From the IMG/VR virus record IMGVR_UViG_3300043409_001877, positions 32,001-96,000 of that record: a stretch of DNA of 64,000 nt, one strand, 5' to 3'. The notes below the pieces were generated by a model. That model saw only the letters and a program-made list of their open reading frames with translations. It made no database searches and was not told the origin of the DNA. This document shows, in pieces, positions 1-64,000 of the stretch. Each line of letters opens with the position of its first letter. Within the stretch, counting starts at the first letter, position 1. The DNA comes from a virus. The translations under genes and the position numbers were made by a program.

Positions 1-3000
1 TTTATCATAAACTGTTGTGTTGTAAATAAAAGTATTTTGATTATATTTTTTATAATACACGTTATATAATGTATTAAAAATATATGATGGGTCTGTTGAA
101 TAGTTAATATCTAATGATGGTATTGATGAATATTTAGTACCAGTTTTTAATTGTAACTCCGTTGGCGCTAAATCTGGTAAGTTATAAATTGGTTTAATTG
201 ATAATCCATCATCAAAATAACCTTTACCAATAAATCCAGAATTAAATAACAATCTAAACCTAGGATCACTCAAATTTCCACCATTAGCAATATAATCAAC
301 CTCATCAACTTCTTGGTGTTCGTAATTAATTGTTTCGTATCTACTAAGCGTACATGGTAAATCAATTGGATTTATAATTAATGATATCCTTTCACCTGAA
401 TTAAAAAACCCATTGTACTGATATAAATATTCTCTATTATCCGAAATATCATCACCATTAAATGTAAATGCTTGTGTATCATATACAAAACCTAAATTAT
501 TAACCAATTTAATATCAACTGTTTGTGATACATTTGTAGAGGATTCAAAATATAAATTAAAATTAAAATTTAAAAAACTATTTCTTGTTATTAAATAATA
601 ACCAGGGTTTGTTTTAACTAATGTAAGATCATCACCAGTTGATAAAAAATTATCGTTTAATGATTGTATTGATACATAATTGTTAGTATCTGGTTGAAGG
701 GGTAACGATCTATCTAATGTTTGTATTAAGGTACTATTATCATTCAGCGTATAAAAAGGCCCTAACTTGGTTGAGTCTAAATTATAAAAACCATCAAATT
801 CAACACTAATAGAATCCGAAATAAATAATTCACCATTAACTATGTTATCACCAACTCTAAAAGTATTGGCTGCCGTAGAACCGCTAAATATATGTAATAA
901 ATTTAATGATTTTGTTAAATTTATTGAATGTACTGTTTTGTTGGGGTCTAAAGAAATTCTACTAATATACGCTGGATCAATATGCATTAGTGGGTCGCTT
1001 TTAGTCCTATCTTGATACCTATCATACATACCGCCAGGTGTGTCACCAGCAATTGTTGACGTATTAATTGTGGTACCACTAGTACCAGGTGTCATAGATG
1101 TACCTAATAACTTTAAACCACCACCAGAACTTGAGGGGTAAATAGTTGTGCCAGTAACAGTATCACCAGTAACCAAAAATACTTTACTATTCGCTTGTAA
1201 ATTTTCTTTATTGGTGGCATGTATTTGAGCAATTATTTCATCTTTATAGTAGACTTTTTCATTAACCCAATTAAATCTTTTCTTATACGGAACAACCCAT
1301 TTAAAACTTGAGCCGTAGGTAACGCCACTTGGTTTTAAACCAGTATAATCTTTACTATACCCGTAATATTTTGGTTGTTTTACACTTAATATAGCACCCG
1401 TTTCATCAACATATGTTTTATAAGTTGTACCAAGATATGAACTTAAATTTATTGTTCTACCAGTTATATCATAATAACATACGTGAGGTTTTGGTGGTGG
1501 GCAGTCAAAATCAACATTAATATTAATATGGGCTATTGCCCTACCAATACTGTTCATATAAAATGAACGTTCAGATTCTGTTATATCAGAAGTTGCTGAA
1601 TCACCAAATACGATTGTTCTTGAATCAACATCCATTGGGATATGATCCCATATTAAATTGTTTTCATATCCACTTTCATAAGGGCCTACAACAACAGCTT
1701 TATTTGGTGTTAGTCTTCCATTTATTTGCGAATATATACCAGCTGTATGTATACCATCAGTGGGTGGGTAAGTAAGATTAAATTGTGATATTGTATTTAA
1801 ACGATATAATTTTTCATCGTAAATAACAAACACACCATATCTTTCGCTTAACACATCATTTACATTCCCATTATAAATTGAATCGTCACCGTAATCAACC
1901 CCAGACTCCCAAGTATAAAAAGATCCTTCACTAGTATCACAATATTCAAACATTGTATAATGAACACCTAAATATTCATTAATTGTGGGATCTGTACCAT
2001 ATATTTTAGAACCAACTTTACCTTCAATTTGGAATGTTGGTATTTCACCAACTGTTGTTGGGTTAACTTTACCAGCATTGGATGTTACACTTGTGGTACC
2101 TAATAAAACTGGTTTTAAAGCACCTTGTTGAAATTCCGATCCATCGGTACCAAGCCAAGATACGTTGGTGTTTAAACCGTGCTTATATAAGAATTTATTA
2201 TCTAATAAACTTGAGTTTTGTATTTTTTTACCTGCATTAATAATTGTTGTTGCTGGTACAAACTGTTCAATTAATCTAATCCAAGAAGTGTCAAATTTAT
2301 TTAAAAATTCTAATGTTCTAGTTGAATCAATTGGTGTTGATGTTGTATTAAGGTAATCAAAATATATTTTTGATAATGACGGGTATGTTTTAATAGTTTT
2401 TCTATTCTTTGGATTAATAAAATTATCTAAAGATTTTTTAATAAACTGGTTGAAAGATACGGTAGATGCGTCAAACATTAAAGTGGAATCAATATTTAAA
2501 TCGGTATTAACTCTACCAATATTTCTAAGATATTGTCGATAAACAGTTACATCAAATATTCTGTTTGAAGCTAAATAAACCTCCAATTCTTTTGAATTTA
2601 TTGATAATCTACTATCATCACTTGTATACTCGGTATAACCGTTAGTATCTTCAAATAAATAATCTTTTGTTTCTTCAGTGTAAACCCAACTCTTAACATT
2701 ATCTACAGTTCTTTGTAAGTCAAAAAGATATATATTATTAAATTTTTTATACTCGTTAATATATTTTTTACCAAAATCGAACCCACCAATATTAACTTTA
2801 TCCTCACGTAAATAACCACCATTTTCCTGGTATTTAACATTTGTTGGTATTGTTGGGTAACCATCTGAATTAAAAGGTACTGTTTGGAATAAAATAACGG
2901 GATCATCGCCTGCTATATTACTATAGATTTTATTTAAAGCATTAATAGCATCCAACTTTTTTTCAGCTAAGTAAATGTACTCATTAAATTCAAAAATTTC

Positions 3001-4674
3001 TTCTGGTAAACCAACTAATTTTAATATAAATTCAACGGACTTTCGGGTACCTTTAGATTTAAACAAATAAAATGAGTTAATTAATATTCTTCTCCAAATC
3101 TCAATGTCAATTTCAGCTGGTGTTGTTCCTTTAGCTAAATTATCTGGATTTAATTGGAAGAGTGAATCAATTAATGAATTTTCATCTTCAACTTCAAATG
3201 TTTTAAAACCTAACATCCTAGCATAATTTTTAATTAATAAATCTGGGACATTTTCAATCTTATTATAACTGACATTTCTCATGAAAGTTATACTGTCAAT
3301 ATATTTTTTTACATCATCAAATGTTTTACCGTATAATTGTAAGATTAAATTAAACTTTCTATCAGTTGTATCAAATTCTTTTAACACATCTGTTGTTAAG
3401 AATCTTGCAATTAAATTAGTTTTTACGCTATCGTAGCTATCAGCTAAATCGTTTAATTTAGTTGTATATTTATCAAAATCATTACTAAACATGTCAACAT
3501 TAATGTCATCATATTTTGGGAAATACACCGTTTCTTTAACATTGCTAACAACACCATTATCAGATATTTTAGGAAACATAAACTCACTATAATATTTACC
3601 ACTTTCTTCATCTATATTTAATAAAAACGATGCTAAATCAGTTAGTTCACTATAAAAAGTTGTGTATATTGAATTTTTTGGTTTAATATAGTAGTTAACA
3701 TTAGCCTCACTATCAACATTTAAAATACTAGAAAACGGATCTCCACCGATAATTAATCTAATACCAGTGCCATCATCATTATAATTTTTTGGGAATGTAG
3801 CGCTAATAATAGGATATTCTACGTTGTTATAATATACCACATAATCTTTATAGGTTTTTGTGAAATTTCTATATTTTGTAATATTTTCAGCATCAGTAAG
3901 CGTGCTACCAGATAATGTGTATTCTATATTAAATGGGTTGGATAAACCATATAAATTTACTTTAAATTCTGAACGACTTTCAGTTGGATATGATGTATAT
4001 TCAACAACAGTTGGTGTTAGAATTGATATAGCATTAAGTTTTATAGCCGCAGGAAATGCGTTATAAATTTCTAATAAAGTATTTTTAAATCTTTCTTTTA
4101 ATGAAGAAAATAAAACGTAATTATCTAATTTTCTTCTATCAAATAAAACATTAACTTTAATGTTTTGATCTATTTTATTTTTTAATGTTTCAACATAAGG
4201 TTTACCTTCAAAATATGGTAAGTTCCTATTAACAATATCTTCAACAGTGTAGCTTTTGACAGCATCATTTTGTATTGATTGTGTGCTAAGATTTAATTGT
4301 GCGGTTGCTGTTAATTGTGCTTGTCTATCTCTTGTTTGATTGTACGGTACGCTTTTATTTATAGAAAAATTACCTAGAGTAAAAAACGGATCTCCAGTTA
4401 TTTCATTTTTAGCGTTAGCAAATTGTAATCCAACTAATTTATCCCCAAAAGAATCACTACCAAATGCACCAATTTTACCCTGTACAGTTCTATATCTTAA
4501 AGCGTTTTCATACAATAGATATGATGAACACGGAACATACTTTGTCTCACCGTTGATTGAATATGTACGATAACCATCACAACCTAGGGCTTTGGCGGCA
4601 TCGTAAGCTTCTTGAGCTGTATTATATAAATCACGTATGATTTGGTTATTTGTTGTGAAACTTAAATTAGCCAT
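1..4674 (-). CDS. Large baseplate wedge protein, T4 gp7 / P2 gpI-like (3'-truncated by window edge, at least 1558 codons)
   Basis: Not in the ORF track because it runs off the window. ATG at 4674 overlaps the end of the upstream gene. Hand translation gives MANLSFTTNNQIIRDLYNTAQEAYDAAKALGCDGY..., IWRRILINSFYLFKSKGTRKSVEFILKLVG (~3015-3105; KGT motif of the gpI/gp7 family) and SWIRLIEQFVPATT (~2250-2290). The frame is still open at base 1. Confidence 0.75.
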   Translation of the reverse strand, partial: MANLSFTTNNQIIRDLYNTAQEAYDAAKALGCDGYRTYSINGETKYVPCSSYLLYENALRYRTVQGKIGAFGSDSFGDKLVGLQFANAKNEITGDPFFTLGNFSINKSVPYNQTRDRQAQLTATAQLNLSTQSIQNDAVKSYTVEDIVNRNLPYFEGKPYVETLKNKIDQNIKVNVLFDRRKLDNYVLFSSLKERFKNTLLEIYNAFPAAIKLNAISILTPTVVEYTSYPTESRSEFKVNLYGLSNPFNIEYTLSGSTLTDAENITKYRNFTKTYKDYVVYYNNVEYPIISATFPKNYNDDGTGIRLIIGGDPFSSILNVDSEANVNYYIKPKNSIYTTFYSELTDLASFLLNIDEESGKYYSEFMFPKISDNGVVSNVKETVYFPKYDDINVDMFSNDFDKYTTKLNDLADSYDSVKTNLIARFLTTDVLKEFDTTDRKFNLILQLYGKTFDDVKKYIDSITFMRNVSYNKIENVPDLLIKNYARMLGFKTFEVEDENSLIDSLFQLNPDNLAKGTTPAEIDIEIWRRILINSFYLFKSKGTRKSVEFILKLVGLPEEIFEFNEYIYLAEKKLDAINALNKIYSNIAGDDPVILFQTVPFNSDGYPTIPTNVKYQENGGYLREDKVNIGGFDFGKKYINEYKKFNNIYLFDLQRTVDNVKSWVYTEETKDYLFEDTNGYTEYTSDDSRLSINSKELEVYLASNRIFDVTVYRQYLRNIGRVNTDLNIDSTLMFDASTVSFNQFIKKSLDNFINPKNRKTIKTYPSLSKIYFDYLNTTSTPIDSTRTLEFLNKFDTSWIRLIEQFVPATTIINAGKKIQNSSLLDNKFLYKHGLNTNVSWLGTDGSEFQQGALKPVLLGTTSVTSNAGKVNPTTVGEIPTFQIEGKVGSKIYGTDPTINEYLGVHYTMFEYCDTSEGSFYTWESGVDYGDDSIYNGNVNDVLSERYGVFVIYDEKLYRLNTISQFNLTYPPTDGIHTAGIYSQINGRLTPNKAVVVGPYESGYENNLIWDHIPMDVDSRTIVFGDSATSDITESERSFYMNSIGRAIAHININVDFDCPPPKPHVCYYDITGRTINLSSYLGTTYKTYVDETGAILSVKQPKYYGYSKDYTGLKPSGVTYGSSFKWVVPYKKRFNWVNEKVYYKDEIIAQIHATNKENLQANSKVFLVTGDTVTGTTIYPSSSGGGLKLLGTSMTPGTSGTTINTSTIAGDTPGGMYDRYQDRTKSDPLMHIDPAYISRISLDPNKTVHSINLTKSLNLLHIFSGSTAANTFRVGDNIVNGELFISDSISVEFDGFYNLDSTKLGPFYTLNDNSTLIQTLDRSLPLQPDTNNYVSIQSLNDNFLSTGDDLTLVKTNPGYYLITRNSFLNFNFNLYFESSTNVSQTVDIKLVNNLGFVYDTQAFTFNGDDISDNREYLYQYNGFFNSGERISLIINPIDLPCTLSRYETINYEHQEVDEVDYIANGGNLSDPRFRLLFNSGFIGKGYFDDGLSIKPIYNLPDLAPTELQLKTGTKYSSIPSLDINYSTDPSYIFNTLYNVYYKKYNQNTFIYNTTVYDK

Positions 4675-5572
4675 TTCTTACGATATTTTTTAATGTTTTT
4701 GTTGTATCTATAGCGTTTCTTCTTTTTCTAACTTCAAAAAGTTTCTTGTCAACAGCATCTCTTATTTCATAAAGGTCATATTGTGAGTAGATATTACCAT
4801 CAAAATCATACATGGTGTATATTCCATCATCCATTGATTTTGTTTGATCCCCAAATAAACCGATAGCTAAACTTTCTAAATCATAATTAACCATTTCAAC
4901 CTCAATAATTTGGGGTGAAAAACTTGTATTTGTAATTATAACATTTTGGTCTTTTCTACCAATAAATGGTGCTGCTGTTGGTTTAAAACTAGGTGCCACA
5001 TTTGGTGTTACGGTACAAAATAGCATATTACCAACATTATTGTAAATATACTTTATTGTTTTTTGAGATGAGTTTGCTGTGTTAATTTGTACTGGTTCAG
5101 ATATAAATGAGGATGTGATTACTCTATATAAATTAGGGATTTTAGTACCATCATTATTTAAGTACTCAACACGATAACCATCTAAACCATTATTTGAAAA
5201 TTTGCTAATATAATTAGCTGGGGCGGAATCAACATTAAAAATTAAACCCTTAACATCTGGATATGTTGCTAATTCAGCGCAATCCTCAATTTTAACTCTA
5301 ATTTGTGCTGGTCTGATATATATCGTATAAAACCCCTTTAGATTAAACACTTCTTTAGGTAGTGTCATATTGTATAACCCACCCAATATCTCAACGTCTT
5401 TACCACCAAATTCAGTTGTGGACATAACAGGTTTAATTACCTGACTACCAAGTAGTTTTGTTATTTTTTGTATCTCAGTAGAATTTCTATTCTTACTATA
5501 GATAACAACAACTTCAATATCGTTTGGGTCGACATCAGCTGGTCTTTTTACACCGTATACTCCAATTGCCAT
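4667..5572 (-). CDS. Conserved hypothetical phage protein, probably baseplate/virion structural
   Basis: 301-aa ORF coupled to its neighbours within the baseplate cluster; no recognisable motif. Confidence 0.6.
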   Translation of the reverse strand: MAIGVYGVKRPADVDPNDIEVVVIYSKNRNSTEIQKITKLLGSQVIKPVMSTTEFGGKDVEILGGLYNMTLPKEVFNLKGFYTIYIRPAQIRVKIEDCAELATYPDVKGLIFNVDSAPANYISKFSNNGLDGYRVEYLNNDGTKIPNLYRVITSSFISEPVQINTANSSQKTIKYIYNNVGNMLFCTVTPNVAPSFKPTAAPFIGRKDQNVIITNTSFSPQIIEVEMVNYDLESLAIGLFGDQTKSMDDGIYTMYDFDGNIYSQYDLYEIRDAVDKKLFEVRKRRNAIDTTKTLKNIVRNG

Positions 5573-5575
5573 TTT

Positions 5576-6391
5576 TTATATATTTTTAAAATTATATCCT
5601 TTATTATTTATTTTATAATAACCTAAACCAAGTTTACTTAACTGATTAATATCTTTAACGTTTTTCAATTTCTTGGCTCTTTCAAAGGCACTATTTAAAC
5701 CTCTATCTATAAATACTTCGGAGACAATTTTTGGTTCCTCAATTAACCCATCAAACAAAACTAAATTTGGGGTTGAGGCGGTCACCACATTTGATCTCAT
5801 GTAGCTAAATATAGATAAATTATTACCGAAATCAACATACTTTACAGGATTTTCAGTATCTAAGTATAAAACGTATTCTGGGTATTTGGGGTCATCAACT
5901 AATATCATAGCAGATATACCTAAACCAGGGATTATAAATTTAATATTAATTCTAACATTTGTGTTTAAATCGCTAAGTTGGTTTAGTACTTGTATATTAC
6001 CATTATCATCGCCAACTGTCTGCGTAAAACTTATTTGATTACTAATTGGGTTTGTATTTATAACATCTTTTTTATTAAAATATTTATTAATTAAAGTAAA
6101 TTTACTGTCAGTCTTCCCAGTTACAAAATATTTAGCGCTTGATGGTTTAAAAAAATTTTTAACATCCTCAGCTGTTGATATTATTTTTGTGTTTGTTTTG
6201 TAATTAACAATATCGTTTTCTTGATTATTGGATATTCTCATTGCATTATCAACCAAGTTGTTAATTTGTTCTAACTTGTAATTGATTGGTGTATTATAAC
6301 TAGCATCTATATAAGACCCTGGTAAAACAGTGTTTGATTCGATATTAAATATAATCGAATTATCCTTATTATTTAATTTTATTCCAATCAT
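5576..6391 (-). CDS. Hypothetical phage structural protein
   Basis: 271-aa ORF, 3-nt gap to the next gene, in the baseplate cluster. Confidence 0.55.
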   Translation of the reverse strand: MIGIKLNNKDNSIIFNIESNTVLPGSYIDASYNTPINYKLEQINNLVDNAMRISNNQENDIVNYKTNTKIISTAEDVKNFFKPSSAKYFVTGKTDSKFTLINKYFNKKDVINTNPISNQISFTQTVGDDNGNIQVLNQLSDLNTNVRINIKFIIPGLGISAMILVDDPKYPEYVLYLDTENPVKYVDFGNNLSIFSYMRSNVVTASTPNLVLFDGLIEEPKIVSEVFIDRGLNSAFERAKKLKNVKDINQLSKLGLGYYKINNKGYNFKNI

Positions 6392-6495
6392 AGTTTTTTA
6401 TTAATTAACACCATTCGTTTGGTTGATATTGGTTATTATTTCTATACTCATCTATTATAAATAGGTTGTTTTTATTAAAGTAATTTTTGATACGC

Positions 6496-9477
6496 TTAAC
6501 ATGGTGCATCAACATCAGCTTCAAACACCGCTTTACCATTTTCAAAACGGTATATTTTTTGGTTCTTACTAGAGAATGGTAGATGATTCTTTAATGATGT
6601 TTTATTGCTATCAAACAGCTCAGTGAACGTGGAATCATAGTATATTGTTGTGTTTGGGTCTGTCCAGTTAGGGCTTGTCGCATAAACAATAATTGATATT
6701 AGCTCATAACTATTGGTTGGCACTCTTACCATGTGATCGTTATATTCTTCATAGCAATACGCTAAAAAGGTGTTAAGTGTAATTTGATTTGTGTTAGTTC
6801 CTGATGATCCTGATGTTCCTGATGTTCCACTTGAACCTGATGTTCCTGATAAAATTGGTGAAATAGATTGAGTTCTATTATTTATAGGGGTTATTCCTTT
6901 TTTAGATGCCCTTATCGCAGCATTTAATGGTATGTATATATTTTTTATATCGCCACTATCATTCATCAATGACATTTTAACGATACCTTTAATTCTTATT
7001 TCTTCAGTATAATAAAAACTTTCAAAAACTTTATTGCCAATACTAAAATGTAAATCTATATTTACAATCTCATTTGGTTGTATATAATTATCACCGTTGT
7101 ATATTAATAAAACATCAAATAAATAATCTCTAACATTATTTGATTGGTTAGGTGCATCAATATACTTATTTAGATAATCTAAATCCAACACGTTAAACAT
7201 ATTAACATCAACTTGCGCTATACTTGGAGAATTGTCTTTATACAAATATCGATTACTTAATAATTTTGGATAGTCCGAAGGTGATAAATTACCACCAATT
7301 TTAGTTATGACTATATTTGGTAACCTATCAATGGCATTAATATTAGTTACTACAGGATTATTACCATCCTGGTCATACGAAACATTGTACTCATATACCA
7401 AGCTTTCTAGATGTAATAATAAACCACATTTATTTTTAATATCATTATAAACATCATAATCCGTTGTTTTAAGACTATGGAATGCTTGTTTTATTTTTCC
7501 TAAGTATGGATATATACAGCTATGTGTTATGAAGTTTACAGGTGATGTGTTAACATTAGCAGAATTTAAAGACCCTAACTCTTCTAAACTTAAATTATTA
7601 CCATTTACATCCGTTAAAATAGTTGTTGTGTAATCGTCAAATTTTAAAACTTTAATATCAAGTTCATTATTATAATTTTTTAAAGAATCAAATAATTCGT
7701 CTAAAAAAATTTTTACATAATTTGGAGCTCCGCCAGTTGGTACTCCGCCAACAAGAACTGAACCTTCTAAGGTAGACCTAAAGTTTTTTGTGGTTATATT
7801 TTTTACTAAGTATTTATCTAACTCGTCAATTAATATATCAAAAAAATCGATAGTGTTAAACATTTCTTCACTAAACGAATATGTTGATACATTGCTTGCG
7901 CTATATATTGATAGATCTGGTATAATTAAAGCCTCGGCTACCCTAAACTTATCCCCCTCATCCCAATTGGTTTCAATTTCATTATAATAAGCTGTGTTAT
8001 ATATATTATTATCCGTAATTACGGATATGTTATTAAGTTCTAATTTTCTAATCCTCCAAGTAATATCATCAATATTATTTGCTGTAATTCTTTTTAAAAA
8101 ATCACTATAACCATTTATCACAGTATTATAAATTGGTACTGTGTATTGATTTTTTTCAAAATTAACAAATAAATTAGTTGGTTTAGTAACAACGTAATTT
8201 TTAAAACTATTAATAAGCTCACCGCAACCAAGAACATACGTACCAGTGGCAAATTTATCTAAAGGGTTGGTGTTATTATATGATCTTACCGAATGTTTAT
8301 TACCTTGATAGTTATCTAATATTAAATTTTTAATTCTAAATGATAATGGGTTTAAAGGATCTGGTGTTGGTGTTAAATCAACATCAACTGGTTTAACATT
8401 TTCTATAACATTATTATTAAAATACTCATCATAAGCTAATTCGTATAAATCAAAATCCGTTCTTTCTAAAGAATAAGTGTTAGTATTAATATCATACTCA
8501 AAAATATTATATTTTTTGCTTTCAAAATCTAAAACATATTTTAAATACCTAATTTCATTTTTAAAACCATCTGCTTTTTGAAACCATTTTTTTGATTTCT
8601 CTTGTTTTGATGATGGTACTAATAAAATTTTATTACCGTTTAATGCATCCCAAAACGAGAATTTAACATAAAACTCATTATTAATATAATTATTTAAAAA
8701 GAAAAATGAATACCCTTCATCACCTTCTTTTAATTTAAAACAAGGTCTTTCATGTATTACATTATTTAAAACAATTTTTTCTTTTATATTATATTTTGTG
8801 TTTATAAAAATTGGTATTGATTGTACTCTAGTTTGGCTAATATTTATTGGTGAATTAAAAAACTCCATTAATAAAAATGAGTTGTAAAAAAATGGTTTAT
8901 TTTTATACAAAACGCTATTAGTTACCCAACTATCTTTTTTACTCCAATATGGTAGGGTAAAGCTATTATAAAAAATAGGTAATCCGCTTTTTTTGGGGGT
9001 TACTATATTTGCTAAACCAATAGGGTCACCAACAGGTTGTGGTAGACCTAATATTGCTTTTGATTTTGTTATTTGTAATTCATCTTTAACAGTAACTTCT
9101 CTTAAACCATTCTCTTGCTTATTTTCAAATGCGTTATTAAAAGATATACCAAAATCAACACCCGTTTCGGGTGGTACTAAACCAAACTCTCTTTTAGTTC
9201 TTAATACATGTTCCGAAAAAGCAAATTCAATATAAGGTGTTATTTGTGTAATATCGGCTTCTTGTAAATATTTTAAAAAGAAAATATTAAAGTTTAACTC
9301 TAATGATGTTTCTGGTTTGTATTCATATATCTCAGAATCAACAATCCCATTTACAGTACCAGCAATACCAAGATTTAATAATTTATCATTATAAAAATCT
9401 CTATCACATGTATAATCTTCGGATACAATAAAATTGTTTACTGATATATCGTTATTAATAACTCTAGTTTTTAACAT
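6496..9477 (-). CDS. Large hypothetical virion protein with Gly-X-X (SGTSGSSGT) linker and small Cys-flanked C-terminal domain
   Basis: 993-aa ORF; SGTSGSSGTSGTSGSSGT near the C-terminus; overlaps the upstream gene end. Confidence 0.55.
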   Translation of the reverse strand: MLKTRVINNDISVNNFIVSEDYTCDRDFYNDKLLNLGIAGTVNGIVDSEIYEYKPETSLELNFNIFFLKYLQEADITQITPYIEFAFSEHVLRTKREFGLVPPETGVDFGISFNNAFENKQENGLREVTVKDELQITKSKAILGLPQPVGDPIGLANIVTPKKSGLPIFYNSFTLPYWSKKDSWVTNSVLYKNKPFFYNSFLLMEFFNSPINISQTRVQSIPIFINTKYNIKEKIVLNNVIHERPCFKLKEGDEGYSFFFLNNYINNEFYVKFSFWDALNGNKILLVPSSKQEKSKKWFQKADGFKNEIRYLKYVLDFESKKYNIFEYDINTNTYSLERTDFDLYELAYDEYFNNNVIENVKPVDVDLTPTPDPLNPLSFRIKNLILDNYQGNKHSVRSYNNTNPLDKFATGTYVLGCGELINSFKNYVVTKPTNLFVNFEKNQYTVPIYNTVINGYSDFLKRITANNIDDITWRIRKLELNNISVITDNNIYNTAYYNEIETNWDEGDKFRVAEALIIPDLSIYSASNVSTYSFSEEMFNTIDFFDILIDELDKYLVKNITTKNFRSTLEGSVLVGGVPTGGAPNYVKIFLDELFDSLKNYNNELDIKVLKFDDYTTTILTDVNGNNLSLEELGSLNSANVNTSPVNFITHSCIYPYLGKIKQAFHSLKTTDYDVYNDIKNKCGLLLHLESLVYEYNVSYDQDGNNPVVTNINAIDRLPNIVITKIGGNLSPSDYPKLLSNRYLYKDNSPSIAQVDVNMFNVLDLDYLNKYIDAPNQSNNVRDYLFDVLLIYNGDNYIQPNEIVNIDLHFSIGNKVFESFYYTEEIRIKGIVKMSLMNDSGDIKNIYIPLNAAIRASKKGITPINNRTQSISPILSGTSGSSGTSGTSGSSGTNTNQITLNTFLAYCYEEYNDHMVRVPTNSYELISIIVYATSPNWTDPNTTIYYDSTFTELFDSNKTSLKNHLPFSSKNQKIYRFENGKAVFEADVDAPC
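6797..6850 (-). repeat. 9-nt-period tandem repeat encoding (S-G-T/S)n
   Basis: Plus strand reads gttcctgatgatcctgatgttcctgatgttccacttgaacctgatgttcctgat. Confidence 0.8.
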
Positions 9478-11219
9478 TTTACATCTTTATATTTACTGTA
9501 AGGTTTAACCCCTTTTATATTATTATTGTTATTTTCATCTTCATTATTGTTATCATTTTCATTCAAATCCAAACCATCTAATATATCACCAAATTCGTTT
9601 GTAAATTGACTACCTAATGATGTAATATCGTTAGTACCTAACTTGTATTTTCTAGCGTATCTTTTTTCTGGAACAAGAAAGAAATTAATTTGATTAAATG
9701 CATAAAAAGATCCGTTTGTAAATGGAAAATCTATAAAAGCACCATCTTCATTAGCAGCACCAATATCATATATGTCTCTCCAAATGTATTTCTGTTTGCT
9801 TCTACTAAAAACAGCATAGCTTGGTACATTTATGGTGTTATCACCACTATCTTCAATATACTCTGATTTTAATTTTAAATTTATTTTATAAAACGGTTTG
9901 TAATTAAATAATACGTTGTTATGTATAAACCTATGACTAATTTCAGAGATCTCTGTTTCATATAAATTTTCAGTAGTATGTTCACATAAAGCATAATAAA
10001 AACTATCACCAACACTAACCTTCTTATTAAAACTCTTGCTATTATCTGTTATTTGTTCAAGACCATCACCATCGCTAACAAAATCAATAAAAAAATTAAA
10101 ATGTGATTCTATATTACTAAATAATTTAGCATTTGGTGAACCGTTTTTTATTATACCAATATATAAATTAGTAAGAGGCTCACCTTTATTATTGGTGTAG
10201 TTTTCTGTGTTTAAACTATGGTTTAAGAAAAAGTTTTTAATTTGCTGTTGTAAGTTATTTATTGAAAAAGAACAATCGTCTAACTCATCAATAATGTCAA
10301 TAACTTCTAAATTTTTGACGTAATACTCTAAGGCTTCTTTTTCCACAACTTTTGTTACATAAAAATCTGGATCAACAAATGGTTGTATTTGTGGTCTTGG
10401 TCTGTTAAAATTAGTATTATTAATACTACTAAATGTTAAACCTCTAACGTTTTGTTCCTCATTAATTTTTTCAATTATTGCGTTATTAGCTAAATTAGTT
10501 TGAACTGAATCAAATGATATGGCTACAGCTGAGTTTGTATCAACAGTACCCATATCGGCATTATATAAAGCTATTTTTGGTTTTAAATCAATAAAAATTC
10601 TATCACCTTCAGTAAATACAACTTCATACATACCACTATTAATAGTATTAAGTTTTTTACTATCAATTTTTATTTTATCACCTTTATTAAAATTGTGACC
10701 TAAAGGAAAAAATAGACCGTAGTTTTCTTGAAATTTTGAACTAGTAAAACTTCTTGCTGGAATACCATTTCTAAAATCAATATTAACCGAAAAATCTTTA
10801 GCTGATTCAATTAATAAATTATTTTTTCTAAATTTTTCAATTATCTTAGTACCTTTACTATACAGTTGGGTGTTATTAGCGTCTTTTATTGTAGGTATTG
10901 GTTTTGATTTTAATATAACAATAGACCAGTTAGTTAAATTTAAATCAAATATTCTTTTATCTATATTTATTTTTCTATCACCATCATACGTTGATTCGTA
11001 AACATCTAATGATAATATCGGATTAATTGAACCATACATTCTAAAATTAGAATTTGATTCCTTTTCTATTGTAAATTGTTTTTGTTGTGATATTTCAAAG
11101 AATAGATTATTTTCGTATCTAATTTTATTCGATTCATCCAAAATAACTCTACTGGACAACGATGTGTTCGTTCCCCCAGCAATTTTTTTCTCACCTAATA
11201 TTTCAATTATTTCGCTCAT
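9471..11219 (-). CDS. Hypothetical virion/baseplate-associated protein
   Basis: 582-aa ORF with an ATGA overlap with the upstream gene; structural cluster context. Confidence 0.55.
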   Translation of the reverse strand: MSEIIEILGEKKIAGGTNTSLSSRVILDESNKIRYENNLFFEISQQKQFTIEKESNSNFRMYGSINPILSLDVYESTYDGDRKINIDKRIFDLNLTNWSIVILKSKPIPTIKDANNTQLYSKGTKIIEKFRKNNLLIESAKDFSVNIDFRNGIPARSFTSSKFQENYGLFFPLGHNFNKGDKIKIDSKKLNTINSGMYEVVFTEGDRIFIDLKPKIALYNADMGTVDTNSAVAISFDSVQTNLANNAIIEKINEEQNVRGLTFSSINNTNFNRPRPQIQPFVDPDFYVTKVVEKEALEYYVKNLEVIDIIDELDDCSFSINNLQQQIKNFFLNHSLNTENYTNNKGEPLTNLYIGIIKNGSPNAKLFSNIESHFNFFIDFVSDGDGLEQITDNSKSFNKKVSVGDSFYYALCEHTTENLYETEISEISHRFIHNNVLFNYKPFYKINLKLKSEYIEDSGDNTINVPSYAVFSRSKQKYIWRDIYDIGAANEDGAFIDFPFTNGSFYAFNQINFFLVPEKRYARKYKLGTNDITSLGSQFTNEFGDILDGLDLNENDNNNEDENNNNNIKGVKPYSKYKDVKC

Positions 11220-13513
11220 TTTATATAATAATTTTTTTCTATATCATATAATGAATTTGTTTCATTCCAATTACCAAAGTAATAGTATTTGTTATTATAA
11301 GAATTAGCATCATTGTTTGTAACAATAACACCATTAATAACATTAGTATTATTATTCTCATCATCAACATAAATGTCAACAAGATTAGTGTCAAAAAAAT
11401 TTATATCATCTACAACTTTATTTAAATTACCTTTTTCATAGGAAGAATAAACACCATCTTTAATTAAATCAGGTAATTCATCAGTAATATCATGTATGAA
11501 TATTTCCATAACAGACTCTTTACCAGCACTTTGTCTGCAATTAATAAAAACACCGTAAGTGTACCCGTCACTAACAACTTGGTTAAAAGCTGGATGTACA
11601 TTAAATCCGTTTGTTTTAGCGCCAGTTTTTTTACCTAATTCAATAGCATACAAACTAGCCGTGAAAACTTCTGTTGAGTTGTCACCAAAATTCCACGTAC
11701 CAATATCACCAAATACATTATTACCGTTAATAATGAAGTTGTCAGCCGAAAATAAATTAGCGTACACTGTACCTGAATTTGTACCACCATTTCTTTTAAC
11801 ACCAATACCAAAATATAATTCACAATCAGTTACTTGTTCATTGTATGAATCAGAAATATCTATTGAAATTTCATTAACTATTTTTATCGGTCTATCTAAA
11901 GAACCAGCACCACCGTCTTGTGAAAGTACCCTAGGTATTAAAACTGATCCAATTATGGTTGGTTCATCTATATTATATGCACTATCAATTGTTATCGGAA
12001 AATTCCAAGGGGCGAGCGCTTTATCTGGGTTAAATTTAGGAAAATAACCAACGGTGTTATCAAGATCTTTTGTTAATATATTATTTCTACTATGTTTAGC
12101 GTGTATTGTTTTTACCGTATAAAATTTTCTTTTTCTATTTAATAAATCATATTCAAATAATCCAGACCATGTACCTTCCCAACCGCCAAGCCAAACATCA
12201 CCACTTAATGTTGATGGTATTCTTATACCTGGAATAATTGAATTAAAAAATCCACCTCGAACATTTCTCCTATTTGTAAAAGCATCATCAGTATCATAAA
12301 TTTCAAAAGCGTAATAACCTTTTGTTGGTATACCTATTGCGCTGTCTGTTGTTTCTACTAAATCACCAAATTCATTTGTTGTGTAATAATCCATATACAT
12401 TGGTAGGCTTATTCTAAAAATACCATTGTAATATGACCCACTGAATACCCCTAATCTTTTTCTACTACCCTTATTTAACTTATCATCTAAACGATAAACC
12501 ACAATTTCCATTTTTTGAAGTGGGTACAAATCACCAGTATAATAACCAACTGAATCATCTAAGAAATATATTTCTGGATTATTATCTGTTCTCCAGGCAT
12601 CTATATTATAATCATAATCTGGTCTAACACAAAACCCCTCAGTACTAGCGTGTACGTATCCAAAAAATATCGCAGTCGGTGTATATTTAAAATTTATTTT
12701 AAAATCACATCTTGTTATACCAACATCACAAAAATCATCATCACCCCAAAAAGGTGAAACTGTTACCTTTTTTACATTATGGAAAATATTAGGCATCTCA
12801 TCTAATTCAGTTTTAACTTCAACATCATAATTGTTGTTTCCGTTATATATAAAATTAGGTACTTTATTTTGGTTGATTGTTGTTTCTACTGCGTTACTAT
12901 TGATAAGCGTTTTAAGTTCTTCTATACTTTGATTTAAGGATGTTTGCTCAACTAAATCATTAGCCGATAAATCAAACGAGTTCGTATCAAATACATCAAA
13001 ATCCATAATAATATCGTGTTGCCCCAGTGGTACACCAAATATCATATAATCACCAGACTCATTAGTTGTTGTTGTATATTTATAATACTTATCCATTATT
13101 TCCACGTATTGTGGATAATGTGAAAAATCAGAAGAATCTGGGAAATTGCCAACAGCTCTGTGGCTTGGGTTTTTAGTGTTTCTAACTCTTGGTAATAAAT
13201 TATATCTAACACCATTAGGGAATGTATCGTTAATAGTTTCAAACGGATATAATTCAGTTATTTCCGTTCTAAGTTTATCTTCTTCGGTTATTGGTATAAA
13301 AATACTAACTTTAGCATTCTGGACACCAAACCCGCTATTAAGCATTACTCTACCAACTATAGCACCAAAATCAGAACACTGCCTATCGTAAGCATCTGCG
13401 CTAGTAATCTTAAGACTTAAAATCTCAAGATTATCAAATTCTTGTTCAATATTTAATGTTACCTTCTGATCTTCTTTAACAAAATCAATTGGTATTCTTA
13501 TGTTTCTTTCCAT
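11216..13513 (-). CDS. Baseplate-associated protein with carboxypeptidase-regulatory-like (Cna-B type) beta-sandwich
   Basis: GAIVGRVMLNSGFGVQNAKVSIFIP ... TTTTNESGDYMIFGVPLGQHDI matches the G.V....P..GA.V...T.T...G.Y.I..VP.G pattern; directly follows the gp6-like gene. Confidence 0.55.
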   Translation of the reverse strand: MERNIRIPIDFVKEDQKVTLNIEQEFDNLEILSLKITSADAYDRQCSDFGAIVGRVMLNSGFGVQNAKVSIFIPITEEDKLRTEITELYPFETINDTFPNGVRYNLLPRVRNTKNPSHRAVGNFPDSSDFSHYPQYVEIMDKYYKYTTTTNESGDYMIFGVPLGQHDIIMDFDVFDTNSFDLSANDLVEQTSLNQSIEELKTLINSNAVETTINQNKVPNFIYNGNNNYDVEVKTELDEMPNIFHNVKKVTVSPFWGDDDFCDVGITRCDFKINFKYTPTAIFFGYVHASTEGFCVRPDYDYNIDAWRTDNNPEIYFLDDSVGYYTGDLYPLQKMEIVVYRLDDKLNKGSRKRLGVFSGSYYNGIFRISLPMYMDYYTTNEFGDLVETTDSAIGIPTKGYYAFEIYDTDDAFTNRRNVRGGFFNSIIPGIRIPSTLSGDVWLGGWEGTWSGLFEYDLLNRKRKFYTVKTIHAKHSRNNILTKDLDNTVGYFPKFNPDKALAPWNFPITIDSAYNIDEPTIIGSVLIPRVLSQDGGAGSLDRPIKIVNEISIDISDSYNEQVTDCELYFGIGVKRNGGTNSGTVYANLFSADNFIINGNNVFGDIGTWNFGDNSTEVFTASLYAIELGKKTGAKTNGFNVHPAFNQVVSDGYTYGVFINCRQSAGKESVMEIFIHDITDELPDLIKDGVYSSYEKGNLNKVVDDINFFDTNLVDIYVDDENNNTNVINGVIVTNNDANSYNNKYYYFGNWNETNSLYDIEKNYYIK

Positions 13514-13514
13514 T

Positions 13515-15332
13515 TTAGAACCCTAGTACGTTTTGAGTTGTTGGTATAACAACAATGTCTTTTTCCGTATATTTTACTTGTAGAATTTGGTCACCATTAA
13601 CTCTAATAGCACCACCAGTTAAATCAATTTCATTTGTTGTGATGTCCACAATATCATTGCTAGAAATTATTGATGTGGAATAATCTCCACCGACTTTATT
13701 ATAAGCTTTAATATAATTAATATTTAAAATACCGTCAATTTGTGATAATTTTTTAATCAAACCACCAATTAAATAACTCTGACCTAAAGAAGTATTTTCC
13801 TTGGTAAAATCGTTGGCAATAGTAGATGCTATACTTCCAATTACATTTACTTGAGCACCGTCTTCACAAAGAACTGAAATTTCAAATCCAATGTTAATAA
13901 CCTCAGCTGGTTTAACAACAACATAATCATTAATCATTCTGTAACGAGATAAATAATTCGCAACATTTTCTAAAAGAACTGATGAAACACTATCGCTTAA
14001 ATTACCATCACTATCTGTTGATAATATACCTATATTAATTTTATTTTGTACTTGAGTTACACTTGCTTTAGCTGGTGAACCAAACTTAGCTGGCATGCCT
14101 AATAATATAGCTTTATAATCTTGTAATGTTACAGCTCTATTTTGTGCTGCAAAGTTATATGAAATATAATTTCTAAGCTCTTCTATAGACGGTGCGTCAC
14201 CACCACCAATAGCTGGAGTTATGTTTGTTACAGTTAAAGAGCCTTGAACAATAGCATTAGTTCTTTCGTCAGATCCTGTTATTTTAACCGCTATTTGACC
14301 TATTGTATTAATTACACCAAGACCAACATTTGTATCAGCTCCACCACCAATTCTATATTTTACGTATAATGTTGTGTTGTTAATTGGAGCCCAACCTAAA
14401 CTGGTGTTATTTAAAAAACTTTTTAAATCAAAACTACCCGCATCAACAAAATCATCTAAAATATCCAATCCTTGATTTATTTGAGATCCGAATGTTAAAA
14501 CACAAAACCCATTTGGCGTAAATTCTTTAATAAATCTTTTATCAATTTTATTATAAGCACCATTATAAATACCATTAACTGGTGCTGTTGTTGGGTCTTC
14601 TATAAAGACACTGTCCTCAGCTAATGAAGGTACTTCATACCATTTATTGGTTCCTGATTTAAATTCTGTAATAGTTGGTAATACTTCAAATGTGGTACCA
14701 TTTTTATGAATAACTGATTCGATTGATATTACATTATTTTCAGGTAATGTTATTTGATAGAATGGTTTTGTGTTATTAATTGTTTGAGTGTAAACTCTAG
14801 TGGCACCAGCAATAACGATACCTGTTTTAGTTATTTTATAAGCGCTTAAAACACCGTTAACAAAAATAGGTACTTTAGTTCTATCAACTTTGTTTGATAT
14901 ATTAAAATTTGAAGCAAAATCAATATCATATAATAATTCAAAACTGTTAGTATCGGCTAAAAATTGTGAACCAGCATATAATAATGGTAAATAACTTTTA
15001 TCTTCAGCATCTCCTCTGGCTGGAACTTGTACCGTAAACTGACAAACAGCAATACTAGCGGAAGTGCCTGGTAATTTTAAACCATATGTTTTGGCAATAT
15101 TATATAATGATTGTTTTTCTTGTGCGTAATCTAAAACAGTTTCTTGTAAAGATCTATCAATATGAAATTGTAAGTTATCTGATATAGCCGCATTAAGGTC
15201 TAATAATACAGATAAGATAGAAGCGTCATTGTAATTTTGAACAATTCCAGGGTAGTATTGTTTTATATAATTTATTTGCTCGGTTTTTAACGAAGCGAAA
15301 TCTCTTTTACTATAATTAATTGTTTTTGCCAT
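13515..15332 (-). CDS. Baseplate wedge subunit, T4 gp6 / baseplate J-like
   Basis: N-terminal INYSKRDFASLK..LLDLNA.ISDNL.F; YRIGGGADTN; GGGDAPSIEELR...FAAQNRAVTLQDY. Confidence 0.88.
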   Translation of the reverse strand: MAKTINYSKRDFASLKTEQINYIKQYYPGIVQNYNDASILSVLLDLNAAISDNLQFHIDRSLQETVLDYAQEKQSLYNIAKTYGLKLPGTSASIAVCQFTVQVPARGDAEDKSYLPLLYAGSQFLADTNSFELLYDIDFASNFNISNKVDRTKVPIFVNGVLSAYKITKTGIVIAGATRVYTQTINNTKPFYQITLPENNVISIESVIHKNGTTFEVLPTITEFKSGTNKWYEVPSLAEDSVFIEDPTTAPVNGIYNGAYNKIDKRFIKEFTPNGFCVLTFGSQINQGLDILDDFVDAGSFDLKSFLNNTSLGWAPINNTTLYVKYRIGGGADTNVGLGVINTIGQIAVKITGSDERTNAIVQGSLTVTNITPAIGGGDAPSIEELRNYISYNFAAQNRAVTLQDYKAILLGMPAKFGSPAKASVTQVQNKINIGILSTDSDGNLSDSVSSVLLENVANYLSRYRMINDYVVVKPAEVINIGFEISVLCEDGAQVNVIGSIASTIANDFTKENTSLGQSYLIGGLIKKLSQIDGILNINYIKAYNKVGGDYSTSIISSNDIVDITTNEIDLTGGAIRVNGDQILQVKYTEKDIVVIPTTQNVLGF

Positions 15333-15333
15333 T

Positions 15334-15753
15334 TTATAATACTAAGGTTACTGTATCTGAGGATTGAAAAGTCCTTGATGTTATTGTATAATCAATATTT
15401 ATTCTAACGCTGTGTTGTTTTTTATCATCATTAATATATTCAATATTATCATAAAATTGCTCAATATTAATCTTGTTAATTTTTAAATTAGGTATATATT
15501 TTTCAACAGAATCTGTTATTTCATTTTCAATTTTAGTTATTATAATCTCATCAAGCGGTTCAAAAATATATTGGTATAAATTTGTACCAAAATCTGGTAA
15601 GTAATATCTACTACCTCTTCTGGTTAATAATAAATGAATTAAACTTGATTTAATTTCAGACTCAGGTATTTTTGTTAATTTTAAAAAATCACCATTGTCA
15701 CTATCACCAAAAGGGAAATTTATACCGTATGTCGTCTTCCTAATATTATTCAT
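15334..15753 (-). CDS. Baseplate wedge/sheath initiator, T4 gp25 / gpW-like
   Basis: GINFPF...IKSSLIHLLLTRRGSRYYLPDFGTNLYQYIFEPL...YIPNLKI, the GPW_gp25 signature. Confidence 0.92.
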   Translation of the reverse strand: MNNIRKTTYGINFPFGDSDNGDFLKLTKIPESEIKSSLIHLLLTRRGSRYYLPDFGTNLYQYIFEPLDEIIITKIENEITDSVEKYIPNLKINKINIEQFYDNIEYINDDKKQHSVRINIDYTITSRTFQSSDTVTLVL

Positions 15754-15797
15754 GATTATATTTTATCATAAATAGTAAGAAAATTTATTTTATTGTA

Positions 15798-15826
15798 AAG
15801 AAAAAAGCCACCTTTTTGGTGGCTTT
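15798..15826 (-). terminator. Rho-independent terminator after nrdA
   Basis: Stem aaagccacc / ggtggcttt (15804-15826); the A-run on the plus strand gives a U-tract on the minus strand. Confidence 0.8.
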
Positions 15827-15830
15827 ATTA

Positions 15831-17984
15831 TTAACTTGAACATCCGAAACACTCATACTGTGAATTATCGGGCTTTTTAGGTAATGGTTCAGATGAACCA
15901 CCACTTGATAGTTTTGAATTATTCTCTATTTTTGATTTTGTTCTGGTATAATATACACCAGATTTAAGACCAGATTTCCACGCAAACATTAAAGCGCTTG
16001 ATATCTTAGAATATTTAGCATCCGAGTGGTATACATTTAATGATTGTGATTGATCAACATAGTTATTCCTAATAGCTGATAATTCCAATAACGTTTTTTG
16101 TGAAATCTCCCAAACGTCTTTATAGCGATACTTAATATCTTCTGGAATTTCGTTAATTAACTGAATGCTACCACCATTAGAGACAATTTTATTCTTAATA
16201 TCATTATCCCATAGGCTAATTTCATCTAATTCTCTAACTAAATGCTTATTAATAACTAAAAACTCACCCTGACCAACTCTTCTGGTAAACAAATTAGAAG
16301 TTACTGGTTCAAACGACTCAAAAACACCTAATAAAATAGCGGAAGATGCTGTTGGCATTAACCCTAAAAATAATGAATTTAATACAGGAATTGGTTCCCC
16401 AGATGGTAATGGACTCCAACCCTCAATATATGTCTCACCTTGTGAATATGGACTACCGTCCCAAGCTGGGTACGTTCTGTTTTGTTCCTTAGCCATTTTC
16501 ATAGACTCAGTAACCGCAGCTTTGTACATTGTTTCGAAAATATCTTTATTCCATTTTTTAGCTTCTTCACTTTCGAATGAAATTTTCTTTTTAGCGAAGA
16601 AATCAGCTAAACCAGCTACACCAATAGCTAACGACCTTTGGTCTAACCCAGCTAAAGCACTCCACTCATCACTCCATTTATTCTTATCAATAACGGAATT
16701 TAACGCTCTAACCATTACTTTGGTGCTTTTGGCAATAGTTGCTAACTCATTATGCTCAGCCAAATTAATTGAACCTAAAGTGCATTGTGATGTGTAACCT
16801 GGTTTAGATACATTGGTAATTTCAATACAGAGATTACTCTGCTTAATAACCCCAATATTCCTTTGCATGTTTTTTCTATTAGCATTGTCTTTAAAGAACA
16901 CATATGGTCTACCACTTTCAACTTGTGATTTAATAATAGCATCCCAAATGGTTTTAGCGTTTGCTTTATACCCGATACCAAGTTCAACAGCTTTATTGTA
17001 CATTTCAACAAACTCATCACCCCAGGTTTCGTGTAATGGTTTTAAACCAGCTTTTTCGATATCATTTGGACAAAATAAATACCAATCTTCATTGTTAATT
17101 AATTTTTCCATGAATAAGTCATTGATAACCACAGAAGTAAATAAATCTCTGGCTCTCATTTGTTCGTCTCCGATTGGTAGTGTTAACTCAAGAAAATCAA
17201 TAATGTCTCTGTGCCAAACTGACAAATATAAAGCGCAGCTACCAGAACGACTACCTTGCTTATAGAATCTCATTTTACTTTGAACCATATCAGCAAGTCT
17301 AACAACACCACCAGCATTTGAATTAAATGAACTTACCATTGAATGTTTACTTCTAATTGGATCTATTAATAAACCTATCCCAGAACCCTCTTTTGAGGCG
17401 TATGACATCTTTGTAAGCGTCTCTTCAATACCTTGGATGGTATCGCTATGAAGTGTCGTTAAATTGCACGAAATCATCCCATTTCGCTTATCAATACCTG
17501 CATTAGTATATATAGGGGTTGCAAAGTTCATTCTTTTATGAGTTAACTCATCTAAGAACATTTTTTTTTCGCTTGGGGTTGTGGCTAAATGTGAAGCAAC
17601 TCTTTCATACATACATGATGGTAACTCAACTGGTGTATTACCTTCTTTAACTGAGTATTTTTTTAAAAATGTTGTCGCAGCAAAGAAATCGTAAGTCATA
17701 TCAACTTCTTGTAGTTCTTTACCAATTAATTTAGATTGTCTACTTAATAATAATCTACCACCTAATGTCGCATAATCTGGGTGATTAATTACTTTATCAG
17801 CTGATTTAAAAGCTATTAACTCATCTAATTCAGTTGTTGTCATATCATCATAAATTAATGGTATAACTTCTTTAAATAAACTATCCGAATCAACATTTAA
17901 ATCTTTTGAATGTTGTTTAATTCTACTTAATATTTTATTAGGCATAAAAGCCTGATACTCACCGTTTCTTTTCTTAATTCTCAT
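15831..17984 (-). CDS. nrdA: Ribonucleoside-diphosphate reductase class Ia alpha subunit
   Basis: N-terminal ATP-cone (MRIKKRNG), ATP..TNAG, SCNL, QSNLCIEI, CTLGSINL, MPTASS, DQSQS, GLKSGVYY and a C-terminal CxxC (CFGCSS). Confidence 0.96.
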   Translation of the reverse strand: MRIKKRNGEYQAFMPNKILSRIKQHSKDLNVDSDSLFKEVIPLIYDDMTTTELDELIAFKSADKVINHPDYATLGGRLLLSRQSKLIGKELQEVDMTYDFFAATTFLKKYSVKEGNTPVELPSCMYERVASHLATTPSEKKMFLDELTHKRMNFATPIYTNAGIDKRNGMISCNLTTLHSDTIQGIEETLTKMSYASKEGSGIGLLIDPIRSKHSMVSSFNSNAGGVVRLADMVQSKMRFYKQGSRSGSCALYLSVWHRDIIDFLELTLPIGDEQMRARDLFTSVVINDLFMEKLINNEDWYLFCPNDIEKAGLKPLHETWGDEFVEMYNKAVELGIGYKANAKTIWDAIIKSQVESGRPYVFFKDNANRKNMQRNIGVIKQSNLCIEITNVSKPGYTSQCTLGSINLAEHNELATIAKSTKVMVRALNSVIDKNKWSDEWSALAGLDQRSLAIGVAGLADFFAKKKISFESEEAKKWNKDIFETMYKAAVTESMKMAKEQNRTYPAWDGSPYSQGETYIEGWSPLPSGEPIPVLNSLFLGLMPTASSAILLGVFESFEPVTSNLFTRRVGQGEFLVINKHLVRELDEISLWDNDIKNKIVSNGGSIQLINEIPEDIKYRYKDVWEISQKTLLELSAIRNNYVDQSQSLNVYHSDAKYSKISSALMFAWKSGLKSGVYYTRTKSKIENNSKLSSGGSSEPLPKKPDNSQYECFGCSS

Positions 17985-17997
17985 TATCTATAATATT

Positions 17998-18945
17998 TTA
18001 AAATTCATCATCAAACATACCATCAGTTGTTGTTGGGATGTCCACTCTAGTGTATTGTCCAATTCTTTGTTCAAAGAAATTGTTTTTGGCTGAAAGACCT
18101 ATTCTAGCCATGTAATCTAATGGATTGTTTACGTTAAACTCTGGTTCAATACCAAAATCTTTTAAAACAACATCTGTTACGTATCTAACATATTGAACCA
18201 TCATGTCGGTTGTTAGACCCATTAATCCATTTGGCATACTGTCTTTAACAAAAATTTCTTCAACTTGACAACAAGATAATATAATTTCTCTAACATCAAC
18301 AGATGATAATTGATTAATGGCGTATTTGTTATATAAATTTACAGCGAATTCATAATGTAATGTTTCATCTTTGATGATTAACTCATTCATTGAAGCTAAA
18401 CCTTCCATTTTGTTTCTTGACCTATACCAGAACACACCAGCAAATACGGAACTAAATGAAATACCTTCAACGCAAGCAAAAGCTATTAATCTGTGTACAA
18501 ATGATGGATGGTTAATCCATTTTTCAGCCCAAGAAGCTTTTGCTGAAATGGATAAACTAGTTTCCATGGAATTAAATAAATCCGTTTTTTCTTTATCGTC
18601 TTTAATGTAAGCTTCAATTAATAATGAATATCCATTTGCGTGAACTTGTTCAATAAAGGTTTGGTGACCATAAAAGTATTGAGCTTCAAGTAAATCAACT
18701 TCGCTCATAAAATTAGTTGCCAAATTATCAATCACTAAACCATCTGATATAGCAAAAAACCCTAAAATATTCTTTAAATATAATTTTTCAGAGTCTGTTA
18801 ATTCAGGGTATTTGTCTTTTGATAGATCTATTTCCTCAGCCACCCAAGTTTGTTTTTCTGCTTTTTTATAGAAATCCCATAAATCTGGGTGGGTAATCGG
18901 AAAAATTGAATACCTCTTTGTTAAATCGTTGCTCTTTAAGTTCAT
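17998..18945 (-). CDS. nrdB: Ribonucleoside-diphosphate reductase class Ia beta subunit
   Basis: W..EEIDLSKD, FFAISDGLV, EQVHANGY (radical Tyr), VEGISFS, DETLH, NFFE, acidic tail FDDEF. Confidence 0.96.
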   Translation of the reverse strand: MNLKSNDLTKRYSIFPITHPDLWDFYKKAEKQTWVAEEIDLSKDKYPELTDSEKLYLKNILGFFAISDGLVIDNLATNFMSEVDLLEAQYFYGHQTFIEQVHANGYSLLIEAYIKDDKEKTDLFNSMETSLSISAKASWAEKWINHPSFVHRLIAFACVEGISFSSVFAGVFWYRSRNKMEGLASMNELIIKDETLHYEFAVNLYNKYAINQLSSVDVREIILSCCQVEEIFVKDSMPNGLMGLTTDMMVQYVRYVTDVVLKDFGIEPEFNVNNPLDYMARIGLSAKNNFFEQRIGQYTRVDIPTTTDGMFDDEF

Positions 18946-19015
18946 AATATGTTTTTATATAAATACCCTTCAAAGGTACTTTTAATTTGTTAAATAAAAA
19001 AATTTTGTTGTTTTT

Positions 19016-20422
19016 TTAAGGGGTTTCGTTAGCTCTAGCTTTTACTATTTCTCGGTATTGTTGTCTATTTTTTTCGATTCTTTTCTTTTCGCTATCGATT
19101 TCAAATCCATTTTCTGTAACTCTATCGTTAGTATCAATTTCAAGTAAACCATTATCGAATTTACAATTTTGGAAAATCATACCATCTGAACCTAATCTAT
19201 TTTTAAGAATAGATATTGTGGCAACTTTTTGTTCTTTTTGTTCCAACGTTTTACCAATACTCATAATAAAGTGAGCAATTTGAGCTTTTTTAAGTGAACC
19301 ACCCATGTTTTCAGTTCTAACAACCTCAACACTAGTAGAGGCTCTATTACCTTGAGTTGCTGTCCAACAAGCAACATCCATCTCTTCAGCCATTGTCTCA
19401 AGTAAACGCATTATTTTACCCTCATTAGACCATTCTTCAGCGCCCTGTGTTTCTTTCTCCAATGACAAACAATCAACATAATCAAGAACTAATAAATCAA
19501 TCTTATTCCCCTTGGAGTTTAATTTCTTAATAATGTTTTTGATTTTTGTAATAGTAACACCATCAGCTGGTAATTTCTGAAGAAAAATATGATTATCAGT
19601 CTTTTCTCTTGTTTCTTTAAACTTTTGTAATTTACCTTTAACAATTACACTAAACTCTGGATTTGCAATATCGGATAATTGCGTTTGAGTCATAATGGCA
19701 TAGTGTTTTCTTTGGATAGCTTTTTCTTTATCTTCAAAAAATACTTGTAAAACATTTCTACCATCCATATAAGCTTGGTTGGCTACTTTTGTTAAAAAAG
19801 TTGTTTTACCAACACCAAGTGGTGCAATAACTAAAGCTAACTCTTGTTTAGCTAAACCACCAGACATAATTTCATCAATACCATCAATACCTGTTTTTAT
19901 TGGGTCACGAAATTCATCGGATAAAACGTTGTCAAGATCATGATACAACGTAATTGAGTCTTCAACCTCTTTAAATATTAAAGCATCTTTTAATACTTTT
20001 TCAATAATATCATAATCATCAACCACACCACGTTGCAACTTCTTGTCAATCTCAGACATTGCTTGTTTTAAGTTCTGTAGTTTACAAAATTTAACAACAA
20101 ACGGTTGTACGTTTTTATTGGTTACTTTTATGTTCTCAATTTCCTGAACTGTGTCTAACACTTGTGCTTTAGCAGCATCTTGGTCAGCCATGTCCATATT
20201 GATTTGAGATCTTAAATTAGGAAAATTTAAGATTGCTTGATGTTTTTTATAATAATGTTTTAAACAATGTGTTATTTTCTGAAGAGCGTCAACATTAAAA
20301 TGTTTAACCTCTAAAGAATCTATAACCGTTTCCCCAAATTTTGGGTCGGTTATAATCTCATTAAATAATTCTAATTGATAATCTCTACCTAATTCGGCAA
20401 TGGATGTATGGTTTGTGCTCAT
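19016..20422 (-). CDS. Replicative DNA helicase, DnaB / T4 gp41-like
   Basis: IKTGIDGIDEIMSGGL, Walker A APLGVGKTT, Walker B LLVLDYVD, WTATQGNR, KNRLG. Confidence 0.9.
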   Translation of the reverse strand: MSTNHTSIAELGRDYQLELFNEIITDPKFGETVIDSLEVKHFNVDALQKITHCLKHYYKKHQAILNFPNLRSQINMDMADQDAAKAQVLDTVQEIENIKVTNKNVQPFVVKFCKLQNLKQAMSEIDKKLQRGVVDDYDIIEKVLKDALIFKEVEDSITLYHDLDNVLSDEFRDPIKTGIDGIDEIMSGGLAKQELALVIAPLGVGKTTFLTKVANQAYMDGRNVLQVFFEDKEKAIQRKHYAIMTQTQLSDIANPEFSVIVKGKLQKFKETREKTDNHIFLQKLPADGVTITKIKNIIKKLNSKGNKIDLLVLDYVDCLSLEKETQGAEEWSNEGKIMRLLETMAEEMDVACWTATQGNRASTSVEVVRTENMGGSLKKAQIAHFIMSIGKTLEQKEQKVATISILKNRLGSDGMIFQNCKFDNGLLEIDTNDRVTENGFEIDSEKKRIEKNRQQYREIVKARANETP

Positions 20423-20427
20423 GTTTA

Positions 20428-20901
20428 TTATACTGTAAGTTCATAATTTAAATACGTTGTTTCTAATCTATCTGTTCTTTCTGATAGACACTTTTGAATT
20501 CTAGTAATCATACTGTAGATATGTTCTCTAATATCTACCGTGTATCTAATCTTAACAGGATAAATAGTAGCATCCCATTCACGATAAGCTATAATCTTAC
20601 CATCCATTTTAACAACAATCTTCATGATATCTTTTGAAGCATTTTGTTCGAAGTTTTTATTTTCATAAAAAACACGAGCATTATCATTCATAAAATCCAA
20701 TGTTTTGTTTTTCATGTGGTGTTGGACGATTTCTTGATTCTCATCAATAACATATTTAAAATTCATTGAGTTAATTGATTTGTTGTTAAAACCAATTACG
20801 CTAAAAAATCTTTGTACGATTATATTATCGTTTAGATAAACTGTAAATTCAAACTTTTTTTGGTCTTTGTTGAATTCTTTTTTTTCTGGAGTTGTGTTCA
20901 T
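20428..20901 (-). CDS. Hypothetical protein in the replication operon
   Basis: 157-aa ORF tightly packed between the exonuclease and helicase genes. Confidence 0.6.
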   Translation of the reverse strand: MNTTPEKKEFNKDQKKFEFTVYLNDNIIVQRFFSVIGFNNKSINSMNFKYVIDENQEIVQHHMKNKTLDFMNDNARVFYENKNFEQNASKDIMKIVVKMDGKIIAYREWDATIYPVKIRYTVDIREHIYSMITRIQKCLSERTDRLETTYLNYELTV

Positions 20902-20904
20902 TTT

Positions 20905-21936
20905 TTATTTGTTTTTTGTTTGTTCGTATAATTTTTTTTCTTTCTGTATAATAGTAATAAAACTTGACCAGAAAACAAAGAAAGAGTCATCATATTTTGG
21001 AAGAAAATTTAATAATTCATCTTCTACCATCATTTTCATGATTACTTTTATCTCACCTCGACCATCAGGTGATAGTGCTTCGTTTACCATTTCATTAATG
21101 GCTAACTTTAAATCTTCGGTTACGTTAGGTTGTGATAAATTTATAATCTTCTCCATCACACCAAAATAATCAGTACCATATGTACCCCATTTGGTTCTAC
21201 CTTCTTTAATTGTTAATAGTGGTTTACTAGTTGGGTTATTAGCTAATAATTCATTAACTCTTTCAACAATCCATTCTTTTGTTTTACCACCTTTTTTTAA
21301 TTCGGGGAATAATTTTAAAACGGTGCCTTCACCTATACCTTCTAGTCCAGATATATTATCTGAAGTATCACCAGCAATCATTTTAATTAAACCAACATTT
21401 TCATAATGGTAATCAAAATAATTCATAAAATTTAATTTATTTATAACAACTTTTTTACCATAAAGATAAACCTTGGTACCATCATCTATTAATTGTAATA
21501 AATCACGATCGTTTGTATAAATAATTTTATTTTCTTTTGGTGAATTTTTTGTATAGTGCGCTATACCATCATCAGCCTCACAACCATCAATCTCAACTTG
21601 TCTAATAAACAACTCTTCAAGATATTGTTTAATTCGTATTCTTTGACGATCTAAATCATGTTTTTCATCTATAGAAACTTTTTGATTTCTATTTGATTTG
21701 TAGTAGGGATAATAAGCTTGTCGATAAGCTTTTGAATTCTCACCCTCCCAAAAAACAACAACCTTTGTGATACCAAAATCTTGGTAAAATCTTTTGATTG
21801 TGTTTACAAAGTGGTAGATGGTGCCAATACTACCGTTTTTAGTCTGTATTTGCTTGGCACCATGAAACCCTTGTTTTAATAAACCCTCACCATCTATTAG
21901 TAGGGTGTTAATCGTTTTCCTCTTGAGGTTTAGCAT
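20905..21936 (-). CDS. 5'-3' exonuclease / flap endonuclease (T4 RNase H, PolA N-terminal-like)
   Basis: LLIDG, YK.NR, EADDGIA, TNDRDLLQL, GDTSDNISGLEGIGEGT. The likely start is the ATG at 21936 rather than the track's start at 21966. Confidence 0.9.
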   Translation of the reverse strand: MLNLKRKTINTLLIDGEGLLKQGFHGAKQIQTKNGSIGTIYHFVNTIKRFYQDFGITKVVVFWEGENSKAYRQAYYPYYKSNRNQKVSIDEKHDLDRQRIRIKQYLEELFIRQVEIDGCEADDGIAHYTKNSPKENKIIYTNDRDLLQLIDDGTKVYLYGKKVVINKLNFMNYFDYHYENVGLIKMIAGDTSDNISGLEGIGEGTVLKLFPELKKGGKTKEWIVERVNELLANNPTSKPLLTIKEGRTKWGTYGTDYFGVMEKIINLSQPNVTEDLKLAINEMVNEALSPDGRGEIKVIMKMMVEDELLNFLPKYDDSFFVFWSSFITIIQKEKKLYEQTKNK

Positions 21937-22924
21937 TGCTAGTAAAAGTTTTTCCTTGTTCTTCAATTAATTCAAAATCGTTTGTACCAAGCATTTCAAC
22001 CCAATAACTAGCATGTTCTTTTTTATAAGCATCGATAGATTCTTTATTATCTAAAACAAATCCATGTGGAGTTGCGATAATTCGACCATCAGCATAACCC
22101 AAACCATTTACGTGGTTTTTCATTACGGTTACTTTTGTTCTTGTTGCAAATACAACTTTTCTACCATTCTTAGTAGCATCAATTTTTGATGTACCTGCAT
22201 TTTTTTGGTTACCAAATAAGAAAACCAAAGTTGAGTTTAACCAAAACGCATCACCACCTTTAGCTTTAATTCTTGGTTGTCCAAAAGGATTATCTGGTAA
22301 TTCAACCCATGGCTGATTAACAACCACCATTGTGTTAGTATATTTACTATCTTCTTTTCTAGTGCTATTAATACGTTGATTTAACCCCATACCAATCTTT
22401 TCAGCTAATACACCAGCGGTGTGTTGTTTACCACCTTTACCTTCATATGTCATTCTACATGGTACGGATCCAACGGAATCCCAGAAGAAACAAAGATCAT
22501 GAGGAATACTACCTTTAATTTGTTCATCTAAAAGCATGTTGATATAATCTGTGATTTGTTCAATATAAAAGAAATCATCACGATATAAGAAGTCACCATC
22601 CCACTCACCAGTCTCATTATTAAATTCACATTCCAATCCCATTAAAAATGCGTGAGAGAAATCCCATTTCTTTTCGGTAATGATAAAAACTGGAATCATA
22701 CCTTGTTGTTGTGCCGAGATAGCAGATTTAATCATGGCTGTGGTTTTACCAGTATCAGAGTGACCTAATAACATATTGATATGACCAACTGCTGGCCCTG
22801 GAATTCCAGCTGTTTCTAAAAATGCTTCTCCGCAATTTAAAAATTTATCAGCTTTATATTTTGTTGTTGTACTATATTTGTTTTTGATATCCTTAAAAGA
22901 ATAATCTTTTTTCTTTACTGCCAT
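21908..22924 (-). CDS. RecA/UvsX-like recombinase
   Basis: Walker A GHSDTGKTT, FIITEKK, FFWDSVGS, VVVNQ, KGG, KNH. Confidence 0.88.
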   Translation of the reverse strand: MAVKKKDYSFKDIKNKYSTTTKYKADKFLNCGEAFLETAGIPGPAVGHINMLLGHSDTGKTTAMIKSAISAQQQGMIPVFIITEKKWDFSHAFLMGLECEFNNETGEWDGDFLYRDDFFYIEQITDYINMLLDEQIKGSIPHDLCFFWDSVGSVPCRMTYEGKGGKQHTAGVLAEKIGMGLNQRINSTRKEDSKYTNTMVVVNQPWVELPDNPFGQPRIKAKGGDAFWLNSTLVFLFGNQKNAGTSKIDATKNGRKVVFATRTKVTVMKNHVNGLGYADGRIIATPHGFVLDNKESIDAYKKEHASYWVEMLGTNDFELIEEQGKTFTSNAKPQEEND

Positions 22925-22944
22925 ATTATTAATTTTTATTTATT

Positions 22945-22986
22945 AAAAAAAAGACACTATGGGTATATTACTACATCCATAGTGTC
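22945..22986 (-). terminator. Rho-independent terminator after the SSB gene
   Basis: 10-bp stem gacactatgg / ccatagtgtc, preceded on the plus strand by A8 (U-tract on the minus strand). Confidence 0.75.
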
Positions 22987-22999
22987 CTGTATTATTTTA

Positions 23000-23908
23000 T
23001 TAGAATGGTAAATCTTCAGTATCTAAACTGATTGGAGAGCCCATATCTTGTGGAACAGCCATCGGATTTGGTTCAGCGTATGTGGTGTCCTTTGTAGGTG
23101 CAACATAAGTGGTTGTACCACCCATGTCATCAGATTTAGCTACAAATTTTTTGCTTTCAGAATCCCAAGCTGGTTCAAATCCCTCAGCAACGATACGTAA
23201 AAACTCAATTGGTTTTTTCTTGTAAATGCTTTTCCAAGTCATTTCATCCGATAACCACGCTGTTGCATCATCTGGGTTTGTGCTTAATGGGCTAGTATCA
23301 TCCAACATAATTTGTGAAACTTTTGGAAAACCTTTAACAACATCACGAACTAAAGAGATTGTGATATCACGACCTTCAGCATCTGGTCTAAAAATAGCTC
23401 CAGCACCTGGTTTCTTGTTATCTAAATGTTTCATCAATGGAACTAATTTGTCCATGATACCTGAACCATCGTTCACTTTATTGAATCTCCAGAATTTAAC
23501 ACCCTCGTGTTCTTTTCCACGCTCAATACATCTGATGATATAAAAATCACGAGATCTGTAACTGTTAGCTAAGGTTTTGTCTTCTTTGTCACCATTGATA
23601 AGAATTTTGTACATGTCGTTAAGTGGTGACTCTTCGCCATCTTGGGCTGGATCGTAAAGTTTAGTCCAATTTTTACCTATCTTAAGGCTGTGGAACTTTC
23701 CGATCTCATACCATTTACCATTCGTGTCGATTGGTAAAATTCTGATAATTCTTTCTCCAGAGTTAACTTTGTCTGGTAGAATCAAAGTAAAGTACTTACT
23801 AAGATCCACTTCTTTTCTTTCCGAATTCGGTTTTGTGGTTTTTGCTTTTTCGTAATCAGCTAACGTGTTTTGAACAGCCTGATTCCAGTCGATGTTTTTG
23901 TAATCCAT
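23000..23908 (-). CDS. Single-stranded DNA-binding protein, T4 gp32-like
   Basis: IIRILP, GVKFWRF, EGRDITI pattern; acidic tail ending DTEDLPF; adjacent to the recombinase. Confidence 0.82.
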   Translation of the reverse strand: MDYKNIDWNQAVQNTLADYEKAKTTKPNSERKEVDLSKYFTLILPDKVNSGERIIRILPIDTNGKWYEIGKFHSLKIGKNWTKLYDPAQDGEESPLNDMYKILINGDKEDKTLANSYRSRDFYIIRCIERGKEHEGVKFWRFNKVNDGSGIMDKLVPLMKHLDNKKPGAGAIFRPDAEGRDITISLVRDVVKGFPKVSQIMLDDTSPLSTNPDDATAWLSDEMTWKSIYKKKPIEFLRIVAEGFEPAWDSESKKFVAKSDDMGGTTTYVAPTKDTTYAEPNPMAVPQDMGSPISLDTEDLPF

Positions 23909-23934
23909 AATATATATTTTTTTAAATTATGATA

Positions 23935-23965
23935 CAATATTACGAAAGAAAAATCAAAAAGTCAA
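23935..23965 (-). promoter_or_regulatory. Host-RNAP-type (early/middle) promoter for the ssb-recA replication block
   Basis: Minus strand TTGACT-N17-TAATATTG, near-identical to copies at 50263 and 55323. Confidence 0.7.
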
Positions 23966-23980
23966 GTGCCGAGTGAAAAA

Positions 23981-24262
23981 TTAATTAAATAATTGTCTTT
24001 TTGTTTTGGAACCCACTAATAAAACACCATATGTGCTTGCTGTAATATCAAGAGTGGCTATTGACGTTAGGTTATAAATAAAAGCACCAGGCATTCTTAC
24101 ATTGATACCATTAAGTAACATGTCGGTTGTATTTTCATATGCACCCAAAACAATCATTGAGTGGATATTATATGTGTGACCAGTATCACCAGAGTTTAAT
24201 GTTGAAGTATTAATACTTTCTCCTTGGTCTAATTTTACTACGTATTTTTCTGATTGTATCAT
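23981..24262 (-). CDS. Hypothetical protein
   Basis: 93-aa ORF with operon-like spacing. Confidence 0.55.
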   Translation of the reverse strand: MIQSEKYVVKLDQGESINTSTLNSGDTGHTYNIHSMIVLGAYENTTDMLLNGINVRMPGAFIYNLTSIATLDITASTYGVLLVGSKTKRQLFN

Positions 24263-24265
24263 ATC

Positions 24266-24991
24266 TTAAGATTGTTTAAATGGATTTTGAGCTGGCGGTG
24301 CAAAGCTATCTTTAACAACACCATCATTATAATCGTTCATAATAGTATCAAGCATATTCATCTTTGGACTATTTTCTAAATCGGTTTGTGTTTTAACACC
24401 TTGATTATTATTGTATTGGTCAATGGTTACACTATACGGATAAGAATCTTTAGTTAAAGCTTTTCTTCTTTCTTCTTCTGTTGGTGGTCTCATTAATTCG
24501 ACTTGTTTAGCCATAGCTTCCATTTTACCAATTAACGCATCCATCTTACCTAAGTTATTTTCAATAGTATCAAGTTTACCCATTAACGAATCCATCTTAG
24601 TTAAGTTACTCTCAATAGAGCTAATCTTACCTTTAATTTCATTAGTATCATTAACTAAATCAGTAACATCAACTTCAGTTACTTCTTCGTCACCCATAGG
24701 TGCTTCTGTACCATCTGTAGCTGGATTTTCAGTTCCCATATCTGGATCAGTTAAACCATCTGTACCTTCAGTACCATCAGTTGCAACGTCAGTAACAGGA
24801 GTCTCAGTTCCATCAACAGCAGCATCAACTGGTGGTGCATCGTCAATTGTAGTGTCATCAGTACCTGGTTCATCAGCTTCGTTATAGAATCTATAAGATC
24901 CTTCATCAAGAGTTAATTTATCTTGGTATGCTGTAATTGTTTTAAAACGTTTAATTTCGTTTTCCAATAGGGTGTTTAACTTTTTGCTCAT
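24266..24991 (-). CDS. Acidic coiled-coil protein, possible head-internal/scaffold-like protein
   Basis: LLENEIKRFK leader, D/E/T/P-rich disordered middle, heptad coiled coil. Confidence 0.45.
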   Translation of the reverse strand: MSKKLNTLLENEIKRFKTITAYQDKLTLDEGSYRFYNEADEPGTDDTTIDDAPPVDAAVDGTETPVTDVATDGTEGTDGLTDPDMGTENPATDGTEAPMGDEEVTEVDVTDLVNDTNEIKGKISSIESNLTKMDSLMGKLDTIENNLGKMDALIGKMEAMAKQVELMRPPTEEERRKALTKDSYPYSVTIDQYNNNQGVKTQTDLENSPKMNMLDTIMNDYNDGVVKDSFAPPAQNPFKQS

Positions 24992-25206
24992 CTTAAAAAG
25001 GCTTTTTTTGTATGACTTATAGGGGTTTCTTCTCTTAAAAGCTCTCTACCATCTTCAAGTACTAATTTTTTTTCGATTATTTTTCTTTCAATTAAACCAT
25101 CCGCTGTTTTAATATAACAAACGCCAGATTTCAAATCGCACACCTCTTCACCAACATTGGCATCATTACCAAGAAAATTAGCTATATTATTGTTTATATT
25201 GTCCAT
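24988..25206 (-). CDS. Small hypothetical protein
   Basis: 72 aa; TATTTAT motif 13 nt upstream; ATGA overlap with the next gene. Confidence 0.6.
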   Translation of the reverse strand: MDNINNNIANFLGNDANVGEEVCDLKSGVCYIKTADGLIERKIIEKKLVLEDGRELLREETPISHTKKAFLR

Positions 25207-25244
25207 AATTAGTTTTACTATAAATATCTGGGTTTTTATTAAAG

Positions 25245-28200
25245 TTAAGCTAATTTAGATAATGTTGAATTTAACGAAGTAAATAGCGCATCACCTTTAC
25301 CAGGATGTGCGGTACATAATGAAACATTACCCACAACCGTAAATCCTTTATTTTTAAAAACATTAATATAATTATTAATCTTATTAATCCAATACGGTTC
25401 AGTATTTGTTGCTGTTACTTTTAAATTAGGTTCCCAACCATAATTTCCGTTAATTATATATTTAGTCGCTTTAGGGAATTTTTGTTCAATTAAACCTATT
25501 AATTCAAGTTCTTTCGCATTACCACCACTTAAAGTCCAAAGACCATTAGACCCAATTGTTAATATCAGATTTTTCACATCAGGGAAAGTTGTATTCGTTC
25601 CTTTTAAAGCTGTTATTAACTCACCTATATGCCAACCGACAGTATCTAATTCTTTAGGAGATGATATTCTAGATATTGCTGGGTATATCGGGTCAATACC
25701 TTTAGCTAAAGAGTCACCAATTACAACAGTTTTACTATTAGCTGTGGCTGCTATTGGTGCCACAGAACCATTTCTGTAATATTTAAGAGCTGCTTGAACA
25801 TCAGCTGTATTAGTTGCTGCTCTATCAACACCATTGCCTCCGTAATAACTTTGATCAAACGCTACATTGTGGGTTCTACCTTTATCATCAGTCCATGTTG
25901 TTGGGTGCGGTACGCCAACACTACTCCATGTTTGTGCTATATCCATTGCCGCTTTATTTAAATTATCTTGAGTATCATCAACTTGTTTATTTAGATATTT
26001 AATAGTATTTGGTCGTAATAAAGCCATACCCAATTTATCTTGGTTTTCTGGGCTATATAAATCAGTGTTTGTTAAACCAGCATCTTTTAAATTACCTTTT
26101 AATGTTTTGCCTATTATTTGATATCTACCAGTAGCGTGTAGTCTACCAACACTGTCTTCAGCGTGTGATTGGAATTGAATTACTTCCCCTATTGTATATT
26201 GTGATAAGGGTTTTGCTAAACCAGTATACCTAGTATTTTTACCATCAGCAAAATAACTATGTAAAACATCACCAGATGTATAGTAATTATGATCATCATA
26301 TGTGTGAGACTCATGCGATAAAACTTTTTCGAATAATGCTGGATATTTTTGAATAGCTGTAAAAGCGCCAGTTGCATTTGGATCAAAATTATTAGCTCCA
26401 ATACTACTATTACCATTAACACCTTTTGGTTGATATTTTATAACACAAATATATTTTAAATCGGAAACTCTTGAACCATCCCCTTTGTTGTTACTAGGAT
26501 CTATTAGTCCACTCCCTTCTATTAATTTAAGTTCTCTGTTAAGAACAGTCTGACCAAGATTACCACCATACACAGATGCTTTTAAAGTAGTAGCCTCTTT
26601 TACGCAGTCGCAATGTGTTAAATCACCTCCCGTTATTTCACTAAGAGTTTTATTAATACTTTTGGAGCGAGTGTTACAAACCAAATCCCCAACTCTAACG
26701 GTTGCATTTGGATCTGACACATCGTAAGCTTGCCAAGCGTAATTTTTATCATCCCTACCTTTTAATATATATGTGTTATGGTTTATTGAAAAAGGAAATT
26801 CAACTCCAGATTTTTGCATAATAAAAGATATAAAAGCTGCTGACCAAGGTGAATCAGGGCTACCACAAGGGAAGTTTGCAATTGACGATCTTGCCGCTAT
26901 CCAATATTTTGTTAATGCAGCAATTACGATTGGGTTCTTACAATCCTCTTTTAATGCACTAGATTCCCATAATTTGTATTCCTCATCAATAACACCAACT
27001 ATTTTAGATATGTAACTATTTTGTTTATTTATATCTATACCAGATTTTGATGGTACGGAATCGGGTTCTGTTGTTGACGTTAGAGTATAATAATTATTAA
27101 GTGCTAAAGGTGACCACTTAATGCCACCGTAAACGTCTGTTTGAGCCCCGTGTTTTGTTGTAAAGAATGATATGTTCGGTTTGTATGTACCTAGGAATTT
27201 AATGCTAAGTTTTTCAGTTGTGGCTGCTTTTGTTTTATCTTTAATTAATGATCCTTGCGCAATTTTTATTGAGTCACACATAAATCTATAATCAACCCAA
27301 AACGTTAATTGATTATCTGGGTCGCTTAAATCATCATACTCTTTATCACCATAGCCACCAGGAAATTTTATTTCAAAATCTATACTAAATGAAAATGTTG
27401 GGTTGTCAGCTTTTAATTCGGGGTATGTAACTGGTATACCAATATTATTAAATATCGCTTTTTCAGCAAAATTAACATTAGCTTTTTGTTTTTTAGGTAA
27501 TTTATCCCAAGCAGCTTTTAAATTAACCGCATAATCATTTTTTTGTGAATAGCTAGAAGCGATAGACCCAGAGCTTTCTAATTTTGATGTTATAAAAGTA
27601 TTAAACGCATTTTCATCATAATCACCATTTGACTCTGTTAAAGCAAACTCCCAAAAAACATCATAAACGGTTTTTTCACTACCAGACGCTTCTTCTGTTG
27701 AATTAATATAATTACACCAACTTTGAAAACTTGTATACTCTGATAAACCATTACCACCACCTACTGCTGTTTTTGTTTCTGGTGTCACACCAATTAAGTT
27801 AACTTCCTTAAAAGAATTAATTGTTTTTTTGTTTGTTGGGTCAAACGTATTAAACACATCATAAATATCATACGTACCAGTAGCATCAAATTGTCTGGAA
27901 GCTGGCATGCCATCATCATATGATGTTAATATATGTTCAACAAAGAATGTGGTTTCTTTTATTGGTATTAGTTCTTTTGGTGGTGTAATTTCACTAGCTG
28001 ATGATGATAGTGTTATTTTTTCATTACCATCAACAAGACCAGTATCAACCCCTTTCATTGTACCAATTAAATCAGTGGGTTTCTCATTTGGTATAACCAT
28101 TTTAGTCGCATAACCTGAATCACTTACAATACCACTTAAAAACAGACCTAATGTACATTCAGGGTTAATTGTATATCCATTCCCAGATTCTTTAAATAAT

Positions 28201-30002
28201 TTAGATAATGATAATTTTTTACTACCATCATCATATCTAGGGTCAGCATATTCAGCTGTAAAATTCATTAAACCAACAGCAATAACTGGCATCGTTTTAA
28301 TTATTTCAGAGTGAATAGTTGTATTATTTTTAAAAGCTTTTGCTGTGTTATATAAAGTTGCTATAATACCTAAATTAGCAGCTGAAGCTTCAAGACTACC
28401 TGTGATTGAATATAAATAAGCTCCAATAATTTTTCTACCATCAAAATAATGAATTCTATTAGTACCATCTGTTAAGTATTGAGCGATATCACCGTAAGGG
28501 TTAATACTATTTTGAACTGTTTGTAATCTACCAGATGTATCAGGTTCACCCTGAATAGCAATTTGCTCAAAAGCCTTAACACTTTCCAGTATATTAGCTT
28601 TTTGTTGGCGCATTAAAGCTAACAATTGTTTTCTAACATCGTTTTTACTTATAATTGGTTGTCTAACCCCTTTAAAAGTTGTAACCATATTATTTGGTAC
28701 AATTTTATGAGTTACGTTTGTAATCCAATATGTACCATGAAATAAGGGAACGTTTCTTAAATAGAAGTATGTTAACGGTTGTATTGTTGCGTTACCTAAA
28801 CTGGTAACAGTGCACGTGTATGATCTTTTTTCTAATACGGGAAAAATATTTTTTGTTTGTGGTGTTACGCCTTTAGTGTTTACCAAATCAACCCAAGTTT
28901 TTATACTCTCTTCGGTATCAAAAAATTCGCTTGTATCTAACTGAACCCCATTAAACATTTGTTGGTTTTGTCTACCAAAGTCAACGGTAAAGCATGTGAT
29001 ATTTGAATCATTCATTTCATCTGGCGCATTCTCATTTAAAACTCTAACCTCATTGTTATTATCATGACCGACATCTAAACAGAAAGAATTTAAATAATCA
29101 TTTTTAACTTTATTTCTATCACTTAAACCAACCGTATCAGCTCTTGAAGTAATAGACCCTAATTGGTATATGTAGCCAGGTAACCCAGTTAACCCACCAA
29201 ATTTTACATTTCTTTTTTGTAAAATATCTTCACCAAATAAAGTTGTGTTAGTGTGGGTTCCAAATAAACTATCAACCACATTATATAAATCAGCATCGTT
29301 ATTAGTTAAATTAGATAGAGTACTATTTAAGTTTAAATAATTTGGTATTTGTTGTGGTATAAAACCGCTTTCCGTAGCTAAACCAGATAACAACCCAGAT
29401 AATGAACCTGTTGTTAAATTAACTACAGCTTGTTCTTTAGAATTTTTATTAACTTTTTCATCACCAATTACAACGGCAGTAAAATCTGTATAATAATTTT
29501 TATTGATGTAAGCTAAATTAGCCAACACTTTAGTTCCAATGTCATTATTACCTCTATCAACGACTGAAAATATTTGGTATAGATCGTATGATTTTGCACT
29601 TGTACCAGCAAAACATTCATCTGAGGTTAAAACACTATTATAAAATAATTCAATTTTATTTAAATTATCAAATTCTAATGTATTTAAATCTCTTATTTTT
29701 GATACAGCGTGAACTGGAACAGAACCATTAGTTTTTCTACTACCACCACCAACTCTATCATATAAACTTTTTATATTATAATATGTTGTTTTTTTAATAT
29801 CAGCCTCAAAATTTTCATACTTTGGTTTATTAACGTAACTTTCTTCGGAATTGGGGTCTGTTTTTAATTTATAGTATTCAGCAACACCATCAAGAAATGA
29901 ATTAATACCCGTTAAATTTGAATTTATCGTAGTTGTAACGAAATCCTGAAAGAATTTCTTATTCGTTAATTTTTCACCGTATGCCTCTAAAGCTGTTTTC
30001 AT
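25245..30002 (-). CDS. Baseplate hub C-terminal portion (gp27/gpD-like) fused to DUF2272/CHAP-like, lysozyme-like and SGNH hydrolase domains
   Basis: Hub: YTCTVTSLGNATIQPLTYFYLRNVPLFHGTYWITNVTHKI...TTFKGVR. DUF2272-like: PWSAAFIS...GDLVC...THCD...GGN. Lysozyme-like: HES...ATGRYQII...YSPENQD. SGNH: VVIGDSLA...GSN...HP. Confidence 0.7.
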   Translation of the reverse strand: MKTALEAYGEKLTNKKFFQDFVTTTINSNLTGINSFLDGVAEYYKLKTDPNSEESYVNKPKYENFEADIKKTTYYNIKSLYDRVGGGSRKTNGSVPVHAVSKIRDLNTLEFDNLNKIELFYNSVLTSDECFAGTSAKSYDLYQIFSVVDRGNNDIGTKVLANLAYINKNYYTDFTAVVIGDEKVNKNSKEQAVVNLTTGSLSGLLSGLATESGFIPQQIPNYLNLNSTLSNLTNNDADLYNVVDSLFGTHTNTTLFGEDILQKRNVKFGGLTGLPGYIYQLGSITSRADTVGLSDRNKVKNDYLNSFCLDVGHDNNNEVRVLNENAPDEMNDSNITCFTVDFGRQNQQMFNGVQLDTSEFFDTEESIKTWVDLVNTKGVTPQTKNIFPVLEKRSYTCTVTSLGNATIQPLTYFYLRNVPLFHGTYWITNVTHKIVPNNMVTTFKGVRQPIISKNDVRKQLLALMRQQKANILESVKAFEQIAIQGEPDTSGRLQTVQNSINPYGDIAQYLTDGTNRIHYFDGRKIIGAYLYSITGSLEASAANLGIIATLYNTAKAFKNNTTIHSEIIKTMPVIAVGLMNFTAEYADPRYDDGSKKLSLSKLFKESGNGYTINPECTLGLFLSGIVSDSGYATKMVIPNEKPTDLIGTMKGVDTGLVDGNEKITLSSSASEITPPKELIPIKETTFFVEHILTSYDDGMPASRQFDATGTYDIYDVFNTFDPTNKKTINSFKEVNLIGVTPETKTAVGGGNGLSEYTSFQSWCNYINSTEEASGSEKTVYDVFWEFALTESNGDYDENAFNTFITSKLESSGSIASSYSQKNDYAVNLKAAWDKLPKKQKANVNFAEKAIFNNIGIPVTYPELKADNPTFSFSIDFEIKFPGGYGDKEYDDLSDPDNQLTFWVDYRFMCDSIKIAQGSLIKDKTKAATTEKLSIKFLGTYKPNISFFTTKHGAQTDVYGGIKWSPLALNNYYTLTSTTEPDSVPSKSGIDINKQNSYISKIVGVIDEEYKLWESSALKEDCKNPIVIAALTKYWIAARSSIANFPCGSPDSPWSAAFISFIMQKSGVEFPFSINHNTYILKGRDDKNYAWQAYDVSDPNATVRVGDLVCNTRSKSINKTLSEITGGDLTHCDCVKEATTLKASVYGGNLGQTVLNRELKLIEGSGLIDPSNNKGDGSRVSDLKYICVIKYQPKGVNGNSSIGANNFDPNATGAFTAIQKYPALFEKVLSHESHTYDDHNYYTSGDVLHSYFADGKNTRYTGLAKPLSQYTIGEVIQFQSHAEDSVGRLHATGRYQIIGKTLKGNLKDAGLTNTDLYSPENQDKLGMALLRPNTIKYLNKQVDDTQDNLNKAAMDIAQTWSSVGVPHPTTWTDDKGRTHNVAFDQSYYGGNGVDRAATNTADVQAALKYYRNGSVAPIAATANSKTVVIGDSLAKGIDPIYPAISRISSPKELDTVGWHIGELITALKGTNTTFPDVKNLILTIGSNGLWTLSGGNAKELELIGLIEQKFPKATKYIINGNYGWEPNLKVTATNTEPYWINKINNYINVFKNKGFTVVGNVSLCTAHPGKGDALFTSLNSTLSKLA

Positions 30003-30020
30003 ATTTTATTTTTTTACAAT

Positions 30021-33000
30021 TTAAAGTTGTCTGCCTAAACCAGTAGGTTTCACCACACCACCACTATAAACATCCCCAAAACTAAAAGCAGATTCTTTAA
30101 TAATATCATTTACTTTTTTAGACTCTTCTTCTTTTAATCTTTTTTCTAATAATATTCTAACCCTTTCTTGCTCTTGTTCAACTGGTCTTACATATCTTTC
30201 AAATAAAACTGCGTGCTCAACCAAGGGATTGCCTGGTAAATATTCATCATTTAATACATCTAAATCAGCTAACACACGATAAACATAAGTTCTTATAAAT
30301 TTATTTAAAAAATAATACATGCTAGGAGTGTATTTAATATTTAAAAATTCAAAAAATTTTATAACAATTGTCGCATATAAATCAGTTAAATTAACATCAA
30401 TCACACCACGTTTAGTATTTGGGTCATACTTAGTAAATAATTTATTTACCATATATAAACCGTTTAAATAAATAATACCATCTTTTTCTGCTTTTGTAAC
30501 TGACGTATACGGTGCAATATATGTATCACCAAATAAAGCTTTTCTTGAAAAATATCTTATAGTATCAGTATCGTCAACAGTTTTTCCTAGGTCGGTGGCT
30601 ATTTCACTATAAGTCATTTTATTTGAAAATAATATTTCTGGTTGGGTTATTAAAGTATGTAATGATAAATCAGGTGTTGATTCATTATAATATATTGAAT
30701 TACTTGGTGAGTAATTCGTATGAACAATCGTGTCAGAGCAAAATTCATCAATAACAGAATATGTTTTATCTTTTTGTGATAAAGTTAAAGCGACATTTAA
30801 AAATTTAGATAAACCAATTTCAGCCATAAATTCGTAATTATACATTGAGTTACCAATTAAAGCCAAATTAATTTCTTCACCACTTAATTTTATACTTGTT
30901 TTGGGGTCTGTAAATTCTTTAATTTCATCATACGTAACAACAGATGATGCTAACATTAAACTTTTTAAGTTAAAACCTTTTTTAATATATGTTTCACTAC
31001 CAAATTTACAAAAATCTAAAAATAAACTTTTAAAATGAGTTAGTTGTGTAAAATTTAAAGAATCTAATAAATTAGCTATTTTAAATTGTTCAAAATAACC
31101 AGTTTTATCATACTCTATATTATCACTCACTGAGCTGACGTATAAATGATTTGTTTTAAAATAATTCCAACCATAAATATTTGAAGTTAATTCATCGATA
31201 CCAGATTTATTTTCGTAAATACCACCACCAAGAACACTATCCATAGCTAAATTTGAACCAACTTTAGTATTATCAAACCATAAAAATCTAGTTGTGTTTT
31301 TTAAAATGGTGTGATTATCAAAAGATGATGGATCATTAAGGAGTACCCCTCTATTAAATTCCTTATTCATTAAATATAAAGATTTATTTGGGTTATTTAA
31401 ATTTAAATTACCGTTTTTTGAATTGTATATACCAGTTAAAACATCTACTTTACTAACATCAAAATATAGATTTGTAACAACTTCAGATGTGAGAAAAGCG
31501 TTTGGGTGTAAAAAATCCATAGCCCAAGATAGGGCAGCAAGAGCTGTAGATGCGCCTTTGGGATCGCATAGTGTTAAATTTTTATATTCATCATCTTTAA
31601 ATTTATTGGCTTGGGCTAGACCAACTGTAGCATTTTCTAGGTCTGGATTGTAGGTTACTTTGTCATTTGAATCTTTATATAATAGTTCGGATAACTTTGT
31701 GATATTAGTATCGTTAATACCTCTTTGTATAAAATTTATATTACCTAATTTTAATCCAGAACCAGGGACATCAGATAACCATGGGCTATGTAATAAATAA
31801 TTTGGTGATATACTACCACCACAAGATGGGTATAATAAATATGATGCTTTATTATCAACTTTATTAAATTTATCACGAAAATTAATTTTTTCTAGTGTCC
31901 AAAGGTAACTCAGGAAATCAGTTAAACTATCTATTTGTTGTGTTAATGTGTTAAAACTAGAGTTTAATGTCTTATCTAAGGCTTCTGGTAAAACTGTTTG
32001 ATATAATGTGTGTGATGGTTTATCTATGGTATTAGTAGTTGCTCGGTACCCATAACTTAGTCTACAATCAACACTAAAAATATTGGGTATATCTAATTTA
32101 GAACCAGCAGCCCCATAAACACTATCATCTCTAATTAAATAAGATTTTGGGTTTTCATTTTTAAATGATGTAAAAAATACGTGTGAAACTAAAAAATATA
32201 AATCAAATAAATCAGTGGCTATAAGTGGCGCTACGGTTAATCTTCTAAAATCAGCGTTAAATTGTGAGTCAATATTTTTAACAGAAGATAATACAGTAAT
32301 AGCTTCTTTTAACGCTTTTTTATCAGCAATACTACCACTTAAAAAATTGGCTTTTAATTTTGAAAAAGCTATGAATGCTTTTATTATTGATTTTTGAGAG
32401 TTTGGATAAAAATTTGGGTCTAATTTTTCTGGGTGTTTTTTTAACCCATTTGTTGCATTACTTAACTCTGTCTTAATATCATCTATTTTATAATTAAAAT
32501 TACCAATATAACCATTTCTATAAAAAGCTGTAAATTCAATATCATTTGAATCATATGTTTTTATTGGTTTAATTATACCAGAATGTCCACCAGCAATAAC
32601 GTGTGGTTTACCATCGTTTTTTAAATCAGTTGTACCACTTAAATAATCACCAAACATAACTTTATTATAGTGATTTAAGAATTTATTTTGTATACCGTAA
32701 CCAACTGGTGGCATGGCAGACTTGTGTGGTATTGAAATTTTTTCTACAATATCTACTTTACCACCGTTTGTAATGTCGTACCCAGTTTTGATATCAAAAT
32801 CAGTTTCAAGATCAGATGCGTTAGTTTGCATAAAATCACCATAAACACTTCTGTTTAAAATCCTAACGGATGGGTAATACAATCTTTCCAATACTGGCAT
32901 TACACCACCAGTTGATCCGTATAGTGTAGGTCTCCTATATAGATCAACATGATTGTAAATATCATTACCTGTTTGTGTTGGATCATATTTTACTTTATCT

Positions 33001-33533
33001 TGTGTATAGTTTAAAGGAACCCCGTTAATTCTAGAAAATAAAGTTTCACTATTTTGCGGTAATATTATATTATTTCCAGATTCACCAAGAGTAAAATAAA
33101 ATAACCCTCCCAAGTATAGTGCAATTGGATACGGTATTTCAATTAATTCTTGGTTTTTATTAAAAATTGTATGTAATTTTTCTGGGGGTAAGCACCGATC
33201 TTTACCAACTAGTTGAGACATATATGTTTTAATAAACATCATTCCAACTTCTGGAAAAAAATTACTTTGATTATTATTAACTCTATTTGTGAATACGTCT
33301 GGTAATATGGATGTATTTAAACTACAATACCCGCCATACACTGGGGCATTATTTTCGCCAATACCTACATTAATATTATTATATTTTATATCGTTAGCTA
33401 GTTCATTTGACTCCGCAATAAATTTATCAGTAAACGTGGTTACTGATTTAAACCAAGGTTCTAAACCATCTTTTTTATCTAAGGTAATACTAAAGTGATT
33501 ACAGTATTCTGTTATATTAGTTTCTAAACTCAT
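30021..33533 (-). CDS. Large hypothetical virion protein (possible middle part of the hub complex)
   Basis: 1170-aa ORF lying between the hub N- and C-terminal-like ORFs. Confidence 0.5.
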   Translation of the reverse strand: MSLETNITEYCNHFSITLDKKDGLEPWFKSVTTFTDKFIAESNELANDIKYNNINVGIGENNAPVYGGYCSLNTSILPDVFTNRVNNNQSNFFPEVGMMFIKTYMSQLVGKDRCLPPEKLHTIFNKNQELIEIPYPIALYLGGLFYFTLGESGNNIILPQNSETLFSRINGVPLNYTQDKVKYDPTQTGNDIYNHVDLYRRPTLYGSTGGVMPVLERLYYPSVRILNRSVYGDFMQTNASDLETDFDIKTGYDITNGGKVDIVEKISIPHKSAMPPVGYGIQNKFLNHYNKVMFGDYLSGTTDLKNDGKPHVIAGGHSGIIKPIKTYDSNDIEFTAFYRNGYIGNFNYKIDDIKTELSNATNGLKKHPEKLDPNFYPNSQKSIIKAFIAFSKLKANFLSGSIADKKALKEAITVLSSVKNIDSQFNADFRRLTVAPLIATDLFDLYFLVSHVFFTSFKNENPKSYLIRDDSVYGAAGSKLDIPNIFSVDCRLSYGYRATTNTIDKPSHTLYQTVLPEALDKTLNSSFNTLTQQIDSLTDFLSYLWTLEKINFRDKFNKVDNKASYLLYPSCGGSISPNYLLHSPWLSDVPGSGLKLGNINFIQRGINDTNITKLSELLYKDSNDKVTYNPDLENATVGLAQANKFKDDEYKNLTLCDPKGASTALAALSWAMDFLHPNAFLTSEVVTNLYFDVSKVDVLTGIYNSKNGNLNLNNPNKSLYLMNKEFNRGVLLNDPSSFDNHTILKNTTRFLWFDNTKVGSNLAMDSVLGGGIYENKSGIDELTSNIYGWNYFKTNHLYVSSVSDNIEYDKTGYFEQFKIANLLDSLNFTQLTHFKSLFLDFCKFGSETYIKKGFNLKSLMLASSVVTYDEIKEFTDPKTSIKLSGEEINLALIGNSMYNYEFMAEIGLSKFLNVALTLSQKDKTYSVIDEFCSDTIVHTNYSPSNSIYYNESTPDLSLHTLITQPEILFSNKMTYSEIATDLGKTVDDTDTIRYFSRKALFGDTYIAPYTSVTKAEKDGIIYLNGLYMVNKLFTKYDPNTKRGVIDVNLTDLYATIVIKFFEFLNIKYTPSMYYFLNKFIRTYVYRVLADLDVLNDEYLPGNPLVEHAVLFERYVRPVEQEQERVRILLEKRLKEEESKKVNDIIKESAFSFGDVYSGGVVKPTGLGRQL

Positions 33534-33535
33534 TA

Positions 33536-36370
33536 TTAAATATTGTTAAATTTTGCGCTATTTATTTTACCAGTATATGTTACAGGATTAAAAACCTCAA
33601 TAGCTTCAGATAGTTTTGAATTGAATGTTAATGCTGGAACTTCAGTATTACCGTATTTAACAGTTCTACCAAAATCAATTGGTAATGGTGTTGATTTTAA
33701 TTTAGCATTTAAATTCTTAATAAACCCTTGAAATGGATTTGAATCTTCTTGACCCACTTCAACAGTCTTTACGGTTTCGGCTATTGGTATTAATGTTTCA
33801 AATTTATCGCAATAATATCTTAAATTACTTGTTAGGTCTGGGTATTCATCTAAATAATTTATTTTCTGTTTACTAGACATAGAATAATATAACGGTCTAA
33901 CATCTTTAAATGATATTAACTCATACAAATAAGAGTTAATTATATTATCTGACACTAATTTATTTTTATTTTTAATTGAATTAGTAAAATCAGCTTGGGT
34001 ATATTCCGTTGCATATAAATTAATGTTTTTGGTCACCATATCAAAAAAAATAGCATCAGACGGTGCTTTTAATCTTAAGCCGTTAATTGCTAAATTACCT
34101 AGGTTGGTGTATGTGTTTGTTGCACCATTAATATCAGTAATATCACCTTTTTTGGTTATCTTATATAATTCGCTGGCTGTAACAAATTTAGCGTTGCTTG
34201 AATCCATTTTATCAAAAACTAATTCTTCAAGCAGCGCTAATTCAAAATCAGCTAATTTTTTTGAAAACCCATCCGCTAATCCATTAGTACCTAAACCACG
34301 ATAATACATACCAGAGTACGTAGCGTATAAATTATATTTGGTTATCATTTCACCCAATAATTTATCAGATTGTTTTTTATTTAAATAAGCGTCTAAATCA
34401 TTTTCACCTAACCCAAGAATTGTTGATAGTCCAGTTTTTTTTGTTGCTATATTTGTAATGGCTTTTGGGTTATTTAATACTGTAATTCTATTTAAAGCTA
34501 AATAAATTTCTTCAACAAAGGCAACCTCAAACCAATCTTTATTACCATCATCTATACCAGGATAAGTTAAAATATTCCTTTTAACTTCTTTTTTTTCCCC
34601 GTTATTGTTAAATGTTTCTACTTTGTTTTTAAAGTAATTAGGAAATGGTGTAAATATTTTTTGTTTTTTATCATTTTCAATATAATCAGTAAACTTAGCT
34701 TGTTTTTTAGTTCTAAGATTATCAACCTGTAATTGTTTTATAGCGTTATTAGCGGTTATTTCTAATAATATTAAAAATGTCTGCATGTTGTTAGCTACAA
34801 TTCTTAAAACATTATTCATGTTTGGTTGATAACCTAAATGCTCACCAAGATCACTAATTTGGTCATCAACAAAAGATTCTTCAATAGTTGATTGTAATTC
34901 ATTTAATCTAATTAAAACTAATGATATTACCCTATCATAATTATCAATAGTATATATTTTTTCATTTGCTGTATTTTTTATAGCAACATTTTTATCATTA
35001 TAATCTAAACCAAAAAATAATGTATGCTGTATTAAATCTTTATTACCCGTTGGTTTGTATTTATTATTATATAAAATATCAACATCTTTTACTACTTCAC
35101 TAAAAATTTCACTTGACGTGTTGTTTTTAGCACCACTAGGCAATTCAACAGTATCAATTGATTTTATTAATTCATTTAGTGTGCTATAGTTATTTATTAA
35201 TTCGATTGGTGTTGTATCTGTTAAAAATTCAACTCCAGGTTTTGGTTTATATTGGTTATTATCTTCTACTGTACAATTATTTTCAAACCAATTTCTAATA
35301 TTTCTATTATATTCCTCTACCTTATATTTTATTTCTGATACTTTATCATTTGATGCGCTAGAAGTTTTTGTTTGAATTGAAGCATCTTGCAAAACTGATG
35401 GTGCTATTTTTTCAACAGCACCAGCTAAATCAAACATTGTGGGGTTATTTAATATTTCGTAATGTTTATAAGCCTCTGGATCATTACCAACTAATTCTTT
35501 AATTTCTTTGTTTTGTTTTTCGTATAAACTATTTAATATTTTCTGACCAAGATATTCACCACTATCCAAAAGAAACATATATGGTGCAACATATGCGTAT
35601 ATCATTAAGAATGTGTTGAATATTGAAAACACTTCGCTTTGAAATTCAGCAGTTACATTATAATTACCAGTCTCTGGATCGAATCTAGTATTTGATTTTA
35701 ATAAAACTAAAGAGGTCTCCACCGCCTTACCATAATAACCTTTATAAGTTAATAAAAATCTTGGGTATGGGTACGTAAAAAATATGTTATATGGATTGTC
35801 GTTTTCATTACCTCTTTCAAATAACATTCTACCTTGAACATCAGTGAATTGAATTGTTACTATTGGTATGTGCCCAGCATTTATGGATATTCCAATATCT
35901 GTGATACCAAAAGTTTCTGGGTCTAATATATATTTAGAATTTTCTTTATCATTTGCATCATCACTAGTAAAAAAATCAGTCCATTCGGTTGTCATTTTAC
36001 CTTTTAAGTCAAACGTACCATCTTTTCTTCTATTCTTTAATGGATTTAAAAAATTAATAAAGATGGGTTGCGACTCAATTGTTTCAGACTTAACCCCGTC
36101 ACCACCAACAATAACTGATCTCTCACCTCTTTTAATAACTTTAAGAGATGAATAAATAACTAAATCTTCTTGTTTAACATATCTGTCAATAATCTGATTA
36201 TACTTATTAACAACTTTGTTTGGATCAATTACTAAAACACCTTGGGTATTTCTTTTTTCTGAACTAAATTTTTTAAGATAGGGATTAGTCGCTACAGTTG
36301 ATTTTGGTGGATTAGCTCTTTGAAATAATATTTTTTCTCCCGTTTCAAATATATTATTGTTACTCTCCAT
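33536..36370 (-). CDS. Baseplate hub N-terminal portion (gp27-like)
   Basis: FGITDIGISIN..IPIVTIQFTDVQGRMLFE...PYPRFLLTYKGYYG...RFDPETGNYNVTAEF; follows the gp53/LysM gene as in the canonical order. Confidence 0.55.
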   Translation of the reverse strand: MESNNNIFETGEKILFQRANPPKSTVATNPYLKKFSSEKRNTQGVLVIDPNKVVNKYNQIIDRYVKQEDLVIYSSLKVIKRGERSVIVGGDGVKSETIESQPIFINFLNPLKNRRKDGTFDLKGKMTTEWTDFFTSDDANDKENSKYILDPETFGITDIGISINAGHIPIVTIQFTDVQGRMLFERGNENDNPYNIFFTYPYPRFLLTYKGYYGKAVETSLVLLKSNTRFDPETGNYNVTAEFQSEVFSIFNTFLMIYAYVAPYMFLLDSGEYLGQKILNSLYEKQNKEIKELVGNDPEAYKHYEILNNPTMFDLAGAVEKIAPSVLQDASIQTKTSSASNDKVSEIKYKVEEYNRNIRNWFENNCTVEDNNQYKPKPGVEFLTDTTPIELINNYSTLNELIKSIDTVELPSGAKNNTSSEIFSEVVKDVDILYNNKYKPTGNKDLIQHTLFFGLDYNDKNVAIKNTANEKIYTIDNYDRVISLVLIRLNELQSTIEESFVDDQISDLGEHLGYQPNMNNVLRIVANNMQTFLILLEITANNAIKQLQVDNLRTKKQAKFTDYIENDKKQKIFTPFPNYFKNKVETFNNNGEKKEVKRNILTYPGIDDGNKDWFEVAFVEEIYLALNRITVLNNPKAITNIATKKTGLSTILGLGENDLDAYLNKKQSDKLLGEMITKYNLYATYSGMYYRGLGTNGLADGFSKKLADFELALLEELVFDKMDSSNAKFVTASELYKITKKGDITDINGATNTYTNLGNLAINGLRLKAPSDAIFFDMVTKNINLYATEYTQADFTNSIKNKNKLVSDNIINSYLYELISFKDVRPLYYSMSSKQKINYLDEYPDLTSNLRYYCDKFETLIPIAETVKTVEVGQEDSNPFQGFIKNLNAKLKSTPLPIDFGRTVKYGNTEVPALTFNSKLSEAIEVFNPVTYTGKINSAKFNNI

Positions 36371-36680
36371 AATATTCTAATCTTTGTTTTAACTTTCTCT
36401 CATATTCCCTAATAGTTGTATCTAATGGTAATGGTATTCTTAAAACTTGACCATCTTTTATATTCCATTCTAACCCACCATATTCTGGGTTTGCCATTAA
36501 TATTAACCAACTATAATAAGGTGCGCCATAATATTCCTGACTAACTTTATCCAATCTGGTTTTATTAATATCATATCTAATAATTTGGTCGGAGCTTTTT
36601 TCGTCCAACTTAATAAATGGTGGTGAAATTGCACTCTCATCACTATTTAATCGTTTATATCTATTGTAGTAACCAGCCAT
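36360..36680 (-). CDS. Baseplate LysM-like protein, T4 gp53 / P2 tail X-like
   Basis: RLDKVSQEYYG...WLILMANP...IKDGQVLRIP. Confidence 0.85.
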   Translation of the reverse strand: MAGYYNRYKRLNSDESAISPPFIKLDEKSSDQIIRYDINKTRLDKVSQEYYGAPYYSWLILMANPEYGGLEWNIKDGQVLRIPLPLDTTIREYERKLKQRLEYYGE

Positions 36681-39600
36681 TATTCTCCTTTGTTATATTT
36701 ACTTAGCTCTGTTTCAGTTGCTTGTTCAACAACTTCAGGGACTTCGCTTTGGTTTATAATATTAAACACATTTCTATATTTTGTAAAGATCTTATAGTTA
36801 TCTAATACCGATTTTTTAACATCAACCGTATCTTTTAGTACAAGTGTATAATCAACCTCATTACCACGTGTTAAATTACTTTCAAAGAACATTGGGTTAT
36901 CAAGTATGGTTTCACCACTATTAGTCTCGGTTATTATTTTAACAACAGAATCGTTAACCTTTTTTATATTTTTAGTATAATCGGTATTAAGTGTAGTTGT
37001 TTTTTTGATAGCATCATCTCTATATTTGTATATAGCTTTAAATGTACTTGTTAATGTTTTTTCTATTTTTCTGTATCTAGAATTTATTTGTCTGGTGGAT
37101 CCGCTGGTAACCAATTTTTTTGGTTTATCTGCTGCTTTTATTAATTTTAAAATATTTTCTTTATCATTATCATCCAATGTGGCAAAGAATCCAACAAAAA
37201 ACATGTCAACTAAACCAGAAACTGGTATTGGTTTTGATTTTGTTGCTGCAACCAAACTATTTAACCCTGGGCTTAAATCTTTTACTAACTCCGAATTAAT
37301 TTCAACCCCATATTTAATAAATTTATTAATTTCAGTAAGGTATCGTTCTGTTGTTGTACCACCAACTGAAGAAGTATTTATTGTATAATAACTAATAGGT
37401 GTGTTTAGTAAAGTATTTTTATTTGCACCATAATAAAATAAATCTATTGCTTTAGGGTCTAATGCTAAAAGTTTCCGAGCAAACTCGGTAGTTTCATCAC
37501 CATACATTATATCTAAATCAAATTTCTTAGATAAAAAGTTGTCGTTAACCATAATATCCAACATTTTATTTGAAAAATCAAAAACTTCGTAGTTTATTTT
37601 CTCAAAAGTATATGTCATGTTATAATAATCCGAATATGTACCAGGTACTGGTATTGGTGACGCTCCAGGTGCTGGGGCTGGTGGTTGTATGCTTTTAACA
37701 GTTGTCTCACCAACACCACCAGCTTTATCATATACCGTATTTAAAGTAATTCCACTCACACCTAAAAGAAAATTTGGGCGCAAAGAAGATGTTTCTGTTG
37801 AACCTGTTATAACTCTATTCTCTTTAATTGCAGTTGATTCAACTAAATAGTTATCTTGAGTATAACCAGATGGTACTAGTTTTTTAAACTCAGCGTCTTT
37901 TGTAATTTGTTTAAAGAAGTAAGGGCCGTTACCCATTGACAATAAATTAATTTTATCAGCGTCACTATTTTCTCTATTATAAACAAAATCTCTAACTTTT
38001 TTTAACGTGATTGTTCTTGTTAACCCCGTTTTAAGCGTCTCAGCTGTTCCGAGTAACATTTTTTGATACTTTTGGTAAGGATCGTAGCCAAACACGGTTT
38101 CAGCTGAATACTCCCCTTTACCTATTTTAAAATCATTAGGTATAACTTCAAATCTCTCAATTTTTGTTTCATCCGTTCTTAAATCATATCCTTCTGTAAC
38201 AACAGACAAAGCAGATAATAATACACCAAATTTAGCTGTATTTTCTTCAGCTGAAGTTAAAATGGTATCAATATGATCTGTAATTGTTGCTGTGTAATCC
38301 ATTAATTTACCCACAAGATAATCAGAGAAAATTGCTTTATACGGAACTTCAAAATATTTTAAATACTCGTTATAGGCTTGTTTAGAGCTAGTATCGTAAT
38401 GCCAAAAATGGGCTATATCTAATTTTAACTTGGCAGACATTTCGTTAGATAAACCATTAATCATAAAATCAATATTTTTACGATGGTTACTAAAATCTTT
38501 TAAGAAAATACCAGCAACTTCTGGTTCTGCGTTTACACCATTAATTTTACCGCCATTTAAATTACCAGGATTAAAACGTGTTGCATCATTAAAAGTGCCA
38601 CTAGTGCTTACAACAGTTTTACCATCTCCAATTTTATATAAATTATTTTGAGGGTATAAATGTAGTTTTAATGGTGCAATAGACTCAGTACCTAACGTTT
38701 GATTGTTAACTGCTGCTAATTTACCAAATTCTGAAAATTCAACATAATTTCTTTCAGCCGCCTCATTTTTAAATACTTCATATAAATAATACTTACCACC
38801 AGATGATGTACCATCTGTTCCAGATGTACTAGATGTGCTAGATGTTCCTGAGCTACTTGCTGTACCAAACGTACCGAATTTATCATCTTGATACGCAAGT
38901 TTACTTAAATCATCAAAATACCCTGTATCAGAGTTAGATGAACTACCATCTGTTCCTCTTGCTGAAGATGTTCCGCTTGATCCGCTTGCTGAAGATGTTC
39001 CGCTTGACCCATCAGTTCCACCCGATCCATCAGTTCCAGATAACCCAAGTGGGGCTGAGTTTACTGTTACTAGCGTTTTGTTGTAATTTTTATTTAAAGC
39101 TAATTGTAATAGTAAAGTATTCTTATCGTAGGGTGTGTTAAATTTAAAATTATTGGTTACAATTTTACCGTAAGTTTTATACAAGTCTTGAAATAATTCA
39201 TAATACGATATCTCGTAAGAATTAAAATATGTTTTACTCATATATTTGTCGGAAGTTGTTGAGTTACCTGTGGTTGTTCCAGTTGTGGCATCACCATTCT
39301 CATTTATATTAGGTCTTGTTTTACTAAACTCTAATCTAAATGGTTGCTCACCATAGTTTCTCCAAATAACTTCATTCCAATGCGTTGTACTTGTAACTGG
39401 CGCACCCGATCCGTTTAAAGTATTTTTAGCACTAATATTAAGTTCATCGTCAGCTTTTCTAACATAAAATTTACCACCTTCAGATACAATATCGTATGGT
39501 TGGTAAACTGTACCTGAACTAAAAGTTTTAGCACTTAATATATCATTATTATAAGCTCCACCAGCTGTTGTTGGTTGTCTTCTCTTGGTTATTATACCGA

Positions 39601-42600
39601 TTGTACCGTAAGGTATATCGCTTTGGAAATCTTGAGGTACAATTCTTTCAGCAGCCGCAACAATTGGAATTAAATCTAATGTGTTGCTATCAAAATAACT
39701 TCTTTCTAAGTTAATTAAATTTCTTTCATCTTTATCGTTATTAGCAAATGTTCTTTCATCATATATGTCAGTATTCGCATAATAGTTAAACGATAGAGCG
39801 TTTTGTAATTCATCAACATGTTTTCTTAAACCAGATCCACCAATATATTTAAAACTTAATTGAATATCTGCAATCATTGGTTGAACTCCAATACCTTCTG
39901 GATTTAAATCCCAAACTAATGGTTCGTAAGAAATATTTAAATTACTAATAACAATTTTAGTGTTGTAAAAATCACCAATTCTTAATATACATATTGGTGG
40001 TTTACCAAATGCAGTATTATTAGCGTCACAACCATCACTATCATCTTTCTTTATTGTTTCACCTGGTCTTAAACATTGTTGTAAGAATGTTAACCTGGCA
40101 TTTAAACCTTCTGGTGTCATAGCGTGAAAAGCTGGACTGAAGTATTTTAGTTTTTGTTTTAAACTATCATAAACAATAGGTGCATCTTTCTTTAATAATT
40201 CAAAATAATCACACTCATTTATTAATTTATTTAATATTCTTTGTGCAATTTCTCTCTTGGTTACATTTCTATCATTAGTTGGTACATCACCTGGGGGTGT
40301 AGTATATTCATCTACTGGTTCTGGCACAACTTCTACCTTTGGTGGTGCTGGTTCTGGTGCGTCAACTATAACACTAATTTGAACACGTCTAGCATGTGAA
40401 GTAACAATTGATAAAGCACCACAAACAACATCTTCATAAGGTCTATTTAATTTTGCCTCTACTGAACCTATTTGTGTTTTTGGTATACTTGGTAATAAAT
40501 TACTAGCTTTAACTTTTTCAGCTATTTTATCACTCTCAAAACAACAGTACGTTAAATTCGTACCATTTATATCACCAACTGGTGGTGCGGACACTTCAAA
40601 ATATTTATTACTACCTGCTGTTGTCTTTTTATAGTTTTGGTAAACATTTTCTTTATTACCTTCTTCAAATATACTTGCAGCAAGTACAGCATTGGGGTTA
40701 CCATTAAATAATATTTTAGACCTTTTACCATTACCTTTATCACGGTATACGGTAAAATAGGTTGTTGTAGCAAAACCTTCTGCACTATACATATAAGCCT
40801 CTGTAATTTCATCTGTCCCGTCTTCACTAGCATATATCTTACCTACTTTAACTAACACATTAAGAATTAACCATACAGAAACTGATATAATTCTTCTTTT
40901 AGCTAAATCCTCATTATATGTTGATGTTGAGGAATCTGGCCCTAATGGTGAAGCGTATGCATCTAAGGTTATTGTTAAATCAAATTGTTTGTATTTGGCA
41001 TCACTTAAGTCTTTTTCAATGTCTTTGTATTGTTTATTAAAACCATACCAATTACCTTTATCAACACCAACATTATTTGGATCTTCACTAAAAAAATAAT
41101 TTTCTGCCGAACCACTACCAATTGTTTTGTTATATCTTATCCAAGCATCTGATACTGAACCTGGAAACACTTTAACTTTTTCAACACTATCAGATCCTGT
41201 TAATGTTCCATTACTTAATTTTTGATATTGATCAAAATAATCTGGGTATCTTTCAATTCTACCAGTGTCATATATCGTTGTTTTTTTGTTATATTTATCA
41301 ATCGGTAATGGCACATCATTTTCAAAAAATAAAGATCTACCATTTATTGACGGAACAGGTACTGCTTGGTCATTAGTGCTATCAACCTTGATTGTTTCTG
41401 GTTGTTTAGTTACTGTAATTTTTTCAATTTTCTTTTTAATTGCTTCGTTAGGTATTTTTACATTTAAACCAGCAATAACTTTTTTAAAGTAATCAATATC
41501 AGATTGTGAAAACTGATTCCAAATTCTAGCCAATTCAAATATATCAAACTCAACACAGCCAGCCCAAAATGCCGCTAATATTTCATCAATTTCACCATCA
41601 GTTAATTTGGCTAATTCTTTTTGTGTTAATAGATTTAAAATAGATGGATGATCTACAACAATTTTCCAACTAAGTGAACCACTTCTTTCTGAGTTATTAT
41701 ATGTATAAATTGGTTCTGGTCTACCTAAGAATTGATGTGTTGTCCAGTTTGCGGTTGTATCATCAGTAAATGTAATATCGTATGGTGGGAACCACATAAC
41801 TCTACCACCGTTAAAACCTTTTTCACAATTTGGTAAATCGGTAAATTGGGCAGTATCTCTCCATGCTAAATTCTCCAAAGAGAACATGTATTTTCTGGCT
41901 CTTTTTTCACTAAAAGCCTCAGTTTGTGCAGCGGCAAACCCCCCTTTTTCTCTTCCATAACCATCATTAACGTTTAATTCCGATGGGTGTATATTTAAAT
42001 TACCATATCTATCTAATACGGAGTTTCTTTCACGTCTAATTAATTCTTTGTATCTAACCAAATCTGTTATTTTAGAATATGGTCTAGCTTTAGTCCATAC
42101 TCTACAAAGCTCAGCTTGGTAATACATTGAGTCTTCATTTCTTTTACCGCTAACATCTAAACCAGGTATAAGATATCTATAGCCTATAACCTCACCCTGC
42201 TTATTAAATTTATCAATTTTAACAGGCGCTATAGTTGCATTTCCTCTTGATGTAAAATCATAACCATCATAAAATTTAGTCAGTGTTTGGTCAATTGGTG
42301 AACCAAAACCATTAATACCCTTTTCAAGTAATTGACTTGTTTTATAAAGAATAGAACATTCTCTAAAAGTATTTCTACGATTCTTAATATAACTTAGTTT
42401 ATTATCATCCGTAAATTTAACATTTATGTGTTTACCTAATTTAGTTTTATAATCATATACAACATCTATTGCGCTTGAAGACTTCCAAACAAAATCAGTT
42501 TCTAATGAACCATATTGTGAAACCTGATCATAACCAGGTTCTTCATATACTGATGTTGTATTTGTACCAGTATCAACTTGGTGAGTTATAACTCTAATTA

Positions 42601-44332
42601 ATTCTTCGTTACTTTTAACTTGATCACCATCAGCATCTTGTAATAAATAAAAAGGGTCTTCGTTTCTCGTTTTATTACCAATATAATAAAATCCAGTTGG
42701 GGCTTTTCCAGAACCAACACCTAGAAACCCTGTAATACCTTTAAAAAATTGAGCAATTTTAGATCCAACTTCAAATACACCACTTTGATAATCTATTAAA
42801 TAATCTGGTTGGTACTTATTCCTTTTAATGGTATTAAATAAGGCATATTTTTGACCGCTACCAGTGTGATTTAAATACCAAATATCTTTATCACTTCTGG
42901 CTGTTTTACCAATTAAATCGGCAACAAACCTACCTATTGCGGTTTTAGCTCCTGAATCGTATTCAGTTGTATTACCAAAACATTTTGGTGTATAATCAAC
43001 ATTGATATCTTTAATAAATGAAATTGGTGATGTAATACCAGCTAAACTAGCTAAAAATTCAGCACCTTTACCAATAATATTACTTGGTACTGTAATATCA
43101 TAATTAGCTTCAAATAATGGTTGTTTACCAGTTAATAAATTAAGAGCAGTTAAGGGATTTGTCATCGCCTCATCTAAATAAGTTCTACCAATAGTTTCTC
43201 TTTCAATAGCTCTTTTAATTCTACTCTCAAGATTAAATTTAAGTTCTAGAGCCGCTATATTCATTAATAACGTTTCATTTTCTAATATTGGTGTTGCACT
43301 ACTATTTAAAAAATAAGAAATAGGATCTGTATTATAACCACTTATGATTGATATAGGTGATGTTGTTGTTCTTAATGATAAAAAAGAACTTGGTGTGTAT
43401 TCTTCTGGATTAATAAATGTGTAAACACCAGAATTAAACGCATCAATATAAGGTTTTGTAAATGGGTCTGGTTGTAAACTTATTATTGTTGATTCGAATG
43501 TGTTATATTGAACAGGCATATACCTGTTTTGTTGTAAAGCTAAATCTAAGGTAACAAGAGCTGTTTGATTAGAATCAATACTAACACTAGTTGAATTTGG
43601 TACGGATAAATCATTAATAATCGTTAATTTATTAATCGTATCTAATAAAGATGTGTAAGTATACGCCCCATCACTTAAATCAAAGTAGATTGAATTATTT
43701 TCCGAAGGATCATTACTATCATATGGTTTATTTTTCTTAAGTAATTTAGCTCTTTCAATATTTGCTGCCGTATCAACCGTACCTGGATCAAAAACAGATT
43801 TATCACCTATAACAGTATCTAAACCTCTACCAGCTAAATATTGCTGTGTTAATCCAGCATTACTTGTTAAATTACCAATACCAGTTGTGATATCATTAGG
43901 TGTTTTAATATTTTTATTTAAAATGGTTTGTCTTGGTGTTACAGAATCAGCTACAACGTCACCAGGGTTAATAACATTAAAATCGTTTATAACGGTATCT
44001 AGACCTCTACCAGCTAAATATTGTTGTGTTATTGCTGAACTACCAGTCAAATCACCAATACCTGTTTTGATATCATTAGGTGTCTTTAAATTTTTATTTA
44101 AATCTTTTATCCTTGGTGCAACAGAATCTGTGACAACATTACCAGGATCTTTTAATGTAACTGAAGCTTTATCTGTTTTAATTATAGCATCTTTACCTAA
44201 AGCGTCTAAATATGCGGCATACATAGCCGCACCACTTAAATCAACTAAACCTAATACAATATCTGGTGGAGTTTTTAAGTTAAGCTTTAAAACTTCTTTT
44301 CTATAATCTTCTGATAATATTTTAAGACCCAT
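36680..44332 (-). CDS. Giant tail-tube initiator (gp48/gp54-like) with inserted OmpA-like domain, N-terminal 60-aa repeats and Ser/Gly linker
   Basis: FPPYDITFTDDTTANW..HQFLGRPEPIYTYNNSERSGSLSW and PPICILRIGDFY...ISYEP..WDL...PMIADIQLSFKYIG; located between the tape measure and gp53 genes. Confidence 0.7.
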   Translation of the reverse strand: MGLKILSEDYRKEVLKLNLKTPPDIVLGLVDLSGAAMYAAYLDALGKDAIIKTDKASVTLKDPGNVVTDSVAPRIKDLNKNLKTPNDIKTGIGDLTGSSAITQQYLAGRGLDTVINDFNVINPGDVVADSVTPRQTILNKNIKTPNDITTGIGNLTSNAGLTQQYLAGRGLDTVIGDKSVFDPGTVDTAANIERAKLLKKNKPYDSNDPSENNSIYFDLSDGAYTYTSLLDTINKLTIINDLSVPNSTSVSIDSNQTALVTLDLALQQNRYMPVQYNTFESTIISLQPDPFTKPYIDAFNSGVYTFINPEEYTPSSFLSLRTTTSPISIISGYNTDPISYFLNSSATPILENETLLMNIAALELKFNLESRIKRAIERETIGRTYLDEAMTNPLTALNLLTGKQPLFEANYDITVPSNIIGKGAEFLASLAGITSPISFIKDINVDYTPKCFGNTTEYDSGAKTAIGRFVADLIGKTARSDKDIWYLNHTGSGQKYALFNTIKRNKYQPDYLIDYQSGVFEVGSKIAQFFKGITGFLGVGSGKAPTGFYYIGNKTRNEDPFYLLQDADGDQVKSNEELIRVITHQVDTGTNTTSVYEEPGYDQVSQYGSLETDFVWKSSSAIDVVYDYKTKLGKHINVKFTDDNKLSYIKNRRNTFRECSILYKTSQLLEKGINGFGSPIDQTLTKFYDGYDFTSRGNATIAPVKIDKFNKQGEVIGYRYLIPGLDVSGKRNEDSMYYQAELCRVWTKARPYSKITDLVRYKELIRRERNSVLDRYGNLNIHPSELNVNDGYGREKGGFAAAQTEAFSEKRARKYMFSLENLAWRDTAQFTDLPNCEKGFNGGRVMWFPPYDITFTDDTTANWTTHQFLGRPEPIYTYNNSERSGSLSWKIVVDHPSILNLLTQKELAKLTDGEIDEILAAFWAGCVEFDIFELARIWNQFSQSDIDYFKKVIAGLNVKIPNEAIKKKIEKITVTKQPETIKVDSTNDQAVPVPSINGRSLFFENDVPLPIDKYNKKTTIYDTGRIERYPDYFDQYQKLSNGTLTGSDSVEKVKVFPGSVSDAWIRYNKTIGSGSAENYFFSEDPNNVGVDKGNWYGFNKQYKDIEKDLSDAKYKQFDLTITLDAYASPLGPDSSTSTYNEDLAKRRIISVSVWLILNVLVKVGKIYASEDGTDEITEAYMYSAEGFATTTYFTVYRDKGNGKRSKILFNGNPNAVLAASIFEEGNKENVYQNYKKTTAGSNKYFEVSAPPVGDINGTNLTYCCFESDKIAEKVKASNLLPSIPKTQIGSVEAKLNRPYEDVVCGALSIVTSHARRVQISVIVDAPEPAPPKVEVVPEPVDEYTTPPGDVPTNDRNVTKREIAQRILNKLINECDYFELLKKDAPIVYDSLKQKLKYFSPAFHAMTPEGLNARLTFLQQCLRPGETIKKDDSDGCDANNTAFGKPPICILRIGDFYNTKIVISNLNISYEPLVWDLNPEGIGVQPMIADIQLSFKYIGGSGLRKHVDELQNALSFNYYANTDIYDERTFANNDKDERNLINLERSYFDSNTLDLIPIVAAAERIVPQDFQSDIPYGTIGIITKRRQPTTAGGAYNNDILSAKTFSSGTVYQPYDIVSEGGKFYVRKADDELNISAKNTLNGSGAPVTSTTHWNEVIWRNYGEQPFRLEFSKTRPNINENGDATTGTTTGNSTTSDKYMSKTYFNSYEISYYELFQDLYKTYGKIVTNNFKFNTPYDKNTLLLQLALNKNYNKTLVTVNSAPLGLSGTDGSGGTDGSSGTSSASGSSGTSSARGTDGSSSNSDTGYFDDLSKLAYQDDKFGTFGTASSSGTSSTSSTSGTDGTSSGGKYYLYEVFKNEAAERNYVEFSEFGKLAAVNNQTLGTESIAPLKLHLYPQNNLYKIGDGKTVVSTSGTFNDATRFNPGNLNGGKINGVNAEPEVAGIFLKDFSNHRKNIDFMINGLSNEMSAKLKLDIAHFWHYDTSSKQAYNEYLKYFEVPYKAIFSDYLVGKLMDYTATITDHIDTILTSAEENTAKFGVLLSALSVVTEGYDLRTDETKIERFEVIPNDFKIGKGEYSAETVFGYDPYQKYQKMLLGTAETLKTGLTRTITLKKVRDFVYNRENSDADKINLLSMGNGPYFFKQITKDAEFKKLVPSGYTQDNYLVESTAIKENRVITGSTETSSLRPNFLLGVSGITLNTVYDKAGGVGETTVKSIQPPAPAPGASPIPVPGTYSDYYNMTYTFEKINYEVFDFSNKMLDIMVNDNFLSKKFDLDIMYGDETTEFARKLLALDPKAIDLFYYGANKNTLLNTPISYYTINTSSVGGTTTERYLTEINKFIKYGVEINSELVKDLSPGLNSLVAATKSKPIPVSGLVDMFFVGFFATLDDNDKENILKLIKAADKPKKLVTSGSTRQINSRYRKIEKTLTSTFKAIYKYRDDAIKKTTTLNTDYTKNIKKVNDSVVKIITETNSGETILDNPMFFESNLTRGNEVDYTLVLKDTVDVKKSVLDNYKIFTKYRNVFNIINQSEVPEVVEQATETELSKYNKGE
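38790..39045 (-). repeat. Low-complexity SGT/DGS/SSG repeats inside the 2550-aa gene
   Basis: SGTDGSGGTDGSSGTSSASGSSGTSSARGTDGSS and SSGTSSTSSTSGTDGTSS; the DNA word gctgaagatgttccgcttga is repeated. Confidence 0.75.
43780..44150 (-). repeat. 180-bp (60-aa) tandem duplication
   Basis: acctctaccagctaaatattg occurs at ~43823 and ~44003, exactly 180 nt apart; peptide NKN.KTPNDI.TGIG.LT....TQQYLAGRGLDTVI occurs twice, with degenerate flanking copies. Confidence 0.85.
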
Positions 44333-44365
44333 TTTTTTATTTAAATTCTATTTTTATATTAATTA

Positions 44366-47300
44366 TTAAGCGTATATTGGTGTTATAGGATCGTGAGTTC
44401 CACTCCTGTAATTACCAAAACCACCGCCATCAGCTTGGGATATACCTTTTAATCTAGCACCAAACATATCTGAAGCTCCATTAAATTGATCATGTGTTAT
44501 AAATCTACCATCTGGTGTTTGTAATGTTATACTACCTTCATGTCTAACAACACTAGAACTACCAGAGCCACCACCAGAACCACTACCGCCACCCATACTA
44601 GACATGGCTTCTTGAAAAGCTTTTTGTTGAATAAATTGATCCATGTTATTTTTAAATGAAGTGGTATTTAAGTTACCACTTTTATCATAATCACCAATAT
44701 TAGACATAGCGTCTTTAGCGGCTTTTTCGTGAATGAATTGAACCATATCACCTTTACCAAAATTACCAGTATATAAGTTACCATTTGAGTTTATAGCAAT
44801 CTGACCATCATCAAAAGCCCCCATTTCTCTAGCAGCATCAGCAGCATCAATAGCAAGTGAGGTTGCGGTTCCAACTCCAGGTGCAACCAAATCTAATAAA
44901 CCAGCGGCACCAGAAGCAACTTGTAATCCAGCACCAGCCCAATCGCCTTCCATAGCATCTTTGACAGCAAAACCAAGACTAACTAATGTACCAATTATTG
45001 GTATATGTTTTAATATCGTTTTACCAGCAACACCCATGGCGGCTTTTTCGCCAGCCATACCAATTTTTAAACCAACTTTACCCATAGTAGCCCCACCATG
45101 TGTAATCATGGAACCGCCTAACTTAGATAAACCTTGACCCACAACTTTACCACCAACTTTTGTAGCTAAACCAGGAGCCATTTTAGCTAAATTAATAGCG
45201 CCTTTACCAGCCTTACCATATTTTAATAAACCTTCACCAGCTGTTTTTGTGCCATCATCTGGTGGTAACATTTGTTCTTGTATACCAGAACCCTTGTACA
45301 TTGCAGCTAAAGCACCTGTCTTGTCAGAGTCAATTGCCTCTTGTTTCATTCTCATAGCCGAAGCTCTCATTTTCTTACCACCAAGAGCATCTGGCAATGC
45401 ATGACTAATACCCTCCATTATGGTAGCTATACCAATTTTTAAAAATGGCATTATACCTTTTAATACCGCAACTAATACATCAGTAAATAACACTTTAAGT
45501 GTTTGCCCAACATTCTTTAAAAAACCATCTTTATCAGCCCAAATAGCTGATATTTTTTCAAATATACCTTTAGCCCAATCAATTACTTTTTTGAAACCCT
45601 GAGTTAAGCCTTCGCTACCCATGATATCTTCGCTTATGAATTTAGCTAAACTAGTACCAGCTTTTTCGACCATTGCTAAGAAACTATCAAAATCTTGACT
45701 ACCAAATAATTTTGTGAATATACTTGAAAACCCCATGATAAATCTATCGTAAATCATTTCCAATCTTTCCATCATATTTTTACGACCAATTGCCGCCTCT
45801 TCATTTTTCTTTCTTGAATCTAGTATGGCTTTTAAACCATTCTTATCAGTCATGTTTGCTAATAAAGTTTCAACACCAGCGGAGTTTCTGATTACATATT
45901 GACCTTTCTCATTTAAACTCACTAAATTAGCTAACGCTGGTCTATCATCTTCAGATATCTGCATAAGATTAAATCCAGATTTTTGTAGCATAGCCATTTT
46001 ATCAGCAATCTTTCTTTGTTCAATAGCTGTTTGTACTGCTTCTTCATAGTTTTGACCTAAAGTTTCAGACGCTATTTTTAATGATTTTCTTTCTTCTGGT
46101 GGAATAAAATAATTTCCTTTGGAGTCTTTTTTAACAATTTCTGAAACAGTCGCTGCAAATTTTTCAGCCAAAGCTGTTGGGTCATTCATTGATTCAAAAG
46201 CTAACTGCATAGGGTCGCCAAAACTAGCAGCAAATTTACCACCTAATGTTTGCATTCTAGCGGCAGCTTCAACAGCTTTTTCTGGGTCAAAAAACGCATC
46301 AGCAAATGCTTTAGTTGATGCTACGATATCAAATCTAATAGCTGTCGCTTTTGCGGCTAACTTTGTTAAATTTTCTAAACCTTTACCAAAACCAATACCC
46401 GTTAAACTTTTAACTAACCCATCGTATGTTTTTAATACTTTAGTTGTATTAACATTATATCTAGCAGCTAAACCTCTTGCTTTATCGGTTAGGTTAATTG
46501 TTTTTTCAAGTGAAATACCTATGTTTTCAAAACTAGCCGCCATTTCGGAAGCCGCATCAACACCAAGACCTGTGCCCAAACCTAATTCAACTATTTTTCC
46601 AATTTGGGCTTCATTGAACATCATGTTTTTACCAGTTATTTCACTAAATTGTTGCATAACAGTAACAACATCTTTCATGCTACCACCAAACTTCATGGCT
46701 GATAAAGTTAACCCAACCATGTTATTCATTAAAACTTTTGATTCAATAGCTGTTAACCCTATATCGGCAGATAAATTACCAACAGCGCTTTGCATTTCTA
46801 AGAATACATTGAAAGCTGCTTTAAGTGGAGCTAAAAATAATCCAATTATTGTTTTACCAATTGTAAGTAATCCACTAATTATTGAACCAATAACGGGAAC
46901 TGCGCCAACAATACTACCAATACCATCTATAATACCATCAGCCGCTGCACCAATTTGACCACCCTTGGCGCTAAGTTTACCAAGAACTGGTATTGTTTGG
47001 CGCATCTGTTTTAAACCAATTAAGTTTTTTTGATTTTTAATTTGGATTGCATTGTATTGTTTTTTTAATGATTTTGCTTCGGAATCTTTGCCGAGTTTTT
47101 GCGCTTCATGTATCTTTTTTTGTATTCTGATTAAATCTTTTTCAGTTGAGGCTATATCTTTTTTTGCTTTCCTAACTTTATCAGTTTGAGACATTATCTT
47201 AGCACCAGAACTAACCATCCTTTTCATTACGTTAGCACCCTTATAATCGGATTTTAACATATCTCTTTTGGTTCCAAAGATATCCATTTGTTGTTCAGCA

Positions 47301-47413
47301 ATTTCTTCCTGAATTTCTTTAAGACGTTCCATGGATATAACGTTGTTCCTAAGTGCCTCTTCCCAAACACCAGCACCAGTCATTAAGTTATTAAATAAAT
47401 CTCCTTGAGCCAT
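44366..47413 (-). CDS. Tape measure protein
   Basis: 1015 aa, helical and Ala/Gly/Lys-rich with hydrophobic segments; IPIIGTLVSLGFA...EGDWAGAGL motif; lies between the chaperone and tube initiator genes. Confidence 0.8.
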   Translation of the reverse strand: MAQGDLFNNLMTGAGVWEEALRNNVISMERLKEIQEEIAEQQMDIFGTKRDMLKSDYKGANVMKRMVSSGAKIMSQTDKVRKAKKDIASTEKDLIRIQKKIHEAQKLGKDSEAKSLKKQYNAIQIKNQKNLIGLKQMRQTIPVLGKLSAKGGQIGAAADGIIDGIGSIVGAVPVIGSIISGLLTIGKTIIGLFLAPLKAAFNVFLEMQSAVGNLSADIGLTAIESKVLMNNMVGLTLSAMKFGGSMKDVVTVMQQFSEITGKNMMFNEAQIGKIVELGLGTGLGVDAASEMAASFENIGISLEKTINLTDKARGLAARYNVNTTKVLKTYDGLVKSLTGIGFGKGLENLTKLAAKATAIRFDIVASTKAFADAFFDPEKAVEAAARMQTLGGKFAASFGDPMQLAFESMNDPTALAEKFAATVSEIVKKDSKGNYFIPPEERKSLKIASETLGQNYEEAVQTAIEQRKIADKMAMLQKSGFNLMQISEDDRPALANLVSLNEKGQYVIRNSAGVETLLANMTDKNGLKAILDSRKKNEEAAIGRKNMMERLEMIYDRFIMGFSSIFTKLFGSQDFDSFLAMVEKAGTSLAKFISEDIMGSEGLTQGFKKVIDWAKGIFEKISAIWADKDGFLKNVGQTLKVLFTDVLVAVLKGIMPFLKIGIATIMEGISHALPDALGGKKMRASAMRMKQEAIDSDKTGALAAMYKGSGIQEQMLPPDDGTKTAGEGLLKYGKAGKGAINLAKMAPGLATKVGGKVVGQGLSKLGGSMITHGGATMGKVGLKIGMAGEKAAMGVAGKTILKHIPIIGTLVSLGFAVKDAMEGDWAGAGLQVASGAAGLLDLVAPGVGTATSLAIDAADAAREMGAFDDGQIAINSNGNLYTGNFGKGDMVQFIHEKAAKDAMSNIGDYDKSGNLNTTSFKNNMDQFIQQKAFQEAMSSMGGGSGSGGGSGSSSVVRHEGSITLQTPDGRFITHDQFNGASDMFGARLKGISQADGGGFGNYRSGTHDPITPIYA

Positions 47414-48051
47414 TAATTAAATTTGATTAAATATTTTGCGCCACTTATATTAGTTATGTCAGATATCTTATATGAAGTTTTATTAGCTGTTAATTCATTT
47501 ATGGAATTAGTAATACCAGCAGCATTTTTAGATGTAAAAAAAGATAGGTTAATACTCATTTCTAATAATTTATTACTTGACATAACTGAATTAATAGATA
47601 TTTCATCGGAAAATAAAAATTCAATTTCTCTACTAGATTGTAAAGATAATTTATTATTAATTTTAAAATTTCTACCATGTTCTGGTTTATAACCAGAAAT
47701 AGCGGTAAATGTTGTATCATCTAAATCATCAGTTAAAACATTATATCTTTTTAATAATCTATATATTGGAAAAACATATGACTCATAGTCACTTGGTAAT
47801 TGAATTAAATCACCAACAATAACTCTATCAGAACTACCAGAAAAAGCAGATTTAATGTTCTTTTCAGCACTTTTTGCATACGCACCAGCTGAACCTAATC
47901 TTGTTAAAGTAGTAGCAGCATTGCCACTTTTAGCTATTGCATCAAAATCCTGTTTAGTGTATTGTCCAGGTTTTTCGTCTATTTCATTGATTGTACTAAA
48001 ATCATTATCCTCGATCATTTTAATACGCTGTTTTATTTTTTCTATTGACAT
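47413..48051 (-). CDS. Hypothetical late protein
   Basis: 212 aa; TAATG coupling to the tape measure gene; TATTTAT motif upstream. Confidence 0.6.
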   Translation of the reverse strand: MSIEKIKQRIKMIEDNDFSTINEIDEKPGQYTKQDFDAIAKSGNAATTLTRLGSAGAYAKSAEKNIKSAFSGSSDRVIVGDLIQLPSDYESYVFPIYRLLKRYNVLTDDLDDTTFTAISGYKPEHGRNFKINNKLSLQSSREIEFLFSDEISINSVMSSNKLLEMSINLSFFTSKNAAGITNSINELTANKTSYKISDITNISGAKYLIKFN

Positions 48052-48086
48052 GAGCTTTTATTGTTTATTATAAATAGTTTTAAATT

Positions 48087-48112
48087 AAAAAAACCCACGA
48101 AATTGTGGGTTT
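48087..48112 (-). terminator. Rho-independent terminator after the chaperone pair
   Basis: Stem aaacccac / gtgggttt with a flanking A-run. Confidence 0.75.
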
Positions 48113-48116
48113 AGTT

Positions 48117-48365
48117 TTATTTTCTTTTAGAGTTAGCTTTTGCTTGTTCTCTTTCTCTATGGTCTTTAACTTTTTTGTTTTCATCCATTAGAATATCAAT
48201 AAAAGCCCTTCTTTCGTATACTGGCATATGTAGTATGTCAGCGTAACTAAAATTACCGTGTTTTATAAGAACATAGAATTCGTAAAGAACGTCTTTCTTA
48301 TAAGTCGAGGTAGGGCCAAAGAAACTTTGAGGTAATTGGAAGTTCACCAAAAAAAAATTCACCAC
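48117..48365 (-). CDS. T4 gp51-like / gpT-like chaperone segment, probably expressed as a frameshift fusion
   Basis: LYEFYVLIKHGNFSYADILHMPVYERRAFIDILMDEN resembles the gp51 pattern (..L..H..YS..E...M..WER..Y...L). It has no ATG before residue 47 and overlaps the upstream ORF by 68 nt in the +1 frame. Confidence 0.7.
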   Translation of the reverse strand: MVNFFLVNFQLPQSFFGPTSTYKKDVLYEFYVLIKHGNFSYADILHMPVYERRAFIDILMDENKKVKDHREREQAKANSKRK

Positions 48366-49050
48366 TAGGTGCTTGTATGTTAATGTCCAAATCTAAACCA
48401 GGTTCATTGTCGTTAATGTACTTTCGTAATTGACCTGAGTCGCTAACTGGCATTTGATCAATGAATCCTTGAATCTGTGCTCTGTCCCTTGTCCCTTCAA
48501 TTTCAGTGATCTGTGCAGCTAATCTCATTGTTAATAACTGTGAAATAGCATTGGTACCTAATTTTCTACGTCTAGCTTCATCTTCTTTAACTAATTTATC
48601 ATCTTCATCAGCTGTTAAGTATCTGAATTTAATTTTCTTCTTAGTTTTAGGTAAAAAGAAATCACATTCCCCATTTTCGTCAGGTTCAAGTGTAATCTCT
48701 TTTGAAATGAATTGACTTAAATCAATCTCTGTTTCAAATTTACTACCAGTCTTAGGGTCTGTAAGTTCAACTGGGTACATTTCACCGTAACCCGTAGCTC
48801 TTAAAAAGAATAAGATTGCATTTTTATCCCCAGAAAGCATTTGACCTGGTTTAATATCCTGATCGATAACTTTTCTATCCAATAAAACATCAATAACTTT
48901 ACCATTCTGTAAAAGGTTTGGTGAGGTTAAGATATTTTCATCAGCAGCGGTCAAATAAGCCACTTTAACGGTTGATTTTTTATTTTTGTAGAATCTACCT
49001 TGGGAAGGTAAACTAATCACGTCATGCGCTGGTTCCATCATTGTATCCAT
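48298..49050 (-). CDS. Tail/baseplate assembly chaperone, T4 gp26-like
   Basis: ISLPSQG..Y...V.VAYLTAADENIL...GDKNAILFFLRATGYG..Y; FFLPKTKKKIKFRYLT..DE; EPGLD. Confidence 0.82.
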   Translation of the reverse strand: MDTMMEPAHDVISLPSQGRFYKNKKSTVKVAYLTAADENILTSPNLLQNGKVIDVLLDRKVIDQDIKPGQMLSGDKNAILFFLRATGYGEMYPVELTDPKTGSKFETEIDLSQFISKEITLEPDENGECDFFLPKTKKKIKFRYLTADEDDKLVKEDEARRRKLGTNAISQLLTMRLAAQITEIEGTRDRAQIQGFIDQMPVSDSGQLRKYINDNEPGLDLDINIQAPSGEFFFGELPITSKFLWPYLDL

Positions 49051-49181
49051 AATATTTGTATTTATATTTTAATTATAATCTTTTATTAAATAGTGTAAAC
49101 TATATTTTTTATTTTTTTACCGTTTATTTGGATTTTGACGTTACACCCAAATATAAGTACTTATAATAATAATAATTAATT

Positions 49182-49580
49182 ATGGCTAAAAAGAAAGGTA
49201 AAATAGGTAAATTATTTAAAAAAATGAAAGGTACGTCAAATCTTGAAGTATCTTTTGCTGATTTGCTTGATAAATTGGGAGTTAAATATGAGCAACACTT
49301 TGTATTTAAAAAAAGAGAATATGATTTTTTATTGAATGATCATAATATATTAATTGAAACACATGGTTGTTTTTTTCATTGTTGTAAGGAACATAACCCA
49401 GAAGCTAAATACGCATTCCAAAGAAAAAATTTAAAGAATGATCAATACAAAGTAAAATTGGTTAAATTTGATAAAACCTATACTTTATTGGTAATTTGGG
49501 AACATGAGATAGAAAAGAAAAAATTACTAACCGAAAAAATAAATACCTTTATTGAAAAGTATACGGTACTTAATGGATAA
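49182..49580 (+). CDS. Vsr/DUF559-like PD-(D/E)xK endonuclease
   Basis: TSNLE...YEQH..EYDF...ILIETHGCFFH...ND..K...LLVIWEHEI; on the opposite strand to the tail genes. Confidence 0.75.
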   Translation: MAKKKGKIGKLFKKMKGTSNLEVSFADLLDKLGVKYEQHFVFKKREYDFLLNDHNILIETHGCFFHCCKEHNPEAKYAFQRKNLKNDQYKVKLVKFDKTYTLLVIWEHEIEKKKLLTEKINTFIEKYTVLNG

Positions 49581-49621
49581 AAAAAGACCCGCTTGCTGAT
49601 CTTACGGTAAGCAAAACGGGT
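49579..49621 (-). terminator. Imperfect terminator hairpin between the convergent tube and endonuclease genes
   Basis: acccg-c-ttgct ... agcaa-aa-cgggt with an A-run on the left side. Confidence 0.5.
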
Positions 49622-49648
49622 ACTGTTATATAAAATTTTAAAAAAGTA

Positions 49649-50137
49649 TTAGTAAACTAAGATACATCTATCAGGTCTTAGAGTTACCGTGATTTCAGCG
49701 ATATCTTCAGAGCTATAATCTAATGAGCCAAAGTCAGCGTTTGTGATAAACGTTCCTTGTAGAATCCATTTTTCAACAACAACACCTGTCGGATCTAACA
49801 TCTCCAATTCAATATCTTTCTTATAACCTGCTGCATAACCCATACGTCCTGTAACAGACTCGGCATGTAAACGCACCCACTCCATTAAAGCTTGAGCGGC
49901 TGAAGGGCCTATAGGATCTTTAAAAGTTACATCGATTGATTCCCAGTTAAATCTACCTGCAACATATGTTGAAGTATTTAAGAATGGTATCTCAACTTCA
50001 CCAATAGTAATCTTTGGTCTTGAAGATGAAATTACAAACCACTCGTTAATACCTAGTGAACTCGGAAATCTTAAAATAAACCTGTTCTGCTTTTTTGGTT
50101 CGTAAGGAACAGGCATTTTCATTAATAAATTAGCCAT
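49649..50137 (-). CDS. Tail tube protein, T4 gp19-like
   Basis: YEPKKQNRF, RPKI...EIPFLN...YVAGR..WESIDVTFKDPI...MEW...YKKDI.LEMLDPTG..VEKW.L.G.F....FGSLDY. Confidence 0.92.
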   Translation of the reverse strand: MANLLMKMPVPYEPKKQNRFILRFPSSLGINEWFVISSSRPKITIGEVEIPFLNTSTYVAGRFNWESIDVTFKDPIGPSAAQALMEWVRLHAESVTGRMGYAAGYKKDIELEMLDPTGVVVEKWILQGTFITNADFGSLDYSSEDIAEITVTLRPDRCILVY

Positions 50138-50262
50138 AATTTTGTATTTTTTTAATTTGTGTTATTTCTTTATATAAATATCTAGCAATATTGCTTTGTT
50201 CTGATACTTTTTTATTTATTTTTGCTTTTATTATAAATAGTTCAATATTTTTTTTAAAACGC

Positions 50263-50293
50263 TTGACTTTACAATTTATTTTTCCTAATATTG
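50263..50293 (+). promoter_or_regulatory. Host-RNAP-type promoter firing into non-coding DNA, antisense to the tail operon
   Basis: TTGACT-N17-TAATATTG, the same consensus as at 23935-23965 and 55323-55353. Confidence 0.65.
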
Positions 50294-50399
50294 TATAGGG
50301 CCTTTAGTTATGGTTCTGTTTAATGGTTCTTTATATAATAACAATATTAATAATAAATACTTTAATAAACATATAAATAGGCCCTATATTATATAGGAA
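50282..50399. repeat. Inverted repeat flanking an AT-rich core
   Basis: Perfect 10-bp arms tatagggcct (50294-50303) / aggccctata (50379-50388), extending imperfectly to ~22 bp; internal direct repeat atggttct x2. Confidence 0.75.
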
Positions 50400-50430
50400 T
50401 TTTTTATTGATTTTTCAAATTTTAATTTAT

Positions 50431-50467
50431 AAAAAAACCCAGTTTTTACGCTGGGTTCTTTATTTTT
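50431..50467. terminator. Probably bidirectional terminator after the sheath gene
   Basis: Stem aacccag / ctgggtt with A7 on the left and T-rich sequence on the right. Confidence 0.7.
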
Positions 50468-50494
50468 ATCTTTTTTTTAAATTAAACTACTCAA

Positions 50495-53400
50495 TTATAA
50501 GTTATCGAAAGATACACTTGTAGGTGTTACTACGAATTCTAATTCAATAAATTCTAATGTAGGTGTTGGTTTAATATAAATTTTACCTCTTAAAGTATTT
50601 CTATCAGTATCTTCAACATCATTTACCAAAGAAACTCTAAAGTCAGTTAAACCTCTTTCTTTTCTGATATTATCCAAGATAGGATTTACCAATGATAAGA
50701 ATTGACTTCTAACTTGTGCATCATTTGGATCAAATAATAATCTATTAGCTACAGCTACAATTAATTTTCTTGCTTGTAACAATAATCTTCTGATATTTAA
50801 TCTATTCATTGCACTATCTTTAACTTGTAAGTTTCTATTACCCCAAATTACAGTTCCAACGTCAGAGAATGTAGCGATAGGGTTAATTCTACCTGGATAT
50901 AATATATCTCTAGACTCTTGATCTAATTGAATACGAGCTCTAATACAACTTACTAAACCTCTATTGTAACCTGCTGTTGCAAACCAAGGGTGAGCCACAT
51001 TATCAGTGAAAGCTAAATTCTTAACAACTTCAGCTGTTGGTGGAATAAACACGTTAGCGTTATTCTCAACATCAGAAATCTGAATCCAAGGATAGTATAT
51101 TGCTGTGTAATTCGAATCAATTTCAGTTGCTGTTAATTCGTCAATAATATCAGCTGGATAAAGCCAATCTTCACTATTAGAAGGATTAGAGTTACCAATT
51201 AATTTCATATCTGGTAATGTTGGTAAGTAAATTGAGTCCATTCTCTTCTCTTCAACAATCTCAATAGTATCTCTAACTAAATCAGTGTTATTGATTATGT
51301 CAATACCTGGAGTTGCTAAGATATTAATTGTAGTTTGTTCAGGATTTTCAAATGTCTTAACACCATAAATTGTAGCATAATAATCTGAAGTACCAAACGT
51401 ATCATTATATTCTACACTTGTAAATGTATCAAATCCGCTTTGAACAAATCCAGTTCTACCAATTTTATATTCGTCAGTATTTGTTCTTTGATCTCTATAA
51501 ACATCAAAACCATCAAAACCACCAGAGAATAAAGCTGTGAACTTTCTAGTCTTCATATCGTAATATGGGTGTGTTGGTGTTGAAGCGATTAATACAGGGT
51601 CAGTAAATGAACCATAACCAGTTGCAAATACAACATCACCACTAGCATCTACAATTGCACTAGCGTTAATGTCCATATGGAAACCTTTTGTTTTTGTATC
51701 CCAATCTAAACCATCATTATATGTGTTATCACCAGGAGTTGCTGATCTCTTACCCTTAAAATTTAATAAATCTTTATCAAAACCATATTCAGTATCTGTA
51801 AAACCTAAGAATACTTTTCTAATTTTATCACCAGTTGAATAAATTGGTAATGCAAATGGCGGGTTAACAATTAATTCACCAGGTGCGTAATATTTTGTTT
51901 TGTAAGGTAACTCTGGAACACCAATATAACTAGAATCAGTTGAACCAGTACCAGTAGCTCTAAAATCATAACCTTCAAAACCAGAAGCAACTCCATCAAT
52001 TGGAGCGTTTTCAGCCATTTCAGCAACAATATAAGAACTCTTTAAAGGATATTTGTTATCAATTGTACCAATTTTTCTACCAATGTAGCTATCAGATGTC
52101 TCATCCATAGAAACACCTAAGAATCTTTCTAAGTAAACTGGTGTTTTATCAGAATCACCAAATGATCTTAAATAAACATCAAATGTTTTTTTATCTAAAT
52201 CAACATTACCTATTGAAACTTTAATTTCTGTATTAGCGTTACTACCATCAGATATAGAAATAAATCTAAATAATCTTTGTGGTAAACCACCTCTTAATTC
52301 AGAAACAAAGAAAGGTGTTGCTGGTGATTGGAATTGGAATTTATAATGATCCCAATCGTTTACAGTTAATAATTCATAATGTAAACCTTTAATTTCACCA
52401 AAAGTCCAACCTTTTCTCAATATTGAATCGTAAACATCCTCAACAAATAAGTAAGTATCTTTATCAGAAGCTGTAGAACCTAATACGTTTTTAATGTAAT
52501 TCTTTTTATTCTTATCTAATGAAACAGAATAAACAAAATCAGTTCCACCAGTTGTTGTTCCTGTAATATCAAATGTAGCAAAAGGATTCGATCCCGCTGC
52601 TGTAAATTGATCGTAACCAACTGTTGTTGAATCAACGTGGTAACCTAATTGATTAACAATGTAAGTACCTCTACTTTTTAATGTAGAAACTAATTTTTTG
52701 TGATATTTTTCATTAGGTGTTGCTGTAAACTCATAAGTTCTTAAGGTAGTTGTACCTGTAATAGTGCTAACACCAGACGTACCAATGTCGTAGTTATATA
52801 AAGCAAAACCGTAACCAGTATAAGTGTCAGTTGTCTCATCATAACTAAATTCATTAATTAAAATGTTATCAGTTCTATCACTAGTCGGAATACCAAGTGG
52901 TAATTCATAACCATCAACAAATACAGGATTTGCAGGCCCAGAACCAGTTAAAGTTTGAGCGTTTCTATCAGTAGTTAAATCAGTAACCTCAGTTGAATCT
53001 AAAATACCCCAATAGAATGCGTTATTTTTATACCAATCCTTAGTAGTATAACTAAGTGTTGAAAAGAATCTGTAGTAAGCTGTGTCGAATTTAGTTGAAT
53101 CAATACCGCTTAAAGTAGCAATATGATCAATTAATTCAGTAGAAGTGCCCGCAAGTTGGAATGGATTTTGAACTCCAGCTGTAATCGTGGTATCAATTTC
53201 AAAATCAAATGTAACATCACTTGATGTAAACTCCAATGTAGTTTTGTCAACAGTACCGATTGTTCTGATAGCATAAGACATACCGCCTTCATAACCAGAA
53301 AGACCTAATACACGTGTCACGTATAATTGGTTAGATTGACCCAAGTAAGATTTTGCTATGTATGGTAATTCATACTTAACAATTTGAGTATTTTTAAATT

Positions 53401-53590
53401 TTTCTGGGCTTGTACCTCCAAAAGATAATTTAAATTCATCATAATTTCTGATGAACATTGGTTGGAATGCAGGCCCTTTCTTAGTTTCACCAACTAATCC
53501 TAGGGTTGTAACACCGATTGTTTCAGTTGTGAATGTTAAATCTTTTTCCGATGTATAAACACCTGGTGATGCATAAACTTTGTTTGCCAT
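50495..53590 (-). CDS. Tail sheath protein, T4 gp18-like
   Basis: SPGVYTSEKDLT, GLVGET.KGP, YVTRVLG, AIYYPWI, PWFATAGYNRG, INPI...G.VIWG, RLNIRRL, LFDPND, IKPT..LEFI. Confidence 0.95.
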   Translation of the reverse strand: MANKVYASPGVYTSEKDLTFTTETIGVTTLGLVGETKKGPAFQPMFIRNYDEFKLSFGGTSPEKFKNTQIVKYELPYIAKSYLGQSNQLYVTRVLGLSGYEGGMSYAIRTIGTVDKTTLEFTSSDVTFDFEIDTTITAGVQNPFQLAGTSTELIDHIATLSGIDSTKFDTAYYRFFSTLSYTTKDWYKNNAFYWGILDSTEVTDLTTDRNAQTLTGSGPANPVFVDGYELPLGIPTSDRTDNILINEFSYDETTDTYTGYGFALYNYDIGTSGVSTITGTTTLRTYEFTATPNEKYHKKLVSTLKSRGTYIVNQLGYHVDSTTVGYDQFTAAGSNPFATFDITGTTTGGTDFVYSVSLDKNKKNYIKNVLGSTASDKDTYLFVEDVYDSILRKGWTFGEIKGLHYELLTVNDWDHYKFQFQSPATPFFVSELRGGLPQRLFRFISISDGSNANTEIKVSIGNVDLDKKTFDVYLRSFGDSDKTPVYLERFLGVSMDETSDSYIGRKIGTIDNKYPLKSSYIVAEMAENAPIDGVASGFEGYDFRATGTGSTDSSYIGVPELPYKTKYYAPGELIVNPPFALPIYSTGDKIRKVFLGFTDTEYGFDKDLLNFKGKRSATPGDNTYNDGLDWDTKTKGFHMDINASAIVDASGDVVFATGYGSFTDPVLIASTPTHPYYDMKTRKFTALFSGGFDGFDVYRDQRTNTDEYKIGRTGFVQSGFDTFTSVEYNDTFGTSDYYATIYGVKTFENPEQTTINILATPGIDIINNTDLVRDTIEIVEEKRMDSIYLPTLPDMKLIGNSNPSNSEDWLYPADIIDELTATEIDSNYTAIYYPWIQISDVENNANVFIPPTAEVVKNLAFTDNVAHPWFATAGYNRGLVSCIRARIQLDQESRDILYPGRINPIATFSDVGTVIWGNRNLQVKDSAMNRLNIRRLLLQARKLIVAVANRLLFDPNDAQVRSQFLSLVNPILDNIRKERGLTDFRVSLVNDVEDTDRNTLRGKIYIKPTPTLEFIELEFVVTPTSVSFDNL

Positions 53591-53698
53591 ATTTGTTAAT
53601 TTTTAATTTTTTTTTATTTACCTTGTTACTAACAATAAATATCTGTGTTTTTTTCAAAAAACAACAAATACACTTTACTTTCTAAAATAATTTATTTA

Positions 53699-54760
53699 TC
53701 ACCTCTTTAATTTGATAGTTATTGGATGATTAGCAGAACCAACCGCTTTAGATTGCCCTGTGATTTCATAAGTACCAGTCTCAAAACCACTAACACCTAA
53801 CCCCGCTAATTTTGATATTTTTGTCCCAGAATCAATAGTTAGAGCTTTACCCTTATCATCATAAGCGATCCCACTTAAAGACATTCCTTTTAAAATAGGC
53901 CCGCCAGAAATAAATGAAATAACCACCAATTCTAATGTTGGTGAAATATAACCCAAAATAGTAGAAGTTTTTGCTTTAGTAACATTTCCACCACCCTCAA
54001 CCATAGTAAATGTCCTATTTATTCCAGGAGTTACCTCAAAATCCTCAGGATCCAATATAAAACCTTGTAACATAAAAGAATATACTTGAACATAAAATCT
54101 TTTATTGTCTAAATCCGTGATTTTACTCTCATCTGAGGTGTCTTCTAAAACTATTGGTATATAATGACCATTTACTATTGTGTAAGCTTGTCTGCTTTGG
54201 AAATTCTTTAATATGATTGTATTAAATTTATTAAGGTCTTGTTGTCTATAAGCAAATATTCTTACATCATATGAAATATCAATTGGTACTGGTTGTGGTA
54301 TTGTGTAAACATCAACACCTTTTCTATTACCATCCCAAGTAGGAACTTCAGCGTAGGTATAATTCCTACCTTGAGGTACATTATATATTAGGGCTGGGTT
54401 TGATCCTGGTTTAGTATCTGGTTGTCTTACTATATTTACAAATGGTATTTTAACATTCTTATATTCGTCAGAAAATTTCCATGTTTTTGAAAACTCATTC
54501 CATTTTTGAATACCCATCATAAATACAGGCACTCTTTCACCATTTAATGTTAAAGCCATTGTATCAGTTACAAACTCCTTAAAACCAGCATCTAAATCAA
54601 TATGCATAACACCTCTTGGTAAATAAGCATCTTTATCGATTATCATATCCTTCATGTTTTCAGCGGCAGCACTTTCCATTCTGAAATTTTCAGTATATTC
54701 GGTACTTTGCCTATCCCTAGTTAGGTTTATCTTTTTTTTATATTTTCCTGGTAAAGCCAT
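53699..54760 (-). CDS. Tail terminator / sheath stabiliser, T4 gp15-like, with C-terminal extension
   Basis: PQPVPIDISYDVRIF...DLNKF; position between the neck and sheath genes. Confidence 0.65.
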   Translation of the reverse strand: MALPGKYKKKINLTRDRQSTEYTENFRMESAAAENMKDMIIDKDAYLPRGVMHIDLDAGFKEFVTDTMALTLNGERVPVFMMGIQKWNEFSKTWKFSDEYKNVKIPFVNIVRQPDTKPGSNPALIYNVPQGRNYTYAEVPTWDGNRKGVDVYTIPQPVPIDISYDVRIFAYRQQDLNKFNTIILKNFQSRQAYTIVNGHYIPIVLEDTSDESKITDLDNKRFYVQVYSFMLQGFILDPEDFEVTPGINRTFTMVEGGGNVTKAKTSTILGYISPTLELVVISFISGGPILKGMSLSGIAYDDKGKALTIDSGTKISKLAGLGVSGFETGTYEITGQSKAVGSANHPITIKLKR

Positions 54761-54762
54761 TT

Positions 54763-55284
54763 TTATAAACCGTTAAATTGATTTGGGTCAACTGTTACAC
54801 ATTGTACGGTGGTAAAATAACTTCTAAAACCATACATAGTACTTGCATTATCCACATTTATTTCACCATCATCAAACACTTCAAAATATTTCATATCTTT
54901 TTCACTGGTTGAATAACCAATAATATCACCATACGATATTTTAACATTTTTATCACTTAATTCTTTATTTAAAACAGTAAAAACTAAATTACCATGTTCT
55001 TGATATCTTAACGAACCATTATCACCATATGTTTTATTTTCAGCATCATCTAATTTAGGTAATACGTTCAACTCAACGGGAGATAAAAATCTAATTTCAC
55101 GTGATTCACTCTCCCCATAAACATCATCACTGTTACTATTAACTCTATCTATTCTATATAAAACAACCCTAAAATTAGCATCTTCATTAATTACCTCCAT
55201 AGCCATATCCAGATCAGTTTGATAATCAATGTCATCATAATACCTAGAAAGTCGTGTGATTGGTATGCGATTCTTACGTTCCAT
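54763..55284 (-). CDS. Neck / head-closure protein, T4 gp14-like
   Basis: VVLYRID....DDVYGES....F..PVEL...GDIIGY......YFEV. Confidence 0.65.
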   Translation of the reverse strand: MERKNRIPITRLSRYYDDIDYQTDLDMAMEVINEDANFRVVLYRIDRVNSNSDDVYGESESREIRFLSPVELNVLPKLDDAENKTYGDNGSLRYQEHGNLVFTVLNKELSDKNVKISYGDIIGYSTSEKDMKYFEVFDDGEINVDNASTMYGFRSYFTTVQCVTVDPNQFNGL

Positions 55285-55322
55285 TTAGTTTTTTTATATA
55301 AATAGTCTAATAAGAACCTATA

Positions 55323-55353
55323 TTGACTTTTAAATAAATATTTCGTATTATTG
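55323..55353 (+). promoter_or_regulatory. Host-RNAP-type promoter for the 55363/SNF2 operon
   Basis: TTGACT-N17-TATTATTG, ending 9 nt before the ATG. Confidence 0.7.
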
Positions 55354-55362
55354 TAATAAAAA

Positions 55363-55869
55363 ATGAGAGATCAGATATTAGAATATTGTGAATTTGAAAA
55401 TAACGTTAAAGAATTATTTATACCTAAACAATTTGATGATTGTTTATTGGGTATTTGTCATAGAATGGATGAGTCATTTACAACAGCATATGATTTAAAC
55501 AAAATCATAGTTAAAATTATGAAAAAGAATAGTTTAACGTATGATGAGGCTATTAGAAACTTTAATTTAAACATCTTGGATAAAAATCCAACAATATCAT
55601 TTATTTTAATAACAGATCAAAATCAGGATTTACTTTCTGAGTATAATAATAAAATGTTATTCTTAGATGGTTTTGATGACAATTCTATAATTGGAGTTAG
55701 AATTAAATCTGGGTGTAATATTGTGGCTGCGTATGACGATAGTATGTGTATTCAGTCATTAATAGATGGTGAGGACATGGATGAAACGGATGCTATTGAG
55801 TTTTTTGAATACAATACTCGTGGTTCATTTGTCGGGAATGACACACCAGCCATTGTAACATTATTTTAA
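55363..55869 (+). CDS. Hypothetical phage protein made of two tandem copies of a small domain
   Basis: FDDCLLGI...AYDLNKII..IM....TYDEAI..F..NI versus FDDNSIIGV...AYDDSMCI..LI....DETDAIEFFEYNT. Confidence 0.7.
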   Translation: MRDQILEYCEFENNVKELFIPKQFDDCLLGICHRMDESFTTAYDLNKIIVKIMKKNSLTYDEAIRNFNLNILDKNPTISFILITDQNQDLLSEYNNKMLFLDGFDDNSIIGVRIKSGCNIVAAYDDSMCIQSLIDGEDMDETDAIEFFEYNTRGSFVGNDTPAIVTLF

Positions 55870-55870
55870 T

Positions 55871-57652
55871 ATGAACATACCAATAGAAAAAAAAGCATTA
55901 GATATATTAAAAGAATACAAAGGTAATAATGATTATATTTTAGGCATACAAAATGATTATTTTAAAGCCAAATCATTCATACCAACAAAAAAACAATCAG
56001 AATATATTGTAAGATTTGGTAATATCGATTCAGTTGTTGTTAACAAATATGTTGAAGTACAAAGGTCTTGCAGAGAATTTGTTCAAATTCAATTATGTTT
56101 ACTATCACAACCAGAAAAGATTTTTATAAATAAGTTACTTTCTAGAAGAGGCGATTTACTTCATATTTGGGGATGTTTTGGTGATGATTGCAAAAATTAC
56201 CAAGGGATATTCATCGCAAAAGAATGTATTAAAAAAAATAAAGAAATCCCTAATATTGATTTTAGTAAGTATGAGCGTGATCCTAAACCTCACCAAATTA
56301 CAGCGATTAATAAATTATTAATTAACGATAAGTACATACTAGCTGACGACATGGGTTTAGGTAAAACTACGTCTTCTATTATCGCAGCAATGGAAGGTAA
56401 TTTTAAAAAGATATTAGTTGTTTGTCCAGCCTCATTAAAACTTAATTGGAAAAAAGAAATTATGAATTACGATAGGGTTGAAAACATATCTATCGTGGAC
56501 TCTGGTGATTTTAGAGTTAATAAATGGACTATTGTTAATTATGATATTCTTAAAAACTTTCACCACCTACCACAAAGAGGTGTTAAGATGTCTGACTTAC
56601 CAGTGTCCCCAATTGACTTTCATAAATTTGATTTAGTTATTGCGGATGAAGCGCATTACCTAAAAAACTCAACATCTAATAGAACCAAGATATTTAACGA
56701 TTTTGCTTCTAGAATTGAAAATCGTTGGCTTTTAACTGGTACCCCCATTACAAATAAACCTATTGATTTTTATAATTTATTATTTTTATGCGACTCACCA
56801 ATTGCAGCCAATTGGGTTCATTATGTTAGACGTTATTGCGCTGGTAGGCAATTCAACAGAAAAGGTACAAAGCAAAAATATTGGATGACATCTGGGGCTT
56901 CTAATTTAGATGAGCTTAGAGATTATGCTACTGACGTTATGTTAAGGAGAACTAAAAAAGACTCAATTGATTTACCACAAAAAACAATCAAGCCAGTTTA
57001 TTTACCAATGGAATATTCAATCAGCTATAACACATATTTAAAGGAATACCAAGACTGGGTTGATAGTACCGAAGGACAGGAAGAGAAACCAAAGATTAGT
57101 GATCACTTAACTAAATTAATAAAAATACGTCAGTTACTATCAAACGATAAAATTGAACACACTATCAAATTAGCTGAAGATTTAATTGAAAACGACAAAA
57201 AGGTTATTATATTTAGTTGCTTTACCCAAACAATAAACGCAATACACGAACACTTTGGTAAGAGTTCTGTTATTATTGACGGTTCTGTTTCATCAAAAAA
57301 TCGTGATCTTGCCGTTGAAAAATTTCAAAACGATGATAAGATTAAAGTATTTTGTGGTAACATAGTTGCCGCTGGGGTTGGTTTGACATTAACAGAAGGT
57401 AGTATTGTTATCTTTAATGATTTAGATTGGGTTCCAGCTAATCACGCACAAGCTGAAGATAGAGCGCACAGAATGGGTCAAGATAAACCAGTTCATATTA
57501 TATATCCACTGTTTGATGAAACTTTAGACGTTTTAATGTTCCAATCGTTACAAAGAAAAATGAAAATTATTACTCAGGTTATGGGCGATAGTACAGAAGT
57601 TGATGATACTTCTGTTGGGCGTGAAGTTATTGGTAATTTAATGAAACATTAA
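55871..57652 (+). CDS. SNF2-family helicase (HARP/SMARCAL1-like)
   Basis: LADDMGLGKT, VVCPASLK.NW, DEAH, LLTGTP..N, GVGLTLT, QAEDRAHRMGQ. Confidence 0.92.
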   Translation: MNIPIEKKALDILKEYKGNNDYILGIQNDYFKAKSFIPTKKQSEYIVRFGNIDSVVVNKYVEVQRSCREFVQIQLCLLSQPEKIFINKLLSRRGDLLHIWGCFGDDCKNYQGIFIAKECIKKNKEIPNIDFSKYERDPKPHQITAINKLLINDKYILADDMGLGKTTSSIIAAMEGNFKKILVVCPASLKLNWKKEIMNYDRVENISIVDSGDFRVNKWTIVNYDILKNFHHLPQRGVKMSDLPVSPIDFHKFDLVIADEAHYLKNSTSNRTKIFNDFASRIENRWLLTGTPITNKPIDFYNLLFLCDSPIAANWVHYVRRYCAGRQFNRKGTKQKYWMTSGASNLDELRDYATDVMLRRTKKDSIDLPQKTIKPVYLPMEYSISYNTYLKEYQDWVDSTEGQEEKPKISDHLTKLIKIRQLLSNDKIEHTIKLAEDLIENDKKVIIFSCFTQTINAIHEHFGKSSVIIDGSVSSKNRDLAVEKFQNDDKIKVFCGNIVAAGVGLTLTEGSIVIFNDLDWVPANHAQAEDRAHRMGQDKPVHIIYPLFDETLDVLMFQSLQRKMKIITQVMGDSTEVDDTSVGREVIGNLMKH

Positions 57653-58801
57653 GAATGAATATTGGACATCCCCTCTTTGAGCACCAATATCACCTTCACC
57701 TTTAGGTGCTACCATTATATTATACTCTAATGGATTACCTTTTGGTTTTGCTAAAAACTCATCATACGTTAAAATAGAATTAACATCAACACCATATTCA
57801 TCAGACAACCTTTGTTTAAGAGTTTGAGCACCATTTTCATCTTTATAAATTAACTTACCTTTATCATCCACTTGATAACTAGGGTTTTTGCCTGATGTTG
57901 TTTTAAGGAATAAATCATCAAACATACTTTTTGGTACAGTAACAGCTTGTTTTTTACCTTTAATATCTTTTATTTTGTTAAGCTCTCTTTTATTAGCGTC
58001 TGTTGAAAAGTTTACAATCATATCATCATCATTGAAATTAATGATATCACCCATTTTAGTATAAGCATATGATTTTATGTTATAACCTTCAGCTTTTAAA
58101 TTTTTTGTAATATTAAGGGCGATTTGATGATATTTCTTAGTAAAAAAATCACCCGCATCATTCCATCTAAATTGTATTTCTTTAGTTGGGTTTTTTAATG
58201 CGATTATTTCAAGCTCATGCTTTAATAATTTTTCAAATCTTTCAGGATAATTTAATAATAAATTTAATATTCTTGTTTGTTTAACAAACACATCTGGAAA
58301 CATAACATAACTACCTTTTCTAGCATAACAAATCATAGCACACGTACCAGCACCAGGACAAGTGTTTACAATATAAAACTTTTGGTCATCAATATCATAA
58401 ACTAAACCACGTAAAGCTGGAATACCAATATTTACAGAAAATGAGTTATCTGTTTTAGATTTCTCCATCTTCATATTAATACTCAATAAATCATTTGGCA
58501 TTGCTGTTATCTTTTTAATGAACCCATCAACATCAATACCACCCTCTTCATCAAACGGGATAGTTTTTGCGTGAATGTATGGTTTATCTAAAGCTAATTT
58601 TTCACGATCAGACGGTTTTTCTTCACTATTCTTAACAATACCGTTTAAATATTCTTTTAGACCATTTGGGTCGATACATTTTTTAGATACATCACTAAAT
58701 TCATTCCAGTCAATTTCGCTTAAAGTAAATGGATTATCTAAAATACCAGCATTTCTTCTAATTTTATTTAAAGTTTCGTTTAAAGTTATTTTTTTATTCA
58801 T
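57638..58801 (-). CDS. Gp88-like (Cys-cluster, radical-SAM-like) phage protein
   Basis: TCPGAGTCAMICYARKG, FRWNDAGDF, YAYTK; C-terminal His. Confidence 0.65.
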   Translation of the reverse strand: MNKKITLNETLNKIRRNAGILDNPFTLSEIDWNEFSDVSKKCIDPNGLKEYLNGIVKNSEEKPSDREKLALDKPYIHAKTIPFDEEGGIDVDGFIKKITAMPNDLLSINMKMEKSKTDNSFSVNIGIPALRGLVYDIDDQKFYIVNTCPGAGTCAMICYARKGSYVMFPDVFVKQTRILNLLLNYPERFEKLLKHELEIIALKNPTKEIQFRWNDAGDFFTKKYHQIALNITKNLKAEGYNIKSYAYTKMGDIINFNDDDMIVNFSTDANKRELNKIKDIKGKKQAVTVPKSMFDDLFLKTTSGKNPSYQVDDKGKLIYKDENGAQTLKQRLSDEYGVDVNSILTYDEFLAKPKGNPLEYNIMVAPKGEGDIGAQRGDVQYSFLMFH

Positions 58802-58810
58802 TGATGCAAC

Positions 58811-58826
58811 TATTTATCTATAAATA
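58811..58826. promoter_or_regulatory. Divergent pair of putative late motifs TATTTAT / ATAAATA
   Basis: tatttat (58811-58817) is 17 nt before the plus-strand ATG at 58835; ataaata (58820-58826) is 18 nt before the minus-strand ATG at 58801. Confidence 0.6.
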
Positions 58827-58834
58827 TCTATCTT

Positions 58835-59923
58835 ATGAGAATAAATCCAGAAGAAAAGCAAAAAATATACAAACAAGCCAAACACAGGCTTGGCGCTCCA
58901 ATTAGAAAAATTCAATTGGAAGAGGAGCAAATGGATAGTTTGTTAGAAATTGCTACTGAAGACTATGTTGAGTACATTCAAAATTATATTACTGAACACC
59001 AATGGCCCGCTTTAATTAGTTTGGATATTACTGAAGCTGATTTAACAAGAGCTTTTATCACTAGAGGGCAAGACTTTGTAACTCAATACACTTATTCTTA
59101 TTCTAAAATTGTTGGTTTGGGTGCTGGTGAAGGTGGTTTTGTTCTCAAAAAGGATTATGTTGAACTTAAAAGAAATGTTCAGATATATGAAATACCAGCT
59201 AATCGTGAAATTAATGAGGTATTATGGTTTACACCATCAACAATAGACCAATCAATTATCGATCCATTTATTGGTGTTTGGAGTAATAACTTTGGTGGTG
59301 AGTATATTGGTTTAGGTAGTTATTATATTATGCCAGCTTTTGATATATTAATGAGAGCAGCTGATAGAAATTTAAAAAATAGATTAATTAAATCAGAGTT
59401 AATTTATAAAGTAACCAATGCTCCAGATGGTAAGAAGTTCTTACATTTAATGAACACCCCAGGTAGTAATTTTGATTTCAGAGGTTCATTATTTGCACAA
59501 GGTAAAGTATGGTATTGGTATTATGATATTAATGGTAATAAAGATGAGTGTTTACAAAAAAATAAAGATATTATTAAATCACCAGCTGACGTTCCATTTG
59601 ATAATATGTCATTTGATGATTTAAATGAACCATCTAAAGTGTGGGTTAGACGTTATTTTATCGCTTTAGCTAAGGAAACATTAGGTAGAGTTAGGGGTAC
59701 TTTTGGTGGTAAAATACCAGTCCCTGACGCAAATATGGAAATAGAATATCAATCACTATTATCAGAAGGTAAAGATGAAATGGTTACATTAAAAAAAGAA
59801 TTGGAAGAAAGATTGGCTAGATTAAGCCCTCTTGAAATTCTTAAACGTGTATCAGAAGAGGCTACTTATGTTAATACATCATTAAAATTTAGAGCATTCC
59901 AAAAACCAATTAAAATTATTTAA
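58835..59923 (+). CDS. Neck protein / head-tail adaptor, T4 gp13-like
   Basis: LGAPIRKIQLEEEQMD; WVRRY..ALAKETLGRVRGTFGG.IP.P......L.SEGK.E...L.EL. Confidence 0.8.
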   Translation: MRINPEEKQKIYKQAKHRLGAPIRKIQLEEEQMDSLLEIATEDYVEYIQNYITEHQWPALISLDITEADLTRAFITRGQDFVTQYTYSYSKIVGLGAGEGGFVLKKDYVELKRNVQIYEIPANREINEVLWFTPSTIDQSIIDPFIGVWSNNFGGEYIGLGSYYIMPAFDILMRAADRNLKNRLIKSELIYKVTNAPDGKKFLHLMNTPGSNFDFRGSLFAQGKVWYWYYDINGNKDECLQKNKDIIKSPADVPFDNMSFDDLNEPSKVWVRRYFIALAKETLGRVRGTFGGKIPVPDANMEIEYQSLLSEGKDEMVTLKKELEERLARLSPLEILKRVSEEATYVNTSLKFRAFQKPIKII

Positions 59924-59926
59924 TAT

Positions 59927-60256
59927 ATGGCAAATTATAGAACAAGAATTGATTTAAGTAGACAGGCTGAAGTAAAAGAATTAACTTACGCTGAATTGTC
60001 TGATAATATTGAAGAGGGTAAAACTATCCTATATAAAAAAGAAGATGGTGCTCTTGGTGTCGCCTCAAAGTATAGTGGCGTAATCTACACTGGTTACACT
60101 GGTGGTGATGTTATGCGTGGTTTAACAATACCAGAATTACCAGCATCATTTCCTGGTGCGAATAAAGCTCACGTGTTATCCATGGTACAATTTGGTGTCG
60201 TTCCTATTATAAGGTGGGCTCTGGTTGATACTGATGGCGATTTTAACGAATTATAA
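59927..60256 (+). CDS. Small virion protein, paralog of the N-terminus of the next gene
   Basis: Shares DLS.QAE, FPG..KA and W.LVDTDG.FN with 60262..61929. Confidence 0.65.
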   Translation: MANYRTRIDLSRQAEVKELTYAELSDNIEEGKTILYKKEDGALGVASKYSGVIYTGYTGGDVMRGLTIPELPASFPGANKAHVLSMVQFGVVPIIRWALVDTDGDFNEL

Positions 60257-60261
60257 AAAAT

Positions 60262-61929
60262 ATGTCAATTACAGGTTCAACATTAGATTTAAGTAAACAA
60301 GCGGAATTAACAACATTAACAGACGGTCAGTTAGATGATATTGCTGATGGTAGTGCTATTATATACAGAAAAGAAAGCGAAAATGCTGATAATTTAATAT
60401 TTGGTTTACTTGAATCATACCCAGCCCTTGGTTTTGCTAGTAAAAACGGTACTATTACGGATTTACCATACCCTGGCACAGAAATTAAAGGCTTAATAGT
60501 TCCACCAATACCAAACACTTTTCCTGGTGATGACAAAGCCTATGCATTAGGTCTTGTGGAGGTTTTTGGTGAATTTAAATTAAAATGGGTTCTGGTTGAT
60601 ACTGATGGTAATTTTAATAGAGTTCCACCTTCATATTATTATACAACACGCAGTGCGGCTGTATGTTATAATTATGTTGCCACTTTAAACGATTTATTTC
60701 TTAATGGATCATTACTAGTACAAATTTACGGATGGGATGTTAACACACCCAAAAAGTATAGTATAGATGGTGGTAGTACATTTAGTGGTATTGTCACAGA
60801 ACAGTACGATGGTGGTAATTTATCTTATTTTACCATATCAAATTTAGGAACAACAAACCCAACAGGTCAAACAATTGATTTAGTTATTACCGATTCTGAT
60901 GATAATATATTATACCCAAACGAGTATTCGGCAACAGGAACAACTATTATCGCCTCACCCGTATATGAAGTTTTAAGTTCATTTGAAGGTTTAGATAATA
61001 ATGGTTCATTTGATGTTAATTTAATTAAACTCCAAGATAATTCATTAACAAGCGATGGTGTAATGGAAGTAGTAGTTACCGATATTCAGATTGGATGTCA
61101 ATATTATTATGAAATTTGGGATTACAACACTTCTACGCTTTTGTTTTATCGAGATTATTCAACCTCAAAAACCTATCAATTTGGTGTCTATACTGGGTCT
61201 ACAGAATTATTTGCCATTGTTTCTAAAAAAACACCAGGTATAATTACCATAGAAGGTATTGATAGTAATGGTGATACGTTTAAAGATATTGAACACTACT
61301 CATTACTGTATTCAAAAGGAGATCCAAATCCAGCTAATTTTGTTAATGTAACACCTGAAATGGGTTACACCGATATAAATTACACGCCAAGTGAAGCCAA
61401 TGGTGTACAAGAATTGTACATGCAAAGATATGGATATGATTGTATTTATAAAAAAGTAACAAACTTTACACAAGTTGATAATTCAGTTACAACAACTCAG
61501 ATGTTAATGTTAGATTATACTGGTGATTCCATCAATAGCTTTATATTTGATTCTCCAGTTATTGGAAATATAACTGTTAACACACCATTAAACCCAAATA
61601 CTTATTTTAACCCAGTTCAGATAAAAGCGGCTGCTTTTGGCGGTGGGTCTTCTATAATACTTTCGTACACTTTCTTAGGTTCCCCATCAACAGGTGATAC
61701 TAATGAAATATTATTTTATGATGCGGTTAGTGGTCAACCAATATTAACCGCTGGAGTCCAAACAGCAACTACAACACCTGGAGGTTATGTTACAATTGAT
61801 CTTAAATACCTAACTTATTGGACTAATAACTCAGGGCAGTCAATTATGATTAGATTCAAGTATACAAATGTTACCACATCTGGTGGTAGAACTTATTATT
61901 CCGATTTAATACACATAAAAAATGATTAA
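60262..61929 (+). CDS. Putative neck/collar fibre or decoration protein with beta-rich C-terminal domains
   Basis: 555 aa, T/Y/S/G-rich; contains YSIDGGSTF; follows the neck gene. Confidence 0.5.
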   Translation: MSITGSTLDLSKQAELTTLTDGQLDDIADGSAIIYRKESENADNLIFGLLESYPALGFASKNGTITDLPYPGTEIKGLIVPPIPNTFPGDDKAYALGLVEVFGEFKLKWVLVDTDGNFNRVPPSYYYTTRSAAVCYNYVATLNDLFLNGSLLVQIYGWDVNTPKKYSIDGGSTFSGIVTEQYDGGNLSYFTISNLGTTNPTGQTIDLVITDSDDNILYPNEYSATGTTIIASPVYEVLSSFEGLDNNGSFDVNLIKLQDNSLTSDGVMEVVVTDIQIGCQYYYEIWDYNTSTLLFYRDYSTSKTYQFGVYTGSTELFAIVSKKTPGIITIEGIDSNGDTFKDIEHYSLLYSKGDPNPANFVNVTPEMGYTDINYTPSEANGVQELYMQRYGYDCIYKKVTNFTQVDNSVTTTQMLMLDYTGDSINSFIFDSPVIGNITVNTPLNPNTYFNPVQIKAAAFGGGSSIILSYTFLGSPSTGDTNEILFYDAVSGQPILTAGVQTATTTPGGYVTIDLKYLTYWTNNSGQSIMIRFKYTNVTTSGGRTYYSDLIHIKND

Positions 61930-63508
61930 GACCGAACTAGAATATGGCACATATTATGATTTTATCGTAACAAAAGACGATAGAGTATCAACTAGAGATT
62001 ATAATTCTTTAAAGTTATTTTATATTGATGTAACTGAAGATCTTTGTACTACAATTGGTCTTAAACAAAGTGAAGATGTTATATTAAAAAACATATCATT
62101 AAATGGTTATGATAATTATTTCATACATTTTGGTAATGGTACAATCGATCCAGAAATTGAATATGTTGTATCAAAAGACGATACGTTTTGTTTACATGAA
62201 GTATCTGGCTATACTAAAAATTTAAATTACGATATTATACCAAAACTAGGGTATAATCAACTTTCTGGTGGTTTTTATCAAGGGTTTTTTAAATTACATG
62301 AATACCCAGTTGAGTTTATGCCAAATAGAATGAGAAAAGGGTGGACAACAAATATGATGTTACATTTACCAACTCTAGGTTATGGCGTTAACGCTACTAG
62401 TGGTACAACATTAAATGATGTGTTTAATAATCCAGGCTTTATTTATTATTTGGGTACTAGGGCTGAAAACAAATATTCAGATTTAACACCTATTGAGGTT
62501 AATATATTAAAAAATGATTACTTATTTACGTTTGTTGATATTGATAATCAGTACACTAGAATTGGCACGTACCAATTAGATGGTATACCATATGAAGGTT
62601 ATTTTTACATTAAAGATGGTATACCTCACGCTGGTAGAAATGAATTAGATTTAACCATAACAGGTGATACTCAATTAACTTATTTCAATAAGTATAAAGA
62701 TGTTATCGATAATTCTTTTGGTGTTAGGATAACCCCAGATGGTAGAATTGGTTATAGAAAAATATACGCTACAGACCCTTGTTATACTGGCGCAACACAA
62801 GAAGTTAGCGGTATTACTACCAATTCATTTGTTGATTTTACTCAGGACTGCGATAACTTTACCATGGGTAAAATTATAACAAAATATTTTACAATTGAAG
62901 ATTCATATACTAAATGTTCGGTAATTTCAGACCAAGAACAAATATTAGTAAACGAAGGTAGTGACGTACCAGATGATTCAACTTACATATTATTTCAAGA
63001 TGGGAATATTTGGTCAGCTCAAGATGATAGTTTAATAATTTACTCTAGCAAACCAAAGGACAAGTATGTTTATGTTACAGTAACATTTGAAAGGGATTTT
63101 AGTTATGATACAAAGTGTGATTTAACTTATGGTGATTATAAAAACGGAACATTAACAATTAGTTTAAATGGTTTTACGGTTTATAGGAATCGTAATTTTA
63201 AAGAGGTAATACCGCATGAATTAGATACCGAAGCAAAATACCAAGAAGGTGTACCATTTAATATATCATTTGGTGGTGGCTCCCAAGGTTTATACGAGGC
63301 AATTTATTTAGACCCGAATAAAACAGTAGATGGTATTATTGATAAATTCTTCGCTGGTACATTTAATGGTGGTGTTAAATTTATTGAAATGTATTCTGTA
63401 CCTTTGTATATTACAGAAGTTAGAGATATTATACAAAATAACTTACAAAATTACAATTTGTACCGACCAAAAGGTGGTAGAAGAGTATTTATAAAAAACC
63501 AAATATAA
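61922..63508 (+). CDS. Conserved hypothetical virion protein (possible concanavalin/LamG-like core)
   Basis: 528 aa; GGFYQGFFKL, QEGVPFNISFGGGSQGL, FAGTFNGGV..IEMY..PL. Confidence 0.5.
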   Translation: MIKTELEYGTYYDFIVTKDDRVSTRDYNSLKLFYIDVTEDLCTTIGLKQSEDVILKNISLNGYDNYFIHFGNGTIDPEIEYVVSKDDTFCLHEVSGYTKNLNYDIIPKLGYNQLSGGFYQGFFKLHEYPVEFMPNRMRKGWTTNMMLHLPTLGYGVNATSGTTLNDVFNNPGFIYYLGTRAENKYSDLTPIEVNILKNDYLFTFVDIDNQYTRIGTYQLDGIPYEGYFYIKDGIPHAGRNELDLTITGDTQLTYFNKYKDVIDNSFGVRITPDGRIGYRKIYATDPCYTGATQEVSGITTNSFVDFTQDCDNFTMGKIITKYFTIEDSYTKCSVISDQEQILVNEGSDVPDDSTYILFQDGNIWSAQDDSLIIYSSKPKDKYVYVTVTFERDFSYDTKCDLTYGDYKNGTLTISLNGFTVYRNRNFKEVIPHELDTEAKYQEGVPFNISFGGGSQGLYEAIYLDPNKTVDGIIDKFFAGTFNGGVKFIEMYSVPLYITEVRDIIQNNLQNYNLYRPKGGRRVFIKNQI

Positions 63509-63912
63509 TGATTTTTACAATTAGACAAAATTCAAAATTACCATCATTACGAATGAAATTATATCGTGATGGTAGAAATGATTATAATCGTTTCGAGGAT
63601 TTATTAGAAAACTCAGTTATAACCTTTGCGATGAAAGATGAAAAAACTGGCATTTATAAGGTTGCTAATAAAGAAGCTAAAATTATTTTAAAAGATCCTT
63701 GTGATATTAATAGTAAAAAAGAGTATTATATTGTATATGATTTTACAATTGACGATACCAATAAACCTGGTATATATTTAGGTCAATTCAAGGTAACTTT
63801 TTTAAATGATTGTATGCAAACAAACGGAGATTTAATAGTCCCTATTTCTGAGGAATTGTACATCCATGTTATTGATAGTTTTATCAAAAGCGACATAAAA
63901 TACATCAATTAA
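63508..63912 (+). CDS. BppU N-terminal-like (Ig-like) virion protein
   Basis: FTIRQNSKLPSL.MKL...ITFAM...YYIVYDF...DT..PG.Y.GQFKVTF. Confidence 0.55.
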   Translation: MIFTIRQNSKLPSLRMKLYRDGRNDYNRFEDLLENSVITFAMKDEKTGIYKVANKEAKIILKDPCDINSKKEYYIVYDFTIDDTNKPGIYLGQFKVTFLNDCMQTNGDLIVPISEELYIHVIDSFIKSDIKYIN

Positions 63913-63954
63913 AAAAATCACAAACCAGTAAATTTATTTTTATTGTTAATAAAT

Positions 63955-63986
63955 TTTGTTTTTATCTTGTTTTTTTACTATCTTTG
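63955..63986 (+). promoter_or_regulatory. Bacteroidota primary-sigma promoter (-33 TTTG / -7 TAnnTTTG) for a gene beyond the window
   Basis: TTTG (63955-63958), 20-nt spacer, TAtcTTTG (63979-63986). Confidence 0.65.
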
Positions 63987-64000
63987 TCCTAAAGTATACT

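Follow-up and report, generated by a model that had tools for sequence, protein, structure and literature searches.

A probable +1-recoded tail assembly chaperone gene of the gp26/gp51 family in a viral DNA fragment

The DNA analysed here (the window: 64,000 nucleotides, positions 32,001 to 96,000 of IMG/VR virus record IMGVR_UViG_3300043409_001877) belongs to an uncultured giant phage and contains two overlapping ORFs, ORF1 and ORF2, placed between a tail tube gene and a putative tape measure gene. The features of this region are:

49649..50137, minus strand: tail tube gene, upstream context (phrog_4542, 2e-30)
48298..49050, minus strand: ORF1, putative short chaperone form of 250 aa with a PF12322 (T4 gp26/gp51) domain
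48117..48392, minus strand: +1 reading frame, open from stop to stop (91 codons and a stop), overlapping ORF1 by 95 nt
48365-48117, minus strand: ORF2 as called by program, 82 codons with a GTG start
48338..48357, minus strand: T9-GGTGAACTTCC, invariant 20-nt block, possible alternative slip site or unexplained element
48316..48324, minus strand: TTT CTT TGG, family-wide candidate +1 shift site (UUU_C or CUU_U possible)
48120..48326, minus strand: conserved ORF2 domain, 69 aa from the F-F-G motif, helices predicted, resembling the C-terminal part of gp51
48081..48112, minus strand: terminator-like intrinsic hairpin with T tail, directly 3′ of the ORF2 stop
48051-47413: 212-aa ORF of no family, between the terminator and the putative tape measure gene
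44366..47413, minus strand: gene in the tape measure position, 1015 aa, downstream context

The offset between ORF1 and ORF2 is 685 (3n+1), which places ORF2 in the +1 frame, and the two ORFs overlap by 68 nt (95 nt stop to stop, from 48392). The first ATG in the ORF2 frame lies 24 codons past the ORF1 stop, within the conserved core. No terminator was found after ORF1, and a hairpin (48112-48091) followed by a T tail was found only after the ORF2 stop. A preliminary description made from the letters of the DNA alone had already listed the ORFs with their coordinates, offset and overlap, two candidate shift sites, the lack of an ATG before the ORF2 core and the single terminator, and our analysis recovered all of these. 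The putative label of the tape measure gene is based on size, position and repetitive sequence. No tRNA genes were detected in the window, and megablast against cultured phages gave no match.

ORF1 matched Pfam family PF12322 (E 1.4e-7; 31.8 bits, cut-off 24.5; profile positions 12-201 of 219) and the 'baseplate hub' profile phrog_150 (3.4e-11), and was without the zinc-ribbon cysteines that many relatives carry. Within the clade of the window, pN/pS was 0.29 for ORF1 in frame 0; past the ORF1 stop, the +1 frame had 0.23 and the two others 1.6 and 1.2.

A profile search with the ORF2 family retrieved 1551 representative proteins and 3484 clusters at 90% identity, and no precomputed Pfam domain or functional name was present among the matches listed. 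Of the 140 related loci compared, 134 had the ORF2 domain in the +1 frame, as did 21 of the 22 clusters formed at 50% ORF1 identity, which agrees with the shift direction proposed previously and rules out a chance arrangement, the loci sharing descent so that their counts are not independent trials. The overlap between ORF1 and ORF2 ranged from 23 to 128 nt. The window shares the order sheath, tube, PF12322 gene, small ORF and tape measure gene with phages of Flavobacterium, Microcystis, Bacillus, Listeria, and Streptococcus; from tube to tape measure gene it is annotated in cultured phages, and about 60 related loci had a tube gene 5′ of ORF1. Cultured relatives include Flavobacterium phage immuto, Bacillus phages SP-15 and HSE3, and Microcystis phage Mel-JY01. 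A genome contig scan with ORF1 of SP-15 gave no match, and one alignment (A1) was too diverse for use in locus scans.

The loci outside the +1 majority were of two kinds. A single clade of four loci carried ORF2 in the -1 frame, with a canonical T_TTT_TTC heptamer at the codons of the +1 candidate site described below. In two loci (L049 and L056), ORF2 was a separate gene with its own ATG; the overlap was lost there, and the slippery TTT was replaced by TTC. Fusion is thus not obligatory for function. Independent starts or variable offsets in homologues had been named in the preliminary description as evidence that would speak against a fusion; they were confined to these two loci and this one clade, all others being +1.

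The two loci with a separate ORF2 also bear on an explanation without recoding, to which we give a low probability. ORF2 would then be a separate gene starting from a GTG (48347-48345) or a TTG (48350-48348) in ORF1, with the U-rich tract as a ribosome landing site that works without a Shine-Dalgarno (SD) sequence. Both codons belong to the invariant block and occur throughout the clade, gene callers choose the GTG (P0096), and free-standing ORF2 genes do exist in L049 and L056. However, many other lineages have no possible start ahead of the core; in L040, L042, L047, L058, L061, and L066 neither ATG, GTG nor TTG was found there, which excludes independent initiation of ORF2 in these loci. 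An internal start would also leave the conserved frame relation and the UUU_Y sequence described below without a reason, and it is the lineages with a real independent start that are without overlap and slippery TTT. Besides, an out-of-frame GTG that follows a U run inside an ORF already being translated would be expected to initiate only weakly.

It is extremely improbable that the split is an artefact, either a homopolymer length error dividing a single 310-aa gene or ORF2 being a decaying remnant. A run of eight T would bring both ORFs into one frame, and rare single-ORF homologues are known. However, the window and 24 further members of the clade, assembled independently from metagenomes, all have exactly nine T (25/25), so the run is no assembly error, a doubt that the preliminary description had raised itself. 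The same +1 relation occurs in the 134 loci mostly without a long homopolymer, ORF2 is under purifying selection, and short forms are far more numerous than long ones (about 3484 to 5).

The rare in-frame fusions (P0111 and P0366, P0194, and P0237) were joined exactly at the conserved F-[FL]-G motif and carried PF12322. These long forms are singletons or near-singletons, some of which may be homopolymer errors; P0111/P0366 is the only such lineage seen twice from independent sources. P0111 matched the gp51-type profile phrog_150 from end to end (positions 4-279 of 282). No IMG/VR locus was found for P0111, and L078, an IMG/VR relative of P0194, was rejected as an in-frame fusion as it proved to be another +1 pair. 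A model of P0366 (31% identical to ORF1, pLDDT 91) was compared with 48,161 PDB representatives, and the top three matches, with modest Z scores, were 3FGX (Z 6.4), 3KLU (5.3), and 2OB9 (4.7), all of which are tail assembly chaperones (PMC9603447). These three chains were not retrieved with a model of a T4-like gp51 in the PDB comparison, and neither Foldseek against PDB nor a profile search of PDB sequences gave a match.

In T4, gp26 (208 aa) and gp51 (249 aa) are hub assembly chaperones (PMC3004832). Both matched PF12322 and are divergent paralogues; therefore, ORF1 corresponds to the domain common to both. Profile comparisons support that the counterpart of ORF2 is only the gp51-specific C-terminal part of about 50 residues. 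The 'baseplate hub assembly catalyst' profile phrog_634 matched ORF2 of the window at 0.011-0.02 and its relatives P0112, P0105, and P0120 at 9.8e-8, 6.6e-4, and 0.011, in every case at profile positions 67-120, a region that T4-like gp51 matched too (residues 147-247 matching the profile at 3.7e-24). By hhalign, the ORF2 family matched the gp51 C-terminus at 8.7e-4, and the A7 subfamily gave no significant match to gp51. The order of secondary-structure elements was common to the models of the fused homologue and T4-like gp51. The nearest named ESM Atlas clusters to ORF2 were Gp51_C (PF28602; 0.91) and P2 GpE (0.90), which we regard as a lead only. BLASTP of ORF1 or ORF2 against T4 gp26 and gp51 found nothing, the identity being too low for BLAST, and the expected partner was not ranked first in HMM-versus-sequence scans with the ORF2 profile on six-frame T4 or with the gp51 C-terminal profile on the six-frame window. 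With ORF1 in PF12322 and ORF2 resembling the gp51 C-terminus, the short form would correspond to gp26 and the long form to gp51, which in T4 are encoded by two divergently transcribed paralogous genes without recoding. The preliminary description had named the pair gp26-like and gp51-like; these one-to-one labels need refining, ORF1 being the common domain and ORF2 only the gp51 C-terminal part. The link to the lambda G/GT system that it drew is retained.

Two sequences within the overlap are candidates for the shift. AAG TTT CTT TGG is present at 48327-48316, and TTT CTT TGG is unvarying in the clade of the window. At the aligned conserved F-[FL] codons, an in-frame UUU_Y was found in 130 of the 134 +1 loci. 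All +1 loci of the largest cluster (73/73) had TTT as the first Phe codon, followed only by T or C, and TTT YTT TGG CCT in this cluster was without change at the synonymous sites of both frames. Sequences of the type UUU_Ynn are especially prone to +1 shifting in bacteria (PMC5009743). The presence of UUU_Y is partly expected from coding, because the F-F/F-L codons also are a conserved protein motif. Around the sites, no SD-like sequence was found 3 nt upstream (none 5′ of 48324) and no conserved RNA structure (z -0.44; the consensus fold consisted of invariant pairs only), and there was no stop codon and no obviously rare codon in the A site of the candidate shift.

The other candidate is the T9 run at 48357-48349. 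The run and the next 11 nt were invariant in all 25 clade members and form the longest frozen synonymous run in ORF1 (six consecutive sites; next longest three), against a clade background of only 12% of ORF1 codons invariant at the third position. The strongest synonymous constraint in the clade was thus found on this block and not on the UUU_C site. In all members the +1 frame is already open upstream of T9, and a synonymous change of ATT to ATA that would close it never occurs, which fits a shift at T9 or a start at the conserved TTG/GTG directly after it. Homopolymers of at least nine are classic slippage sites of bacterial RNA polymerase. The fusion could therefore be made at T9 instead of TTT CTT TGG, by +1 shifting at one of its two UUU_U sites, by a -2 shift or by polymerase slippage to U8 or U11, giving a junction that would read ...SGEFF-LVNFQLPQSFFG...; we consider this possible but rather unlikely. 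T9 is confined to the clade of the window and absent from the rest of the family, including relatives at 33-38% identity, and in several lineages the +1 frame is closed by a stop only a few codons ahead of F-[FL]. Between T9 and TTTCTT, the +1 codons vary radically (Q/R/L/P), with a pN/pS of 1.15 compared to 0.12 for frame 0 in the clade, and a shift at T9 would replace the family-conserved L-P-I-x-x-x-F strand that is kept in the natural in-frame fusions. The family-wide sequence evidence thus favours TTT CTT TGG as the slip site. Both sites of the preliminary description are retained, with unequal weight: UUU_Y is conserved across the family, whereas the poly-U run is strictly conserved but limited to one clade. 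Two further elements considered in the T9 block were rejected, an SD-like GGUGA since its spacing of 18 nt is too long, and a Bacteroidota-type promoter with a spacer of 23 nt versus about 20.

Taken together with the comparison of 140 loci, these data make it likely that ORF1 and ORF2 form a single recoded gene, which would encode a chaperone of tail assembly (hub and tape measure) from the gp26/gp51 family and produce a 250-aa protein and a 310-aa fusion as the preliminary description had modelled. Most ribosomes would end at 48298 and yield the 250-aa short form, while a minority would shift +1 within the overlap and read on to 48117, yielding a 310-aa long form in which the PF12322 domain is followed by a helical one similar to the gp51 C-terminal part. 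We consider UUU_C (48324-48321) the most probable site, where peptidyl-tRNA-Phe would re-pair from UUU to UUC and give a junction reading ...ITSKF-FGPTS...; somewhat more than half of the probability that we assign to recoding falls on this site, and roughly a third on T9, located 24 nt upstream, by ribosomal +1/-2 shifting or RNA polymerase slippage. The predicted junction peptides are ...ITSKFFGPTSTYK for UUU_C, ...ITSKFLGPTSTYK for CUU_U and ...GEFFLVNFQLPQSFFGPTSTYK for T9. In analogy to lambda G/GT, the two forms may cooperate at a fixed ratio while the tail is assembled and be absent from the virion.

Tail chaperone genes are a textbook case of conserved recoding by frameshifting, and G/GT systems make two products in a fixed ratio that are absent from virions, the short part binding the tape measure protein and the extension binding the tube protein. 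The gene pair of the window resembles lambda G/GT in its location between tube and tape measure genes, in a short and a C-terminally extended product as predicted here, in an overlapping ORF without a start codon and in a candidate slip site near the 3′ end. The spiral chaperone fold of HK97 gp13, YqbN and Rbstp2171 may also be shared, as the modest matches of the fused homologue's model suggest. The gene pair differs in that the shift would be +1 at UUU_Y compared to -1 at a heptamer, in the size of ORF1, which with apparently two chaperone-like halves is about twice that of gpG, and in the ORF pair being without sequence similarity to gpG or gpT. The gpG/gpGT frameshift is described as conserved among long-tailed phages (Levin 1993; Xu 2004; as presented in PMC5009743), and T4 is named as the exception (PMC5009743). 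Among myoviruses, the P2 chaperone pair gpE/E+E′ is made by a -1 shift, and a probable +1 chaperone frameshift is reported for the haloarchaeal myovirus HSTV-2 (PMC5009743). These show chaperone pairs made by recoding, with HSTV-2 as a precedent for +1; the likeness drawn here is one of arrangement. No published report of +1 recoding in tail chaperone genes of the gp26/gp51 family was found.

UUU_Y sites prone to +1 shifting are known from E. coli argI-type sequences, Yersinia YopN-TyeA, and influenza PA-X (UCC_UUU_CGU) (PMC5009743). They have in common with the candidate site the tetranucleotide, the P-site tRNA-Phe re-pairing proposed here and that a stop codon is not needed, and Bacillus and Streptococcus phage relatives carry the exact UUU_CGU. 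They differ in that the use inferred here is in a phage tail chaperone gene, and no A-site hungry codon or other stimulator was found. In prfB (RF2), the +1 frameshift site is CUU_UGA_C, with an SD-like stimulator 3 nt upstream. As the window contains CUU_UGG_C, a tRNA-Leu slip from CUU to UUU is formally possible as at prfB. A shift of the prfB type was rejected, the A-site codon being UGG, with no in-frame stop and nothing SD-like 5′ of 48324, and the site lacks the autoregulatory logic of prfB.

On a wider scale, we find it somewhat probable that the PF12322 'baseplate hub subunit' proteins are the tail assembly chaperones so far missing from T4-type and many jumbo myoviruses, and that a short and a long form are provided within this one family in four interchangeable ways: a +1 shift at UUU_Y, a -1 shift at U_UUU_UUC, a separate small gene, or two paralogues as in T4 (26 and 51). 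If so, T4 would no longer be the exception to the conserved G/GT rule, gp26 and gp51 being the equivalent pair, and thousands of genes annotated as 'baseplate hub subunit' and 'hypothetical protein' would be mis-annotated single recoded genes. Under this four-way reading, the UUU_Y +1 shift would be the way used by most lineages, including the phage of the window. The family would also provide a very large natural set of UUU_Y +1 sites without a stop codon for the study of +1 shifting, and, having both +1 and -1 solutions at the same codons, would lend itself to a natural comparison of the two.

The minus strand of the window carries a myovirus tail module, in which the gene for a putative short tail chaperone form (ORF1) is overlapped by a second ORF (ORF2):

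53590-50495, minus: sheath, 1031 aa
50137-49649, minus: tube, phrog_4542 (2e-30)
49182-49580, plus: HNH/Vsr-like ORF, 132 aa, phrog_13076 (2e-9) and phrog_559 'HNH endonuclease' (2.6e-9)
49050-48298, minus: ORF1, 250 aa
48357-48349, minus: T9 run
48324-48316, minus: TTT CTT TGG
end at 48117, minus: ORF2, overlapping ORF1, +1 frame
48112-48091, minus: terminator-like hairpin and T tail
48051-47413, minus: family-less ORF, 212 aa
47413-44366, minus: gene in the tape measure position, 1015 aa

ORF1 exceeded the Pfam gathering score for PF12322 (31.8 versus 24.5 bits), matched phrog_150 'baseplate hub' and was the only PF12322 gene in the 141-kb IMG/VR record behind the window (estimated to be 47% complete). 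The overlap, its frame and the two candidate shift sites, T9 and TTT CTT TGG, were each found where the preliminary description had placed them. ORF2 is offset from ORF1 by 685 nt (3n+1) and therefore lies in the +1 frame, which is open from 48392 and overlaps ORF1 by 95 nt. As had also been claimed, no ATG precedes the ORF2 core, the first one in this frame being located 24 codons beyond the ORF1 stop, and the terminator follows ORF2. Both CxxC pairs of the zinc-ribbon-like hairpins, present in most ORF1 relatives and in T4 gp51, were lost from the window ORF1 compared with the ORF1-family alignment A1, and D-P-K-T-G and A-P-S-G-E are found in their place. The HNH/Vsr-like ORF, located between the tube and chaperone genes in the orientation opposite to the tail operon, also showed weaker matches to homing endonuclease families and is probably a mobile insertion. 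The 212-aa ORF that separates the chaperone terminator from the tape measure gene could be assigned to no PHROG family, and its one Pfam match (TDH) was weak and below threshold; a smaller unannotated ORF occupies this place in other lineages (L002 5021-5236; L078 6972-7352).

Frame-blind HMMs were used to detect the ORF1 and ORF2 domains, and 140 loci containing both were obtained from protein searches of cultured phages, from IMG/VR and from one metagenome scan anchored on ORF2, not ORF1. The +1 overlap, for which the preliminary description had proposed a comparison of homologous loci, was shown to be conserved: the ORF2 domain was +1 relative to ORF1 in 134 of the 140 loci and in 21 of 22 clusters (50% ORF1 identity), counts that express persistence and not independent trials, since the loci share descent. 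Stop-to-stop overlaps were 23-128 nt. Because ORF1 identity among relatives falls to approximately 25%, the +1 arrangement has outlived nearly all sequence similarity. A tube gene was found upstream of ORF1 in about 60 of these loci, and the annotations of the cultured phages place a tape measure gene downstream of the pair; hosts of these phages include Flavobacterium, Microcystis, Bacillus, Listeria, and Streptococcus.

The end of ORF1 contains a conserved motif, [DE]-[LI]-P-x-x-x-x-F-[FL], and the +1 reading of the same bases, F-F-G-[LP]-[TS], is the beginning of the ORF2 domain. The +1 frame of several lineages opens just a few codons before the F-[FL] point (in the L040 clade, the last +1-frame stop is followed to the ORF1 stop by 23 nt, GGC TTC TTT TGG CCT GAC GAA TGA), and other lineages contain no ATG, GTG or TTG at all ahead of the conserved ORF2 core; therefore, the frame change must occur at the F-[FL] codons. 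A conserved site of the UUU_C type, likewise looked for after the preliminary description, was present at these codons, as in-frame UUU with U or C as the next base, in 130 of the 134 +1 loci. Within the largest cluster (73 +1 loci), TTT-YTT-TGG-CCT was invariant and the adjoining synonymous sites were free to vary. Here the first Phe codon was always TTT (background 0.89), the base after it was only T or C, and the Pro codon was always CCT (background 0.45), its third base also serving as the second position of the +1 Leu codon. Atkins et al. (PMC5009743) describe UUU_Ynn as especially prone to +1 shifting in bacteria and give the influenza PA-X site as UCC_UUU_CGU; UUU_CGU is also present in Bacillus and Streptococcus phage relatives.

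The clade formed by the window and its 24 close relatives (25 loci, ORF1 identity 68-100%) bears on the choice between the two sites. TTT CTT TGG was invariant in all 25 loci. Between T9 and TTT CTT TGG, pN/pS was 0.12 in frame 0 versus 1.15 in the +1 frame, with one +1 codon varying between Q, R, L, and P, and past the ORF1 stop the +1 frame showed a pN/pS of 0.23, which argues that the +1 reading begins at TTT CTT T and not at T9, where slippage could be ribosomal (at UUU_U, or by -2) or could involve RNA polymerase. However, the 20-nt block T9-GGTGAACTTCC (48357-48338, minus strand) was also invariant in all 25 loci, and its six consecutive frozen synonymous sites are the longest run in ORF1, where no other run exceeds three and just 12% of codons have a frozen third base. 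Besides, the +1 frame is open from ahead of T9 in every clade member, and none of them shows the synonymous change from ATT to ATA by which it would be closed. Neither RNA fold nor SD spacing nor promoter spacing fits as an explanation of the block. Within it lie conserved TTG and GTG codons, both read in the +1 frame, at which ORF2 could be initiated internally; to this alternative we assign a small probability. An assembly error (T8 read as T9), as considered in the preliminary description, was ruled out, since all 25 clade assemblies agree on T9. Given recoding, UUU_C is the moderately favored site, T9 is a possible but less probable one, and a site elsewhere is improbable. The earlier reading of a short form plus a fusion made by recoding is supported by the widely shared +1 frame and the conservation of UUU_Y, and the recoded long form is likely to be made; with a shift at TTT CTT T it would comprise 243 + 67 = 310 residues with the junction ...ITSKF-FGPTS....

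Departures from the +1 arrangement were of three kinds. In one clade (L004, L037-L039), ORF2 lies in the -1 frame, and T_TTT_TTC, a canonical -1 heptamer, was found at the same Phe codons (region about 4690-4770 in L004 and about 2690-2760 in L037, L038, and L039); in L037-L039 the -1 frame opens two codons ahead of it. L004 and L039 contain an ATG overlapping the ORF1 stop (TAATG), and termination-reinitiation is a possible alternative to a -1 shift in these loci. Two marine loci contain a free-standing ORF2 gene (L049 2714-3031; L056 2717-3004) with its own ATG just past the end of ORF1 and a leader of 18 residues, and the F-F-G motif is matched in the alignment by an internal Q-F-L-G; the first Phe codon of ORF1 is TTC in both, so the slippery codon has been lost. 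Rare single-ORF forms (P0111 and P0366, each from an independent source, P0194, and P0237) contain PF12322, with the junction at ...NFFG..., ...QFLG... or ...EFLG...; they number about 5 versus 3484 short clusters, and most are singletons. Unusual carriers of the ORF2 domain, some of which may be assembly artefacts, are P0369 (325 aa; ORF2 domain N-terminal), P0368 (190 aa; N-terminal part of ORF1 fused straight to ORF2), P0187 (144 aa; ORF2 domain behind an unrelated N-terminal part) and P0100 (2512 aa), in which the 11 short matches are suspected to be low-complexity. Taken together, the -1 clade, the free-standing ORF2 genes and the single-ORF forms show that the fused architecture is real, with F-[FL]-G as its junction, and that the two frames are held apart by selection in all but a few lineages, which is the pattern expected if two products are needed in a set ratio.

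T4 gp26 (208 aa) and gp51 (249 aa), which are transcribed divergently, both matched PF12322 across the whole domain, and approximately 48 further residues are present in gp51 alone. Both are listed as hub assembly chaperones by Leiman et al. (2010; PMC3004832), where gp51 is described as needed for assembly and not in the particle. PHROG matches, hhalign and AlphaFold models indicate that the ORF2 family is the counterpart of these additional C-terminal residues of gp51. Residues 147-247 of a T4-like gp51 matched phrog_634 'baseplate hub assembly catalyst' (3.7e-24), as did the ORF2 relatives P0112 (9.8e-8), P0105 (6.6e-4), and P0120 (0.011) and the window ORF2 (0.011), every ORF2 match falling within profile positions 67-120. 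The in-frame fusion P0111 aligned to positions 4-279 of 282 in phrog_150, a gp51-type profile on which the gp26 alignment ends at 235, and the ORF2 profile was placed on gp51 columns 208-254 (hhalign, 8.7e-4). A fused homologue and a T4-like gp51, modelled at pLDDT 91 and 91.6, respectively, both showed a short helix, a long helix, a short helix and a long helix, in this order, past the last beta-hairpin. The named ESM Atlas clusters nearest to ORF2 were Gp51_C (0.91) and P2 GpE (0.90), which is a lead only.

Foldseek detected no PDB relatives of the fused homologue model. Exhaustive alignment of this model to 48,161 PDB representatives gave as top three 3FGX (Z 6.4, with 90 residues aligned over positions 1-101 of the model), 3KLU (YqbN; Z 5.3, over positions 129-232) and 2OB9 (HK97 gp13; Z 4.7), all described as phage tail assembly chaperones (PMC9603447). 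The Z values are modest, but chance would be hard to invoke for a top-three match to exactly these chaperones, and this ranking suggests that the PF12322 domain may be built of two chaperone-like halves. For the T4-like gp51 model, these three chains were not among the matches listed, because helix-loop-helix matches of the C-terminal domain took their place. We infer a chaperone function for ORF1/ORF2 from gene position, from homology and from the fold.

No report of recoding in the gp26/gp51 (PF12322) family was found in the full-text open-access literature. Judged from sequence, the arrangement would represent a +1 frameshift in a gene like lambda G/GT, the chaperone pair of a short and a frameshifted long product, within a family not annotated as chaperone. 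Recoding of the +1 type in the PF12322 family would offer a testable explanation of T4 as the named exception to the G/GT rule (PMC5009743). In T4 itself, genes 27 and 28 overlap by 56 nt, with gene 28 in the +1 frame (L036 5229-6882); the T4 record annotates the two genes as separate and notes the N-terminal sequence of gp28 as determined.
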